This document shows, one piece after another, positions 1-64,000 of a DNA stretch of 64,000 bases. The translations under genes were made by a program, and so were the position numbers. The notes beneath the pieces were generated by a model. The model did no database searches and had not been told where the DNA came from. It was given only the letters and a program-made list of their open reading frames with translations. Origin of the DNA: Eledone cirrhosa (Eukaryota); the NCBI GenBank assembly GCA_964016885.1, contig OZ024742.1:83328001-83392000 (forward strand), read 5' to 3'. How positions within the stretch are numbered: position 1 is the first letter of the stretch; each line of letters opens with the position of its first letter.

Positions 1-440
1 TTATATGCAAGGAAAGGATCAATTTGTGAAGCCGGTTTGAAAGTAATGTCAAGACAGTAGGATCAGTCGGCTGGAATTTGAAGACGCCAGGAAATTACTT
101 AAATCGTCAGATGGTGATCTCCGACATGTATTTGAAACGTTTACTGCCAAGTGCTGCATGGGGAAAATGCAAATCATTGCTGCAAATACTAAGGCACTCA
201 TCTCCTCGAGGATGCCTGGGCAGTAAACTATTCATGTACTAAGTAGAGGGATTCGTTCAAGTATCTCGCGAACGGTTCCACAAGTGTTGGAAGGCAGGAG
301 ACTGAATAAAATGCAAGAATTGCTGGAGCTGTTACAATGATGCACCAGCTTTAACTCTCGATTATTAGAAGGTAGATAGATGTAAAAAGCCAAACTCGCT
401 ATATTCAATTTGCTATTTGCATCAACACTTACCTATGTGT
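1..440 (+). mobile_element. Degenerate RTE-clade LINE fragment (RT C-terminal part)
   Basis: Colinear with 25990-26410 (atcagtcggctggaattt, gtgctgcatgg, gttcaagtatctcg, tgcaagaattgc, gtaaaagccaaa); many stops. Confidence 0.7.
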
Positions 441-659
441 CTGTGCCATATGTCGATTTTATAGATTTAATCAATACCACACATGTTCTTATCCTGATAA
501 CTTGCTATTAATTATGTCTTGGTATAATTCTCTCCCGTTCACTCGGCAACTTCCGTTTCTCTCTTCTTCCCAGCATTATCGCTTGTCCAGATTGCAGACA
601 TATCTGTCACTTCTAAATGTATTGTATTACTAGCTTCAAATACCATATTTTCCACACTA

Positions 660-1125
660 TCTTCTCATTGCTATAGGGGGTCACCCTAGCTCCATATTTC
701 CAAACTGTGTCACTAAAGCTGCCCCAGTTCCATAGTGTGCCGCCCTAGCTCCGCAATGCCATACTGCAGCGCCCTAGCTCCGCAATACCATATTTTCAAC
801 GCGATCTCCCCATTGTCATAGGGGGTCACGTAAGCTCCATATTCCATACTGTGTCACTGAAGCTCCCCATTCCCATAGTGTGTCACCCTAGATCGTCTAT
901 TCCGTAGTGCGGCACCCTAGCTCCAAAGTGCCGTATTTTACTGGACCTCGTGACACAGACGGTACATCTGGTTCCATATTTCCATACTGTACCACTCAAA
1001 CCTCCTTATGCCATAGTGTGGTACCCAAGCCCCGCAGTGCCGTATTTTAATCCGGCAATGACACATTATTATGTGTTTAGTGTTTTTAATCCGGCCCTTT
1101 GTTTTACGATATTATATCCGGCACT
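660..1125 (+). repeat. Degenerate tandem repeats (ccctagctcc units grading into tttaatccggc units)
   Basis: Recurrent caccctagctcc/gccctagctccgcaat and aatccggc, the reverse complement of the core of the 27-bp array. Confidence 0.55.
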
Positions 1126-1131
1126 TATCCT

Positions 1132-1330
1132 TATCTATATATATAAAATTGAGGATTTCTGCATGTGTGTGTGTGTTTGAATCCCTAAAACTAGAGAAGC
1201 ACCTAACCGACTGTTTTCAAACTTTACACGTGTTTCAGGGAGTGTTCTGAACAAAGAAAATTTCAAATTTTCACTGCTCTGGCGACCACATTAGGCGATT
1301 AAGCGATCTCTCTCTATAATTCTTAGTCTT
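1132..1330 (+). mobile_element. Possible non-autonomous Helitron-type 5' end
   Basis: Begins a|tctatatatataaaa, then short (TG)n and aaccgactgttttcaaacttt. This resembles 5' termini of invertebrate non-autonomous Helitrons; no 3' CTRR hairpin confirmed. Confidence 0.35.
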
Positions 1331-1899
1331 TCTATTTTTAGATAGATACATACATATAACGTCGCGCCCTTATAATATCTGTCTGTATTTCTGGCTGTCT
1401 GCATTGCGTCACTTCCTACAATTCGCTCTGCGTCCAGAACGCGCCCTTATAATATATGTCTATATGTCTGGCTGTCTGCTTCTTCCGGTTATTCTGTCAC
1501 CCTTGCTCAAGACAAATCTCACACTCATTCCCCAAACAGTTGGTAAGTGACTTATTTATTAAGTGTCAGTGCTGGATTAAAATTAAGTTTGAGAGCCGGA
1601 ATAAAAACACAAATGATCGCTGCCGGATTAAAATCACTAATGACTAAAAATATGTGTCAGTACCGGATTTAAAATAATAAATGTCAGGGCCGGATCACTA
1701 CTGACACAGAGCTTTGTTGAAACGCTGATTTTTTTTCCGCAGTAGAATGGTCGCTATCCTTCTTCCTTCGGTTTAACTCATTCATCTCAGACAGAGGTAC
1801 ACGATTCGACTTTTATTTATATAGATATACACCCACATGCACACACACATGCGCGCGCACACACATATATGTATCCTGCTTACTAGTTATTAAAATTAA

Positions 1900-3340
1900 A
1901 AGATAGCCGGACAATATTTGGTCAACTGCCAGATTAAAAAATATTTAGTAGATTGCCGGGTATAACGACACTTGGTAGATTGCCGGATTAAACTATATTT
2001 GGTACAATGCCGCATTAAACGATATTTGGTAGAGTATCTGATTAAATGATAGCCACACAATATTTGGTAAAGTGCCAGATTAAACGATATTTAATAGATT
2101 GCCGGATTAAACGATATTTAGTAGATTGCCGGATTAAACGATATTTGGTAATATGCTAGATTAAATGATATAGGGCAGTATGGCGGATCAAGTGATAGCT
2201 GTACATTATTTAGACTGCCAGGTTAAAAGATATTTGGTAGAGTGACGGATTAAACGATATCTTTACAATATTTAGTCGAATGCTGGATAAAACGATATTC
2301 GGTAGAATGCCGGATCAAACAATAATTTGGTAGAATGCCGGATTAGATGATATTTATTATAATGTTGTATTAAACGATATTTAACGATATTTGGTAGAAT
2401 ACCGGATTAAACTATATATTGTTAGGTGCCGGATTAAATGACTACCTACAATATTTGGTATGTGCCAGAATAAACGATATTTGGTAGAGTGACGGATCAA
2501 AAATATTTGGAAAAGTGCCGGATTAAACGATATTTCTAAAGTGCCAGATTATATGACATTTGGTAGAATGCCGGATTATATGATAATTTGGTAGAATGCC
2601 GGATTAAATGATATTTGGTAGATTGTCGGATTAAACGATATTTAATAGAATGCCGGATTATATGGTATTAAGGTAGAGTGCCGGATTAAACGTTATTTAA
2701 TAGAATGCCGGATTGTATGATATTTGGTAAAACGCTCGATTAAACGAGGTATTAAATTATATTAAAGTGACGGATTAAATTATATTTAATAGAATGCAGG
2801 TTTAAATGATTATTATGGTAGAGTGCCGGATTAAACGATATTTGATAGAATGCCGGATTATATGATATACGGTAGAATGCCGGATTAAAGGATATATGAC
2901 AGAGTTCCAGATTAAATGATATCCGTAGAATATTTGGTAACGTGCCGGAATAAACAATATTTAGTGGAGTGCCGGCCAAACGATATTTGGAAGAATACCG
3001 GATTAAGCGATATTTAATAGAGTGCCAGATTAAACGTTGTTTAATAGAGTGCCGGATTAAAAGATATTTAATCGAATACCGGATTAAACGATATTTGCTA
3101 GAACACCGGATTAATGGTAGAGTGCCGGATTAAAAGATATTTAGTAGAGTTCGGATTAAACAATATTTTTAATATGCCGGATTAAACATTTTTTGTAGAG
3201 TGTTGGATTAAACGATATTTGGTAGAATACCGGATTAAACGACATTTGGTACAGTGCCAGATTAAATGATATCCGTATAATATTTGGTAAAGTGCCGCAA
3301 TAAACTATATTTGGAATAGTGCCGGATTAAACGATATTTT
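1900..3340. repeat. 27-bp minisatellite array (consensus about gccggattaaacgatatttggtagagt)
   Basis: Period 27 read directly (gccgg at 2101 and 2128). Roughly 50 diverged units; related units at 1570-1700. Confidence 0.95.
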
Positions 3341-3459
3341 TACGCCGTAGTATTTTCGCCATCTCTCTGCCATCGTTTTAACTCATTCATCTCACAGCGG
3401 ACTGACACGCGGATTCGACACGATTCGACTTTGATTTATATAGATTAGTCTAAAACGTG

Positions 3460-3660
3460 TGGTAATTTTGCAGCATCGGTAAAACGTCAGACTTCATGCT
3501 CTCGCAGCATAGTGCTACGTATCTTTATGTTCTAATTTTAAATCCCACTGAAGTTAGCTTTGCCTTTTATCCTTACGGGATCGATAAAGTAAAGTACCGC
3601 TGACGACTTTCCCTTCCTCCAAGGTGGTTGACCTTGTGACTTAATCAGAAACCATTATTT
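3460..3660 (+). mobile_element. tRNA-derived SINE with Meta-like central domain, degenerate
   Basis: gcagcatcggtaaaacgtc head, then aaatcccactgaagttagctttgccttttatccttacgggatcgataaagtaaagtacc. Confidence 0.8.
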
Positions 3661-3789
3661 AGTATAGGAAGTGCGATGAATTGGCAACATCATTAGAATG
3701 TCGGACAGTATGCTTGTGACATATTCATAAATGTATTTCATACTAAAAGATATACTAATGCAGTTGCCGCAATGAAAACAGCTATATAT

Positions 3790-4100
3790 CAACGCCACCA
3801 TCTTGGATAGTACCTATATCACTGTTTACCAAAATCAGTACATTCATCATTGCCAAAAGAACACTACTACTACAACTGCCGAGACGACAGCAAGAGGCCA
3901 GAAAAACTACCATCGACACCGCCAACATAAATACCATCATCATTGCCATTTTCACCACGGGGACTACCACCACCAACAGCATCACCTCAGTAAACAGCGA
4001 ATTCAATACTATCACCACTACCAGCATCTCCATTTTCTACGCCACCACCAAGAACAATAACCCTGCAATCATAAACTATATCCCCGATGTCAGCAACAAC
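3790..4100. repeat. Degenerate trinucleotide (CAC/CAT/CAA/TAC) low-complexity tract
   Basis: Imperfect triplet runs that generate His/Thr-rich and Val/Met-rich pseudo-ORFs. Confidence 0.7.
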
Positions 4101-4405
4101 GACATTGATTCCAAACAATGTCAAAATGACGTCTCTATAGAAAATTCTGAAGGTAAAGTAATACTTTTTTTTACTGAACAGTTAACCTATCTCTACCAAG
4201 AAAACAACATGAATTCAAGAGCGTCTATGTATAATAATAGAAATTTCAAACACGTCATAAAACATACAAAAGCACACACACAAACATTAATGAATATAAC
4301 TAGGCGGCCACAGACACATACACGCAAAACATCTGTCTATCTGTCTATCTATCTTTATATATGTATATATTCGTCTACCTACCCTCCTACACACACGCGC
4401 GAGCG

Positions 4406-4549
<144 letters not shown>

Positions 4550-4697
4550 AAAGAATAGAGGTGTAATACACGAGTTATGATATATTGGTAAAAGGAAATG
4601 AAAATGCTGACAAATTTGTCACCATTTTCTTTTCCTTTTACCAATATATATATATATATATAATATAAGATCAAAAGATGGTTAAAAGAGTCCCATG

Positions 4698-4768
4698 TAT
4701 TTTATTATGCGCGTTTCAAAAAGAAATATCATCATGGGATGATACTTGAGTTCTCATCAGATAAAATA
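4698..4768 (-). ncRNA. Type I hammerhead ribozyme motif (one stem III mismatch)
   Basis: Minus strand: tattttat CTGATGA gaactc-aagtatcatc-ccat-gatgatattt-cttttt GAAA cgcgca TA ataaaata. Stem I is 8 bp; stem III is one substitution from the palindrome ACGCGCGT. Confidence 0.7.
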
Positions 4769-5113
4769 GGGAGACATGATATGAAGTTTAAAAATCACTT
4801 GCAATGCACATATGAAAATGCACATATGAAATTGTACATTGCTTTATTGTGCTACAATAAAACTCAGCTCCTACACACACACACACACATATAAATATAT
4901 ATATATATATATATATATTTATTAAAATAACAGATTAATGTTTAAGCAAAGAATCGCTGCTGTCACCCTTAACTTTAATCTGTTATTTTAATAAATATTT
5001 GCTCTACGGTTCTTACATATTTGATATATATTTATCCTTATCGAGCCCTCTTTGGATTTATATATATTTATCCTTATCGAGCCTTCTTTAGATATATAGA
5101 TATATATAGATAT

Positions 5114-5191
<78 letters not shown>

Positions 5192-5227
5192 ATTACACAA
5201 TAATCAAAGCTATGTTCAAAGCATTTT

Positions 5228-5278
5228 ATTGCTCACAATCGTTTCTTCCAAAATATCGTTTGGAATCATCGGAGCAGT
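5228..5278 (-). ncRNA. Decayed type I hammerhead
   Basis: actgct CCGATGA ttccaaa-cgatat-tttggaa GAAA cgattg TG agcaat. Stems pair, but core U4>C and G at the cleavage position. Confidence 0.6.
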
Positions 5279-5849
5279 AGCAATGTTTGTGCATATAATT
5301 AACCTCCTATTCAACTGAAGAATCATATAGATACATGGAAATTAATGTTGTCAACAGTTTTGTATTTACAAGGTGAAATGAATGCGACATAGATTACAAG
5401 AGAATTGTACAATAATTAAAATTACAAATTAAATATTACAAATTAAAAATAAAAAATAAAAAATTATAAAGGTACAGAGTGGAATGCAAGCGACAGAGAT
5501 TATAAGGGAATAGTATAACAATTAAAGAGGCATTAAGGTAGAAAGTTACTCGTAAAACGAGGACACTAGCAGTACATATGCAAGCGTTAAGAGAATGCAA
5601 ATGCATTAGTCATATACAGGAAGGAAACAAGCAATGGCATTAGGCATATATAATAAGAAACAACAGTCACACTACATCCACCATAAAAACATAGTTTTAT
5701 TACAAAAACAGCTTTGCCTGATATGCTTATTTCATGTGATACCTTTGCCTTGCAAAAAATTATATATGCCTAATACCATTTCTTGTTTCCTTCCCGACCA
5801 AATATGTTTGAGTGCATGTGTATATGTCTGCGTGTAAACGGATAATAAC

Positions 5850-7260
5850 TGGGTGTGGTGTTTTCTTTCTTTTGTCGCAAGTTGAAGGCATCTCAGCAGC
5901 GAGGCAACTCTGGTTACATCAAATCACCAGAAACTGGGAGACGTGATGCCTCCCATCCACTGGTTTCCAAGAGTTCAAACAGCTCACTCTACCTTATAAC
6001 TTTCATGTCGAAAGCTTCATTAATGTTTATCTCCCAGGAGAGAATACGCTCCACTAGCTTTACCAACTTTCTCTCTTTGAAGTAGAAGGCAAGCTCTGAT
6101 TTCTTAGTATTAATGAAGGGTAAGTGCAAGCTGCGTTTCATGACAACTGAAACCTTGCATCTCCCCTCCAATTTTAGGTCAGTTATCTTTCTTACAGTGG
6201 CTGGCTTTCAGCGTTCTCCTAACTTACAAACTTCGTTCTAACGTTCTTCCAAGCTTGCGGGCTCTCACCGTTCTTCACCCTCTATATCATCTCTTCGACT
6301 GCATCATCCACTAAATTTGTTGTACCACCATGTGTGTCTGTTCTTCATCCCGAATGAGTAACTGGATAGTATATGCAACATAGTTCCAGCCTTGCTGAAT
6401 TTGCAAACCTTATTCCCGTTTACTAGAATTTTAGATATGTGGGGCTGCGAAATATGTCACAAGCATATCAAAGACGGGGGGTGAACATGGACATTTTTTA
6501 CTGGCTGTATCCCTAGTCAAAATTCCAAGCAACACACTGTTGCAGTTGGCCACATTGCACCAAAGCCGCATAGCGAATTCCCATTTCCTCCCTCTTTACT
6601 CTTGTTAATGCATGGCATAGTATGGTCTGAATTCGTAAGTAGTAATTTGTCTGTGCAGGATATTTTATTATTATTTCATACGCTATAGAAGCCACAAAAT
6701 ATTCCGTTGTATTCGAATCTATTCATTTTCTCTCCTTATTGAGCCTCGTGGCGGAATAACGCATGGTTTGATCAATCGAACGGCAAAGGATCAGAACATC
6801 CCACGACTTACCACACTTGTACTGCTTGACTATTAACGGGATATGTAATTCAATTGAAGAACGATTCTTGTAGAATACCGTACGCGTAAAGTTTCGTGGC
6901 AACACTATCCACTTGCAAATATAAATATTGTATTTCTGATCAATTATCTTCACATGTTTTATTGAGACTTCATTCAAAACTTGTGGCCACTGTAGCCAGG
7001 TGTACAGTGCAAACTGCATACACAAGAGCTTGAACTTACCAGGTGGTAACGTTTTGTCTATTGTTGAATGTCCATCCTCGGCCATCTTGTTGAATTTAAT
7101 CCCGTCACACCCACCATGAAGTGACTCATAATAAAAGTACTCAAGGCGCTTCACAGGCTTCTGCCCTATCGTTGGTATGACCTGTCCTGCTACGTCGTGC
7201 TTCACTTTTTTTACCTTTTATTGACAAATGCTACGCAAAGCATTTCTTTGGTTTGAAATG
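5850..7260 (-). mobile_element. Decayed RLE-type non-LTR retrotransposon (HERO/R2-like): RT C-terminus to restriction-like endonuclease
   Basis: GQVIPTIGQKPVKRL..LPPGKFKLLCMQFALY..LQWP..CKWIVLPRN (6723-7205) and KLVKLVERILSWEININEAFDMK (5989-6171) resemble HERO-type motifs (ELTVPWE..I.EA.ERK); frameshifted. Confidence 0.7.
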
Positions 7261-8011
7261 CATCCATGACCATGTTCGTCTCGGTATTTAAGTTTTTTTT
7301 TATATCTTACAAAATAAGATAGTAAAAGAGTTCTAAAATATAGTCGTCACAATGCAAATAAATATGATAAGAGTTAATAACTATATATAATTGTCTCTGT
7401 TAACCTTGTGCTGTCTCCAGGTCTGTTTTACTCGATTTTATTCACCTATTATATATTTTGATTAACAATTATTATGGTCATTTGCATTGAAGCGGCTATA
7501 TTTTCAAACTATTGTAAATATCTTATTTTAGAAATCAGGTAGTGAAATTCATTTTAGTTATTAATGGGTATATTCAATTTATATGACTTGAAGATTACAA
7601 CAGTGTATGAAATAAAAACAAGACCAGAATATAAGTATTTTAATAAAGTATATACTTTTTTCGATATTTAAGCGCTGGTTTTATGCAATGCCTATAAATA
7701 TTAAGAACTCTTCTAACATTTATAAAGTTAACATACATTAATAATATTAAAAGTCCGTTTTGGTATCTTGATTCTCTGCGTTCCACAATTTTCCTCATAA
7801 ATTGTACACAAATAAGTTTTAAAATCAAAGAAAGAGATATAGATAAAATGAAATCCGAATTATGGTTGCTATAATTATTTTGATTAAAATAAGGCAAGCA
7901 AAGTTACATCAATATAAAATGGTACTTTTAAAATTATCCTGAATGCATTGGTGAATAGATAATATTTGGTTTGTTTGTCCGTAATATTTGATTCGTCAGT
8001 AAGCGGTATAA

Positions 8012-8210
8012 TATAATTGTCTACTTTTGGCACAAAGCCAGCAATTTGAAGGGAAGAAAAAAGTTGATTAAAATAATCACAAGACATTACTGCTACTTTA
8101 TTTTATCGACCCCGTAAGAATGAGAGGCAAAGCTAACCACGGCGGGACTTGAACTCAGAACATAATGGACCGTAACTATATGTGGTCCGTCGTTCTGATA
8201 CTACCAATCG
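8012..8210 (-). mobile_element. tRNA-derived Meta-like SINE
   Basis: ggcacaaagccagcaattt...ttttatcgaccccgtaagaatg...ggcgggacttgaactcag; B-box gagttcaagtc on the minus strand. Confidence 0.85.
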
Positions 8211-8331
8211 AACACCTTCGTTCTATCGAAACTGTCTATTCTCCGCCCTCAAGTGGTATAAAATTATCCAATATATGTAAGAAAGGGTGGGTGTTCTGTG
8301 TAATGAAGGATATACTCCAATTACTTTTATT

Positions 8332-8425
<94 letters not shown>

Positions 8426-8460
8426 CATGTGTGAATAAAAGTAATTGTGATATATATATA

Positions 8461-8500
<40 letters not shown>

Positions 8501-9017
8501 TGTGTGTGTGTGTGTATGTGTATGTGCATATGAGTATACAAGTGTGTATGTGTATGTGTATGTGTATGTCTGTTAAACATACTTTACCTACTATATCAGG
8601 CGTTAAACTAATATATAACTCCATAGTACTGTGTTGTTTTATTTGTTTTCCGTTTACCTTTCGAAAACATATATATAAATATTTCAAGAATAAAAAAGAC
8701 AAACACAGAGATGCAAAAACGCAAAGCAAAATTAGTTTCATGCTTAAGAATGAAGATAAATATATGAATAAATGTTTCAACGTGTCGGACGTTAGTCATT
8801 TATTAGGACAGAACAAGGTAATGAGAGAGAGAGGAGAGTTGGATGTTGGCACAAAAGAGCTGTTTTAAAGATGGGTATGGAGGGTAGGAAATAGACCAGC
8901 GTGTGATGGTAGGGGCCGAGCTGGAGAGTCAAGGTGTATCATTGGTCCTGTTACATGTGTGCAAATGAAGTGCGCTTCGTGTGTGTGTGTGTGTGCATGT
9001 CGTTGATATTATTTCTC

Positions 9018-9157
9018 CATAGTTACGTCCCTTTACGATCTGAGTTCAAATCCCACCGAGGTTGACTTTGCCTTTCATCCTTACGGGGTCGATAAAATAA
9101 AGTACCAGTAATGAACTGGGTTATTGCTGGCCTTGTGCCTAAAGTAGAAACAATTAT
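9018..9157 (+). mobile_element. tRNA-derived Meta-like SINE (5' truncated)
   Basis: gagttcaaatcccaccgaggttgactttgcctttcatccttacggggtcgataaaataaagtaccag. Confidence 0.85.
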
Positions 9158-10027
9158 TTCTCCTTCGTGTGTGTGAGTGTGCGTTTTGTGTATCGTTGAT
9201 GGAGCAGTGCATGAGTATATAAATACGTTTATCTGTCTTTGTGAATGTCTTATTAATATTTATGTGTGTGTGTTTATGTGTCAATGTTGTATGTATTTCT
9301 GAGTGTTGTCAGCGTGTGCATGTGAATGTGTTTAAGCGTGCAAGTGCATAACCTTGTATGACGGTCTCTATCCGCGCGTGTGAGTGTAACAAATAAGTTG
9401 AGACTTTTTTACATATGTGTATTTGTATGTACGTACATACATACATACATACATACATACATACATACATACATACATACATACATACATACATACATAC
9501 ATACATACATGATATAGCAACTGGAATTCATTGTATTGTGTAGGATATTGTGTCTTAATTTTCGTGCAGGGAATCATAATACGGTTGAAATGTAACGAAA
9601 TGAAAAGAAAATAGTCCTTATTGTGTTTGTTATGTTCATTACAAAGCCACGTATGTGTGTAAAATAGTAATATTTTATATGAATTAAAAGCCTAATATTT
9701 ATAATTGTTTATATTATATTAAAAAGGAATAGATTTTAGTCGACAATAAAAATATTGAAGTAGTATAAGGAAAAGCTACTGGAGGTATAATATAGAAAAA
9801 TATCAGTGTAGGTAAATATTCTATTAACAGAAAATTAAATTGTTGATAGATGCGTTGAATTTAGAGTGGGAAATGTAGAGATATTTCTTTACAAATGCAG
9901 TAAATTAATTATGTTTTAGCGGAAAGTAAGAAAACTTAAAAGAAGTAAAATATGAGTACAATTGGATATCGAAGATTTATATGTAAATGATGGTGGGACA
10001 AGATTTATTAGGATTTCCGTTGCAAAC

Positions 10028-10185
10028 ATAATAATTGTTTCTACTTTAGGCACAAGGCCAGCAATTACCCAGTGCATTACTGGTACTTTATTTTATCGAC
10101 CCCGTAAGGATGAAAGGCAAAGTCAACCTCGGCGGGATTTGAACTTAGATCGTAAAGGGACGTAACTATGCTGGAAAGCATGGCC
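10028..10185 (-). mobile_element. tRNA-derived Meta-like SINE
   Basis: Near-identical to the 43022-43204 copy. Confidence 0.85.
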
Positions 10186-10225
10186 ATAATAATACTAGAC
10201 AATTTTCCTGATGGAAAAAGCATGA

Positions 10226-10339
<114 letters not shown>

Positions 10340-12407
10340 AAATAGTAATAAGGAAAAAGATATACTAGAATAGGGTGGAGTGATTTTTTCAGTATAATAT
10401 CAAAACCTTTATTTATAAAGTGGGGATTTCCGGGGAGCGAAAGGAAGCCTCCGACAGAAACATGAACTTTCCTCTCTAAATATGTATGTAAAAACTAATA
10501 ATTTTTCTTCTCCATTGTATTATTATTCATATAAATATGCAATTTAACTGAACTTTTCACTTCCGTCATTGAAAAAGTATTTAATGCTGAAACCGGTACC
10601 ACGAAATCTCCACTTTATAAATAAATATTTTGATATTATACTGAAAAAATAGGGGGAAATATCCAAGGGTAGGAGAGCACTCAGTTCAAAGGACGAGTTT
10701 AAGTATAAATAATTACAACAGTGCCATAAACAGGTACTCAAGTTTCGTTGGGTTCTGGGCCCCAGCCCATTCAGCCTGTCATGAGAAAAAATAAAAACAA
10801 AGATGACTGCCTAGGTTTGATTCTGCTTTCCTGTTAAGAATATATCATAAGAGTTTAAAGAAGGCCAGGTAATTTAAAAATTATTTAGGAAAGGGTTTTT
10901 TGATAATTAGAAAGTAACATCGAGGGAGGTAACTCTTGAGAGACCAAAGTTTTCTCGAAGATCGAGTTGAAGTGGATGTGTATTAGAATTCATAGAACAA
11001 TGAGAAAAACTCTACGCAAGTATAACTATTAAAACAGCAAAATGTAGTCAATGATGTCATCGAGTAAATTTACCTCAAACGACAAAAATCAGCGGCTAAA
11101 AGTCTGTTAGACCACACAAGTGATAGGAAGAAAGTAGCAAAGTAATAAAATGTACGAGACAAGATCACACAAACACCATTTTACCTCTTCAGCTCTCAGA
11201 CCGGCTGTAGTTTCACACGATTTAACTCTAGAAGACTACATAAAATTGCCGACTCGTGCAACAGAAAATAAATATTTCTGCTGGTATGATGTATTCGTGA
11301 TAAAATGATCAAATTAGATAGACAGACAGGTAGATCAGAGATATGTCATTGGCTATTTCTTTGCATCTTTTTTATTCCCCTCTCCCTTCTTGTTTCGTCC
11401 TTTTCCTCTTTCTCTAACTCCTCTCCGTCTTGTTACTTTTCTTCCCCCTTCTTCTACCCGTCGCTTCTGTTTGCCACTTCTGCTTGCTGCCACTTGCGCA
11501 GTGCCAGCGCGTGTTGCCCTTTCTAGCGGCAACATGGTGTCATGCGGACGCACTTTACTACTCTCTCTCCGATGTATCTGTGTGTGTGTATGTGTATTTA
11601 TACATTTGTATGCATACATATGTGTGTATATGTATGTATACATGTGTATTTATACATGTGTATGTATACATGTGTATGTATACATGTGTGTGTATGTATG
11701 TATGTAGTGTACAGTCTTTCCTCACTTTAAAAAAATCTTCACGCTCAGGCATTGCATGATAGCATTAGTTGATAATTATGAATAATGTTATATCGTGCAA
11801 TAGCCATACTCTATAACGAGGGGGCAGCCATCATGTGTGTATTTATGTATATGTGTGTGAGTATTTATTCATACATACAATCAAATCCAACTGAGTTCGT
11901 TCTACGTTGCCTTAGTAATTTTTATGGCGCTTGGCATAATTATAATGTCGAATGAGATAACATCCAGAACATATTCCAGCTGTTCAATTATTAAGGCCAG
12001 CGCCTGCAACGAGATACTTTTTCAGCTTTTCTCATTCCCTTGTACAACATTAATGGGGAGGAAAGTGAGGACATGATGCTCGACCAAGACTTGATCTATA
12101 TTGAAAAGATAAAAACAAAACAAGCGAACTTAACTATACTTGCACTTTAAAGAGAAATTTTAAAGATGTGTATTCATTAATTTGCGAAAACACGCGGAGT
12201 TCCCGGGGACAAATGCTCATAAAGACACATACACCCCCCACACATGCACTCACACACAGGCGCGCGCGCACGCATACACACATATATATATATGTGTGTG
12301 TATGTGTGTGCGTATGTATATCTGTTTTATGTGAGTACCGGGGGACAAACGCTCATAAAAGACACATAAACCCACACGCACACACACACAATACATATAT
12401 ATATATG

Positions 12408-12470
<63 letters not shown>

Positions 12471-12534
12471 TTGTGTGTGTATGTATATCTATTTTATCTC
12501 TGTACATGTGCATACTTACATATACATATATAAA

Positions 12535-12573
<39 letters not shown>

Positions 12574-12754
12574 TTGTTTTATTTAGCTGCCATTTTTAGT
12601 GGTGTGATAGACAACACGTCTATGTTTACTCCCGCTTCTGCTAAGGGCTCGTTCATGCACAGGTTAAGTTTACGGCCTCATTCGATCCTGTGCTAGCTGG
12701 CAGGTGGCAATATATTTTTCCGTTCCTGGGACTTTTGTCCTAGGTAAGGAAAAT

Positions 12755-12834
12755 GATCTCTGATGATCCGAATATTTCTATTGGAAGTCCCTAGGATCTC
12801 CAATCTTTTGTAAGGTGAAACCGTCGGTAAAAGC
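12755..12834 (+). ncRNA. Type I hammerhead motif with extended stem II (stem I decayed)
   Basis: CTGATGA t-cc...ttggaagtcc-cta-ggatctccaa...gg-t GAAA ccgtcgg TA, inside (TA)n-flanked island 12570-12918. Confidence 0.55.
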
Positions 12835-12915
12835 AAATGGAATAGGTAAATATTTAAATTATATTTTTTAATTTATTTTAAGAAATTGTTTGAATTTTCT
12901 TGCTCCGCTTATCTC

Positions 12916-12983
<68 letters not shown>

Positions 12984-13196
12984 AAAAAATAGAAATAAAT
13001 AAAATACAAATAAATACAAAATAAAAAAATTAATCTCTGCAGTTCTGTTTACATGCCAACACAAGAGTAAGAATGAGGGGCTCATTCTACTGACATGGCT
13101 TTTAAAATAAAGCTTGTTTGCATAATTGCAAACAAATCGTATATTATTGTTAATATTCGAAAAACTCAGATTACATTATATATATATATATTTTAT

Positions 13197-13265
<69 letters not shown>

Positions 13266-13333
13266 CAAGGTCTAGCAAATAGAGAAAAAGTTTTTGAATA
13301 AATTTTTTAAAATTCGCTGTACTTACTATATGT

Positions 13334-13413
13334 GCCTTTACCGCGGTTTCATGCCAGAATAAACGGAAAATCTAAGCGGATTTCCATTGAGAAGGGAGCA
13401 ATCTTCAGAAAGC
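13334..13413 (-). ncRNA. Type I hammerhead ribozyme (family C)
   Basis: gcttt CTGAAGA t-tgc...ggaaatcc-gctt-agattttcc...gca-t GAAA ccgcgg TA aaggc. Stem III palindrome ACCGCGGT; GUA site. Confidence 0.85.
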
Positions 13414-13995
13414 TCTTCTCCCTCGGATAATATAAAATTCCCGAGTTCAAATCACAAACTGACGCCATACAAAACCATTCCCAAATGAGAGCGGATGATG
13501 AAAGAAATAATTCTGTCTGGTGCCGTGTGCAAAGACAAAAGGCAGAGTAGATAGATCAATGTCCTACCACTAGAAAAAGCAGCAGTCCAAACGGCCAAAA
13601 TTTTATATCTACCTTAGGGGGAGATCAATAATAATAAAGTATGAATTCCTACGTGTAAAAAATGCATATAGGGAAACAAGTATTATCCAACCGTATGCCA
13701 ATGTGGTTCTATGGTGGGTTAATAAATTAACGAGCCAAAACATATAATATCAGCGACTTTTTTAAAATTTATTTTAAAACCTTTTTTCTATTTGCTAGAA
13801 GATTGCTCCTCTTCTCAATGGAAATCCGCTTGGATTTTCCGTTTATTCGTGAGCATGAAACCGCGATAAAGGCACATATAGTAGGTACAGTGAATTTTTT
13901 AAAATTTATTTTAAAACCTTTTCTCTATTTGCTAGAGCAAATAGAGAAAAGGTTTTAAAATAAATTTTAAAAAATTCGCTGTACTTACTATATGT

Positions 13996-14077
13996 GCCTT
14001 TATCGCGGTTTCATGCTCACGAATAAACGGAAAATCCAAGCGGATTTCCAGTGAAAAGGGAGCAATCTTCAGAAGGC
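13996..14077 (-). ncRNA. Type I hammerhead ribozyme (family C, second copy)
   Basis: gcctt CTGAAGA t-tgctc...gagca-t GAAA ccgcga TA aaggc. A third, 5'-broken copy lies at +13798..13873. Confidence 0.8.
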
Positions 14078-14392
14078 TCTTGTCCCTCGGAGAATATAAA
14101 ATTCCCGAGTTCAAATCACAAACTGACGCCATACAAAACCATTCCCAAATGAGAGCGGATGATGAAAGAAATAATTGTCTGGTGCCTTGTGCAAAGACAG
14201 AAGGCATGGTGCACAGGTCAATGTCCTGCCACTAGAAATAGCAGCAGTCCCAAACTTTTTCTCTATTTGCTAGACCTCGATTTTATATGTTCTGGCTTGT
14301 TAATTTATTAACCCGCCATAGAACCACATTGGCATACGGTTGGATAATACTTGTTTCCCTATATGTATTTTTTACACGTAGAAATTCATACT

Positions 14393-14438
<46 letters not shown>

Positions 14439-14612
14439 AAAAAAATATGAAATCGAAAATGAAACTGGGGTCTTATTTTTGTTTTAAATATATATATTTT
14501 TTTAAATAAGACTCCAATTGCATTTTCGATTTCATCTTTTTTTCTTTATACTTTCACTCGTGTAGGACACTCGAATATTTTTCATTTTGTAAAAAAACCT
14601 AACTTTCTAATA

Positions 14613-14781
<169 letters not shown>

Positions 14782-15349
14782 TATTGTAAATATACTATAT
14801 TCATAATTTCAAAACCGAAACCTACATTAGGAGTATTGTGGTAATAGGAAGCAAGAAAAGAAAAGAAAACATATACCTTGAGCTGGTCCAAGTCTGGTGG
14901 AACAGATTGACTAAATCTATAAGCAACAGACATGTTTCAAACTTCTTAGATTTGCTAAGCGAAGCACATTCATGTAGCAATTTGTGTAAACTAAAGCATG
15001 ACCGAAAATATCCCTGTGTTTGTCTGGTCTATGTTTTGATCATATACACATAAAATAAAGATGGCGTAGATATACAATACAACAGAAGGAACATAATCGT
15101 ACCACTGATGATGTTGCAGATGTGCAGCGAAAGAACTTTGTTAGACTATATATATATATGTGTTTATATCTATATTATATCTGTATTTTTGACCGTCGGT
15201 CAGTCAATGGTAAACATTGAGGACCGAATGAATTAACTGTGGAGATATAAAAGATACAGAAGCGAAAACCAACCAAACGCTGAGTGTGTTCTGTTATTAT
15301 TTGGCAATATTATTACAACAATATGACTCTCCACAAGTATAACAATATA

Positions 15350-15530
15350 TATATAATATGGAAATAGCTTCTACAGGAATAGAACTGTTTCATTCGAAGG
15401 AAATCATTAGGAAGGCCCTGATGATTTCCTTCGAATGAAACAGTTCTAGTCCTGTAGAAGCCATTTCTATATTAAATATTTATGTTCTGTACCTTACTTA
15501 CTGTGGTTACACCTGATTGAACCCGGGATA
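15350..15530. ncRNA. Inverted pair of hammerheads (same family as 38554)
   Basis: Plus copy from 15418: CTGATGA t-ttc-cttc-gaa-t GAAA cag-ttctagtc-ctg TA gaag. Inverted copy -15367..15414 has a CTAATGA core. Confidence 0.75.
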
Positions 15531-15603
15531 CACACACACACAAACAAACACACACACATACACACACACACACACACACAGACACACACACACACACACA
15601 CAC

Positions 15604-15664
<61 letters not shown>

Positions 15665-15671
<7 letters not shown>

Positions 15672-16571
15672 CTTATTAAAAAATAATTCAGTGGATAGGA
15701 AATAGCAAAGCGTGGACTGAATTCCTAGCCATTGAGAAAATCACTGCCTCTGCGTCTGTGGCAAATTCAAAAAGAATCAATCACGTGACATCGAGGTCAA
15801 TCAGTGGAAAGTGGTTTGCTAATAAGACAGCGGCCTGCCTACTACCATAGCAGCAGTCATGGCCAATATTGCTCGACAAATAAAGTGATATTTTAGTAAG
15901 TAAGTTAATTTTATAATTGTCTTATTTTACGTCTCTCATATTATTGTTCTGCAACCCCATGCATTGAACCACAATGTTACTAAGACAAAACCTATATATT
16001 TGCTAGCATTGATATGCATCTGTATGTATATATATGTTACTAGATATTAATTATTTATAATTATCTCCAAATTATTTGTCGAGCAATATTGGCCATGACT
16101 GCTGCTATGGTAGTAGGCAGGCCGCTGTCTTATTAGCAAACCACTTTCCACTGATTGACCTCGATGTCACGTGATTGATTCTTTTTGAATTTGCCACAGA
16201 CGCAGAGGCAGTGATTTTCTCAATGGCTAGGAATTCAGTCCACGCTTTGCTATTTCCTATCCACTGAATTATTTTTTAATAGGTTTCCAGAGTCCTCGCT
16301 TTGCCTGGAAACTTCGCTGAGAATAGACTTCCCTGACGACGGAATGTTTCTCCATATCTTCTTCGGAAAATATATTTACTCCATTCCAGAAACTAATTAG
16401 TTGGAAGTAATATTTTAGTAAGTAAGTTAATTTTATAATTTTCTTATTTTACGTCTCTCATATTATTGTTCTGCAACCCCATGCATTGAACCACAATGTT
16501 ACTAAGACAAAACCTATATATTTGCTAGCATTGATATGCATCTGTATGTATATATATGTTACTAGATATTA

Positions 16572-16576
<5 letters not shown>
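15665..16576. mobile_element. Non-coding hammerhead retroelement family A (522-nt monomer): inverted 5' piece plus ~1.3 direct monomers
   Basis: -15665..15883 is the reverse complement of about 16070..16285. +15883..16576 repeats with period 522. Flanked by (TA)n. Confidence 0.9.
16327..16408 (+). ncRNA. Type I hammerhead ribozyme (family A)
   Basis: acttcc CTGACGA c-ggaatg...ttc-ttcg-gaa...cattcc-a GAAA ctaattag TT ggaagt. Stem III palindrome ACTAATTAGT. Confidence 0.9.
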
Positions 16577-16616
<40 letters not shown>

Positions 16617-16827
16617 TTGTAGTGTTGCAGGTAAATGCGTTCGTAGGCGGTATGCCGGTAGAGCACTCGATGCTCGCGCAGAGCAGAGTATATGATTATA
16701 GATAACAAGGAATCATTAATGCATCAAATCCGTCGATCAGCTCGAGGCAGGGTGTGTTAAAGATCGATCTAACTCTGCACTAGAAGGTTCTTCATATATG
16801 ACAAACATATCTATATCTATATCTACA

Positions 16828-16927
<100 letters not shown>

Positions 16928-16934
16928 CATATAT

Positions 16935-17423
16935 ATGTCAGGTTGCTCTCAAGTGCTGCTGGTAACATATAACCCAGTTCAACCTGTCTCATCGTGGGGT
17001 CATCGGTGACTAAACCGGCAACCCCACCAATTTTGGACACCCTGCGGGATGAAATACAAGACCCCGCAATACAAGAACTCGGCAGAGCCAACGACAATCC
17101 AAATAGTACTTTTTTTCTCACACCTGGGAATGAAAAGCCCTCAGTTGTTGTCACAACACCTTTCTAGGAGAGGGAAACTCTGAAAAATAACCTGCACTTT
17201 CGGAAGCATCCGATAATGTTGACCGGTCCTCTTTTCGTGTAGCGTTTTCGATGCTCAGAGAGTGGGATTGGTCAAGTGCAAGGTATTTCACCACTTAAAA
17301 AACCTTCAAAGCACAGGCATTGCTTGTTCAGGATCTGTTACAGGTTCATGTGGCTGGCCGTAGCTTAAAGTGCACCATTTTCTGTAATCTGACAAGCAAT
17401 TGCAATACTCTTAGCAGAATTTG

Positions 17424-17430
<7 letters not shown>
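16935..17430 (+). mobile_element. Interspersed repeat, possibly an RTE-type 5' UTR region
   Basis: Homologous in opposite orientation to 31090-31340 (aacctgtctcat, gggtcat.gg.gactaaac.ggcaacccca). Confidence 0.45.
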
Positions 17431-17473
<43 letters not shown>

Positions 17474-17524
17474 ATTATGTCGAATATGTAAAATTTGGCT
17501 TCGTTTATTACAAATTATAGATAT

Positions 17525-17579
17525 ACTGCTATATATATTTCGGTGACAGCCATCATTGGCTGTGACCTCTTCAGGCAGT
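17525..17579 (-). ncRNA. Type I hammerhead ribozyme (family D)
   Basis: actgc CTGAAGA ggt-c-acagcca-atga-tggctgt-c-acc GAAA tatata TA gcagt, in fold-back island 17468-17802. Confidence 0.9.
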
Positions 17580-17798
17580 CCGAATTGGTTGAAGTGTGTT
17601 TTACTCCATCAATCCATCGATATGTCCACCTCCTGGTAGTGTTGTTATTTCTATAATTTGTAATAAACCAAGCCAAATTTTACATATTTGACTTAATTAA
17701 TTTACATTACTCCGGAGTAAACCAACCAATCTGCGTACTTCGTCGAGTGCTCCAATCTGCATACTGAGGTGTCGGGAAACAACCGACATATACTCAAA

Positions 17799-17858
<60 letters not shown>

Positions 17859-19289
17859 ATATATATATACATAGTAACACATTGTCAGAAAGAAATTCTG
17901 TAGCATTGCGAAAGCGAGAAAGTGGAGATATAATAAATAAACAAAAGACGTCAGTTGACTGTAATAATTTTGCTTGACAAGATCAAAGTACACGACAGGA
18001 TGTCAGGCAACAAACGTTTTCTATCAACAGTGACAGTTTAAATGTATAGAAGCTAACGGAGAATTGTTCACGGGAAGGAAGCTATGACGATATCGAAGTA
18101 GAAACTCAAGACATTAGACGCAAAAAGTATGCATACGCCCTTGACCTTCCCATAGAAGAAGGAACTAGATCCAGGAAAATACTAGTGGAAAAATCTATAT
18201 GTTATCTACACATAACATATTGGGTCATTTGTTTTAATAGATATCACTGTAAGTTGGGAGTGTGGTAGAAAATGTTTGAACTGCCATCATGAAAATAATT
18301 GTATACAACGACAATTCACTTTCAAGTACATCTCGGTTCCATCGTCTCTGGTCATTTTTTACTCTGTCTTATTCTTTCAAAATTTGTTGGATTATATTAA
18401 CAGCACGAGAGTTGATTAAACAGAAGAAAAACTATCTCTGATAGATAATTCCTAGACGTGTGTCCATGTAGCGACGGAAATTAAATGTTGATAGTAGAAT
18501 TCGTGGTTGAAATTCGATATGTCACAGCAGTGACTTTTTGTGGTAAATATAAAATGAATGGTACAGTGAGTAGTGGTTGAAATTATGATAATAAGTGTAT
18601 CATACTAGTACACATTGGGTTGTTATTCCTTGCGTTGTATTCAGTTGATTTATAAACAGCAGTTATAGTATTTCCTGTTTAATTTATGTGCTCCACAGTT
18701 AAGGTGAGATATAATGTTATATGTGTCTCAGTGATAATTTAATTTACTAAAATGTGTTTAATAATTAATGTAGAGATAGCATTATAAAGCAACATTATAT
18801 TGAGCCAGTTTGAGAGAGCTATTGTTTACTGGGACTAACAAAAGTGAGAAATCAATACAATCTTTTACCCAATAATATGAGACCGGACACTGAGAAAATG
18901 TTCAATGGCAAGCAAAACCTAGGCACAAGCCTCCTCGTGATTCCAAAAGACAGAGTGGAGAAAGCATCACCCCAGAGGATAGCTAAAGGTACGCCATTCC
19001 AAATTGTGGAGCTCACTCCTGTCAGTGGCCAACTCCATCCCGGTATCAATCAGTAGGATTGTGGCATATGGACTAAAAATAATAGAACCCTCCACCACTA
19101 AAGATTCAATGACATAGCTATTGGTAATTTATCGATAATTCAACAGTTTCAATTTTCAGCTTGTCGGGCCTGAAAACCTGTGTTTGGTACCGAATACACT
19201 ATGATTCTTTTCTTTTTTTATTTATTAATTATGACTTATGTCGCTGTTTCCTCCTTCATTACCGATTATGACCATTACATCATATATGT

Positions 19290-20100
19290 AAGATGAAAGA
19301 CGGCGATGAAAATAATACGAATATGGCTTGTCAAACCAATGTTCACCATGAATATCCTCGGGCAATGGACACAATGAGGGCAATGAGGTCTCGGAATGTT
19401 AGATTGTGGGCCAATTGGGGGGTGGGTGTCATGTTGGAGATTTTCTTTTACTTTTCCTTTTCTTTTCATTTTCTGTTGATCTATGCTTTCTGCATTGTAG
19501 CTGTTGAACACGAAGCAAATATGAGACTTCCATAGGGATCTCACTTAAGCTGCAGATTCCCACGCATCATGCTGGATTTCGCAGCCTTTCAGACCTTTTT
19601 CCTTCTAGCTATTCCATGGCCTTTGCTCAAAGCGCTTTCTCTTTTGGAGTTCGAAATATCAGAATTTCATTGGAAAGTGGTTTTCGTTCATGCTTGCTTG
19701 CATGTCACTTTTTGATGGCATAATCATCCGCTAATAAAACGACTCGAGCTATGTTTTTCTCAGCATACCGCTTGCTATGTTCAAATTGAAGGCGTTGCTT
19801 CCATCAAATCTGTATCTGATACCTAAAGCTTATGTTGGTGTACCTGTAAGCGTTACAAAGCGTCGCAGTGACTGGGAATAGTTCAGGGAACTCTGCGGCA
19901 TCTAGTACACTTACAAATATTCCTTCGTGAAATTGCCTGACCATTGTGATGAATGTTTCTGGACATCCCAATTTGTTCAGATCTTTTCTCCGACCGTCTC
20001 TAGAGAGAGTGTCGGAAGTATTTTAGAGCTACAAAAGTGGTGTGTATGTCCATACTCGGCTCCAGGCAAATTTTCTTTAAGAGGCTACAACCATTATATC
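19290..20100 (-). mobile_element. Highly decayed RTE LINE 3' end
   Basis: CPHCVHCPRIFMVNIGLTSHIR resembles the C-terminal C2H2-like motif of RTE ORFs; upstream extent approximate. Confidence 0.5.
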
Positions 20101-20204
20101 TACTGTACTGCAGCCATGCCTAAAGCTGCACTGGTTAGGATGATATGGTAAGATGGGCTCAATTTAATTACCTTTTAGTTTAGTTTTCGGATTTACCTTT
20201 GATT

Positions 20205-20321
<117 letters not shown>

Positions 20322-20356
20322 ACACACACCTATATATATACCAGAAACACACAGAT

Positions 20357-20500
<144 letters not shown>

Positions 20501-20617
20501 GTGTATGTGTGTGTTTCTGGTATATGTGTGTGTGGCATATATATATATATATGCCAGACATATATATATATATATGCCATACACACATATATATATACCA
20601 GAAACACACACACACAC

Positions 20618-20649
<32 letters not shown>

Positions 20650-20759
20650 GGGTGTGTGGGTGTACGTGTATGTGTGTGTGTGTTCGATTCTTTTTTCGCA
20701 CATTGCTTTTACACAAACGTGAATCAACCTACATGTTATGTTGTTAAGGAATTAAGTCA

Positions 20760-21800
20760 GATTTTTTAAATACATTATTTGTTTTTTAAATCTGATTCTA
20801 TGGTATCTTTTTCGGTGTAATCAATTTTTAATATCAATTGATTTGTTGTCAATTTTGAACGTAAAATGCCAAAACAGGATTGTCGGCAACGTTCTTTCTA
20901 TCAGTATACAATCGAGCGCAGTGCTGAACAAAGGGTTAAAAACATCATCGACATTTGGTGCAGAGGAAATGCTAATGAATGAAAAGTTGGTTGAAAGGCT
21001 TTCATCGGTGGTTAAATCCTTTCTGAAGATAGAGTAAGTCGTGGAAAATCTTGTTATTGAAGAATTGGAACACTTTGCGCAAAAATAAACTGAATTGGAT
21101 TTTCGAAGAAGCTTGTAAAAGCAGTTTGACACGAACTGGATGAAGACCAAAAAACTTGCCGCCATGGCGTCTGATCTTCACTTTTTTGTATAATAAAACC
21201 GACCGATTTTTCGATCGTAATCTATGAAACGAAAGTGGATCCGGTACATTGGTTATACCGAGATAAAGCTCCTTAACACTTCCCAAAGCGTAGGCTGCAA
21301 GCAATGGGGTTAGGTGACTGTTTTGTTGTCCGTAATCGGATTAATTCTCTACATCTTTCTGAACTAGGGCAATGCAGCCTCAACAGGAAATTATTCTCAA
21401 TGCATAAAAACTGCAACGTATGTGTCTAACATTGTTCAATGGGAAAGTTTCAATCCTCTTGCACGACAATACTCAACCGCATATCGTACAAGCAACGTTC
21501 CAGAAACTATGAACTCATCCAGCATACTCACGTATTCTTTCACAAACTGACTATTTACTACGTTTTCAAGCATTTGGACATCTTCCTGCAAGGAAAAGAC
21601 TTCTTAAAACAAACAGCCGCAAGAAACGTCTTCGAAAATTCATTGCTGCCAGAACTTCAGAAAATTGGTTATTAATTCTGTTACCAAAATTAATAAACAT
21701 GTATCTGGTTGGCAAATATGCATATATTACAATGATTTTTATTTCGATAAATAAAGTTTATTCTGTATTTGTATTGAAATTAATGTTTAAAAACCTGCCA
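20760..21800 (+). mobile_element. Decayed mariner (Tc1/mariner) transposon
   Basis: Frameshifted remnants: DRFFDR...KWIRY and ILLHDNTQPH...FKHLDIFLQGKDF. Confidence 0.7.
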
Positions 21801-22282
21801 AAATGAAGTTTATGTTCATATTATGTACCTGCGGAGGTGTACCTTGTGTGGTGGGACTATCAGATTTAATGTGATTATGAGTCTAATGAAAAGGTTATTT
21901 GTGAAGTTTTCTTTTTATTCATATATAGATCGTGAATAGATACCGTAAGGGTTAGCGAACTCGACTAGATTTAATAAATAGGCGTCCGGTTATCTATAGT
22001 AAATCTAGTCGTTGTCTTATGAACCTGAAAGTTTATATAATTTAAAGAGTTCCACGAAGACTTTCATAAGTGATCGTTAATGAATTTAATATTATGTTTG
22101 TATTATGTTTGTATTATGTGTCCATTTTATACAGATGTTTTTCCCTATCTGATGTGCGTATATATATATATGTGCCTATATATAGACATAATACAAACAT
22201 AATATTAAATTCATTAACGATCACTTATGAAAGTTTTCGTGGAACTCTTTAAATTATATAAACTTTCAGGTTCATAAGACAA

Positions 22283-22348
<66 letters not shown>

Positions 22349-23039
22349 CTTACGGTAAACGTTGATGCAATTCAATTCAAGCACTCTACGTACTTTATCC
22401 ACATAGGAACGCCAGAGTATATTTAGAATAAGAAAATGTTGAGTAGTTTCAGATGTTAATGTCCTTTATTGGTAAGGCTGTGATACATATTTCAATGACG
22501 ACAGTGACCACGCGACTTCGCCTAACCAGTGCCATGATCTCATCAGGCACCTTCTTACGTAATAAGGTTACGTTCTCGAGGCCATACAAATTAAATATAT
22601 ACCATTTATGTTGTTGTGGTTGCCAATGGATGCAACTGGGTTTTTCGGTTAGAAAACCATGATGTTATAGTGAGAATACTCTACATTATGCAACTTATCC
22701 ATCGTAAATTTGGTATCCCGTGGATGGTGCAAGAGCGAAATTATATGTTTATTTAAATACAACAGAAGGCCGGACTGAAAATATCCGTTAATCTTACAAA
22801 AATTCTATTCATAATTCAATAGCCTAGATAAATTACATGATCTTGACGTAAGACCTTGGCGACATTATTATCAGTTAATCAATAAAAGTAATTACGGTAA
22901 ACACAAACAGCGAATAGAGAATATACTTTACTTGGCTTGTGAACTCAGTGTCATTTTCCTCGTTAATCGAATTTTAAGTAGCACAAAATGTTCAAATAGG
23001 GTCAAGAAAATTCTGAAAACGAACCTCATTCTGGAAGGC

Positions 23040-23935
23040 CTATGTCGTCAACAAATGAACATAATGTTAAAGTTGTACAAGTGGAGATCACGAAGTATCG
23101 CTAATTATGTGGTAGGATGATTGCAGAATAAACGGGGGACTTGAATAAAAATGTAGTACACAGAATTTAAACAGACCATTTTCACATGCAGAATATATCT
23201 GCAAAACTGATACCTACACATTTGTCTGTGGAGCAAAAACGATCCGTTTCGAAATTTGTCAGTATTTGCTACTAACACTCATATTGGAGCCAGATTTATT
23301 GGATGAATCATGGGTTTTCGAGTAGGATCCAGAGACAAAACGGCAATGTGAGGAGTGACACACGAAACATTCTCCACGTCTGAAGAAAGTACGTGTGAAC
23401 AAGTACAAGGTGAAAAAGGAGATTATCATATTGTTTTCTTTGACACAACGTGGTATTGTTTACAAAGCTTTTTTACGTCCAGGACGAACAGTTAATCGCA
23501 CATTCTACAAAGATGTCTTGGAATGACTTCGAAAATGGATCCAGCGTGTCCAAAAAATATTTCAAGAGATTGGCTATTGCACTACGATAATGTGCCTGCT
23601 CCCACAGCCCTTTCAATTAGAGAAATTCTGATAAAGAAAAACATTCCCACTTTTCCTCATCTTCCATATAGCCCAGATCTAATTGCATGTGATTTCTCAC
23701 GCTTCCCTGATTTGAAATCGAATTTGAAGGTCATCATTTTAACTGACCATTTTTTTGTAACCACCGAGCTGAGAATACTCACAGAAAATGACATCCGCTA
23801 TTGCTACTGTCAATAGAAAAAAAATGGTGGTACCACTATCTGACTTCCCAAGGATCGTGTTTTGAAGGAAATAACTTGTAATTTCATGTACGTCTGATAT
23901 ACAATTAAATAAAATATCAGTACCGTTACTAAGAT
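23040..23935 (+). mobile_element. Decayed mariner transposase (DD34D)
   Basis: DESWVFE*DPETKRQ, WLLHYDNVPAPTA and FPHLPYSPDLIACDF motifs; stops and frameshifts. Confidence 0.9.
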
Positions 23936-25969
23936 TGTGTATTAATTTGAACGTAAATGCATGTAGATTAAGCCTTAACCAACAACGACCCCAAGTAAAT
24001 ATCACACCTAACACCGATCTCATTCACCGGATGCATACTGCACAAGGATGAGTTAAACCACAACAAATATTATTTTCTAGAGTCAATAAATGTTTTCCTA
24101 CCATTCCATTTAACTATAAACGCTGTCGTTTTTTTTTAAGAAAGGGGAAATTCTACATTCAAGTTTACATGTAATTTGTGACATGATGAATAATATAGAA
24201 GAGTTTTTCGATTGACGTTTTTACCTCTGACAAGTGAACCACCATACACAATTTTTAGGAAGCCAGCGAGCTAACATAAGATCATTGGGTGGAAGCTTGG
24301 ACTGTTAAAAAGAGAAACCAAATCTGGAAAAAACAGGAAATTATTATTCAATAATACTGCCTGAGGTTCCAATTACCTAACGCAAAGGAATAGGTCTGGA
24401 TTAGAGCAGAATTGTAGCTGGGCCAGCATTATCAATCTTAAATCTAATTCTTCTATAGCATCTTCATCCAATAAATGGTTTACTCATATCAAACTGGCAA
24501 TATACCAAAACCATAATAAACCTTCCGATTCCTTAAATTATTCCACAAATACGAAATTGAAAACAAGAACCCAATCAAGTATTTATGTCACATCTTTTCA
24601 GTCAAAGTTAAATTCAAAATGTTTATAACTGAAATGTCTTTATTTGCGACAGTTCATTAAGAATGTTGAAAATTGGAGAACGTATTACACAAAACACTTA
24701 TTATGAGTAAAGGGTTTATATAATGTTTGCCAGAAGCATCGATGATTCAGTTTTGCTTAGGTACATACATTTAATTCATTTATGTATATGTTTATTATTG
24801 GATACAGTAAATTTGTTAGTTCCCATCCCACATTTATATTTTCTTTGAAATTGGCATTTAGATTTCTTGTATCTTAAAAACAAATTTCGCAAAGTAACTC
24901 GGTCCTTCTGTCTCTCACACACATTCACACGCACATGTATATATGTATGGAGAAAATAAATCAAAGTGGCTTGAGGCATGGATTTGTATGAGAAAGACAA
25001 GTAGGTCGGATAACCTGTTTATTGGTGGCATTGTCATTTCAAAATAAAATATAGTCTCGCACCGGTTGACTCGAGACCACAGGCGTCCTCGGACCCCCAC
25101 TGACGAGCTCATCTGCAAGATCGGAACGTCAGCAGCCTGCCTGAAAAAGGAGTCCCGTGATGTAGGTGGCTGATGCCGCAGGTGTCGCTGACCATTGTCC
25201 GCGGAAATGCTTTTGCAGTTTTGTCCGTGGGGCGCAAACCTAACATCACCGTGCTCTATGCCAGGTGCCCATCACCATCCCCCCTCCTTTTCTTCTGTGG
25301 CCCAAAGACCCTGTTTTTTCCCTCCCTTTCCACTCATTTAAGGCTTTTCAAATCCTTTCCAATACTTTCCATACAACCAGATCTGCCCTTTTACAAAAGT
25401 CTAATGTATCAAAAATTTATTTTTAATATCATTTATTTATTTCCCATTTCCTTCCTAGTTGCGACAAATTTATTAATTTTCAAATTTATTGAAGTTATCC
25501 ACACTGGAGGCGTAGAAAATTTGTCGCAACTAGGAAGGAAATGGGAAATAAATAAATGAAACTAAAAATAAATTTTGTATACCTTAGATATATATATATA
25601 TGGTAGGGGATGCTTGCATATATACACCCAAGAATTGTAAATTTTCAAAGCAAATATTGACAATGATGAAACATTTCGTATCTAAAACCGATATTGTTTA
25701 ATAATCCATAGACTGTTTACCGAAAATCATTCATATCAGTTTGAAAACATTGGAAATAGGAGTAATTGAATTTGACAGAAGAATAAGATATTAAATCTTT
25801 TGGGGATAACATATTCCTTACTTAGTTACAATGTATGACATTGATAACAAAAATGAACATGATATAATGGGCAGAATCTGTATATGCTCGCTTAAACTGC
25901 TCGAATGTATAGCCAAATCTTGATACAAATTAGAGCCTACATTTTACATATAACAGGAAACTTCAAATT

Positions 25970-26943
25970 ATATTATCAGCGATATCTGTATATGAACAGG
26001 ATTGACATGCGCAGCCGGGATGGTAGTGGCGTCGTGACTGCCGGGTATAAAATCAGTCGGCTGGAATTTTCAGACGGCATGATGTTACTCAACTCGACAG
26101 AAGGTGATCTTCGAGTCGCACTTGATAGGTTTGATGCCGAGTGCTGCATGGCTGGAATGAAAATCAGTGCTGCGAAAACTGAGACACTCGCCCTCTCAAA
26201 GAAGCCTGCGCAGTGCAAGCGACATATGAATGGAATTCCCAGATGGAGAAGTTCAAGTATCTCGGGACCGTGTTCATGAGTGATGGAAGGTAGGAGGCTG
26301 AATTAAGTGCAAGAATTGCAGGAGCTGGTACAGTAATGTGCAAGCTTCAGCATTCGGTAATCAGAAGGAAAATAGGCGTAAAAGCCAAATTCGCTATCTT
26401 CAATTCAGTTTTCGTAATGACCGGAATAAAACGATCGCGAATACAAGCGGCCGAAATGGAATTCCTACGTTACTCGATAGGTTGCATAGCTCGGAGAGTC
26501 ACTCCAGGTAGAGCTGCTACTTCTCCGAATTGAGAGATCACAGCTTCGATACTATGGGCATGTGGTTAGAATGTCTCAGGGAAGAATCACTGGACAGATT
26601 TTACAGGCGAAACCAACAGGTAGGAGATCCTGAGCAAGACGGTTGGATAACATCCATGAGCTTTGCTGGTCACGCTTGGTGATCCAGACTGATCAGTTGG
26701 AGACGGTTGCTTCTGACAGGTCCCACTAGAGGGAATGTTTGAGGACTCTGATCTGACGACCCTCTCAAGAAGAAGACGAAGAAGAAGAAGAAGAAGAAGA
26801 AGAAGAAGAAGAAGAAGAAGAAGAAGAAGAAGAAGAAGAAGAAGAAGAAGAAGAAGAAGAAGAAGAAGAAGAAGAAGAAGACGAAGAAGAAGAAGAAGAA
26901 GAAGAAGAAGAAGAAGAAGAAGAAGAAGAAGAAGAAGAAGAAG
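25970..26943 (+). mobile_element. 5'-truncated RTE-clade LINE with (GAA)n tail
   Basis: GMKISAAKTE, KFKYLG, RSRIQAAEMEFLR, LRYYGHVVRM, KPTGRR; ends in a (GAA)n run at 26767-26943. Confidence 0.9.
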
Positions 26944-27950
26944 GGATATCTTCTTTCTTCTTTAGTTCTGTAACTCGTGAGGATGTCGGAGGGGGCCCGT
27001 ATTGACATTCGACGTTTCTAGGGTATTTTTTTAAAACCTGGTGTTGCCCATTTCTTCTACAGGACTCAATGCAGCAGATTTATACAAGAGAAAGATAGAG
27101 AATGAGAGAAGGATTAAAAATGAAAAAGATATATAGAGGAAGAATCGATCCCAGTCCTAGACTGGTAATTTTTATCGACCTGAAATGGATGAAAGCAAAG
27201 TTATCCTTGGTATCAAGGATTTACTCTATCTTAATAAGTGATTCGATGGGCTTCTATCTTTTAAATTAATAAAAAATTATATAAACATTTTCTTATCATC
27301 AGCAATGAAATTTGACGATGTACGGCGTTTATATTTATTCAACGGTGACGAAATTAAATGGAATTGATTTGAATGACGGAACGAAATCAAGATATGCAAT
27401 TCAAGTTATCTCGACGTTTGGCTTCTGTTCCGAAACAAAAAGAAACATACTAAAATTCCTAGAAAATTTTAATTTATGGCAATATCGATAAAACTATTAT
27501 TGATTTCTTACTAAGGTACAAGGTCAAATCTTTATAGGAAAAGCTTAATGAGGTTAGCAATTTTTTCTTCATAAATAAAGTAAATTAAGTGAAATTCTTA
27601 CAATCGTAACGAAAATTGGCTCACCTTTTCAGGGGTTGCCTAATAATAAACTCAAAGCTAAGATTATTAATGTACAGTTCACCTCTAATCTCGAATGTCT
27701 AAAACATTTTTACGCTGTTCTCCCAAATGAAAACCTCGTAATTTTTGTAAGTAATGAAATTATAGGAGAGATAATCAAACATTTCCCGTGACTATAATTA
27801 TAAGAATAAGTGACGTTCAAAAAATTCATTTCAGGGTTAGTTTCTTTCTTTGAGGATGGGCGGGGGTGAAATGTGGATGATAAAATTTAGTAGGTGAATT
27901 TACATACAACAAATCTACACACACAGATAAATACACATGTAGCACATATG

Positions 27951-27993
<43 letters not shown>

Positions 27994-28004
27994 ATATATA
28001 TATG

Positions 28005-29692
<1,688 letters not shown>

Positions 29693-29697
29693 ATACT

Positions 29698-29927
<230 letters not shown>

Positions 29928-30275
29928 CCAGAAAGAATTCTATAGACTTCTGACTGAGGAATGCTCTCAGAACTGACCAATGGGAAGTTTGACACTTTTT
30001 TTGTTATTTTGTTCCTTTCACACCTTGTCCCTTCTACCACTTATCAATGTTTTAAGCTAACTCCAACAATAACAGCACTTAGAATGAGGAATGTTCTAAC
30101 AACTGACCAATGAGAGGAGAAGAGGCCCTTTGACACTGAAATTCGTTTGTTTGAATTCATATGATTCCAGTTCCTCAATAAAATAACAACCCAACCAGGA
30201 ACTGGGCATATCAGAGTATTGACAATATTATACACCTCAACAACATATGTACTTGTCTATACCACACTAATTCGG

Positions 30276-30331
30276 ACTGCCTGAAGAGGTCACAGCCAAA
30301 GATGGCTGGTCACTGAAATATATATAGCAGT
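30276..30331 (+). ncRNA. Type I hammerhead ribozyme (family D, second locus)
   Basis: actgc CTGAAGA ggtcacagcca-aaga-tggctggtcact GAAA tatata TA gcagt; downstream flank homologous to the 17468-17800 island. Confidence 0.85.
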
Positions 30332-30515
30332 ATAAACGAAGCTAAATTTTAAACATTTGACTTTTTATTTAACTTTATTTTATATTACTCCGGAGTAACC
30401 AAATTAACCTGCGCACTTCGTCGAGTGCTCCATGCTGCATACTGAGGTGTTGATATACAACCAACATATACTCAAAATCTCTCTATATATATATATACAC
30501 ATATACACACATACG

Positions 30516-30549
<34 letters not shown>

Positions 30550-30594
30550 TACACACATACGTATATATAAATATATATATATATACTCACACAC

Positions 30595-30646
<52 letters not shown>

Positions 30647-30660
30647 GTATACACGCATAC

Positions 30661-30732
<72 letters not shown>

Positions 30733-31557
30733 TGGCTGCCAACTCGTTTTCGAGTACAGCCACTATTTTATATCCTTGTAGGAGAACCCCTACCGATGGG
30801 CTGAAAGAGTGCGACTTTTTAGTCCAGCCAGCGACTTGAAAGCTCTGGTACAAACACTACACTTGTGACAATTATTGACACATAGTGCTGGGCCCATGGT
30901 ACCATGTGACGACAAGTGCAGAGAGATCTCCATGTATAAAGCAATGCCTGTGCCGTGAAACTTTTATAGTGAGCAAAGGCACTTCACAAATCCAGTCCTA
31001 CTCTCTTAACCAAGATGATATTTACCAAAAAGAAGAACAAGTCAACATCATTGGATACCATCAGGGTTGCAGGTGTTGTATCTGAGTTTTCCTTCTCCTA
31101 GAATTCTGCCTTGACAAAGGCTAAGGGGTCATCTTTCCCGGTGATTTTGGATGGCCATTGACTCTTAAGAACTCCTTTGCCCTTTGACAGGTTTTGTTTT
31201 TAGTCCTGCAGGATGTCCAAAGTCAGCCTCCTCACCAAGAAACCTTAGTGGGGTTGCCAGTTTAGTCGCCAATGACCCGACCATGAGACAGGTTGTACTG
31301 GGATACATGTTATAAGTAGCACCAACTGGTGACCTGACATAATATATATATATATACATATATATATATACATACATATACATATATACATATACATATA
31401 TATACACATATACACACATATATACACACATATATACACACATATATATACACATACACGTACATATATATATACTTATATATGTATATTTATATACATA
31501 TACACACACATATATATATATATATACACACATATATATATATATATATTTATATAT

Positions 31558-31630
<73 letters not shown>

Positions 31631-31693
31631 CACATATATATATATACACATATACACACATATATACACACATACACACACATATATACATAC

Positions 31694-31724
<31 letters not shown>

Positions 31725-31889
31725 ATTAGTATATCTACCAACATATGTATACAGATGTATACCCATGCTAGCAAATATATATGTTATGTCTTAGTACCTT
31801 TGTGGTTCTATGCAGGGGGATGCAGAACAATTATATGAAAGATGTAAAATAAGAAAATTTTAAAAATTAACCTACATACTAAAATTTTC

Positions 31890-31971
31890 ACTCCAACTAA
31901 TTAGTTTCTGTAAGGGAATAAATATAGTTACGCAACACAACTATAGAGAAGTCCTTACGTCATCAGGGAGT
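31890..31971 (-). ncRNA. Type I hammerhead ribozyme (family B)
   Basis: actcc CTGATGA c-gtaagg...tatagtt/aactata...ccttac-a GAAA ctaattag TT ggagt. Confidence 0.9.
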
Positions 31972-32461
31972 CTATTCTCAGCTAGGTTCCCAGGCAATGC
32001 GCGGACACTAGGAACCCATATAAAAATAATAATTCAGTGGATGGAACAAAGCAAGTGGGGATTAGATTCCAGGGCACTGAAAAAATTCACTTCCTACTTG
32101 GTCAGTGGCAAATTCTAAAGAATCAGTCACGTGACACTGAGGTTAATCAGTGAGGAGTGGGGTGGTATTATGACAAGGGCCTAACTACTACCATGAACCA
32201 TAGCAGTAAATTTCGGCAAGTTTTGCTCAACAAATAATTTGTAGATAAATATAGAGAATTAGTATATCTACCAACATATGTATACAGGTGTATACCCATG
32301 CTAGCAAATATATATGTTATGTCTTAGTACCTTTGTGGTTCTATGCAGGGGGATGCAGAACAATTATATGAAAGACATAAAATAAGAAAATTTTAAAAAT
32401 TAACTTACTAAAATTTACTAAAATGTGTCCGCGCATTGCCTGGGAACCTAGCTGAGAATAG

Positions 32462-32543
32462 ACTCCCTGATGACGTAAGGACTTCTCTATACTTGAGTTG
32501 CGTAACTATATTTATTCCCTTACAGAAACTAATTAGTTTGAGT
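32462..32543 (+). ncRNA. Type I hammerhead ribozyme (family B, inverted copy)
   Basis: Same motif with one stem I mismatch (tgagt). Confidence 0.8.
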
Positions 32544-32591
32544 GAAAATTTTAGTAAGTAAGTTAATTTTTAAATTTTCTTATTTTACGTC

Positions 32592-32635
<44 letters not shown>

Positions 32636-32733
32636 GAATAATCGAGTATCGAAAAATCGGCGCACGAGTTCACGATAAACAAAATTCGACATGAGTGGCA
32701 TATTTATAGATAGATATATATATACATATATAT

Positions 32734-32786
<53 letters not shown>

Positions 32787-33135
32787 CAAACACACACACA
32801 TACATATACACATACACATATACATATACACACACACATAAAAATATACATACATATACATACATACATGTGTACATATATATATATACACATATATATA
32901 CCAAGACTGCTGCTATGGTAGCAGGCAGGCCGCTGTCTTATTAGCAAACCACTTTCCACTGATTGACCTCGATGTCACGTGATTGATTCTTTTTGAATTT
33001 GCCACAGACGCAGAGGCAGTGATTTTCTCAATGGCAAGGAATTCAGTCCACGCTTTGTTATTTCCTATCCACTGAATTATTTTTTAATAAGTTTCCAGAG
33101 TCCTCGCTTTGCCTGGTAACTTAGATGAGAATAGT

Positions 33136-33215
33136 CTTCCCTGACGACGGAATGTTTCCATATGTCTTCTTCGGAAAATATATTTACTCCATTCCAGAAA
33201 CTAATTAGTTGGAAG
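33136..33215 (+). ncRNA. Type I hammerhead ribozyme (family A)
   Basis: cttcc CTGACGA c-ggaatg...cattcc-a GAAA ctaattag TT ggaag. Confidence 0.9.
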
Positions 33216-33657
33216 TGATATTTTAGTAAGTAAGTTAATTTTATAATTTTCTTATTTTACGTCTCTCATATTATTGTTCTGCAACCCCATGCATTGAACC
33301 ACAATGTTACTAAGACAAAACCTATATATTTGCTAGCATTGATATGCATCTGTATGTATATATATGTTACTAGATATTAATTATTTATAATTATCTCCAA
33401 ATTATTTGTCGAGCAATATTGGCCATGACTGCTGCTATGGTAGTAGGCAGGCCGCTGTCTTATTAGCAAACCACTTTCCACTGATTGACCTCGATGTCAC
33501 GTGATTGATTCTTTTTGAATTTGCCACAGACGCAGAGGCAGTGATTTTCTCAATGGCTAGGAATTCAGTCCACGCTTTGCTATTTCCTATCCACTGAATT
33601 ATTTTTTAATAAGTTTCCAGAGTCCTCGCTTTGCCTGGTAACTTAGATGAGAATAGT

Positions 33658-33737
33658 CTTCCCTGACGACGGAATGTTTCCATATGTCTTCTTCGGAAAA
33701 TATATTTACTCCATTCCAGAAACTAATTAGTTGGAAG
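33658..33737 (+). ncRNA. Type I hammerhead ribozyme (family A)
   Basis: Same motif one monomer downstream. Confidence 0.9.
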
Positions 33738-34019
33738 TGATATTTTAGTAAGTAGGTTAATTTTATAATTTTCTTATTTTACGTCTCTCATATTATTGTT
33801 CTGCAACCCCATGCATTGAACCACAATGTTACTAAGACAAAACCTATATATTTGCTAGCATTGATATGCATCTGTATGTATATATATGTTACTAGATATT
33901 AATTCTTTATATATATATATTAGAAAATAGAATAGCTTTCACCATATTTTTGACTAAAGAAATTTTAGCCTGATAGTGGGCATTAGAACCCTCAGATAAA
34001 TGGAAAAAGATGAGTATTG

Positions 34020-34092
34020 ATGTACATGGAGGTCGAACCTACATCTTTGATTATCCAGCCCACTGTGCTACGATTACACCAACACATCACCC
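34020..34092 (-). other. tRNA-like (Pol III A/B box) sequence inside a fold-back island
   Basis: gatgtgt-tggtgtaatcgtagcac...gtaggttcgacctcc-atgtacatc: A-box, B-box and acceptor-like ends; the arms pair poorly. Confidence 0.5.
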
Positions 34093-34198
34093 ATCTCCTT
34101 CCATTCAAAGGGTAAAATTTATTTAGTCAAAAATACTGTGAAAGCTATTAAATTTTCTAAATTCAAACCTGCTCACTGTTTCAAAACATACTTTCTCG

Positions 34199-34283
<85 letters not shown>

Positions 34284-34286
34284 AAC

Positions 34287-34345
<59 letters not shown>

Positions 34346-34460
34346 TATATACACATATACACATACATACACACACACATACACACATATATAGGCTTCC
34401 AAACGACTTTAAAAAATAAATTTACCTTATTATTCCACAATGCTTCAAGCAAACTTCAAT

Positions 34461-34576
<116 letters not shown>

Positions 34577-34638
34577 GCATATATATATATATATATATGA
34601 GAGAATTGAAGTTTGCATATATATATATATATATATAG

Positions 34639-34669
<31 letters not shown>

Positions 34670-34720
34670 TACATATATATATATATACATATACATACAT
34701 ACACACATATTTACACACAC

Positions 34721-34757
<37 letters not shown>

Positions 34758-34809
34758 GATAGATATAGATAGGTAAATATACACGGGTGTGTATGATTGT
34801 GTATAGAAG

Positions 34810-35282
34810 ATTATATTAATAAGAGGAATTCCAACTTTGTCTGATTTACTCGTTTTATTTACAATCCTTTAAAATATATATAATGGTATTATAATGAAAT
34901 AGTATGATAGAATATTAAATTCTAAGTGTTAATTGAACAAGTACTTTCATGCTTTCGCAATCTTCAGGTTCATGATATGTGGTGACAGTCGAGTTTGCAA
35001 TTTTCAACTGTAATGAGATGGGTAAATTTCCTACCTTTTATACATTTTATACAGAGAAAAGTGGCTCCAGAATGCAAAGCCCTGTAAACTGTATTTCGAC
35101 CAATCAGTGTGTAGTTTCACTGAATTACTAAAGCTGATTGGTTTAAGCGTCACGGCTGGTTGAGCATGCTAACGGCCAATAGTCATATCCAACGTATCAA
35201 TTGTTTTGCTTTTTGAAATGATGAAAATAGCATTTTCTATTAATCATCACCATCAACATCACTTTTATTATTATTATTATGG

Positions 35283-35314
<32 letters not shown>

Positions 35315-36340
35315 AGTGGTCGTGGTCATAGTGGTAGTAGAAGTAATACCCCTAGGCGTTATTATTGTTCATTTAGCTTGGGTTTGAATTTATCAATAAA
35401 ATTCTTTTCTTTGCTTTTTCTCTTGATTTCACTTGGGCTGTGTAATTTGTATAATGGGAATATTATAAATATTCCCTGACCACATGTTGCCAAGTGGCCG
35501 CTTAGGGGTATCTGACGGACATTTGGGTCTCTGATTTGTTGACGGTGTACCCGTGCACGTTCCGATAGTGCATTTCCAGTTTCACCGACATATAGTTCTT
35601 CACAATTAGGGCATTTAATGCAGTAAATTAGATTTCTGCTTTTGCAGTTCATATTTGCATTTGGGAATATTTTTCCAGTTTTTGTTTTCATATATTGACC
35701 GGCGTGTATGGATTGACATGTGCCGCATCGATTATCATTGCATTTAGATACAGTGAGTGATTGGTCTTTGTTGTTAAGGTCAAACTTTGCTTTTGTTAGC
35801 AATTGCTTCAAATTTTTTGGCTGTCTTTTACTAAGAGTCAAAGATCGATCTGTGATTAAGCCTTTTAATTCGTTACTTTGAGCAATGATCGGTAGGTTTG
35901 CTTTGGCAGTGTTGAAGATATTCTGGTGACATGGGTTGTGTGTCATTATAAATGGTATGACCAGTTCTTGGTTTCTTCTTCCTTGGGTTGTTCTAAGTTG
36001 TTGTATAGGTATTTTTATAGCCCGCTGTATGCCATTTTCTATAAGTAGAGATGGGTATTTTTGTTTGAGCAAAAATTCTCTTAGTTCTGTTAGGCGTTTG
36101 TACCTGGTATTCGTATCTTCTACAATGGTACAAATTCTTCTGGCTAGGCAGTATGGGATGTTGCGTTTTGTATGAGGTGGATGGCACGACTTAAAATTCA
36201 GATATTGATGGGTGTCTGTGTGTTTATAATATATATCCGTGGTAATGGTGGTGTCGTTTTTGATTATCATTATATCTAGGAATGGTAATTTGGTCCTACT
36301 CATCTCTTTTGTGAATTGGAGAGATGGGTGTAGGTTATAT
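34810..36340 (-). mobile_element. 5'-truncated Penelope-like element: RT thumb, GIY-YIG endonuclease and 3' region
   Basis: Open frame 35362-36340: LPFLDIMI, DIYYKHTDTHQYLNFKSCHPPH, CNDNRCGTC, NLIYCIKCPNCEELYVGETG..RARVH, KFKPKLN. Confidence 0.93.
34934..34972 (-). ncRNA. Minimal type I hammerhead downstream of Penelope ORF
   Basis: tgaac CTGAAGA t-tgc-gaaa-gca-t GAAA gtac TT gttca. GNRA loop, palindrome AGTACT, same strand as ORF 35362-36381. Confidence 0.92.
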
Positions 36341-36867
36341 AATACTACTACACCAAACGACCAGCCCTGTCCATTGTTCAATTCGTCAAATATAGATTAA
36401 AATAGGCACTCCCAAAAATTCTTATTAAGATACAATAAGCCATATACTCATTGTATTCTCATTAAAAACCTTCTATATACTTGTTTACCACAAATTGAAT
36501 TGCCATCTGTCATATACTACCCCCACTCTTCTTCCTTTCTTACAACTATTATAAACTTTTCAATTTTTCTGATTTTTTCCAATGTATCCAATATCTCTGG
36601 AGAAGTGACAACTGATTATACATTTGCTATCGAATACTTGCTAACATTATATGATTACGCAAGCAGCGATACATAGGTATTCCGTCTGTTACAGAAACAT
36701 ATGTCAACACCTAATAAATTCCTTTATAAAAGCACTTTCATTTTATATTCATCTTTTCTACATTTTCTCCGGAATATAATTTATACTCGTTGAGCAAACC
36801 TACACGTGCGCTGTTCATCTCTAACGTGACAATATATTATCCCTACATTATTGATAACTTGAAATTT

Positions 36868-36907
<40 letters not shown>

Positions 36908-36977
36908 GAGATATCCACGGTATATTGTGGGGTCCACATACACACACACAAACATACATGTATACATATATACACAT

Positions 36978-37076
<99 letters not shown>

Positions 37077-37089
37077 CATATATACACAC

Positions 37090-37120
<31 letters not shown>

Positions 37121-37121
37121 C

Positions 37122-37152
<31 letters not shown>

Positions 37153-37184
37153 CACACACATATAAATATATATATATATATACA

Positions 37185-38135
37185 TATTTCGTTCGTTTCT
37201 GAATTAGCAAGATTCTTTATCTGAAAACGTGTGTTGAAACCGATATTGTTATACTTTGGGAGGGTCATGTGGCCAATAAGAAACACACGCACCAGTAGTT
37301 TTCACTTCAATTTATTATAATAAATTTATAAATTTAGGAAATTATAAATTTCCGGTTGGTTGGTTGGTTCCACAACCAGATGATTGTTCATATATTGTCA
37401 AAGTTCTTTCGTCACACATTCTGTGACCTCTCCAGTGACTGGGGATTCTTTTCTTTGTTTTTGTGCCTCTCCTTTGTTCTGTCCTATGCCATCTTGTTTT
37501 TGTGTGTGTCGTGTGCTTAGTTTGCGCATGTGTTACACCCGGGTGTCTGTGTGTGTTTATATTTGCTTATTTATTTGTTTATTTACATGTTACCGGTTGG
37601 TTGTTTGTTCTATGTGTGTGTGTGTTTTCATTTTGTCATTAATTGTAAGTTGTGATGTTGCTTTCCATTCATGTTTTCTATTTAATTTGGTTGGAGTTCA
37701 TTTATGTGTATTGCCTCTGTGATTTGTCTAAACATTGCATCTTTTCTGTGTGTAGATTCTATTTTTATTTCTATGTTCTCTAATTTACCCTTATGTTCTA
37801 TTTTAGCATGTTGGTAGAGTACAGATGATTCTTTACTATCTTGAAGCTCTCGCCAGTGTTCATTTGTCCGTTCCCCTATACTACAAGCTGTCTCACCTAT
37901 GTACACTATATTCTTATCTCTACATTGTCCTTCAGTACATCTTATGCTATATACTACATTTCTAGTTTTACAGTTAATATGGGGGCATAATTTACAGATT
38001 ATACATTTCTTATCTATACAAGGAGGTCTTTGAAAAGGGTACGTATTGCTAATAAGTGTTTTTATGGAGGTACCTGATCTTTCTACTATCTTAATATTGA
38101 CTTTATGTTTATCTAGGGCCCTTCTAAATGTGTAA
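37185..38135 (-). mobile_element. Penelope-like 3' fragment (GIY-YIG domain, different subfamily)
   Basis: CIDKKCIIC, NVVYSIRC..C..VYIGETACSIGERTNEH, RQITEAIHI at 37682-38130; bounded by (TA)n. Confidence 0.88.
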
Positions 38136-38262
38136 GCTATATATATATATATATACATATACATATACATATACATATATATATACATATACATATACAT
38201 ATACATATATATATATATATATATACATATACACATACACATACATATACATATATACACAT

Positions 38263-38331
<69 letters not shown>

Positions 38332-38553
38332 AACTTACACAAACATGCCCATATGCAGGTACATATGAACGCACGTACACACAGCGATATGCATACAAAC
38401 GAACGGTAACTCTAAATATAAATTAAAGTCTGAAAGAATTACCTTTTAATGAATTCCCTTTTCTTTCAACCAATGACCTCCACCCATCCCACTCGCCACC
38501 CTCTCCTACCACCTGAAAAGATATAAATACCACAACATTTATTTTGGAAAGCC

Positions 38554-38604
38554 AGATTCCTGATGATTTCTAAAGAATGAAACAGTTCTAGTCCTGTAGA
38601 ATCT
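38554..38604 (+). ncRNA. Type I hammerhead ribozyme
   Basis: agattc CTGATGA t-ttc-taaa-gaa-t GAAA cag-ttctagtc-ctg TA gaatct; GUA site. Confidence 0.88.
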
Positions 38605-38727
38605 CATCTATATTAAAACTGTTATACTCTGCTATGTATTGAGTACCTTACTTACTGTGGTTACCTCCGATTCAAGCCGGAATAACTTACCTTATATATA
38701 TATATAATTATTAAAATAACAGATTCA

Positions 38728-38778
38728 AGTTTAAGCAAAGAATCGCTACTTTCACCCTTAACGGGATCTTCTGAAACT
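38728..38778 (-). ncRNA. Decayed type I hammerhead
   Basis: agttt CAGAAGA t-ccc-gttaa-ggg-t GAAA gta-gcgattctt-tgc TT aaact; core U4>A. Truncated homolog at 4921-4972. Confidence 0.6.
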
Positions 38779-39423
38779 AAAAAAGTCAATCTGTGAACAC
38801 AGAAGTAAATATTTCAGAAAACGTTGCAACTGAAGGAAGACAGGAAGGCGATACTTTGGTTCGTGGAAACGTTCCCTGACAAAGAACGGAAAAAAACGAA
38901 GATAATACGTCATTATTTGGTGAAGTGAAAACAATTACACGCGAAGGCAAAACCACGTTTATGCTATAAATGAAGTCGTAGACTAATATTCTATTAGGTG
39001 GTTCATGGAGACGTTCTCTGGCAATGAACGGAAAAAACGAAGATAATACGTCATTATGTGGAGCAATATATATATATATATATATATATATCCTTAGGGC
39101 CAATTTGTTTGTATGTTGACCGCTAATAACACTAAATAAAATTGAGAATAATTAAGATTTTTCATGTTTTTAACTCATCTAACCTCCGGCAAATTCGCTG
39201 TCGACATATTTTCCGAAAGCGGAATAGGTGGGTGGGGGCGAGTTTGGCGTGAAATTACTGCTCTTTCTAGCACCCAGGTACTGTCTGTCCGACTATCATT
39301 ATATTTAAATACAGAGAGTGAAATACTACTCCAGCTCTCACTTAATCCGCCCCGCCTCTCTCTAACTAACTAAAACTTTTCTACGTATTTTTCCTTTATT
39401 GTAGGCTAGTCTAACATATGACT

Positions 39424-39488
<65 letters not shown>

Positions 39489-39561
39489 TCTCTCTCTCTC
39501 TATCTCTCTCTTTCTCCCACTATTTCTTTTTCTTTCTTTTGTATTTGTGTCTCTCTCTATA

Positions 39562-39647
<86 letters not shown>

Positions 39648-39732
39648 TAAAAGTAAACAGAAATAACAACACAAACGGTACAGTATATGGGAGGAATATA
39701 TTAGTTTAACGCTTGAAATAGCAGGAAGAGGG

Positions 39733-39768
39733 TCTTAACGTTTCGGACGCTAGTCCTTCATCAGAAGA
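39733..39768 (-). ncRNA. Minimal type I hammerhead
   Basis: tctt CTGATGA a-ggac-tagc-gtcc GAAA cg TT aaga. Decayed homolog at +51149..51184, in a repeat shared by 39650-39830 and 51080-51270. Confidence 0.85.
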
Positions 39769-40094
39769 AAGAATGAGAAATTAGACAGATTGAAGGGATG
39801 GGCAGGGCAGAATCGGGAAAAAAACTTTTTAGAGAAAAAACAGGTACATTCTTGTTGCCATCTCCTGGAAAACTGTTGATACAGGCGTTTTATGTATAAT
39901 GGGGATCGTGCAGATATTTTTACCTAGGGTTTTTCATGTGTTTTCAACTAATCTTTTCCGAAAATTGAATGATTGGGCAACGGGGGAACCCTCGGATTAT
40001 CCCAGCCTCAAAGAATTCTTCAGTGCGAATAGAGGAGACGGGAAGGGAGGTAACTAGTCATATAAGTCTATCTACAAAGTTGTCGACGATGACG

Positions 40095-40365
40095 TGCTGT
40101 ACATTGAAGAAGGGTATCTTCACTATATTTCTCAGAAACCTCGATCAGCCAAGATTGTGCAATAGAACGCGTATGGTTGTGATTGAACTGCATCGTCACA
40201 TTATCCAAGCCAAGGTTCTCACTAGATATGGTAAGGGAGACATTGCATTTATACCTATTATTCCGCTAATACCAACAAGTGTCCCCTTTCGTTTTAAATT
40301 ATTATAATTCACAGTGAGAGTCAGTTACGCAATGACCATCAACAAATCCCGACACCAAACCCTGC
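40095..40365 (+). pseudogene. Helitron PIF1-like helicase C-terminal fragment
   Basis: LKKG..IFLRNLDQPRLCNRTRMVV..IIQAKVLT..FIPIIPLIP..PFRFKLL*FTVRVSYAMTINKS. Confidence 0.88.
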
Positions 40366-43003
40366 ATGCATACATATGATCACAGATCTAAAGAAAACAT
40401 TTTTTTGTTAATCATAGTGAGATACTTGTATGTTTATTATACATAAACATATCATATATACCTTTATATTCACTTCTATGATGAATAATGCTATGTTAGT
40501 GCAACTCCCAAGTATCTCCCTTGTACCAGTCAAGTTCGCTCTATATGCAAATGAGCATCCCCTGTCAATATTTCATATTCAAAAACTATATGCTTATGTC
40601 AACATTGTAACTACAATCGAACATTCCTGACAATGTCTCTCTACAATGTACGATTTTGTATTGCTCCTGGCAACTGCGTATTACTGAGGTTTGTATCGTC
40701 TGAGAATGGATCGGTGAATATTCGAGCAGTTTTTTCGCTACTGCGTCTTCCGGGTGTTGATCCCCACAATAATAGCTTGTGCATAACTCCCTTGCTTGCT
40801 TCTTCAGTAATGTGTTGCAAATCGTTACCGTCTTTAATAAATTGTAGTTGTTATCTTTGGCAAGTTTCCGTAGGAACTTTCGTTTGTAATACAGACGCCA
40901 GGTTATATTTTGTACAACCCTGAGCATTTTAGTTTATGCACTGTGTCTAGTTTCTTCTTAAGTGCTTGTGTCAGGAACCATACCTCAACACTGACTCAAC
41001 AGATGTTCTGAAGAACAACTTGACTTTTTTGGTTAGATCTGACTTCCTTTCCAATTTCTTCTTGGCAACACAGACTTGGAAAATTCTAATGTCGATGTCC
41101 ATTTTTTATGAATTCATCCACCGTTAACACGATTTAGTATTCGGTCATTCAGTGTGATAAGATTTCCATCTTCTTGGTTTAGTGACATCTTTGTTTAGTA
41201 ATCATATATTAATAAATAATTAATGGAAAATAGTGCAATAAACTGTGAAGCTTATAGCATTCTTATCATTAGATTTAGATCATCGTCCTATCACAGCAAG
41301 GCTCAGATTATCACTAATATGTAACAAAACTAATAAGACAAAGAGACTTCCCTTTGAGTAGTCTGCATCAAACACAAATGAAAACATTAGAGCAAAATTA
41401 TACAGCAAAATTACACAGTTGAAATTAGTAATCGATGCCATGCTCTTCAAGACAAATCTCAAGACAACTCTGCCAACACAATGTATGAACACATAATTGA
41501 AGTATATAAAAAGGTTGCAGAACTGCACATAACTTTGAAACCGCGCGCATCAGATACGAAGGTAACATGGTAAAACCAAGAAGTACTAAGGAAAGGAAAG
41601 AATTAAAATGTGTCTGTTCTAAATATAAGCTTCATCCGATTGAAAGAAATAAACAGCTTATAGTTGGAGCTAAATGGAATATGTATGATGCTTATATCAC
41701 GAAACAAAAACGCTACATTGGTGAAAAAGTAGAACTGCTGCATAATGCCCTCTCAAATTGAAAAGCTAAGCTTGCTTAGAGCGTTGTCAACGAAATAACT
41801 GGAAGACAGAAATCTAACACAGGTAAGATAAAAGCTGAAAGTATTGACAATTGATTCGCAGCTGCATTTGAGATGCACGCAGATTTGAAGGCCGAACCTT
41901 AGAGAAAAACCAAGGTGTTGGCAGACTCTATCTAACTGAGTAACAGTTAACAGCAAGTGTATGTCCATAACCTTATATACTAATTCATAGCTTTAATCTC
42001 ATAAATCGTCTTTAAATCTCTTATACCCTAGAAGTGTTAATTTTCCATGAATTATATTATAGATTTGAATATTTATTACTATGTTAATAACATAAAATAT
42101 TAGTTTATATATTTTTACTTACATATATTTTCTTCCTTCATATGCTTTTATTGCTTTGGGGGATTTATAATAGCTTTTTTAATATAATCGTACACAGACT
42201 AATTTTGATCAATATTATGTTATTCTGAGCAATAATTCACCTTTACTATATTGTACATGTTATAGTTGTTTTCCTCTCTATTAATCCCTTGGGTGTTATA
42301 GTTTAATGTCTACTTCGATCCAAACCTATTTCCTGCTGAATATTATGTGTTCGTAATTATCCCCGTATTTTTATGATCATTACCAATTTTGTAGTTCAAA
42401 TTTTACTTGCTAGAAGCATTCCACAAATACTTAAGAAATAGGTTTGCTTGTTTATTTTTAACATTTGGATTTAACATATTTTCCTTTTTCACATTGTATT
42501 ACCTGTAGCATAAATAAGTTGTTCAACCTCTTCTCATAAATATTAATTCTAGGTTGAATTTATTTTACTTTTGCAATTTTCTCAGTATATATTTCTTTTA
42601 TTTAATATTCAATTAATGTATTCATTTATTGATTTCATTCGTATATACAGACTAAAAGTACAGTATAGACGGGAACAGGCGAGGTTCTCCGGTCACCCCT
42701 GAAATATGCCTGTCAACTTCTTAAGAATACGTGTATCTGTAGAATGCTCAGTCATCAGCATGCTATTTTCCTGTGCGTATGTTTGTGTGTAGGTGTCCGT
42801 ATTTGTATGCGTGTGTATTTGTTTAAGTGTCTTTATTCGTACAAGCGTCTGCGTATTGCATTGGAGTATAAAGAGAGGAACACAAACAGAGATACATGAT
42901 GAAGGAAAAAAAAACTTTTACATATATAATTCAAAGACAAATATACCCTTTTTTTTTTTCTTTGTCACCAATGCATTCAACAGCATAGTCGAAGCGCGAT
43001 AAA

Positions 43004-43222
43004 CCGACAATACATTATAATTATTTCTACTTTAGGCACAAGGCCAGCAATTAACCAGTGCATTACTGGTACTTTATTTTATCGACCCCGTAAGGAGGAA
43101 AGGCAAAGTCAACCTCGGCGGGATTTGAACTCAGATCATAAAGGGACGTAACTATGCTGGAAACCATGGCGTCCGAGCCTCTACCGATACTGCCAATCCA
43201 CCACCCGACAATACATTATAAT
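43004..43222 (-). mobile_element. Full-length tRNA-derived Meta-like SINE with 18-bp target-site duplication
   Basis: ccgacaatacattataat at 43004-43021 and 43205-43222 flanks the SINE body. Confidence 0.92.
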
Positions 43223-43696
43223 GCTTCGCAGCAGGGAACAGAATTTTATATTTAAAAGAAGAAAGAAAAATACGAGGCGATATGCGATTTGATAGCGCAT
43301 GTTTTTGAAAAATATTTCAGTGACATAGTTAATATAATGTTTCCAGAGCTAATTATTTTTTACATTTTCAGTAATGCTTGGAGTGATAATTCAGCAAAAG
43401 AACTAATTGTTTATACAAATAGACAAGATCGGTGCAATTCCTTTTATGGTGTCATATCTAAATATTATGCAAAGCTTTCTAATTACAACTTAATGAAATA
43501 CGTTTGTTTTTCATAGAACGAGTCGGGACTATACATATGGAGAGTTATCGTCGGTGACGATAGCAGGCTTCTGATGAAACACACACACACAAACATACCT
43601 ACAAAGACTTCTGTATCTTTTATTTATATTCTTGTTCATTCAGGTTTGAACAACATATCGAATGATTGCTGTATTTTTGATGTACGATATATATAT

Positions 43697-43902
<206 letters not shown>

Positions 43903-44958
43903 ATAGCAAAAAATAAGTAGCATAATTAAATTTAGAATCCAATGAATTTCAATTGTTTTCAAACAACTAAGGAAATACATGCAAGGGATACAATTTGTAC
44001 AGTATTTCAAATTTGTATTTCAAATTTTTTGTTCATGGATTTTAATATTCTTTAGTATTTTGTCAAAATGTTTGGGTCAGTCTGAACATCCAAGCTTGAA
44101 TATACCAAGAATATTACTGTAATCCCTTAACGATTAATATCCTGAATGTCACTTCAGTATCTGATTGTATCTATTTAGATTTCAGTTCCTTAGCTAGTGT
44201 TTTAAATAAGATTCTGTACAGTATACCTATCTACACCTCCATCAAACTAAAACATTACAATAATTTAAGGTTAATATTGCTGACATAAGTTCTGTCGTTT
44301 ACATTAACATTTCCATTCACCTTTTACTAACATGAAGTTCTCATATATTAGGTGTAAAGTATTAACGGCGTAATTTTCAACAAGTAATTAAATTGCATAT
44401 CCTGGAATTCGTTTACTCTTATGTGAAACCTGGCAATTTATCGTAGCCTGTATCATCCCAAATCTTGTGAATCAAACTTGGGAGACGGTAGCACATCGAT
44501 AGATTGTATCTGCTCTTATTTGTTAGACATAATTCCTTAACCCGTTTTAACGCTACTTCTTTGCCCTTGCTTGCCTACAGCGGAACCTAATGTATTGCAG
44601 CTACTAAAACCAAGTCTACGATTCTCTGAGAAACTGAATACTTCTATGCACTGCTATCTACTTTCCTAACACACCACTCAGGGTTGTTCTCCCACCAATC
44701 TACTAATATCTAACGGTCTTCTAATGCTGAAGCCGTAACGCTTACTTCTAAATCATAATTATATTTTTCAAATACTTCGACTGGCTGGAACCACGAGAAA
44801 AACAAAAGAGTAAATGAATTAAATAAGCTTGCAATAAAAATATATTTTGGTAAATACGGCAAGTAAGCTGAACTCTTCAATGCGGAAGGAAGACACATAA
44901 GGATATCTTCTGTAGATTCGAAACACACACAAACATATATGCACACACATACAACCAC

Positions 44959-44990
<32 letters not shown>

Positions 44991-45015
44991 ATATCTAATA
45001 TATATATATATATCT

Positions 45016-45051
<36 letters not shown>

Positions 45052-45308
45052 GATATATATATATAATATATATATACATACACATATATATATACATATA
45101 TATATGTATATACATATATATACGTACAGATATATATACATATACATATATATATATATATATACATGTATATATACATATATATATACATTATATATAT
45201 ATATATCTAATATATATATATATAATATATATATATGATATATATATATATATATATAGATAGATACACATATATATATATACATATATATATATATAGA
45301 TATATGTA

Positions 45309-45342
<34 letters not shown>

Positions 45343-45343
45343 C

Positions 45344-45481
<138 letters not shown>

Positions 45482-46104
45482 ACAAACACGCACGAAGACA
45501 CAGATTTAAATGAAATTTTACAAAACAAAAATCTTTATACATCTTACAAATTTTACTACTCTTACAATTTAGCGATAGGAAAAAAGTTATCGTGTGTGTA
45601 TTTGCATGTGCGCGCGCGTTTTTCTCTGCGTATATCTGTGTGATTTTCGCTTGTTTTGTAGTTAATCATTGAAACGTAAAAGCTCAGAGCTAGCTAATTC
45701 ACCGATAGTTCTCAATAACTTTACAAAACATAATTCAACAATCGTTTGTTAAAATATATGGCTTTACCGCCTTTGGAAGCGTAAGAAAGATTTTTCTTTG
45801 AAATGAAAGCAAGCAGAAAATAAAAAACACATCATAAACTCAAAATATCATAAACGAAAGTAAACAGAAATGATTTAAATCAAATATTATAAATATATGT
45901 GTGTGTATCTCTGTTTGTGTTTGTGAGTGGTAGTATGCATGTGTATGCGCATAACTTGTGAACGTTAATAAACACGCACACAGGACCCTATATTTTATAC
46001 CTTCGTATGTATACTTAAATACCCATGCAGGTTTCTAAATATATATATATGTGTGTGTAAAAATTCATATGTGTATATGTATATATATATATACATATAT
46101 ATAT

Positions 46105-46203
<99 letters not shown>

Positions 46204-46261
46204 CATACATATGTATATATATATATATACATATATATATACATATACATATACATATATA

Positions 46262-46294
<33 letters not shown>

Positions 46295-46309
46295 TGTATA
46301 TACATACAT

Positions 46310-46360
<51 letters not shown>

Positions 46361-46426
46361 GAAACACCCATACATATGTATATATATATATATACATATA
46401 TATATACATATACATATACATATATA

Positions 46427-46494
<68 letters not shown>

Positions 46495-46506
46495 TTGTAT
46501 ATACAT

Positions 46507-46555
<49 letters not shown>

Positions 46556-47005
46556 GAAACACCCATACATTTATGATTTGTGTGCGTATGTATGTTTGTG
46601 TGTGTTTGCCTCTCTGTGTGTGTATGTGTGTGAAAGTTGCCACCGTTTGTACGGTCTCTTAACATACCTATATAAAAGTTCACATGTATATATGTGTGAA
46701 TGCGGTTACTTTTAAAATGCGTTTTCCATATGTATCTCTGCGGGTGTATGTTTATATTTTATTTTGGTATCTTGACAAATATCTTCTGAATGGTAATAAA
46801 GAAGAATTATGATGCCATTATTTATTGTTGTAAAAATAACAATAACATACTTGTGTTAATGTTGGTGGTGGTGATGACGGGGTAAATTACTGATGCATGA
46901 AAAGATATTTATGAAAAAGCCTGTGAATATAAAATTTATACAATAAGACTATGAATAGAAATTAATATTATAATAATGAATATATATATATATATATTAT
47001 TATAA

Positions 47006-47126
<121 letters not shown>

Positions 47127-48416
47127 AAATATATGTGTATATGTATGAATATATATATGTCTGTGTCAGACATATATATATATATTATATATATATTATA
47201 TATTTATATTCATATATATATATATATTTATACATATATGTATGTATGTATAAATATATATATATATATGTATGAATATATATATAATATATATAATATA
47301 TATATATATAAGTCTGTGTGTCTGTGTGTGTGTATAAGAGCTGATTGTGTCAGTGCGTGAGGACGAATTTGTGTGTGTAACTATGAGTATAAGAACAGCA
47401 CGGTTTAAAAACGGGAAAATAAATGAAACAAACAAATTTATAATGAAGAAGAGTGTATTAATAAATAACAATCATAAAAATCCATCCTTTATTAGCCACA
47501 AGAACGACGAAAAGAGACATTGTAAAAGTATTGCAAAAATAATGATGGGTGTTTACATCTAATGCCAAAATATATATATATTCGTAAGAAAAATTCCTAA
47601 CATATAAGTATGTGTGTGCTAGATGGAGAAAATACACAAAATAGAACACCTCACAATTTCAACACCATGGACAGAGTCGTCCCTTAATAGAAATTTTCAA
47701 ATGAAAATATATTTTAAACTTTCTGTCACTGTGCTCTTTTCATCTATCCATCTTTCTATAAATTTACTGGAGAGCAACTTAATTCTGCACTTTGAGAAAG
47801 TATTTAAAGTGATAATTGAAAATACGAGGGTTTAGCTGATGACACATATGAGTCGTTCGTTCTCACAATACTGTCCACTACAGTAGTCACTAATATTCGG
47901 AAATTGAAGGACTGCTTGTAAAACAATTTTTCACAATCCATATAATGTTATCAGGAGAGACTGACGTCAATAGTGTGTCTGTAGAGTTTATATGAAACTT
48001 CCATCTCCACCTCCCTCATCTGTAGCACACTCAACACGCACAGTCCTTCATCTAAAGTCCAGTCTTTGCAGAGCGTGTTGGCGGCAGATGGGCCACAAAA
48101 TTTGATCTTTTTTCTGTAAGAGACTGTCTACATTGCTCGTCACCCAAACCCAGTTCTAGTTCAGCTAGAGATCTGGACGAAACGAGACATCGAGCAATTT
48201 AAATGATCGCTCCGTCAATCGCCGTACGACACTACTGGACGGTATAGACCTGCCTCACTGTGTGCCGAGCTGTAGGACCACTGACGTTTTGGCTTAACAA
48301 AAAATATACAAAAGTACATAAAACAGTACTAGTGTGGTTGAAGATATTAAACCCAAATATAAATATGAAGATACGTGCATAATATAGGCACATGCACATA
48401 TCCAGATATCTTAATG

Positions 48417-48450
<34 letters not shown>

Positions 48451-48792
48451 GCGCAAAATCAATTTTTAACATTCACATGACCTCTACCGACCAATCGAAA
48501 TTGTTTTGACCACAAGAATTTTTGCAACACGAATTGGCGCGAAACTTATTTTAATACATCTGGAGCAACTTTTTTCACATAAAACAGGTAGAATTTCCAA
48601 AACTAATCAGATTAGAGCAAACATCACGGGCGCTCTATCTCAAAATTATTTTTGAAAAGCATTAGAAATGCGCAACCGGTAAAACTTAAAACCAAAACTG
48701 AATACTAACCAATACTATTACTAATTTTCACTTATTCCTAATTAAACTATTTTTCACTGTGAACAATTTGTCACCATTTTCTTTTCCGTTTA

Positions 48793-48853
<61 letters not shown>

Positions 48854-48947
48854 GCATATATAAATATGTATTTGTTTTGCGAGGTTTTTTATATGAAATC
48901 GTGTGTCGAAACAAATATTGTTATACTTGGGGAGGGTCATATTGTTG

Positions 48948-49131
48948 TAATAATTGTTTCTACTTTTGGGCACAAGGCCAGCAATTATCCCAGTGTATTA
49001 CTGGTACTTTATGTTATCGACCTCGTAAGGATGAAAGGCAAAGTTAACCTCGGCGGGATTTGAACTCAGTCCGTAAAGGGACGTAACTGTGCCACAAAGC
49101 ATGGTGTCCGACCCTCTACCGATACTGCCAA
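48948..49131 (-). mobile_element. tRNA-derived Meta-like SINE
   Basis: Matches the 43022-43204 copy. Confidence 0.85.
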
Positions 49132-49275
49132 TAATGTTGCCAGAATTAATAACAGAACACACTCACTGTTTGGTTGGTTTTCGCTTCTGTATCTTTTATA
49201 TCAGATATAAAAGATACAGAAGCGAAAACCAACAAAACAGTGAGTGTGTTCTGTTATTAATTCTGGCAATATTAT
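49131..49275. repeat. Near-perfect inverted repeat (~70-bp arms, minimal loop)
   Basis: Centre tatatc-a-gatata near 49203; one arm recurs at 15243-15320. Confidence 0.95.
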
Positions 49276-49511
49276 TACAACAATATATATATATACATAT
49301 ATATATATAATGTTTTTGTAAATAAACTAGAGGTGAGTCAGTAGAAGACACATTTTCCCGCTTAATAATGAAATATGAGATATATTTGAATAGGATGGAA
49401 TGTAACAAAGGAAATATTTGAAAGCAAGCGTAAAAACGTGAAGCAAGTGAATTGTTAATATTTACTGAAAAGCAAAATAGGTATAAAACATTTATCGAAA
49501 AACGAAACAAT

Positions 49512-49738
49512 TTAATAATAATAATAATTGTTCTACTTTGGGGCACAAGGCCAGCAATTTGAAGAGGAGGGGAGAGTCGATTAAATCGACCCCAATGCAT
49601 TACTGGTCCTTTATTTTATCGACCCCTTAAAAATGAAAGGCAAAGCTAACCTGGGCGGGATGTGAACGCAGAATGTAAAGGGCTACAACTCTATACTGCA
49701 ATGCATGGTGTCTAACGCTTTATTGATACTGCCAATCC
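49512..49738 (-). mobile_element. tRNA-derived Meta-like SINE with (AAT)n tail
   Basis: Long variant containing gtcgattaaatcgac. Confidence 0.85.
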
Positions 49739-49799
49739 AGGGCTTACATTAAGAGGACAACAAGGACGGTACGGGATGGTACATTCTGGGTTTTTTGTG

Positions 49800-50410
49800 G
49801 GAGAGAAAAGCTTATAAATATATATAAGAGAGAAAGGTTTATAATGAAGACTAAAAAATAAACTTTTAATAATAAAACAAATTCCCTAAAAGTGGAGAAA
49901 AACCACAAAAATCTACAGCAACTTTGACCGCTAGAACAGGTGCCCCCTCTCAGATGTTCTCCTCCAAGCGCATACTCAAAGCAAGCTCATTCACGCGAAT
50001 CATGCTCGCTTCTCTCACCCTCCATTTAAATTGTTATCATCAGGTGAAATCTGAAAAGGGTAATTGGGCTTTGCTGAAGAGAAAAGTGCTTGACTTAAAA
50101 CATTTCAAGCGCGTCAACCACGCGACCCCTTTCGTTATGACCATCAGGCAGATAAAAACTGCCTGTCCTTCTCCCTTAAAGGAATACTGAGGAGCGATCT
50201 CCTCAATGGATTCAGTTGATAGTCGGATCCGTCCCACACGTGGCAGCAGGTGTTCGACATAAACCACGGGTCAGCAATACACAGACACTCGATGAATGTG
50301 TGCAGCACTGTTTCGTTGACCTGCGAACATCTCGGACTGGCCCGGCTGACAGCACTTCCATTTCGGTAGCATTGCCAGGCCAGAGCTTTCTGGAAGCAAA
50401 ATTTCTCTAG
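49800..50410 (-). mobile_element. Tx1/L1-clade LINE 3' end (CCHC zinc knuckle region)
   Basis: Minus frame PRCSQVNETVLHTFIECLCIADPW, then a hydrophobic C-terminus (50040-50267). Confidence 0.7.
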
Positions 50411-50629
50411 AAAAGAGAGACCAGTTGATTTTCTCAGCTACCCACACCCACCCCCAAAATCTAGTCGTTTTTTCCGCTACGAGATCACTTTAGAAAGCTA
50501 AGGTGAAGTTTCCACGGATCGCAACGCCCGATTGGCTGTCGGCTATGAGCGCTGGGAAACATTGCAGTTTCCAAATACTCCTTCTCGGTCTGCAGCTCTG
50601 TCAACGAGACAAACAGTTGAAAATTGCGT

Positions 50630-50704
50630 CAAGAAGAAGAAGAAGAAGAAGAACAACAACAACAACAACAACAACAACAAAAACAACAACATCATCATCA
50701 TCAA

Positions 50705-50751
<47 letters not shown>

Positions 50752-50790
50752 ATAACAACAACATGAACAATAACAGCAACAACAACAAAA
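50630..50790. repeat. Compound (AAG)n(AAC)n(ATC)n microsatellite
   Basis: Direct observation. Confidence 0.97.
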
Positions 50791-51002
50791 CAATGGATGA
50801 TAATTCTACTAATTAAATTTAGGATGGTAATATAGGTGATAAAAATTAAAGAGAGAATGTTTGTGGAAGAAAATTTGTTTTGCGAGTAAAGGACATTTGA
50901 ATATATGAATACGTAACTAGAGTAAAGTGGAATTTCGAAAAACATTGTCTTTGGTTACATTATAATATATAGAGTGAATGTAGGAGCCAACATTTACATA
51001 TG

Positions 51003-51048
<46 letters not shown>

Positions 51049-51292
51049 TTTATATGAGATGGCCACATGAATGGACCTGTTTTTTTCTCTAATTTCTTTT
51101 CCGATTCCGCACTTTCCGTCCCTTCAATCTTTCTAATTTTTAATCATTTCTTCCGATAAAAGACTAGCGTACGAAACGATGATACTCTCATCCTGCTATT
51201 TCAAGCGTTAAACTAATATATTCCTTCCATATATACTCTACCGATTGTGTTGTTATTTCTCTTTACTTTTTACACACACACACACACATACA

Positions 51293-51368
<76 letters not shown>

Positions 51369-51877
51369 AATATAAATTAGCGAGAATCGTATTTCGGCTA
51401 TTGGAAATTAGCGAAAAACAACTTCCGAGATGTGTGGCAAGCGCTCCATAGAAGCTATGAACTAGAGCTACAACATATGTTAAAAGGCCAAACACACTGA
51501 GACGATGGTTAAACCATTATCCGCACAACCATAGAAACGACCAAGTAATTCGGGTCAAACAAATAAAATATGATTGAAAATTATACCCGGACCCGTGGAA
51601 GGCTGGTAAAATGCAGCATTTGGGTTTCTGCAACTCATAAACCAGGTACTGTCTGCTTAGATAAATAATGTTAAGCTTTTGGTAAGATGATCGAACAAGG
51701 AAGTCACTTTCTCAACAGGCTTTTAGTTCAGTGCCAAGCCAAGGACTGGCCGTTATCAAAACTCTTGTGAGGCTCGACAAGTGGCGCAACCCTTAGTTTT
51801 GGCGGATGAATTCAGTATGTGTGTTATTGCAAAATTGCAAAATATCACAAAATGAATTAATTTCTCAACAGACGCGC

Positions 51878-51925
<48 letters not shown>

Positions 51926-52175
51926 GGAAAAAATGAAACAAAATTTCATTTCTCACTCTTAGTACGGCTGTTACTTAAATATAAGTATGTATACGTACAT
52001 ACATATATATATAGTATGTATATATATATACATACATGCACACATATATATGTGTACGTATGGATTCACCGAACATTTATTATAATGCTCGGTGTGTTTG
52101 TAAACAAACATCCCGAATTAAGCCGAACAGTGTCTAGCAACCATCGTTGCTCATTTGTTCAACACTGACAAAGGA

Positions 52176-52218
52176 ACGCTGTACTAGTTTCAAGCTTATT
52201 AGCTATCGTCAGCAACGT
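52176..52218 (-). ncRNA. Minimal type I hammerhead (family F)
   Basis: acgttg CTGACGA t-agct-aata-agct-t GAAA ctag TA cagcgt; palindrome ACTAGT. Confidence 0.9.
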
Positions 52219-52545
52219 ATACCTTCCTGCCAGATGGTTGAACGTCTGAAAGTATAAACTTTCCTTATGCATATTAACGGCTGAGCAGCCTAATTTGCAT
52301 ATCGAGTGAGTTAATCGGCCAGGGTACCGAAAACGATAAACGGAAAAAATGAAACGAAATATCATTTCTCATTCTTAGTACGGCTGTTAGTTAAATATAG
52401 GTATGTATACGTACATACTTATATTTATCGTTTTCGGTACCCCGGCCGATTAACTCACTCGATATGCAAATTAGGCTGCTCATACGTTAATATGCATAAG
52501 GAAAGTTTATACATTGAGACGTTCAACCATCTGGCAGGTAGGTAT

Positions 52546-52588
52546 ACGTTGCTGACGATAGCTAATAAGCTTGAAACTAGTACAGCGT
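52546..52588 (+). ncRNA. Minimal type I hammerhead (family F, inverted copy)
   Basis: Same motif on the plus strand. Confidence 0.9.
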
Positions 52589-52791
52589 TCCTTTGTCAGT
52601 GTTAAACAAATGAGCAACGATGGTTACTAGACACTGTACGGCTTAATTCGGGATGTTTGTTTACAAACACACCGATCATTATAATAAATGTTCGGTGAAT
52701 CCATACGTACATATATATATGTGTGAACGTATGTATAAATATATACATACTACTGTACGTCTGTATACATATATGTATGTACGTATACATA

Positions 52792-52882
<91 letters not shown>

Positions 52883-53039
52883 GCGCGTACGTATGTAAAT
52901 ATAGATGGAGGAAAAGAGAGTGAGGAAAAGAGAGTGAGTAAATTATAGTATATATATAGTAAATAGAAGAACCAACTTACATATATATGCGTGTATATGT
53001 GTTTGAGTGTGTGCATGTATGTAAGTATTTATGGATAGA

Positions 53040-53680
53040 GGAAAACCTAGGTACATTCATAAGAACTCTAGCCACCACCCCTCCACCCAGCATTTAAAAA
53101 TCTCAGTAATAACATCAGTAAGAGTGTTTCCACCCTCTCTTCTAGCAAAGCCATATTTGACAGGGCAGCCCCCTACTACAACATAATCCTAAGCAACAGT
53201 GGCTTCTCCACGAGAGTCATTTACTTGTCAGATCACCGCCCTATATCCAGGAAGAAAAAGACTAGACACAAAGCCGTCGTGAAGGTCGCTCCACCATTCA
53301 CACTCAATGTGAAGAACAATCTAGATAGAAAATTCCTAGCTCTCCTAGATTTTCACTCTCCTGTAGGCCATATATACTGACAAATATTCAACCGCCATAT
53401 AGTGATAATAGGCTACTCTTGTTCCAGTAACATCACCAACAAACGCAAAAGCCTTCCACCTTACATATGCTTAAGCAGAAGGTCAGAGGCATGTTCACCG
53501 GATCAACAGCGCAACACTCCATCGGTGATATATTTAACAGAAGTGACCTCTACTAACCAGAACCACAAATCTGAAGCTTGGACTTATCTCGGATTGACTG
53601 AGAGCCGGTTCAAAAGCCGTTTCCTGAATCACGAAACAATCTTGAGACATCCTGACTATGTTGAAAAATAAATCTCATTT
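53040..53680 (+). mobile_element. Decayed Naiad-like Penelope fragment
   Basis: RVSTLSSSKAIFDRAAPYYN, PPFTLNVKNN, IFNRH..GYSC, YLGLTESRFKSRFLNH; homologous to 28620-29200. Confidence 0.85.
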
Positions 53681-54079
53681 GGTCATTCGATGAGAATAAC
53701 TTGGTCAGCCTATGAAATGTTTAGTCTATGAACTTTTCAGTCCATGAGTTTTTCACCCGACCCTGTTACATGCATATCATATATTCCCATAACTATATTA
53801 CTCATACCCTACATATACCATATGCATACGCATAACACATACTTATACAAGATATATACACACAATATCTCTTTATAATGCACACCTGCTAAATGTTTGC
53901 ACATTATATGCATCTGCTACATATATACATATGTGTATGTGTATGTGCTGGTGGTATGTACAATTCTTTTCGTAAGGAAGTACCTCATGAGTTAAGAACT
54001 AAAAGAGAAACTAAGTTCCATCGTTAAAATTTGAAATATATAAATGGTGTATATCACAGATTAAATTTTAGAAAGGTAC

Positions 54080-55020
54080 CATATATTTTTACTGTTTCTA
54101 GTGCATGCAGATAGTATCGTCATTTTGCAGGAATTTCGCTCAGCCCCTTCTGACAGCTCTTCCAATGTCCCCGATAGTACTGCCAGAACAGAGTTCTGGA
54201 AATTATCTGTAGTCCTGTGGAACAGACGAAACAGTTCATTCTCGTTGACAGCTAGGACTTCCCTGGGAACGTCATCACTCTTGACAGCCATTAATCCTCT
54301 TTTTATTGTTAATTATCGAGCTTTCACCGATTGTAGTAAACACAAGACATGTCAGGTGTCAGTAGACTTGCTTTGGTCTTTACTTCATTCAACATTGAAA
54401 CTCAGTCAGGGAAATTAGCCTCGTAAAAGTGAAACAGACAAAAGGCCACCACACCCATTCTGTCCAGAAAGCTATGCAAATGCTACAACCTCAGTGCATT
54501 TTTGTGCATCAACAGACACAGCATGCTGAATCATCCGTGCAGTGAGTGGTGGCAACAGATGGACGAGCTAGCTAATAGGACACTGCCTTTCCATGATATG
54601 TGGAAGAGAAGACGCTTCATTCTAGTCAAACGAGAGCTAGGACAAGTACGATATCTAAAACGGTTAATAACCGCAGAGTGCATGTTAGCATTTACCACCT
54701 CTGTCCGACATTCCGGTAGTAGCTTCCTCTTGGGCCATTTCTGTACGAAACCTGCCAGCTTTTTAGTACCCCCAATGCCCCCCCCCCTCCCCCTCTGAAG
54801 GTCCAGATAGAACTTGACCTCAATTAATTTGGCCGGTCCCTCCGTCCACCGTCCCAGAACTTTGTCCGATGGAAGGGACTAGCTACCAGAAGTGCCGAGC
54901 TGAAATCCCATTGACTTGTCCGGCTTGATTTTTACTCCAGTCACCGCCTCAGATTCCTTTAGAGGAGAGCCGATCACCTCTGATTTCGTCGTATCAGGCT
55001 CCATCAATGTGATGGTATTG
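54080..55020 (-). mobile_element. Decayed Tx1/L1-clade RT region
   Basis: LKESEAVTGVKIKPDKSMGFQLG and VPLVRRSICCHHSLHG*FSMLCL..ALRL*HL resemble Tx1-type RT and thumb motifs. Confidence 0.65.
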
Positions 55021-55520
55021 AAACCCCTTTATCGTAAACAAGTAATTAATAAGTATGATTTGAACTAAGAACAGCATCAATTACCCCGAAATTTAGAAAA
55101 TAATCTATACGTATTACAAGTTGCTACTGTCTGCATCAACACAAAATATATACCGCATACCGACACACGCACAAACACAAATACACACGCACACAAACAC
55201 TAACACAGATACAGATACACTCTCTGACATATTCAAGGAAAAAATGAGAGAAAACAGAAGGAACGTAAAGCTGGAAGTCATTTTACCAAATTAATAAATG
55301 GAATTAAATAGAAGCTAACTAGAAAAAGAGGGTAAGATGAGGAGAGGAGTGGGAGGAAATAAATAAATGAGAGAAATAACTCCATCTCTTATCTTTACAA
55401 ATATACACACACATCTGCTTACATACGAACACATATATGCAGATATAATGCAAACACAGACAGAGATAGATACATACACTCATATAGAGAGATGTGTATG
55501 TATGTATGTATATATGTATT

Positions 55521-55555
<35 letters not shown>

Positions 55556-55626
55556 GTATGTACACATATGTATGTATATATATAGAGATATATGCATATA
55601 TATGTATGTATATATATATGTGCGTA

Positions 55627-55721
<95 letters not shown>

Positions 55722-55733
55722 ATGTATACATAA

Positions 55734-55780
<47 letters not shown>

Positions 55781-57049
55781 AGTGTGTATATATATTTGTG
55801 TGTGTGTGTGTCTGTGTGTATAAACAGTGTGAGTGTGGGGTGGGAATGAGATCAATTGAATAAGAAACCATTTGGTTGGATTGGAACCAGCAAATGGGGG
55901 ATTGCAGAGACAACAGGCAGCAAGCAGAACAGTTACTCATGAACGAACTTAGAAATCTCTTGCTACTTACTTCTAAGATTCCATTGTACGGACAATTGAA
56001 CACGTCTTTCAACTGATTAATGGCTAGCAACAAATGAAATTTTTACTGCAGACCCGTGAGGGAAAGATTTTTAATTGATAACAGTCTGAGGGAAGCCTTT
56101 CACGTATAATTTGAGCTGTTGCTTTTGCTATTGTTGTTGTGTTTGTATTTTTAGTTCTAGTCGTTTGGTTGTTGTTGTTTTTTTTATTTTTAGTAAATCT
56201 GTATTCCTTGCTCTCCCCCCCCCCCCCCCTCTTTCTACCATAGTTTCTTTCTTTCAGTTTTGTTGTTTATTTCACTATTCATTCAATCATATATTCATTC
56301 ATTCATTCAATCATATGTTCATTTATGTATTCAATCATTTAGTCAGATTCTCATTTATTTTTCTCTCTACCTTTCATAATTCCCTCCTTCCTACCTTTCC
56401 GATGGCGTTCTTCATATTTCTTTACCGTCTTTCTTTCTCTCCATCGTTCGTTCATTATTTTTTACCATCAACCGTTTATACATGTCGTTTGCTATTTCTT
56501 CTTTTCTTTCCACCATTTTGTTTCCTTTCAACTTATCCTTTTCTTTCTTTCTCTTTCTCAATGTTTCTCCCTTTCATTCTTTTCAACCTCGCTTTTAATG
56601 ATGTACCTTCATTCCGTCCCACCCCAGCTCCATTTTCGTGATTCATCATCATGATCGTTAGCATCATATCCCTCATCCTTAATCTCATCATATCTGTTCA
56701 CCTCCTACACCTTTGCCTACTCCCTACAGTACAGCGGCTCTTTCCCATCATCATCATCATCATACGATTTTTTTTTTCGCTCTTTTTTATTTTATGAATT
56801 GAAAATAAAAAGAAAAGCATAGTATGGATGATGAAAGTTGGTATATGCCGTTCAACTAAGGCTGGATTATGTACTGCAGGGTTTTAGGTACTGATTTCCA
56901 ATTAAAGCTTCAGAAGAAGTGCTATAGCAAATACCGACTGGATGGACCTCCTTCGGTTTCGACGATTTGTGTTCCAGTTATTTGCTAGTTAATTAACGTG
57001 TAAATAGATGAAGATTCCAGAGATAGTTGCATCATTAATGAAATTCTCA

Positions 57050-57240
57050 AGGTGACTCAGCGTGACACAATGTGAGACAAGGCTGGCCCTTTGAATTATA
57101 GTTATAATCTATCCGACGGGTTTCTAGACAGTTTCCTTTGAACCACCTTAATTCCAAAGACTTGTGTCGGCTCAAGTCTAAGGTAAATGACGCATGCACA
57201 ATATGACACACAATAGGAACAAACTCACACCTAATGTTTC
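57050..57240 (-). mobile_element. Degenerate second SINE family
   Basis: gggtttctagacagtttcc...gtcggctcaagtcta.. resembles a common octopus SINE as I recall it; not verified. Confidence 0.45.
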
Positions 57241-57784
57241 ATTCGTTCATGTTGCATCTTTTTTTTAAACAGTGTTTAGTAATATTACAATATAATTGCT
57301 ACTTGTGCATGGGGAGACTAATATATGAGGTATGGGTTTAAATTTCTTCTGATAGCATACATAACCAGAAATATAGAAATATTTCTACTCGGTATTAAGT
57401 AAATATAGTGTTACCACTGTCAGTTGTATTTTCAATCTTCGAAAATTGATCTGGCGAAAGATACGTTTTAGGGCAATTGCCCTAGCGCTCACGGTAACCG
57501 TAACTTTTTGTAGTCTTTCTACACGAGTGACCCTCGGAGGTATCCCCACTTTTGAGGAAATAGTTATGTTTTGATTTTTTAATACTTCTTTTTTTAGTCT
57601 TCGTTATAAATTTTCTCTCACACAAAAAATCCACACTGTGCCGTCTTGAACCGTCATAATTGTCCTCTTAATCTGTGTGGTTAATAAAGAAATATTATTT
57701 TTGTTTCTTTGCTCACCTTCTAACTCTGGAGATCTATTACAGTGTTAGGTGTTCACTACCAGTGAACTGAGGTAACACCCCTTA

Positions 57785-58095
57785 TGGTTCGAGTAACCTC
57801 CGGAGTATTCGAGCTGTTCCAAGCAATGCTGGTTTTGTAAGTGTTCCACCCGTATTGCAATCCCTATTTGTTTTATGTACTTCTCAAGATCTCTACTCAC
57901 TGTTCCCACAACTCCAACTATTATTGGTATTCCCACCACCATTTTGAGTTACCACAACTGCTTAATCTCCCAAGTTAACCTCTCATATCTATTAATTGTT
58001 TTCCTTCTTTATTGCCTACCTTGTTATCAGCTGGATAGGCTATATCTATGATACAACACGATTTGCTTTCTTTCTCATTTAATACAATACCTACG
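57785..58095 (-). mobile_element. R4/Dong-like RLE LINE 3' end, interrupted by a SINE
   Basis: IVLNEKESKSCCIIDIAYPAD..WEIKQLW..IPIIVGVVGTV..ALLGTARILR. Confidence 0.85.
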
Positions 58096-58124
58096 CTCCA
58101 ACACTGTTTGCTTTCTTTCGCAAT

Positions 58125-58350
58125 TAATTGGATTGGCAGAATCAGTAGAGCGTCAGGCACCATGCTTTGCAGCATAGGGTCACGGCTCTTTACATTTTGT
58201 GTTCAAATCCCGCCGAGGTTAGCTTTGCCTTTCATCCTTACGAAGTCGATAAAATAAAGCACCAGTAATGCACTGGGGTCGATTTAATCGACTTTCCGGT
58301 TCCTTGAAATTGCTTGCCTTGTGCCTAATATAGAAACAATTATCATTATT
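58125..58350 (+). mobile_element. tRNA-derived Meta-like SINE, full length
   Basis: A-box tggcagaatcag, B-box gttcaaatc, gcctttcatccttacgaagtcgataaaa. Confidence 0.9.
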
Positions 58351-59959
58351 GGTCGTAGTAGTAGTATATTTTATTGTTGTGTTTGGGTTTGGTGGGGCTG
58401 TTGTTGTTTAAACCCAGTTTAGTAATGATGGTATAAGGTCCTCAAAACGCGACTGTCCCATCATTTTATAATGAATATAGGGCACCATCAGTGACACAAT
58501 AAGATCTATTCACCTTTTGGCAACCCGTATGACACCAAGTTTACTGTTTCTAGCAACCATCAGAATTCACGGGCCACGAGAATATGACGTGCTATTGATT
58601 CGTAGTTTAATTAATTAATAAAAGAGAACACAATTTTGGCCACCATCTCTCATTTATTACCTTTATAATATGGCTCTCATACTGTTAATCAGCAAACTGT
58701 AAACTTGCGAGATTAATTTTGTGCCAAGACACGTGGTATGATACCTCTAAGCAATGTATTTATACTTTTGATTTCGCCTTGAAAAGTTGTTTCGACTTAT
58801 CCTATTGAAAATTAATTTGCCGCCCTCTGTAAATTTGACCAGCACTAGACTCATATTTTATCTCTTTTGCTTCATGCATCTTTATATCTTTCCATTTTGC
58901 TTTATCTTCTTTACTGTTTTGCCTTTCTCTTTCTCCTATTTTATCTTTTCTTTTCCATATTTATTTATTTCACTTTCCTCGCTTCTTTCTTTATGTCTTT
59001 ATTTTACTTTTCTCTTTTCCTTTTTTTTTTACTTGATCCAGTCATTCATGAAACGTGATTTCTTCTTCTTGTCACTTTTCTTGCTACTACAGCGGCATCT
59101 GCTCCTGGTATAAAGGCACTCGGGAGCCAGTGTCACCTGCTGTCGCCAGCTTGTGTCACCCAGCAAGAAAATACATTTGACTCATTTCTTCCATAATTGC
59201 AACCCACTGGAATTCTTCAGAATCCATCTCACTCACACACATCAACTATTCTAATCTCAGCAGGTCGCGAGCAACTGCAAAAGTTATAAAACTTTAACTT
59301 ATTTCCTTAAACAATCACCTTCAATTTACCATTTAAAATTACAAGACAGAATTGAAAGAGTTACTGATCAGTCTCTGGAACTCTAACTCGTATCTAATGA
59401 ATGAAATGAACTATAAACAGATTGTGTGCTTGTATTGCTGAAACGATAAAGCAAAAAACATCAAACTCCATAGAATTATAATTCTAAGCCTCTGAATCGG
59501 TCTTAATCGTAATGGTAAAATAAAAACAACGTTCTAATTACAGATCGAACTGACACATAATTGAGCTATAACGTAGGTATCGCAAAATGGTTACGAATTT
59601 CGCTTTGCAATTATCTGGTTCCTGATTCACTCCTGATTCCAGTACGAATAGATCTAACAAAATATATTCTAGCATGGCATTTGTTTAACCTAACTTGTTT
59701 CAGTGAGAATAGGTACTCAGAATCTATGATGAGAGGATCGTAGAAGGGAATTCAATATTTCTTGTTTGGGAAACATAATCCGACAGCAAGATTTCATCGA
59801 CGTTTTTGTCATTATCCACTCGGCTGGAAGCAACTAGACTACTCTCTGTATTTATAGTAACGTTACTTTAAAACTGCAGCAAGCCAGGACTCGTGATTTC
59901 CCTTTCCTTTTCACCTCCCGGTTCAGAACCTCCACAAATATACGCTGACATAAAGCTAA

Positions 59960-61165
59960 CAGATATTGAGAGTGGGAGAAGTTGATCATATCGACTCCGG
60001 TACTTTACTGGTACTTACTTTTATCAAATAGGGAAAGACGTAAGGCAATGTTGACCTCGACGAGATTTGAACTCACAACATAAAATGACGTAACTAAATG
60101 CTGCAAATTATTTCGTCCGTCTATTGATGCTGCCAACCACTCTTCCGACTTAACAATAGTCTCTCCATTTGGCACAAGGCCAGCAATATGAAAGGAAGAG
60201 AAACTCGATTAAATTGACCCCAGTACGTTACTGGCACTTTATTTTATTGACCCCGCAACGATGAAAGCCAAAGATAAACTCAGTGAGATTTGAACTCAGA
60301 ACGTAAAGAACTGTATTTAAATGCCACAAAGTATTTTGTAAGACGTTCTATCGCTACTGCCAATCCAATCTCTTCTTACTAAATAATGATTACTGATTTA
60401 GGCACAAGGTCAACAATTTTTTTTTTGGGGGGGGGGGGGAGTCGATTAAATCGAATCCCAATGCATTACTGGTACTTTAATTTATCGACCCCGTAAGGAT
60501 GGAAGGCAAACCTATCTCGACGAGATTTGAACGGAGACTATAAAGGGCTGAAATCATATGCGAATTTCTGATTTAAACACCAGGTCAGCAATTTGGGAAG
60601 GTCGATTAAATCGAACGCAATACTGATACTTTGTTCTATCGGTTCCGTAAGGATGAAAAAGAAACTTTACCTCGACCGGATTTGAACGCAGAAGGAAAAG
60701 AGCCCTAATTATATGCCCCACAGCCTGTTGTCCGACGCTCTATCGATATTGCCAATCCATCACACCCTTCTTATTGAATAATGGTTTCCGATTTAGGCAC
60801 AGGGGTCACCATTTTTTTTAGAGGAGAATGTCGATTAAATCGATACAGTGCATTACTGGTACTTTATTTTATCGATCCTGTAAGAATGAAATGCAAAGCT
60901 AACTTCGGCGGGATTTGAACTTAGAACGTAAAAGACCATCTGCATATGCCGAAAAGCGTATTGTATGATGCTCTACTGGTACTGCCAATCTTACTAAATA
61001 ACGTTTTCTGATTTAGACACCAGGCCAGTGCATTACTGGTACTTTATTGTATCAACTCAATAAGGATGAAAGTCATAGCTAATGTCATCGATATTTGAAC
61101 TCAACTCTATGACTCAAAGCATGTTGTCTGACGCTCTCCCGATACAACCAATCACCCGCCCTTTA
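59960..61165 (-). repeat. Head-to-tail array of about six Meta-like SINE copies
   Basis: gatttgaac B-box cores near 60064, 60287, 60524, 60679, 60912, 61092; further decayed copies at 61310-61430 and 61860-62000. Confidence 0.9.
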
Positions 61166-62406
61166 CTTCTTACTAAATAATTAAAATAAATATTGAACAA
61201 AATTAGTACTACTTTAAAAAAGACGAAAGGAGGTGGTACTATCGCCAGGTCGCAAGTCCTGGGAGAAGGGTGCGGTATTTGATATTAAAATGTACAGTGC
61301 CTGACCAGATAATCCACAAACCTGGTACTATATTATTCGAAGGACCGAAAGGTAAAGTTAACCTCGGAGTTATTTGAACTCGAAGAAATTCGTAACAAAT
61401 ACCGACGCTCTAATGTCTCTGCTAATTCGGAAACAAAGTTCTGGAAGATAGTAAAATTATTTAAAATCAACCCTTTCTACATGTTTCGAAGTTTCTGTCG
61501 CGCTGTTTGCCAGATATCCTTTAATGTACATCTTACGAAGAAGTAAACAAATTAGTTTTTCGCTCCCTGCTCCATGCACGGGTCCGACGGTGAACGCCTT
61601 GTTTATATCTTAGCTGCAAGGGATTTCTTTTCTTTCTTTGGAAAATTCCTGAGTTTGGATTCTTTTTCATCTGAAAATAAATTATTCCCACGTTTAGTCA
61701 ATTCCCTTACTTAACTATGGCTTGGGATTGGTCACCATCCCTACTAGAATTACAAAAACCAATCATAGGATATCCGATTATGAGAAAAAAATGAGAGAGA
61801 CAAGGATAAGCGGCCTCATTGCGCAAATAACTTAAGATAATTTTAAAGTTAAGCACATGTCATTTATTGGTGCCATATATTATCGAATCCTAGAGGATGA
61901 AATGCAGAGCTAATCTCAGGTATATTTCAACTTAAAAGGTCGCAACTAAATACCACAAAGCCTTTTATCCGACGCTATAACAATTCTGCGATTCCACCGC
62001 ACTATTAACTCATAATGATAAATTGTTGCAACTTCTCTTAATATCACTTTAACTACACCGAATTCATTTGTCATATATTTAAATGAAATTAATGATTTAT
62101 GGCAGCAATCAGTTTTAAACGCAATAATAATCATCACATTTCTGAACCTGTGAGTTGACAGGTGATTATCTTTCTAGTTTTTTTGCTTTTTTTATCTTAA
62201 TATTCGAGTAAATTACAACCCAGACAATTCAAAAAATACCAAACTATCGATGAAAATTGTCCATATATATGTGAGCACCTTGACAAGCCGATAAGCTCAA
62301 GGTCCGAGTGCAATTTAGTTGCACGTTGACTGCAAACCAATCGGCTAAACTGTCTATTTGCTCTTCACACCTAAAATTATATATATATATATATTTATAT
62401 ATAGAT

Positions 62407-62539
<133 letters not shown>

Positions 62540-62743
62540 TTGGTAGGATACCAGGTGGACCACAACGGACCAGAGTACTCAATACGTAGGGTAGTAGAGT
62601 GGTTAATCGGAAAAGAATCAGTTAGTTCGGATCTAGCTGTCGAAACGGCAGGAGCTCAGCAATCAGGGTCCTGGGTTTTTTCCTATATATATATATGTGT
62701 ATGTGTATGTATAAATATATATATATATGTATGTGTATATACA

Positions 62744-62817
<74 letters not shown>

Positions 62818-62819
<2 letters not shown>

Positions 62820-64000
62820 TTGAAGACTAAAATACAAAGAGGGCTCGATAAGGATAAATATATATCAAATTCTATTAAGGATTCTAATGCCGTGCACGTC
62901 CATTCCGACAAAACTGGCAACCTATATCAAGTGGAGCGCAGTACTTACCACCAACTACTGCATAATGCTGTAACTAAGGATTACCGTAAAACTTAAAACT
63001 AATCGGTGCGTCATTAATGAAATCGACGATGCTGGGTTTAAAATCACCTCTGATTTCAACATCTTGGACCCCATTTCTCCCCACCTTACCCTGAAGGATC
63101 ACAAATCCAATTTTCCGAACAACCCCTCCATTCGGCTTATTAACCCGACGAAGTCCGATTTAGGTAGACTTAGTAAAAGGATTCTTGATAGAATTATACC
63201 TGAAATTAGAAGTTTGGCGCCTATTGCAGTGTGGAACAATTCTTTCGCGGTGATTGATTGGTTCAACGGCATATGCAACAAGTAACATTGCCGTTTTATC
63301 CAATTCGACATCAATAATTACTACTCCTCCATCATTTACCACTTCTCCTTAGAGCTATCAATTTGGCTAAAACACTCACAGTGGTTAAGGATTTCGAAGT
63401 TGATGTCATCCTCAATGCCCGTAAGTCGGTGATTAATTTCGACGACTCTATTTGGATTAAAAAATCTAATAGTACCCTATTCGACGTTAGTATGGGCGCC
63501 AGCGATTCTGCCGAGGTTACTGATTTTATCGGCCTTTTCCTTCTTTTCTCTATCAAGGACGAATTCCCCAACGTGGGCGGTGGTTTGTACCGTGATGATG
63601 GTCTTTTGACTATGACTAAGTGCGGCCACGTGCTTGCGACAGGTTCAGAAAAGAACTCACAGCCTTCTTTAAAGGCTTCAACTTCTCTATACAGGTTGAG
63701 GCCAACCTCTGGGTCGTTAATTACCTCGACGTTATCCTCAATTTAACGACTGGCTTGTATTACCCGTATAGAAAGCCAAATGATACGCTTAATTACATAA
63801 GTAAGCATTCTAACCATCCTGCCAGCATAACCAAGAACCTGGTAAGAAACGTTTCTCTGAGGCTTTCCCGTCTATCTACTAACGAGCATACTTTCAACGA
63901 CCATTCCACATATTACGATGAAGCTCTTGCTCGGAGTGGATTTGTCGATAAGGTAGCATATACAGAGTACGAGAATAGACCTAGAAGAAATAGATCCCGA
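62818..64000 (+). mobile_element. Naiad-like Penelope element RT region (runs off window), after (AAT)n
   Basis: SDKTGNLY, TLKDHKSNF..RLINPTKSDLG, FIQFDINNYY, FDVSMGASDSAEV, GLYRDDGL, YRKPND..HSNHP; stops and frameshifts. Confidence 0.92.

What the first reader, a model, noticed from the sequence alone, without database searches (positions are those of the whole stretch)
15665..16576. Insertion junction maps to the predicted ribozyme cut site
Seen: the family A ribozyme would cut after 16402 (GUU|GGAAG). Exactly one monomer earlier, the direct strand starts at 15883 (aagtgata), about 2 nt after the equivalent cut, and is joined to an inverted segment. In family B the long arm stops at 32424, about 9 nt from the equivalent cut, again followed by an inversion. 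Inference: the reverse-transcribed template had a ribozyme-generated 5' end, where RT ran off and switched template. This would be a fossil of in vivo activity.
Basis: partly seen in the sequence, partly recalled or inferred. Interest (0 to 1): 0.82.

Follow-up and report, generated by a model that had tools for sequence, protein, structure and literature searches.

The report
Ribozyme cut leaves a genomic footprint
Genomic copies of a small repeat with a hammerhead-ribozyme motif end two to three times more often than expected just downstream of the predicted cut site, which likely records ribozyme-cut RNA serving as template for a minority of insertions, probably made by a Penelope-type retrotransposon enzyme.

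Summary
The coordinates hold. The 522-nt unit carries a type I hammerhead (predicted cut 16402|16403); the direct arm starts at +3 and family B's long arm reaches +8.

In 371 arms from elsewhere in the genome, 68 of 451 passes stop at +1..+29 (expected 29). The excess is strongest one or more units upstream of the start site: 30 of 115 (expected 8.6), against 4 of 85 just before the cut. It repeats in family B, weakly in a third family, and not in a 310-nt family.

Limits: ends spread over 28 nt, there is no excess at +1..+5, and 300 of 371 arms read through a cut site.

The inversion is generally not a run-off template switch. Arms start at two fixed sites (+61, +179), one each in 120 of 122 two-arm insertions, as expected for Penelope-type priming from both target strands.

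Best reading (55%): some templates were longer-than-unit RNAs with a ribozyme-cut 5' end, trimmed before joining. A start-site cluster or a stall at the ribozyme is not excluded; no RNA data were found. Earlier scan notes reported the two-arm build, and hints of this bias, in other families of this genome.

The parts
15661..16581 (.). Family A two-arm insertion in (TA)n
15661..15883 (-). Inverted arm: starts at +61 (15661-15671), internal loss of about 167 nt including the ribozyme, then unit positions about 405 to 192
15883..16581 (+). Direct arm, +3 of one unit to +179 of the next; reads through the cut site at 16402|16403
16327..16408 (+). Type I hammerhead motif, GUU triplet, palindromic helix III; predicted cut 16402|16403
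   Evidence: covariation
31720..32424 (-). Family B long arm, 3' end at about +176; 5' end reaches +8 with an 8-nt re-copy; internal hammerhead, predicted cut 31895|31894
32425..32600 (+). Family B short arm, unit position 410 to +62; its hammerhead has T at +1
32901..33911 (+). Family A single arm, position 213 to +179, two hammerheads (predicted cuts 33210|33211 and 33732|33733)

Best explanation
This is a non-coding 522-nt hammerhead repeat inserted into (TA)n as two head-to-head arms with fixed outer ends at +61 and +179, likely copied by a Penelope-type enzyme priming from both cut target strands, and the pile-up of inner ends at +2..+29 likely marks templates whose 5' end was made by the ribozyme. 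Shown: two fixed outer ends, one per arm; short microhomology joins; the pile-up and its bias to later passes; read-through of most cut sites. Inferred: the template in these cases is a longer-than-unit linear RNA, cut one or more units upstream and usually left uncut at the ribozyme next to the start sites; the cDNA (or the RNA end) loses up to 28 nt before the arms are joined. Excess stops are about 6% of first passes and about 19% of later passes; the remaining templates were uncut multimers or circles. The window's +3 end fits this class, but no single junction can be assigned to it with certainty.
For: Pooled A+B: 68 of 451 passes stop at +1..+29, expected 29.3 (p 7e-10); later passes 30 of 115, expected 8.6; -29..-1 only 4 of 85. 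Scan statistic 0 of 5000, best window starts at +2. Left edge +2..+6. Later against first pass 30/115 against 38/336, p 2.6e-4: the sequence is the same on both passes, so sequence or fold alone should not give this. Both arm types show it: second pass 15 of 61 and 12 of 39. Single arms: 3 of 74 first pass, 11 of 38 later, 0 of 27 upstream. Family B alone 19 of 121, expected 7.6. Family C later pass 5 of 15, expected 1.5; 0 of 10 upstream. Microhomology equal inside and outside the window, 1.5 against 1.6 nt. The equally AT-rich bins +30..+58 and 378-406 show no excess. Partner arm never passes the inferred RNA end: 0 of 19, expected 2.7, P 0.05. One copy (L144) reaches +1 twice with a re-copied +1..+14. 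Helix II covaries. Precedent: R2 5' junctions track ribozyme cut sites (PMC3774820). In PAc the shortest active 5' truncation is +20 and the cut lies 26 nt into the ORF, which would fit poor use of proximally cut RNA (PMC11167929; my inference).
Against: No excess at +1..+5 (7 against 4.7); the mode is +11..+20, so trimming has to be assumed, whereas the R2 passages describe deletions of the target rather than of the element (PMC3774820). A second, weaker excess lies inside the ribozyme body (452-480: 42 against 25.1; 22 against 8.8 at 450-493 in B), partly alignment noise, which shows that structure can shape ends. When a +179 arm stops on its first pass, its partner crosses that cut in 11 of 17 pairs. 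Family C overall shows nothing (8 against 7.8). The 310-nt family shows no excess (11 against 10.0 of 60) but a deficit before the cut (2 against 8.8), so part of the edge may be depletion. Families A, B and C all carry GTAAGT 13-20 nt after the cut; the 310-nt family has none in its first 30 nt. In PAc, ribozyme mutants inserted normally in vitro and no RNA-seq reads began at the cut (PMC11167929). The GUU triplet is a weak one (recalled). No autonomous partner was found.
Confidence: 0.55

Rival explanations
1. A dispersed transcription start cluster: an internal promoter starts RNAs at +2..+29 of each unit, and reverse transcription runs off these ends. The ribozyme plays no part.
For: Explains the 28-nt spread and the mode at +11..+20 without trimming. 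Also predicts a template end, so the later-pass bias and the partner bound fit. PLE pLTRs carry putative promoter motifs (PMC3846280, passage).
Against: The left edge falls within 5 nt of the cut, a roughly 2% coincidence for an unrelated site on 522 nt. No excess of G before the ends: 7 of 68 against 38 of 303. L144 stops twice at +1.
Confidence: 0.17
2. A roadblock on uncut RNA: the enzyme stalls at the 3' edge of the folded ribozyme (helix I can extend to about +13) or at a bound factor such as U1 on the GTAAGT motifs at +16 and +20.
For: Mode +11..+20 lies at the foot of the extended helix. Second excess inside the ribozyme body. GTAAGT is present in the three families with a signal and absent from the first 30 nt of the one without. 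PAc uses mostly unprocessed RNA in vitro (PMC11167929).
Against: The protein might unfold only the proximal ribozyme, which keeps this rival alive.
Confidence: 0.17
3. The template is a monomer circle or nicked circle made by ribozyme cleavage, and an abnormal ligation junction or a failed template jump stops the enzyme on later rounds. This still implies cleavage in cells.
For: 300 of 371 arms cross at least one cut site and 73 cross two. Animal retrozymes form abundant circles (PMC7229834, passages).
Against: No recurrent scar at 343 read-through junctions. Completing a circle happens at the same distance for both arm types, yet the stops share a position, not a distance.
Confidence: 0.08
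4. One reading: a single cDNA runs off the cut end and switches template or snaps back, which makes the inverted arm.
For: Snap-back after full-length cDNA is documented for R2 proteins (PMC11371274, passage). In the window's A insertion the inverted arm is contained in the direct arm. 14 of 119 pairs have both ends within 12 nt (9.0 expected, p 0.057).
Against: Inverted arms have their own fixed start: 86 of 88, 34 of 34 and 16 of 16 pairs combine the two start sites. Neither arm is contained in the other in 58 of 119 pairs. 78 of 119 junctions have neither end in the window.
Confidence: 0.03

Closest known systems
Animal non-LTR retrozymes (Cervera and de la Pena 2020, PMC7229834; Li, Clavereau and Pollet 2026, 10.64898/2026.07.22.740005)
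   Same: Non-coding tandem unit with one type I hammerhead per unit, dispersed in thousands of copies, proposed to use PLE machinery.
   Different: Unit of 522 nt is above the 150-450 bp quoted. The passages read do not map genomic 5' ends to the cut site; the preprint says the mechanism remains to be elucidated. Expression and circles are untested here.
Endonuclease-bearing Penelope-like elements, PAc in vitro system (PMC11167929; PMC3846280; PMC8557442; PMC4209133)
   Same: Two internal start sites giving a 'tail', AT-rich target, both strands cut and extended, inverted 5'-truncated arm, hammerhead upstream of the start sites, palindromic helix III.
   Different: No ORF; tail of 118 nt against 30-40; in PAc no in vivo ends were seen at the ribozyme site, whereas here genomic ends pile up behind it. 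No autonomous partner identified.
R2 retrotransposon with HDV-like ribozyme (PMC3774820)
   Same: A ribozyme-made RNA 5' end is read out in genomic 5' junctions joined by microhomology.
   Different: Different ribozyme and enzyme; here only a minority of insertions show it, ends fall up to 28 nt short of the cut, and the join is usually arm to arm.

Membership tests
Type I hammerhead ribozyme | Core CUGANGA and GAAA, NUH triplet | tested here: met
   265 of 314 copies have CTGATGA or CTGACGA; GTT in 304 of 314 (copies were picked with fuzzy versions of these motifs)
Type I hammerhead ribozyme | Helices I, II, III with covariation | tested here: met
   Helix II 97.6% paired against 82.8% shuffled (max 84.6%); pair 2 A-T/G-C/T-A, pair 5 T-A/G-C; helix I of 4 bp or more in 266 of 314 (relatedness not corrected). 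The isolated fold is no more stable than shuffles, z -0.2 to -0.5, and two family B copies did not fold into the motif
Type I hammerhead ribozyme | Self-cleavage at the predicted bond | not testable with these tools
   Needs an in vitro assay; genomic ends are indirect
Animal non-LTR retrozyme | At least two tandem units each with a type I hammerhead, no coding capacity | tested here: met
   32901-33911 holds two motifs; an array of about 11 units on C5; no stop-to-stop frame of 100 aa lies within the elements
Animal non-LTR retrozyme | Unit size about 150-450 bp (descriptive range) | tested here: inconclusive
   522 nt in A, up to about 545 in B: somewhat above the quoted range, which is a description rather than a criterion
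Animal non-LTR retrozyme | Expressed as linear and circular RNA | not testable with these tools
   No RNA holder listed
Penelope-mobilised element | Inverted 5'-truncated arm and two fixed 3' ends (tail) | tested here: met
   +61/+179 pairing in 86 of 88 and 34 of 34 insertions; tail 118 nt
Penelope-mobilised element | Insertion into AT-rich or (TA)n targets | tested here: met
   Nearly all 3' flanks printed are (TA)n
Penelope-mobilised element | Homology to the pLTR of an autonomous PLE | tested here: inconclusive
   One pattern search returned 39 matches, by their printed sequence nearly all internally deleted copies of this family; a GIY-YIG ORF fragment lies at 35362-36396 but was not linked to this family

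The most novel reading that the evidence does not exclude
The hammerhead acts in cells as a position-dependent 5'-end processor for Penelope-type retrotransposition: a cut one unit upstream sets the template's 5' end, as the R2 ribozyme does, while the ribozyme next to the two start sites must stay uncut. Thousands of genomic arms then record cleavage frequency per site, family by family (linear templates in A, B and C; endless ones in the 310-nt family).
Probability: 0.4. Interest if true: 0.72.

Novelty: new member of a known kind. Interest (0 to 1): 0.52.

Why it matters
Why Penelope-like elements and animal retrozymes carry hammerheads is open: the one in vitro system found the ribozyme dispensable and no in vivo ends at the cut (PMC11167929). 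A position-locked excess of genomic 5' ends behind the cut would be indirect evidence that cleaved linear RNA is a real template, and it gives a test that needs only a genome assembly. The strict pairing of the two start sites is genomic support for priming from both target strands. My searches listed no paper whose title or abstract start reports such a mapping; the library lacks most subscription papers.

Tried and rejected
1. BLAST to a linear monomer gave a false spike at +4 and inflated position 479; it came from subfamily divergence at the reference edge and was replaced by a circular multi-reference alignment.
2. The 30 best DNA hits were not used for statistics, because they favour full-length units.
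3. One search used references reversed by the palindrome and was discarded; two chimeric references were removed.
4. The family C anchor covers +1..+25 and is biased; searches replaced it (4 of its loci were reused because they were also listed).
5. Rfam: the 150 listed of 245 matches were miRNA-type models, far below their gathering scores; no hammerhead family was among those shown.
6. No RNA holder listed; contigs of three runs of unknown kind said nothing on RNA ends.
7. No autonomous partner.
8. A systematic stutter test was empty: 0 of 68 window ends, 1 of 303 others, so the B and L144 stutters are anecdotes.
9. No spliced copy: the one +19 join (L149) looks like a microhomology deletion.
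10. Microhomology, AT content and TA-flank ambiguity do not explain the excess.

Full report
Numbering: +1 is the first base after the predicted cut; the reference unit is window 33211-33732 (522 nt). An arm is a run of sense sequence whose 3' end lies at one of the two fixed sites. A pass is one crossing of the cut region; 'later' means more than 400 nt from the arm's 3' end (370 for family C).

1. Observation. The motif at 16327-16408 is a type I hammerhead with a palindromic helix III and GUU|GGAAG. Across 314 copies helix II covaries. The direct arm starts at +3 (15883) and family B's long arm reaches +8 with an 8-nt re-copy. The inverted arm of the A insertion starts at +61 (15661) and carries an internal deletion that removed its ribozyme.

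2. Anatomy. The genome (3.0 Gb) holds 3,060 exact matches to a family A 24-mer and 3,860 to a family B-type 25-mer. Outer ends are fixed at about +61 and +179 and lie in (TA)n. Two-arm insertions are head to head and combine one end of each kind: 86 of 88 in A, 34 of 34 in B, and 16 of 16 in family C, whose ends are +82 and +193. Joins have 0-5 nt of microhomology in 91 of 119 pairs and filler in 28. Neither arm is contained in the other in 58 of 119 pairs (50.8 under permutation), which excludes snap-back as the general route. An arm's own partner is its best match in 21 of 32 pairs. This matches the PLE tail, explained in PAc by two internal start sites with both strands cut and extended (PMC11167929).

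3. Samples. Family A: 180 loci. 58 came from the first 100 of 3,060 matches in genome order; 122 came from two searches for arm ends with a short TA run. I skipped rows of an older subfamily and repeats, left the last 11 places unfetched, and 48 matches were not listed. Family B: 59 loci from the first 100 matches; the last five clusters were not fetched. Arms under 30 nt, under 90% identity, of the old subfamily, with a non-AT flank, or duplicated were dropped: 22 of 292. A second calling with slightly different filters gave 276 A and 95 B arms; the two callings agree (50 and 49 A ends in the window). The window's own copies are not in these samples. A few junctions may be shared by descent (L098 and L099).

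4. Result. Baseline stopping rate is 0.0027 per nt. At +1..+29, 68 of 451 passes stop (expected 29.3); first passes 38 of 336 (19.5), later passes 30 of 115 (8.6); at -29..-1 later passes stop in 4 of 85 (7.2). The best 29-nt window of the circle starts at +2, overall and for later passes (0 of 5000 simulations each); for first passes alone the scan gives 206 of 5000. The left edge is +2..+6. Fine scale: +1..+5 7 against 4.7, +1..+10 21 against 9.5, +11..+20 31 against 10.2, +21..+29 16 against 9.6. The 29-nt bin came from an even grid starting at +1; the 400-nt split was chosen after looking at the data. The later-pass excess is larger in the second A sample (18 ends in 1,134 nt) than in the first (7 in 962 nt).

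5. Replicates and controls. Family B: 19 of 121 (7.6); its first and later passes differ less (13 of 92, 6 of 29), and it has a second excess in the ribozyme body (22 against 8.8). Family C (486 nt, no significant BLAST match to A, 65 loci, 84 arms): nothing overall (8 against 7.8), later passes 5 of 15 (1.5, p 0.02), spread to about +50. The 310-nt family (30 junctions, 60 ends): 11 against 10.0 at +1..+29 and 2 against 8.8 at -29..-1; a by-eye count of the printed rows, three repeated junctions left out, gave 35 of 194 at +1..+30 against 33.3. The method therefore does not create the peak, and the peak is not universal.

6. Is it a template end? For: the later-pass bias at identical sequence; both arm types stop at the same position though at different distances; partners of later-pass stops never pass the inferred end (0 of 19, 2.7 expected, P 0.05); when a +61 arm stops at +1..+32 on its first pass, its partner also ends before that cut in 11 of 15 pairs, against 15 of 42 for slightly longer arms (p 0.017); L144, dropped by the flank filter, reaches +1 twice. 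Against: partners of first-pass +179 stops cross the cut in 11 of 17 pairs; there is no excess at +1..+5; a conserved GTAAGT follows the cut in A, B and C.

7. Mechanism. Shown: fixed starts, pairing, microhomology joins, pile-up, read-through (300 of 371 arms). Inferred: a Penelope-type enzyme primes from both strands of a cut (TA)n; most templates are uncut multimers or circles; a minority end at a ribozyme cut one or more units upstream, and up to 28 nt are lost before joining. Weak cleavage would fit the GUU triplet (recalled) and the short palindromic helix III, which needs a dimer (PMC4209133). I put 55% on the cut end, 17% on a start-site cluster, 17% on a stall, 8% on a circle lesion.

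8. Literature seen. PMC11167929: parts 1-2 of 4 of the main text and passages; its Fig. S2B on RNA-seq ends is a supplement I did not read. 10.64898/2026.07.22.740005: part 1 of 5, the Discussion and passages; bioRxiv supplements are closed and could bear on novelty. PMC3774820: abstract and passages. PMC3846280, PMC4209133, PMC8557442, PMC7229834, PMC11371274: passages only. Other papers: search listings only. The labels 'retrozyme', 'PLE' and 'tail' come from these papers; hammerhead numbering and the U1 reading of GTAAGT are recalled.

9. Verdict. The element is a new member of a known kind. The added value is a quantified, partly replicated genomic footprint at the ribozyme, suggestive of cleavage in cells but not proof. 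Interest 0.52.

Noticed in passing
window 13257-14403: A third hammerhead repeat (family C, 486-nt unit, core CUGAAGA, GUA triplet in most copies) with ends at +82 and +193 and several nested inversions; 204-458 pattern matches in the genome.
   Followed up: partly
window 52182 (-) and 52582 (+); 39737 (-): Further minimal hammerhead motifs, the first two head to head 400 nt apart.
   Followed up: no
window 35362-36396 (-): ORF fragment with a GIY-YIG domain (Pfam E 9.6e-07), Penelope-like by eye; other possible PLE fragments near 27943-29456, 53072-53380 and 62974-63746 had no Pfam hit.
   Followed up: partly
unit +16 and +20 (A, B), +13 (C): A splice-donor-like GTAAGT follows the cut in three families; no spliced copy was seen.
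   Followed up: partly
unit positions 452-493: Second excess of 5' ends inside the ribozyme body, 7 at position 479 next to a UUCG hairpin; some are alignment breaks in a variable loop.
   Followed up: partly
L455-L484 (310-nt family): Deficit of ends in the 29 nt before the cut (2 against 8.8) and a cluster at +35..+40.
   Followed up: no
L143:1210-1524: The segment -14..+11 around the cut is repeated three times between TA runs before the arm proper.
   Followed up: no
L425-L454: 39 matches, nearly all copies of this family with loop II shortened by internal deletions that keep the core.
   Followed up: no

What the first reader, a model, noticed from the sequence alone, without database searches (positions are those of the whole stretch)
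31721..33907. Sister retrozyme-like families A (522 nt) and B (~533 nt) show compensatory covariation across the ribozyme
Seen: stem I is (a)cttcc/ggaag(t) in A and actcc/ggagt in B. Stem II is ggaatg/cattcc in A and gtaagg/ccttac in B. The distal hairpin is ttc-UUCG-gaa in A and tatagtt/aactata in B. The core and the ACTAATTAGT stem III are invariant apart from the free N7 (C vs U). Units are tandem, non-coding and carry one hammerhead each. Inference: the structure has been under selection. Cleavage at consecutive ribozymes (after 33210 and 33732) would release a 522-nt monomer that could circularise, as established for retrozymes.
Basis: partly seen in the sequence, partly recalled or inferred. 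Interest (0 to 1): 0.88.

Follow-up and report, generated by a model that had tools for sequence, protein, structure and literature searches.

The report
Ribozyme retroelement family riding Penelope machinery
These are two young copies of a protein-free jumping repeat of about 520 bases, present over ten thousand times in this animal genome, whose hammerhead-ribozyme fold shows compensating base changes and whose insertion pattern matches that of a Penelope-type retrotransposon, which likely copies it, possibly from a self-cut RNA circle that has not yet been observed.

Summary
A (522-nt period) and B (533 nt) belong to one radiation of non-coding hammerhead units: 21 clusters, 10,846 intact cores genome-wide. 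Covariation is real: at least five independent double changes in stem II. Corrections: stem I differs by a compensated one-pair indel; B here has one good ribozyme (minus strand) plus a damaged inverted copy, so only A could release a monomer; the core is non-canonical (C·A at the base of stem II, GUU site, palindromic stem III favouring dimers). Insertions sit in (TA)n, are 5'-truncated and end at two fixed sites about 115 nt apart. Of 55 back-to-back insertions, 41 use one site per arm and none uses the same site twice. A young Neptune-like Penelope element in this genome follows the same rule (10 of 10). All units and both arms of an insertion mostly share one haplotype, as expected from re-reading one monomer or circle. 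No copy was attached to a Penelope ORF; the partner was not identified; cleavage, expression and circles are untested. Verdict: new family of animal non-LTR retrozymes. This scan noted the same two-site layout before in other families and genomes.

The parts
31342..31707 (.). (TA)n-rich target into which the B minus arm is inserted
31708..31719 (-). Six extra CT repeats beyond the two present inside units; likely slippage at the start of reverse transcription at site 2
31720..32416 (-). B arm 1: unit positions 8-533 then 1-175, ending at site 2
31890..31971 (-). B hammerhead with intact core; predicted cut after 31895
32154..32159 (-). B mid-unit strand CACTCC, complementary to the 3' strand of stem I (candidate lock)
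32425..32600 (+). B arm 2, inverted: unit positions 420-533 then 1-63, ending at site 1 in (TA)n; 8-nt filler 32417-32424 between the arms
32462..32543 (+). B hammerhead of the inverted arm, with one broken stem I pair and a broken distal hairpin
32901..33911 (+). A arm: positions 213-522, one full unit (33211-33732), then 1-179 ending at site 2; (TA)n on both sides
33136..33215 (+). A hammerhead 1; predicted cut after 33210
33226..33262 (+). Conserved hairpin just 5' of site 1 (site 1 is about 33271)
33324..33375 (+). Long hairpin with compensatory changes just 5' of site 2 (site 2 is about 33389)
33472..33478 (+). A mid-unit strand CACTTTC, predicted to pair with the post-cleavage head GGAAGTG (candidate lock)
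33658..33737 (+). A hammerhead 2; predicted cut after 33732

Best explanation
A and B are young insertions of two subfamilies of a non-coding hammerhead repeat that is likely a non-autonomous Penelope-like retroelement (non-LTR retrozyme), likely copied into (TA)n by a Neptune-type reverse transcriptase/GIY-YIG protein, probably from a self-cleaved monomer that is re-read or circularised. Shown: dispersed young copies, 5' truncation, (TA)n targets, two fixed 3' ends, one per arm, shared haplotype within an insertion, exact junctions, covarying helices. Inferred steps: a tandem copy is transcribed; two neighbouring hammerheads pair through the palindromic stem III and cut after GUU; the monomer is ligated; the protein cuts (TA)n and both DNA ends prime synthesis inside the RNA, one at site 1 (position 61-63) and one at site 2 (175-179), each just 3' of a hairpin; synthesis runs through the junction to give tandem units; the two cDNAs join head to head, or one alone is kept.
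For: Ends at two sites in (TA)n. 41 of 55 two-armed A/B insertions use site 1 plus site 2, 14 have one unclassified end, 0 use one site twice; 10 of 10 classifiable pairs among 39 loci of other subfamilies agree. A young 775-aa RT plus GIY-YIG element shows the same rule in 10 of 10 pairs, the same CT slippage, a palindromic stem III, a mismatch at the base of stem II and U at the cut site. Two internal start sites on both strands are shown in vitro for a Penelope protein (PMC11167929). Concordance at common polymorphic sites: same arm 516 of 545 (A), 459 of 468 (B); opposite arms 243 of 264 and 419 of 453; different loci 60% and 69%. An array with 10 full units has 0.6 private changes per unit. 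176 of 176 junctions found by pattern have no indel at the cut site. Three of 70 B arms stop exactly at the cut site (about 0.4 expected). Circular folds are more stable than shuffles, z -4.8 and -4.6.
Against: No RNA evidence of any kind. No autonomous partner with sequence similarity: two Neptune-like families tested, neither matches. The core is weak on paper (C·A, GUU); only 1 of 9 predicted Xenopus dimers cleaved (bioRxiv 10.64898/2026.07.22.740005). For the Anolis element ribozyme cleavage is dispensable in vitro and uncut RNA is the main template (PMC11167929). Some arrays are not uniform: the terminal segment of L042 lacks a change shared by all 10 full units; units 2 and 4 of L064 share several private changes; L066 has a divergent terminal segment. 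The 108-nt A hammerhead region alone folds no better than shuffles (z -0.18). The autonomous element shows the two-site rule too, so the rule does not need a circle.
Confidence: 0.6

Rival explanations
1. Same element class and same Penelope-type insertion, but the template is the uncut linear tandem transcript. The ribozyme trims or limits transcripts and no circle is needed; long arrays arise later by tandem duplication.
For: PMC11167929 (uncut RNA is the dominant substrate; ribozyme mutants still insert). Non-uniform arrays L042, L064, L066. B terminal segments agree with internal units at only 141 of 167 polymorphic cells against 459 of 468 between internal ones. Few arms exceed three units (2 of 64 A, 1 of 70 B).
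Against: Repeated 5' truncation would erode unit number unless tandem copies are regenerated. Terminal segments are overall no more divergent than internal ones (1.5% against 1.2% in 10 arms). Helices of the ribozyme were rebuilt by compensation at least five times. Three B arms end at the cut site.
Confidence: 0.28
2. The unit is the pseudo-LTR of an autonomous Penelope element that I did not sample; the tandem copies are its truncated ends.
For: Unit length and end behaviour resemble a Neptune-like pseudo-LTR. Only about 250 of over 10,000 sites were inspected and only 9 protein queries were used.
Against: 0 of 178 loci have an arm joined to a same-strand ORF fragment; two loose hits lie 675 and 737 nt away. 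Arms longer than a unit continue into another unit. The 39 short-stem II variants are nearly all deletion copies of the same family.
Confidence: 0.08
3. A satellite or DNA-level repeat whose hairpins are incidental.
For: Tandem units; Rfam finds nothing.
Against: Dispersed on many contigs, fixed 3' and scattered 5' ends, one-strand catalytic core (no antisense core), G never at position 17 in 145 copies, covariation with G·U intermediates.
Confidence: 0.02

Closest known systems
Animal non-LTR retrozymes (Cervera and de la Peña 2020, PMC7229834; Li, Clavereau and Pollet 2026, bioRxiv 10.64898/2026.07.22.740005)
   Same: Non-coding tandem units, one type I hammerhead each, low GC, thousands of copies, structured monomer, autonomous Penelope elements in the same genome. 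Axolotl ribozymes also have a weak or palindromic helix III, a mismatch at the base of helix II, and cut best as dimers.
   Different: Unit 487-571 nt, above the 170-400 nt of the tested RNAs though within the 51-972 bp range of Li et al.; extended stem II with internal loop and distal hairpin; C·A and GUU; a conserved strand predicted to block stem I, whereas most animal retrozyme circles were predicted to leave the ribozyme free; RNA not shown here.
Endonuclease-bearing Penelope-like elements, Neptune type (Craig et al. 2021, PMC8557442; Arkhipova et al. 2013, PMC3846280; Frangieh et al. 2024, PMC11167929)
   Same: 5' truncation, partial tandems, inverted head-to-head copy, a tail at one end only, two internal start sites, microsatellite targeting, hammerhead before the tail.
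   Different: No ORF; the tail is about 112-118 nt rather than 30-40 (48 nt in the local autonomous family); the whole element is one repeat unit.
Plant LTR retrozymes and hammerhead viroids (as described in PMC7229834)
   Same: Predicted self-pairing that blocks the ribozyme in the monomer.
   Different: Type I rather than type III ribozyme; no LTR architecture; lock is only 6-7 bp and untested.

Membership tests
Animal non-LTR retrozyme | Short tandem units, each with a type I hammerhead | tested here: met
   104 distinct cut-to-cut units of 487-571 nt, arrays up to 11 units; at this locus met by A only
Animal non-LTR retrozyme | No protein-coding capacity, not attached to an RT ORF | tested here: met
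   59 and 84 aa maximum; 0 of 178 loci joined to an ORF fragment; a sample, not a census
Animal non-LTR retrozyme | Conserved catalytic core and helices I-III | tested here: met
   10,846 intact cores; covariation; C·A and GUU are departures from the canonical core
Animal non-LTR retrozyme | Self-cleavage of the transcript | not testable with these tools
   needs in vitro transcription
Animal non-LTR retrozyme | Monomeric linear and circular RNA in vivo | not testable with these tools
   needs northern blot and RNase R; genomic signs only
Animal non-LTR retrozyme | Target-site duplication longer than 4 bp when present | tested here: inconclusive
   ends lie in (TA)n, which hides any duplication
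Penelope-like element (non-autonomous) | 5' truncation, partial tandem and inverted head-to-head copies | tested here: met
Penelope-like element (non-autonomous) | Tail at one end only (two start sites) | tested here: met
   41 of 55 pairs, none same-site; 10 of 10
Penelope-like element (non-autonomous) | Sequence shared with the pseudo-LTR of an autonomous partner | tested here: inconclusive
   no similarity to two Neptune-like families; other families not surveyed
Autonomous Penelope-like element | RT plus GIY-YIG ORF | tested here: not met

The most novel reading that the evidence does not exclude
The RNA circle itself is the template: a dimeric Penelope protein primes from both ends of the cut DNA at two fixed sites and reads the same circle round and round, and the circle carries two built-in locks against re-cutting, a stem III that works only as a dimer and a conserved mid-unit strand that captures stem I. 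That would give a sequence-level answer to how animal retrozyme circles stay closed, and a genomic read-out of rolling-circle target-primed reverse transcription.
Probability: 0.25. Interest if true: 0.72.

Novelty: new member of a known kind. Interest (0 to 1): 0.46.

Why it matters
How animal retrozymes are copied into DNA, and what keeps their circles from re-cutting, are stated open questions (PMC7229834 discussion; Li et al. 2026). This family offers a large young sample with fixed start sites, an active-looking autonomous element with the same end rule in the same genome, natural compensatory variants, and a candidate lock helix, so each step can be tested with a 550-nt construct. The class itself is known, and this scan has met the same layout in other families.

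Tried and rejected
Rfam at gathering score: no match in the window. RNA evidence: no RNA holder listed; four unlabelled contig runs laid on the unit cannot show strand or ends, and a second organism's contigs covered only parts at depth 2-7, which I do not use. Metagenome scan for the stem III pattern: 0. Idea that site 2 ends carry a base absent from internal A units: rejected, C is the majority internally too (56 of 62). Idea that terminal segments come from a different template in general: not supported, with exceptions listed. Partner search: short-stem II pattern gave 39 hits, nearly all deletion copies; 775-aa family and a second Neptune-like family show no similarity; the Penelope ORF beside L092/L211 is on the opposite strand and is a neighbour. 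Lock helix as strict compensation: weak, because the longer head pairs as well with the older mid strand (-8.5 against -8.1 kcal/mol) and the change arose once on the tree. One search used a miscounted structure and is void; one search replaces it. The bacterial promoter scan is uninformative. Fold-back copying as the general source of the inverted arm: does not fit, since either arm can be the longer and inner breakpoints usually differ; L042 may be such a case. Searches of earlier notes by place and by sequence gave nothing.

Full report
Observation. The repeats are there. A has a period of 522 and B of 533. Hammerhead cores lie at 33141 and 33663 on the plus strand (A), at 31966 on the minus strand and 32467 on the plus strand (B), and a third A copy lies at 16333. 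Three points need correcting. Stem I of A has one pair more than B, a compensated indel. B is a 697-nt minus arm with one ribozyme plus an inverted 176-nt arm whose ribozyme has broken pairs. A spans 32901-33911, 1.94 units. Rfam reports nothing at gathering score.

The family. The genome is 3.0 Gb and rich in microsatellites; I did not identify the organism. Searches gave 2,227 and 2,970 first-look candidates for A and B, of which 40 each were scored. Exact patterns give whole counts: 12,272 for stem III with its flanks, 10,846 for an intact core with a long stem II, 7,639 for the site 1 motif; reversed controls gave 0. Full A units differ from their majority by 1.2% (56 units) and B units by 2.3% (29 units), so both are young, though these are best-match samples. 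104 distinct full units fall into 21 clusters at 92%; twelve representatives are 70-91% alike.

Covariation. On 20 chosen hammerheads, stem II, the distal hairpin and stem III keep 94% of 293 cells paired, with 7 of 15 pairs changed on both sides; no shuffle of 500 reached the score, and slid controls fell to 31-48% paired. Stem I was left out because of the indel, the distal helix depends on the alignment, and the structure was read from these sequences, so the controls flatter it. The tree gives a fairer count: in stem II, pair 2 goes from U-A to C-G, to A-U and on to G-C, and pair 5 from G-C to U-A twice, five independent double changes by parsimony. Stem III never varies and so says nothing by covariation. 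Outside the ribozyme, the hairpin before site 2 has 3 of its 7 apical pairs changed on both sides (12 representatives). Selection is therefore on the RNA of the copies that transpose; inserted copies decay.

The ribozyme is atypical. Among 145 distinct copies, 138 have C·A at the base of stem II, and the triplet is GTT in 133, GTA in 11, GCT in 1 and never GTG, which fits the recalled rule that G is not tolerated there. Stem III is a perfect 10-nt palindrome, +1.5 kcal/mol as a hairpin and -9.0 as a duplex. Axolotl retrozymes with a weak helix III and a U·U at the base of helix II cut poorly alone and well as dimers (PMC7229834, results read). I infer the same here.

Insertion anatomy. I mapped 40 A and 40 B loci after dropping overlapping fetches (L017-L019; L025, L029-L032). 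Arms are 5'-truncated at scattered points and end in (TA)n at position about 61/63 or 179/175 after the cut site. Of 55 back-to-back insertions, 41 have one arm at each site, 14 have one end elsewhere or unresolved, none has the same site twice. In 39 further loci chosen from position-ordered lists, both ends could be classified in 10, all site 1 plus site 2; 23 gave one end and 6 none. B ends at site 2 carry three or more CT repeats in 30 of 41 cases, up to 30, against at most two in all 37 internal copies, which suggests slippage at initiation. Each site lies just 3' of a conserved hairpin.

Link to Penelope elements. This layout is the known Penelope one: partial tandems, an inverted 5'-truncated copy, and a 30-40 bp tail at one end (PMC8557442, passages; PMC3846280, passages). 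In vitro the Anolis protein cuts and extends both strands and starts at two internal sites that bound the tail (PMC11167929, main text read). The window holds a truncated copy of a young family with intact 775-aa RT plus GIY-YIG frames and a CX4CxxC linker of the Neptune type. Its ten two-armed insertions that I fetched all have one arm at each of its two sites (nine called by script, one read by eye). It shows CT slippage and a minimal hammerhead with a U·U mismatch, palindromic stem III and U at the cut. It shares no detectable sequence with A or B, nor does a second family, so it is a model for the partner and not shown to be the partner.

Template: circle or linear. Units in one arm agree at common polymorphic sites in 516 of 545 cells (A) and 459 of 468 (B); without the two long arrays, 186 of 215 and 149 of 153. 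Opposite arms agree in 243 of 264 and 419 of 453; different loci in 60% and 69% (L010 and L011 dropped as duplicates). So both arms and all units mostly derive from one source haplotype. The long array L042 has 10 near-identical full units. All 176 junctions found by pattern have the same length at the cut site, and 3 of 70 B arms stop at that site, a weak sign that cut RNA existed. Against a simple circle: L042's terminal segment lacks a change found in every full unit, L064 units 2 and 4 share private changes, and L066 has a divergent terminal segment. A homogeneous linear multimer plus later duplication explains these as well. I put the re-read monomer or circle at about two to one over the linear template.

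Candidate lock. Circular folds of A and B beat shuffles (z -4.8, -4.6; 30 shuffles each). In 8 of 12 representatives the first bases after the cut pair mostly with a strand near position 265 rather than forming stem I; 19 of 21 cluster representatives keep at least 6 contiguous pairs there. The clade with a longer head changed this strand on the same branch, but that is one event and the energies show tolerance more than rescue. The authors of PMC7229834 found most animal retrozyme circles predicted to leave the ribozyme free and asked what blocks it (discussion read). This strand and the dimer-only stem III are two testable answers; both are predictions.

What is known. Animal non-LTR retrozymes are established, and Li et al. 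argue that they are non-autonomous Penelope derivatives (introduction to discussion read; 35 genomes, four invertebrates; 1 of 9 dimers cleaved). My searches found no paper on this family or on a strict one-site-per-arm count in retrozymes; subscription papers are not covered, and the supplements of PMC7229834 and of the preprint, which I could not see, may list related elements. PMC8969392 was seen as passages only. Earlier notes of this scan describe the same two-site layout in other families; I had the pattern before reading them, and they are not independent support.

Verdict. Real feature; new family of a known kind; covariation confirmed and extended; Penelope-type mobilisation strongly indicated; cleavage, expression, circle and partner unshown. 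Interest 0.46.

Noticed in passing
window 15668-16590: Third A insertion, 98% like the main one, with an inverted 5' arm whose outer end is at unit position 407 rather than site 1.
   Followed up: yes
window 34771-36396 (-): 5'-truncated copy of a young Neptune-like Penelope family (intact 775-aa copies elsewhere), with a minimal hammerhead at about 34935-34971 and a site 2 end.
   Followed up: yes
window 12950-14420: Another non-coding hammerhead repeat with long stem II, stem III ACCGCGGT, internal inversions and (TA)n ends; shares a CAT(T/A)GAACCAC tail motif with A and B.
   Followed up: partly
L006 (minus strand, around 355-1321), also L189, L190: Tandem 483-nt hammerhead units with stem III ACCGATCGGT and the same tail motif, next to an A copy: a further retrozyme-like family.
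   Followed up: partly
window 3600, 4713 (-), 12760, 15418, 29634, 38560, 39740 (-), 52187 (-), 52552: Nine more hammerhead-like cores of other families in 64 kb; across fetched loci at least ten palindromic stem III types occur.
   Followed up: no
window 1895-3339: 27-nt minisatellite array followed by a hammerhead-like core at 3600.
   Followed up: no
window 33490-33510 (unit position about 285-297): TGTCACGTGATTG is nearly invariant across subfamilies and also present in a contig of a second organism; possibly a promoter element (recalled E-box likeness, untested).
   Followed up: partly
L213-L232: Second young Neptune-like family (frames up to 796 aa) whose 3' region runs into long TG/TA microsatellite with no hammerhead seen within 900 nt in six copies printed.
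   Followed up: partly
window 37682-38422 (-), 20821-21177 (-), 27943-28620, 53072-53380, 62974-63746: Further reading-frame fragments that look like Penelope RT or GIY-YIG pieces; only the first gave a weak Pfam hit.
   Followed up: partly
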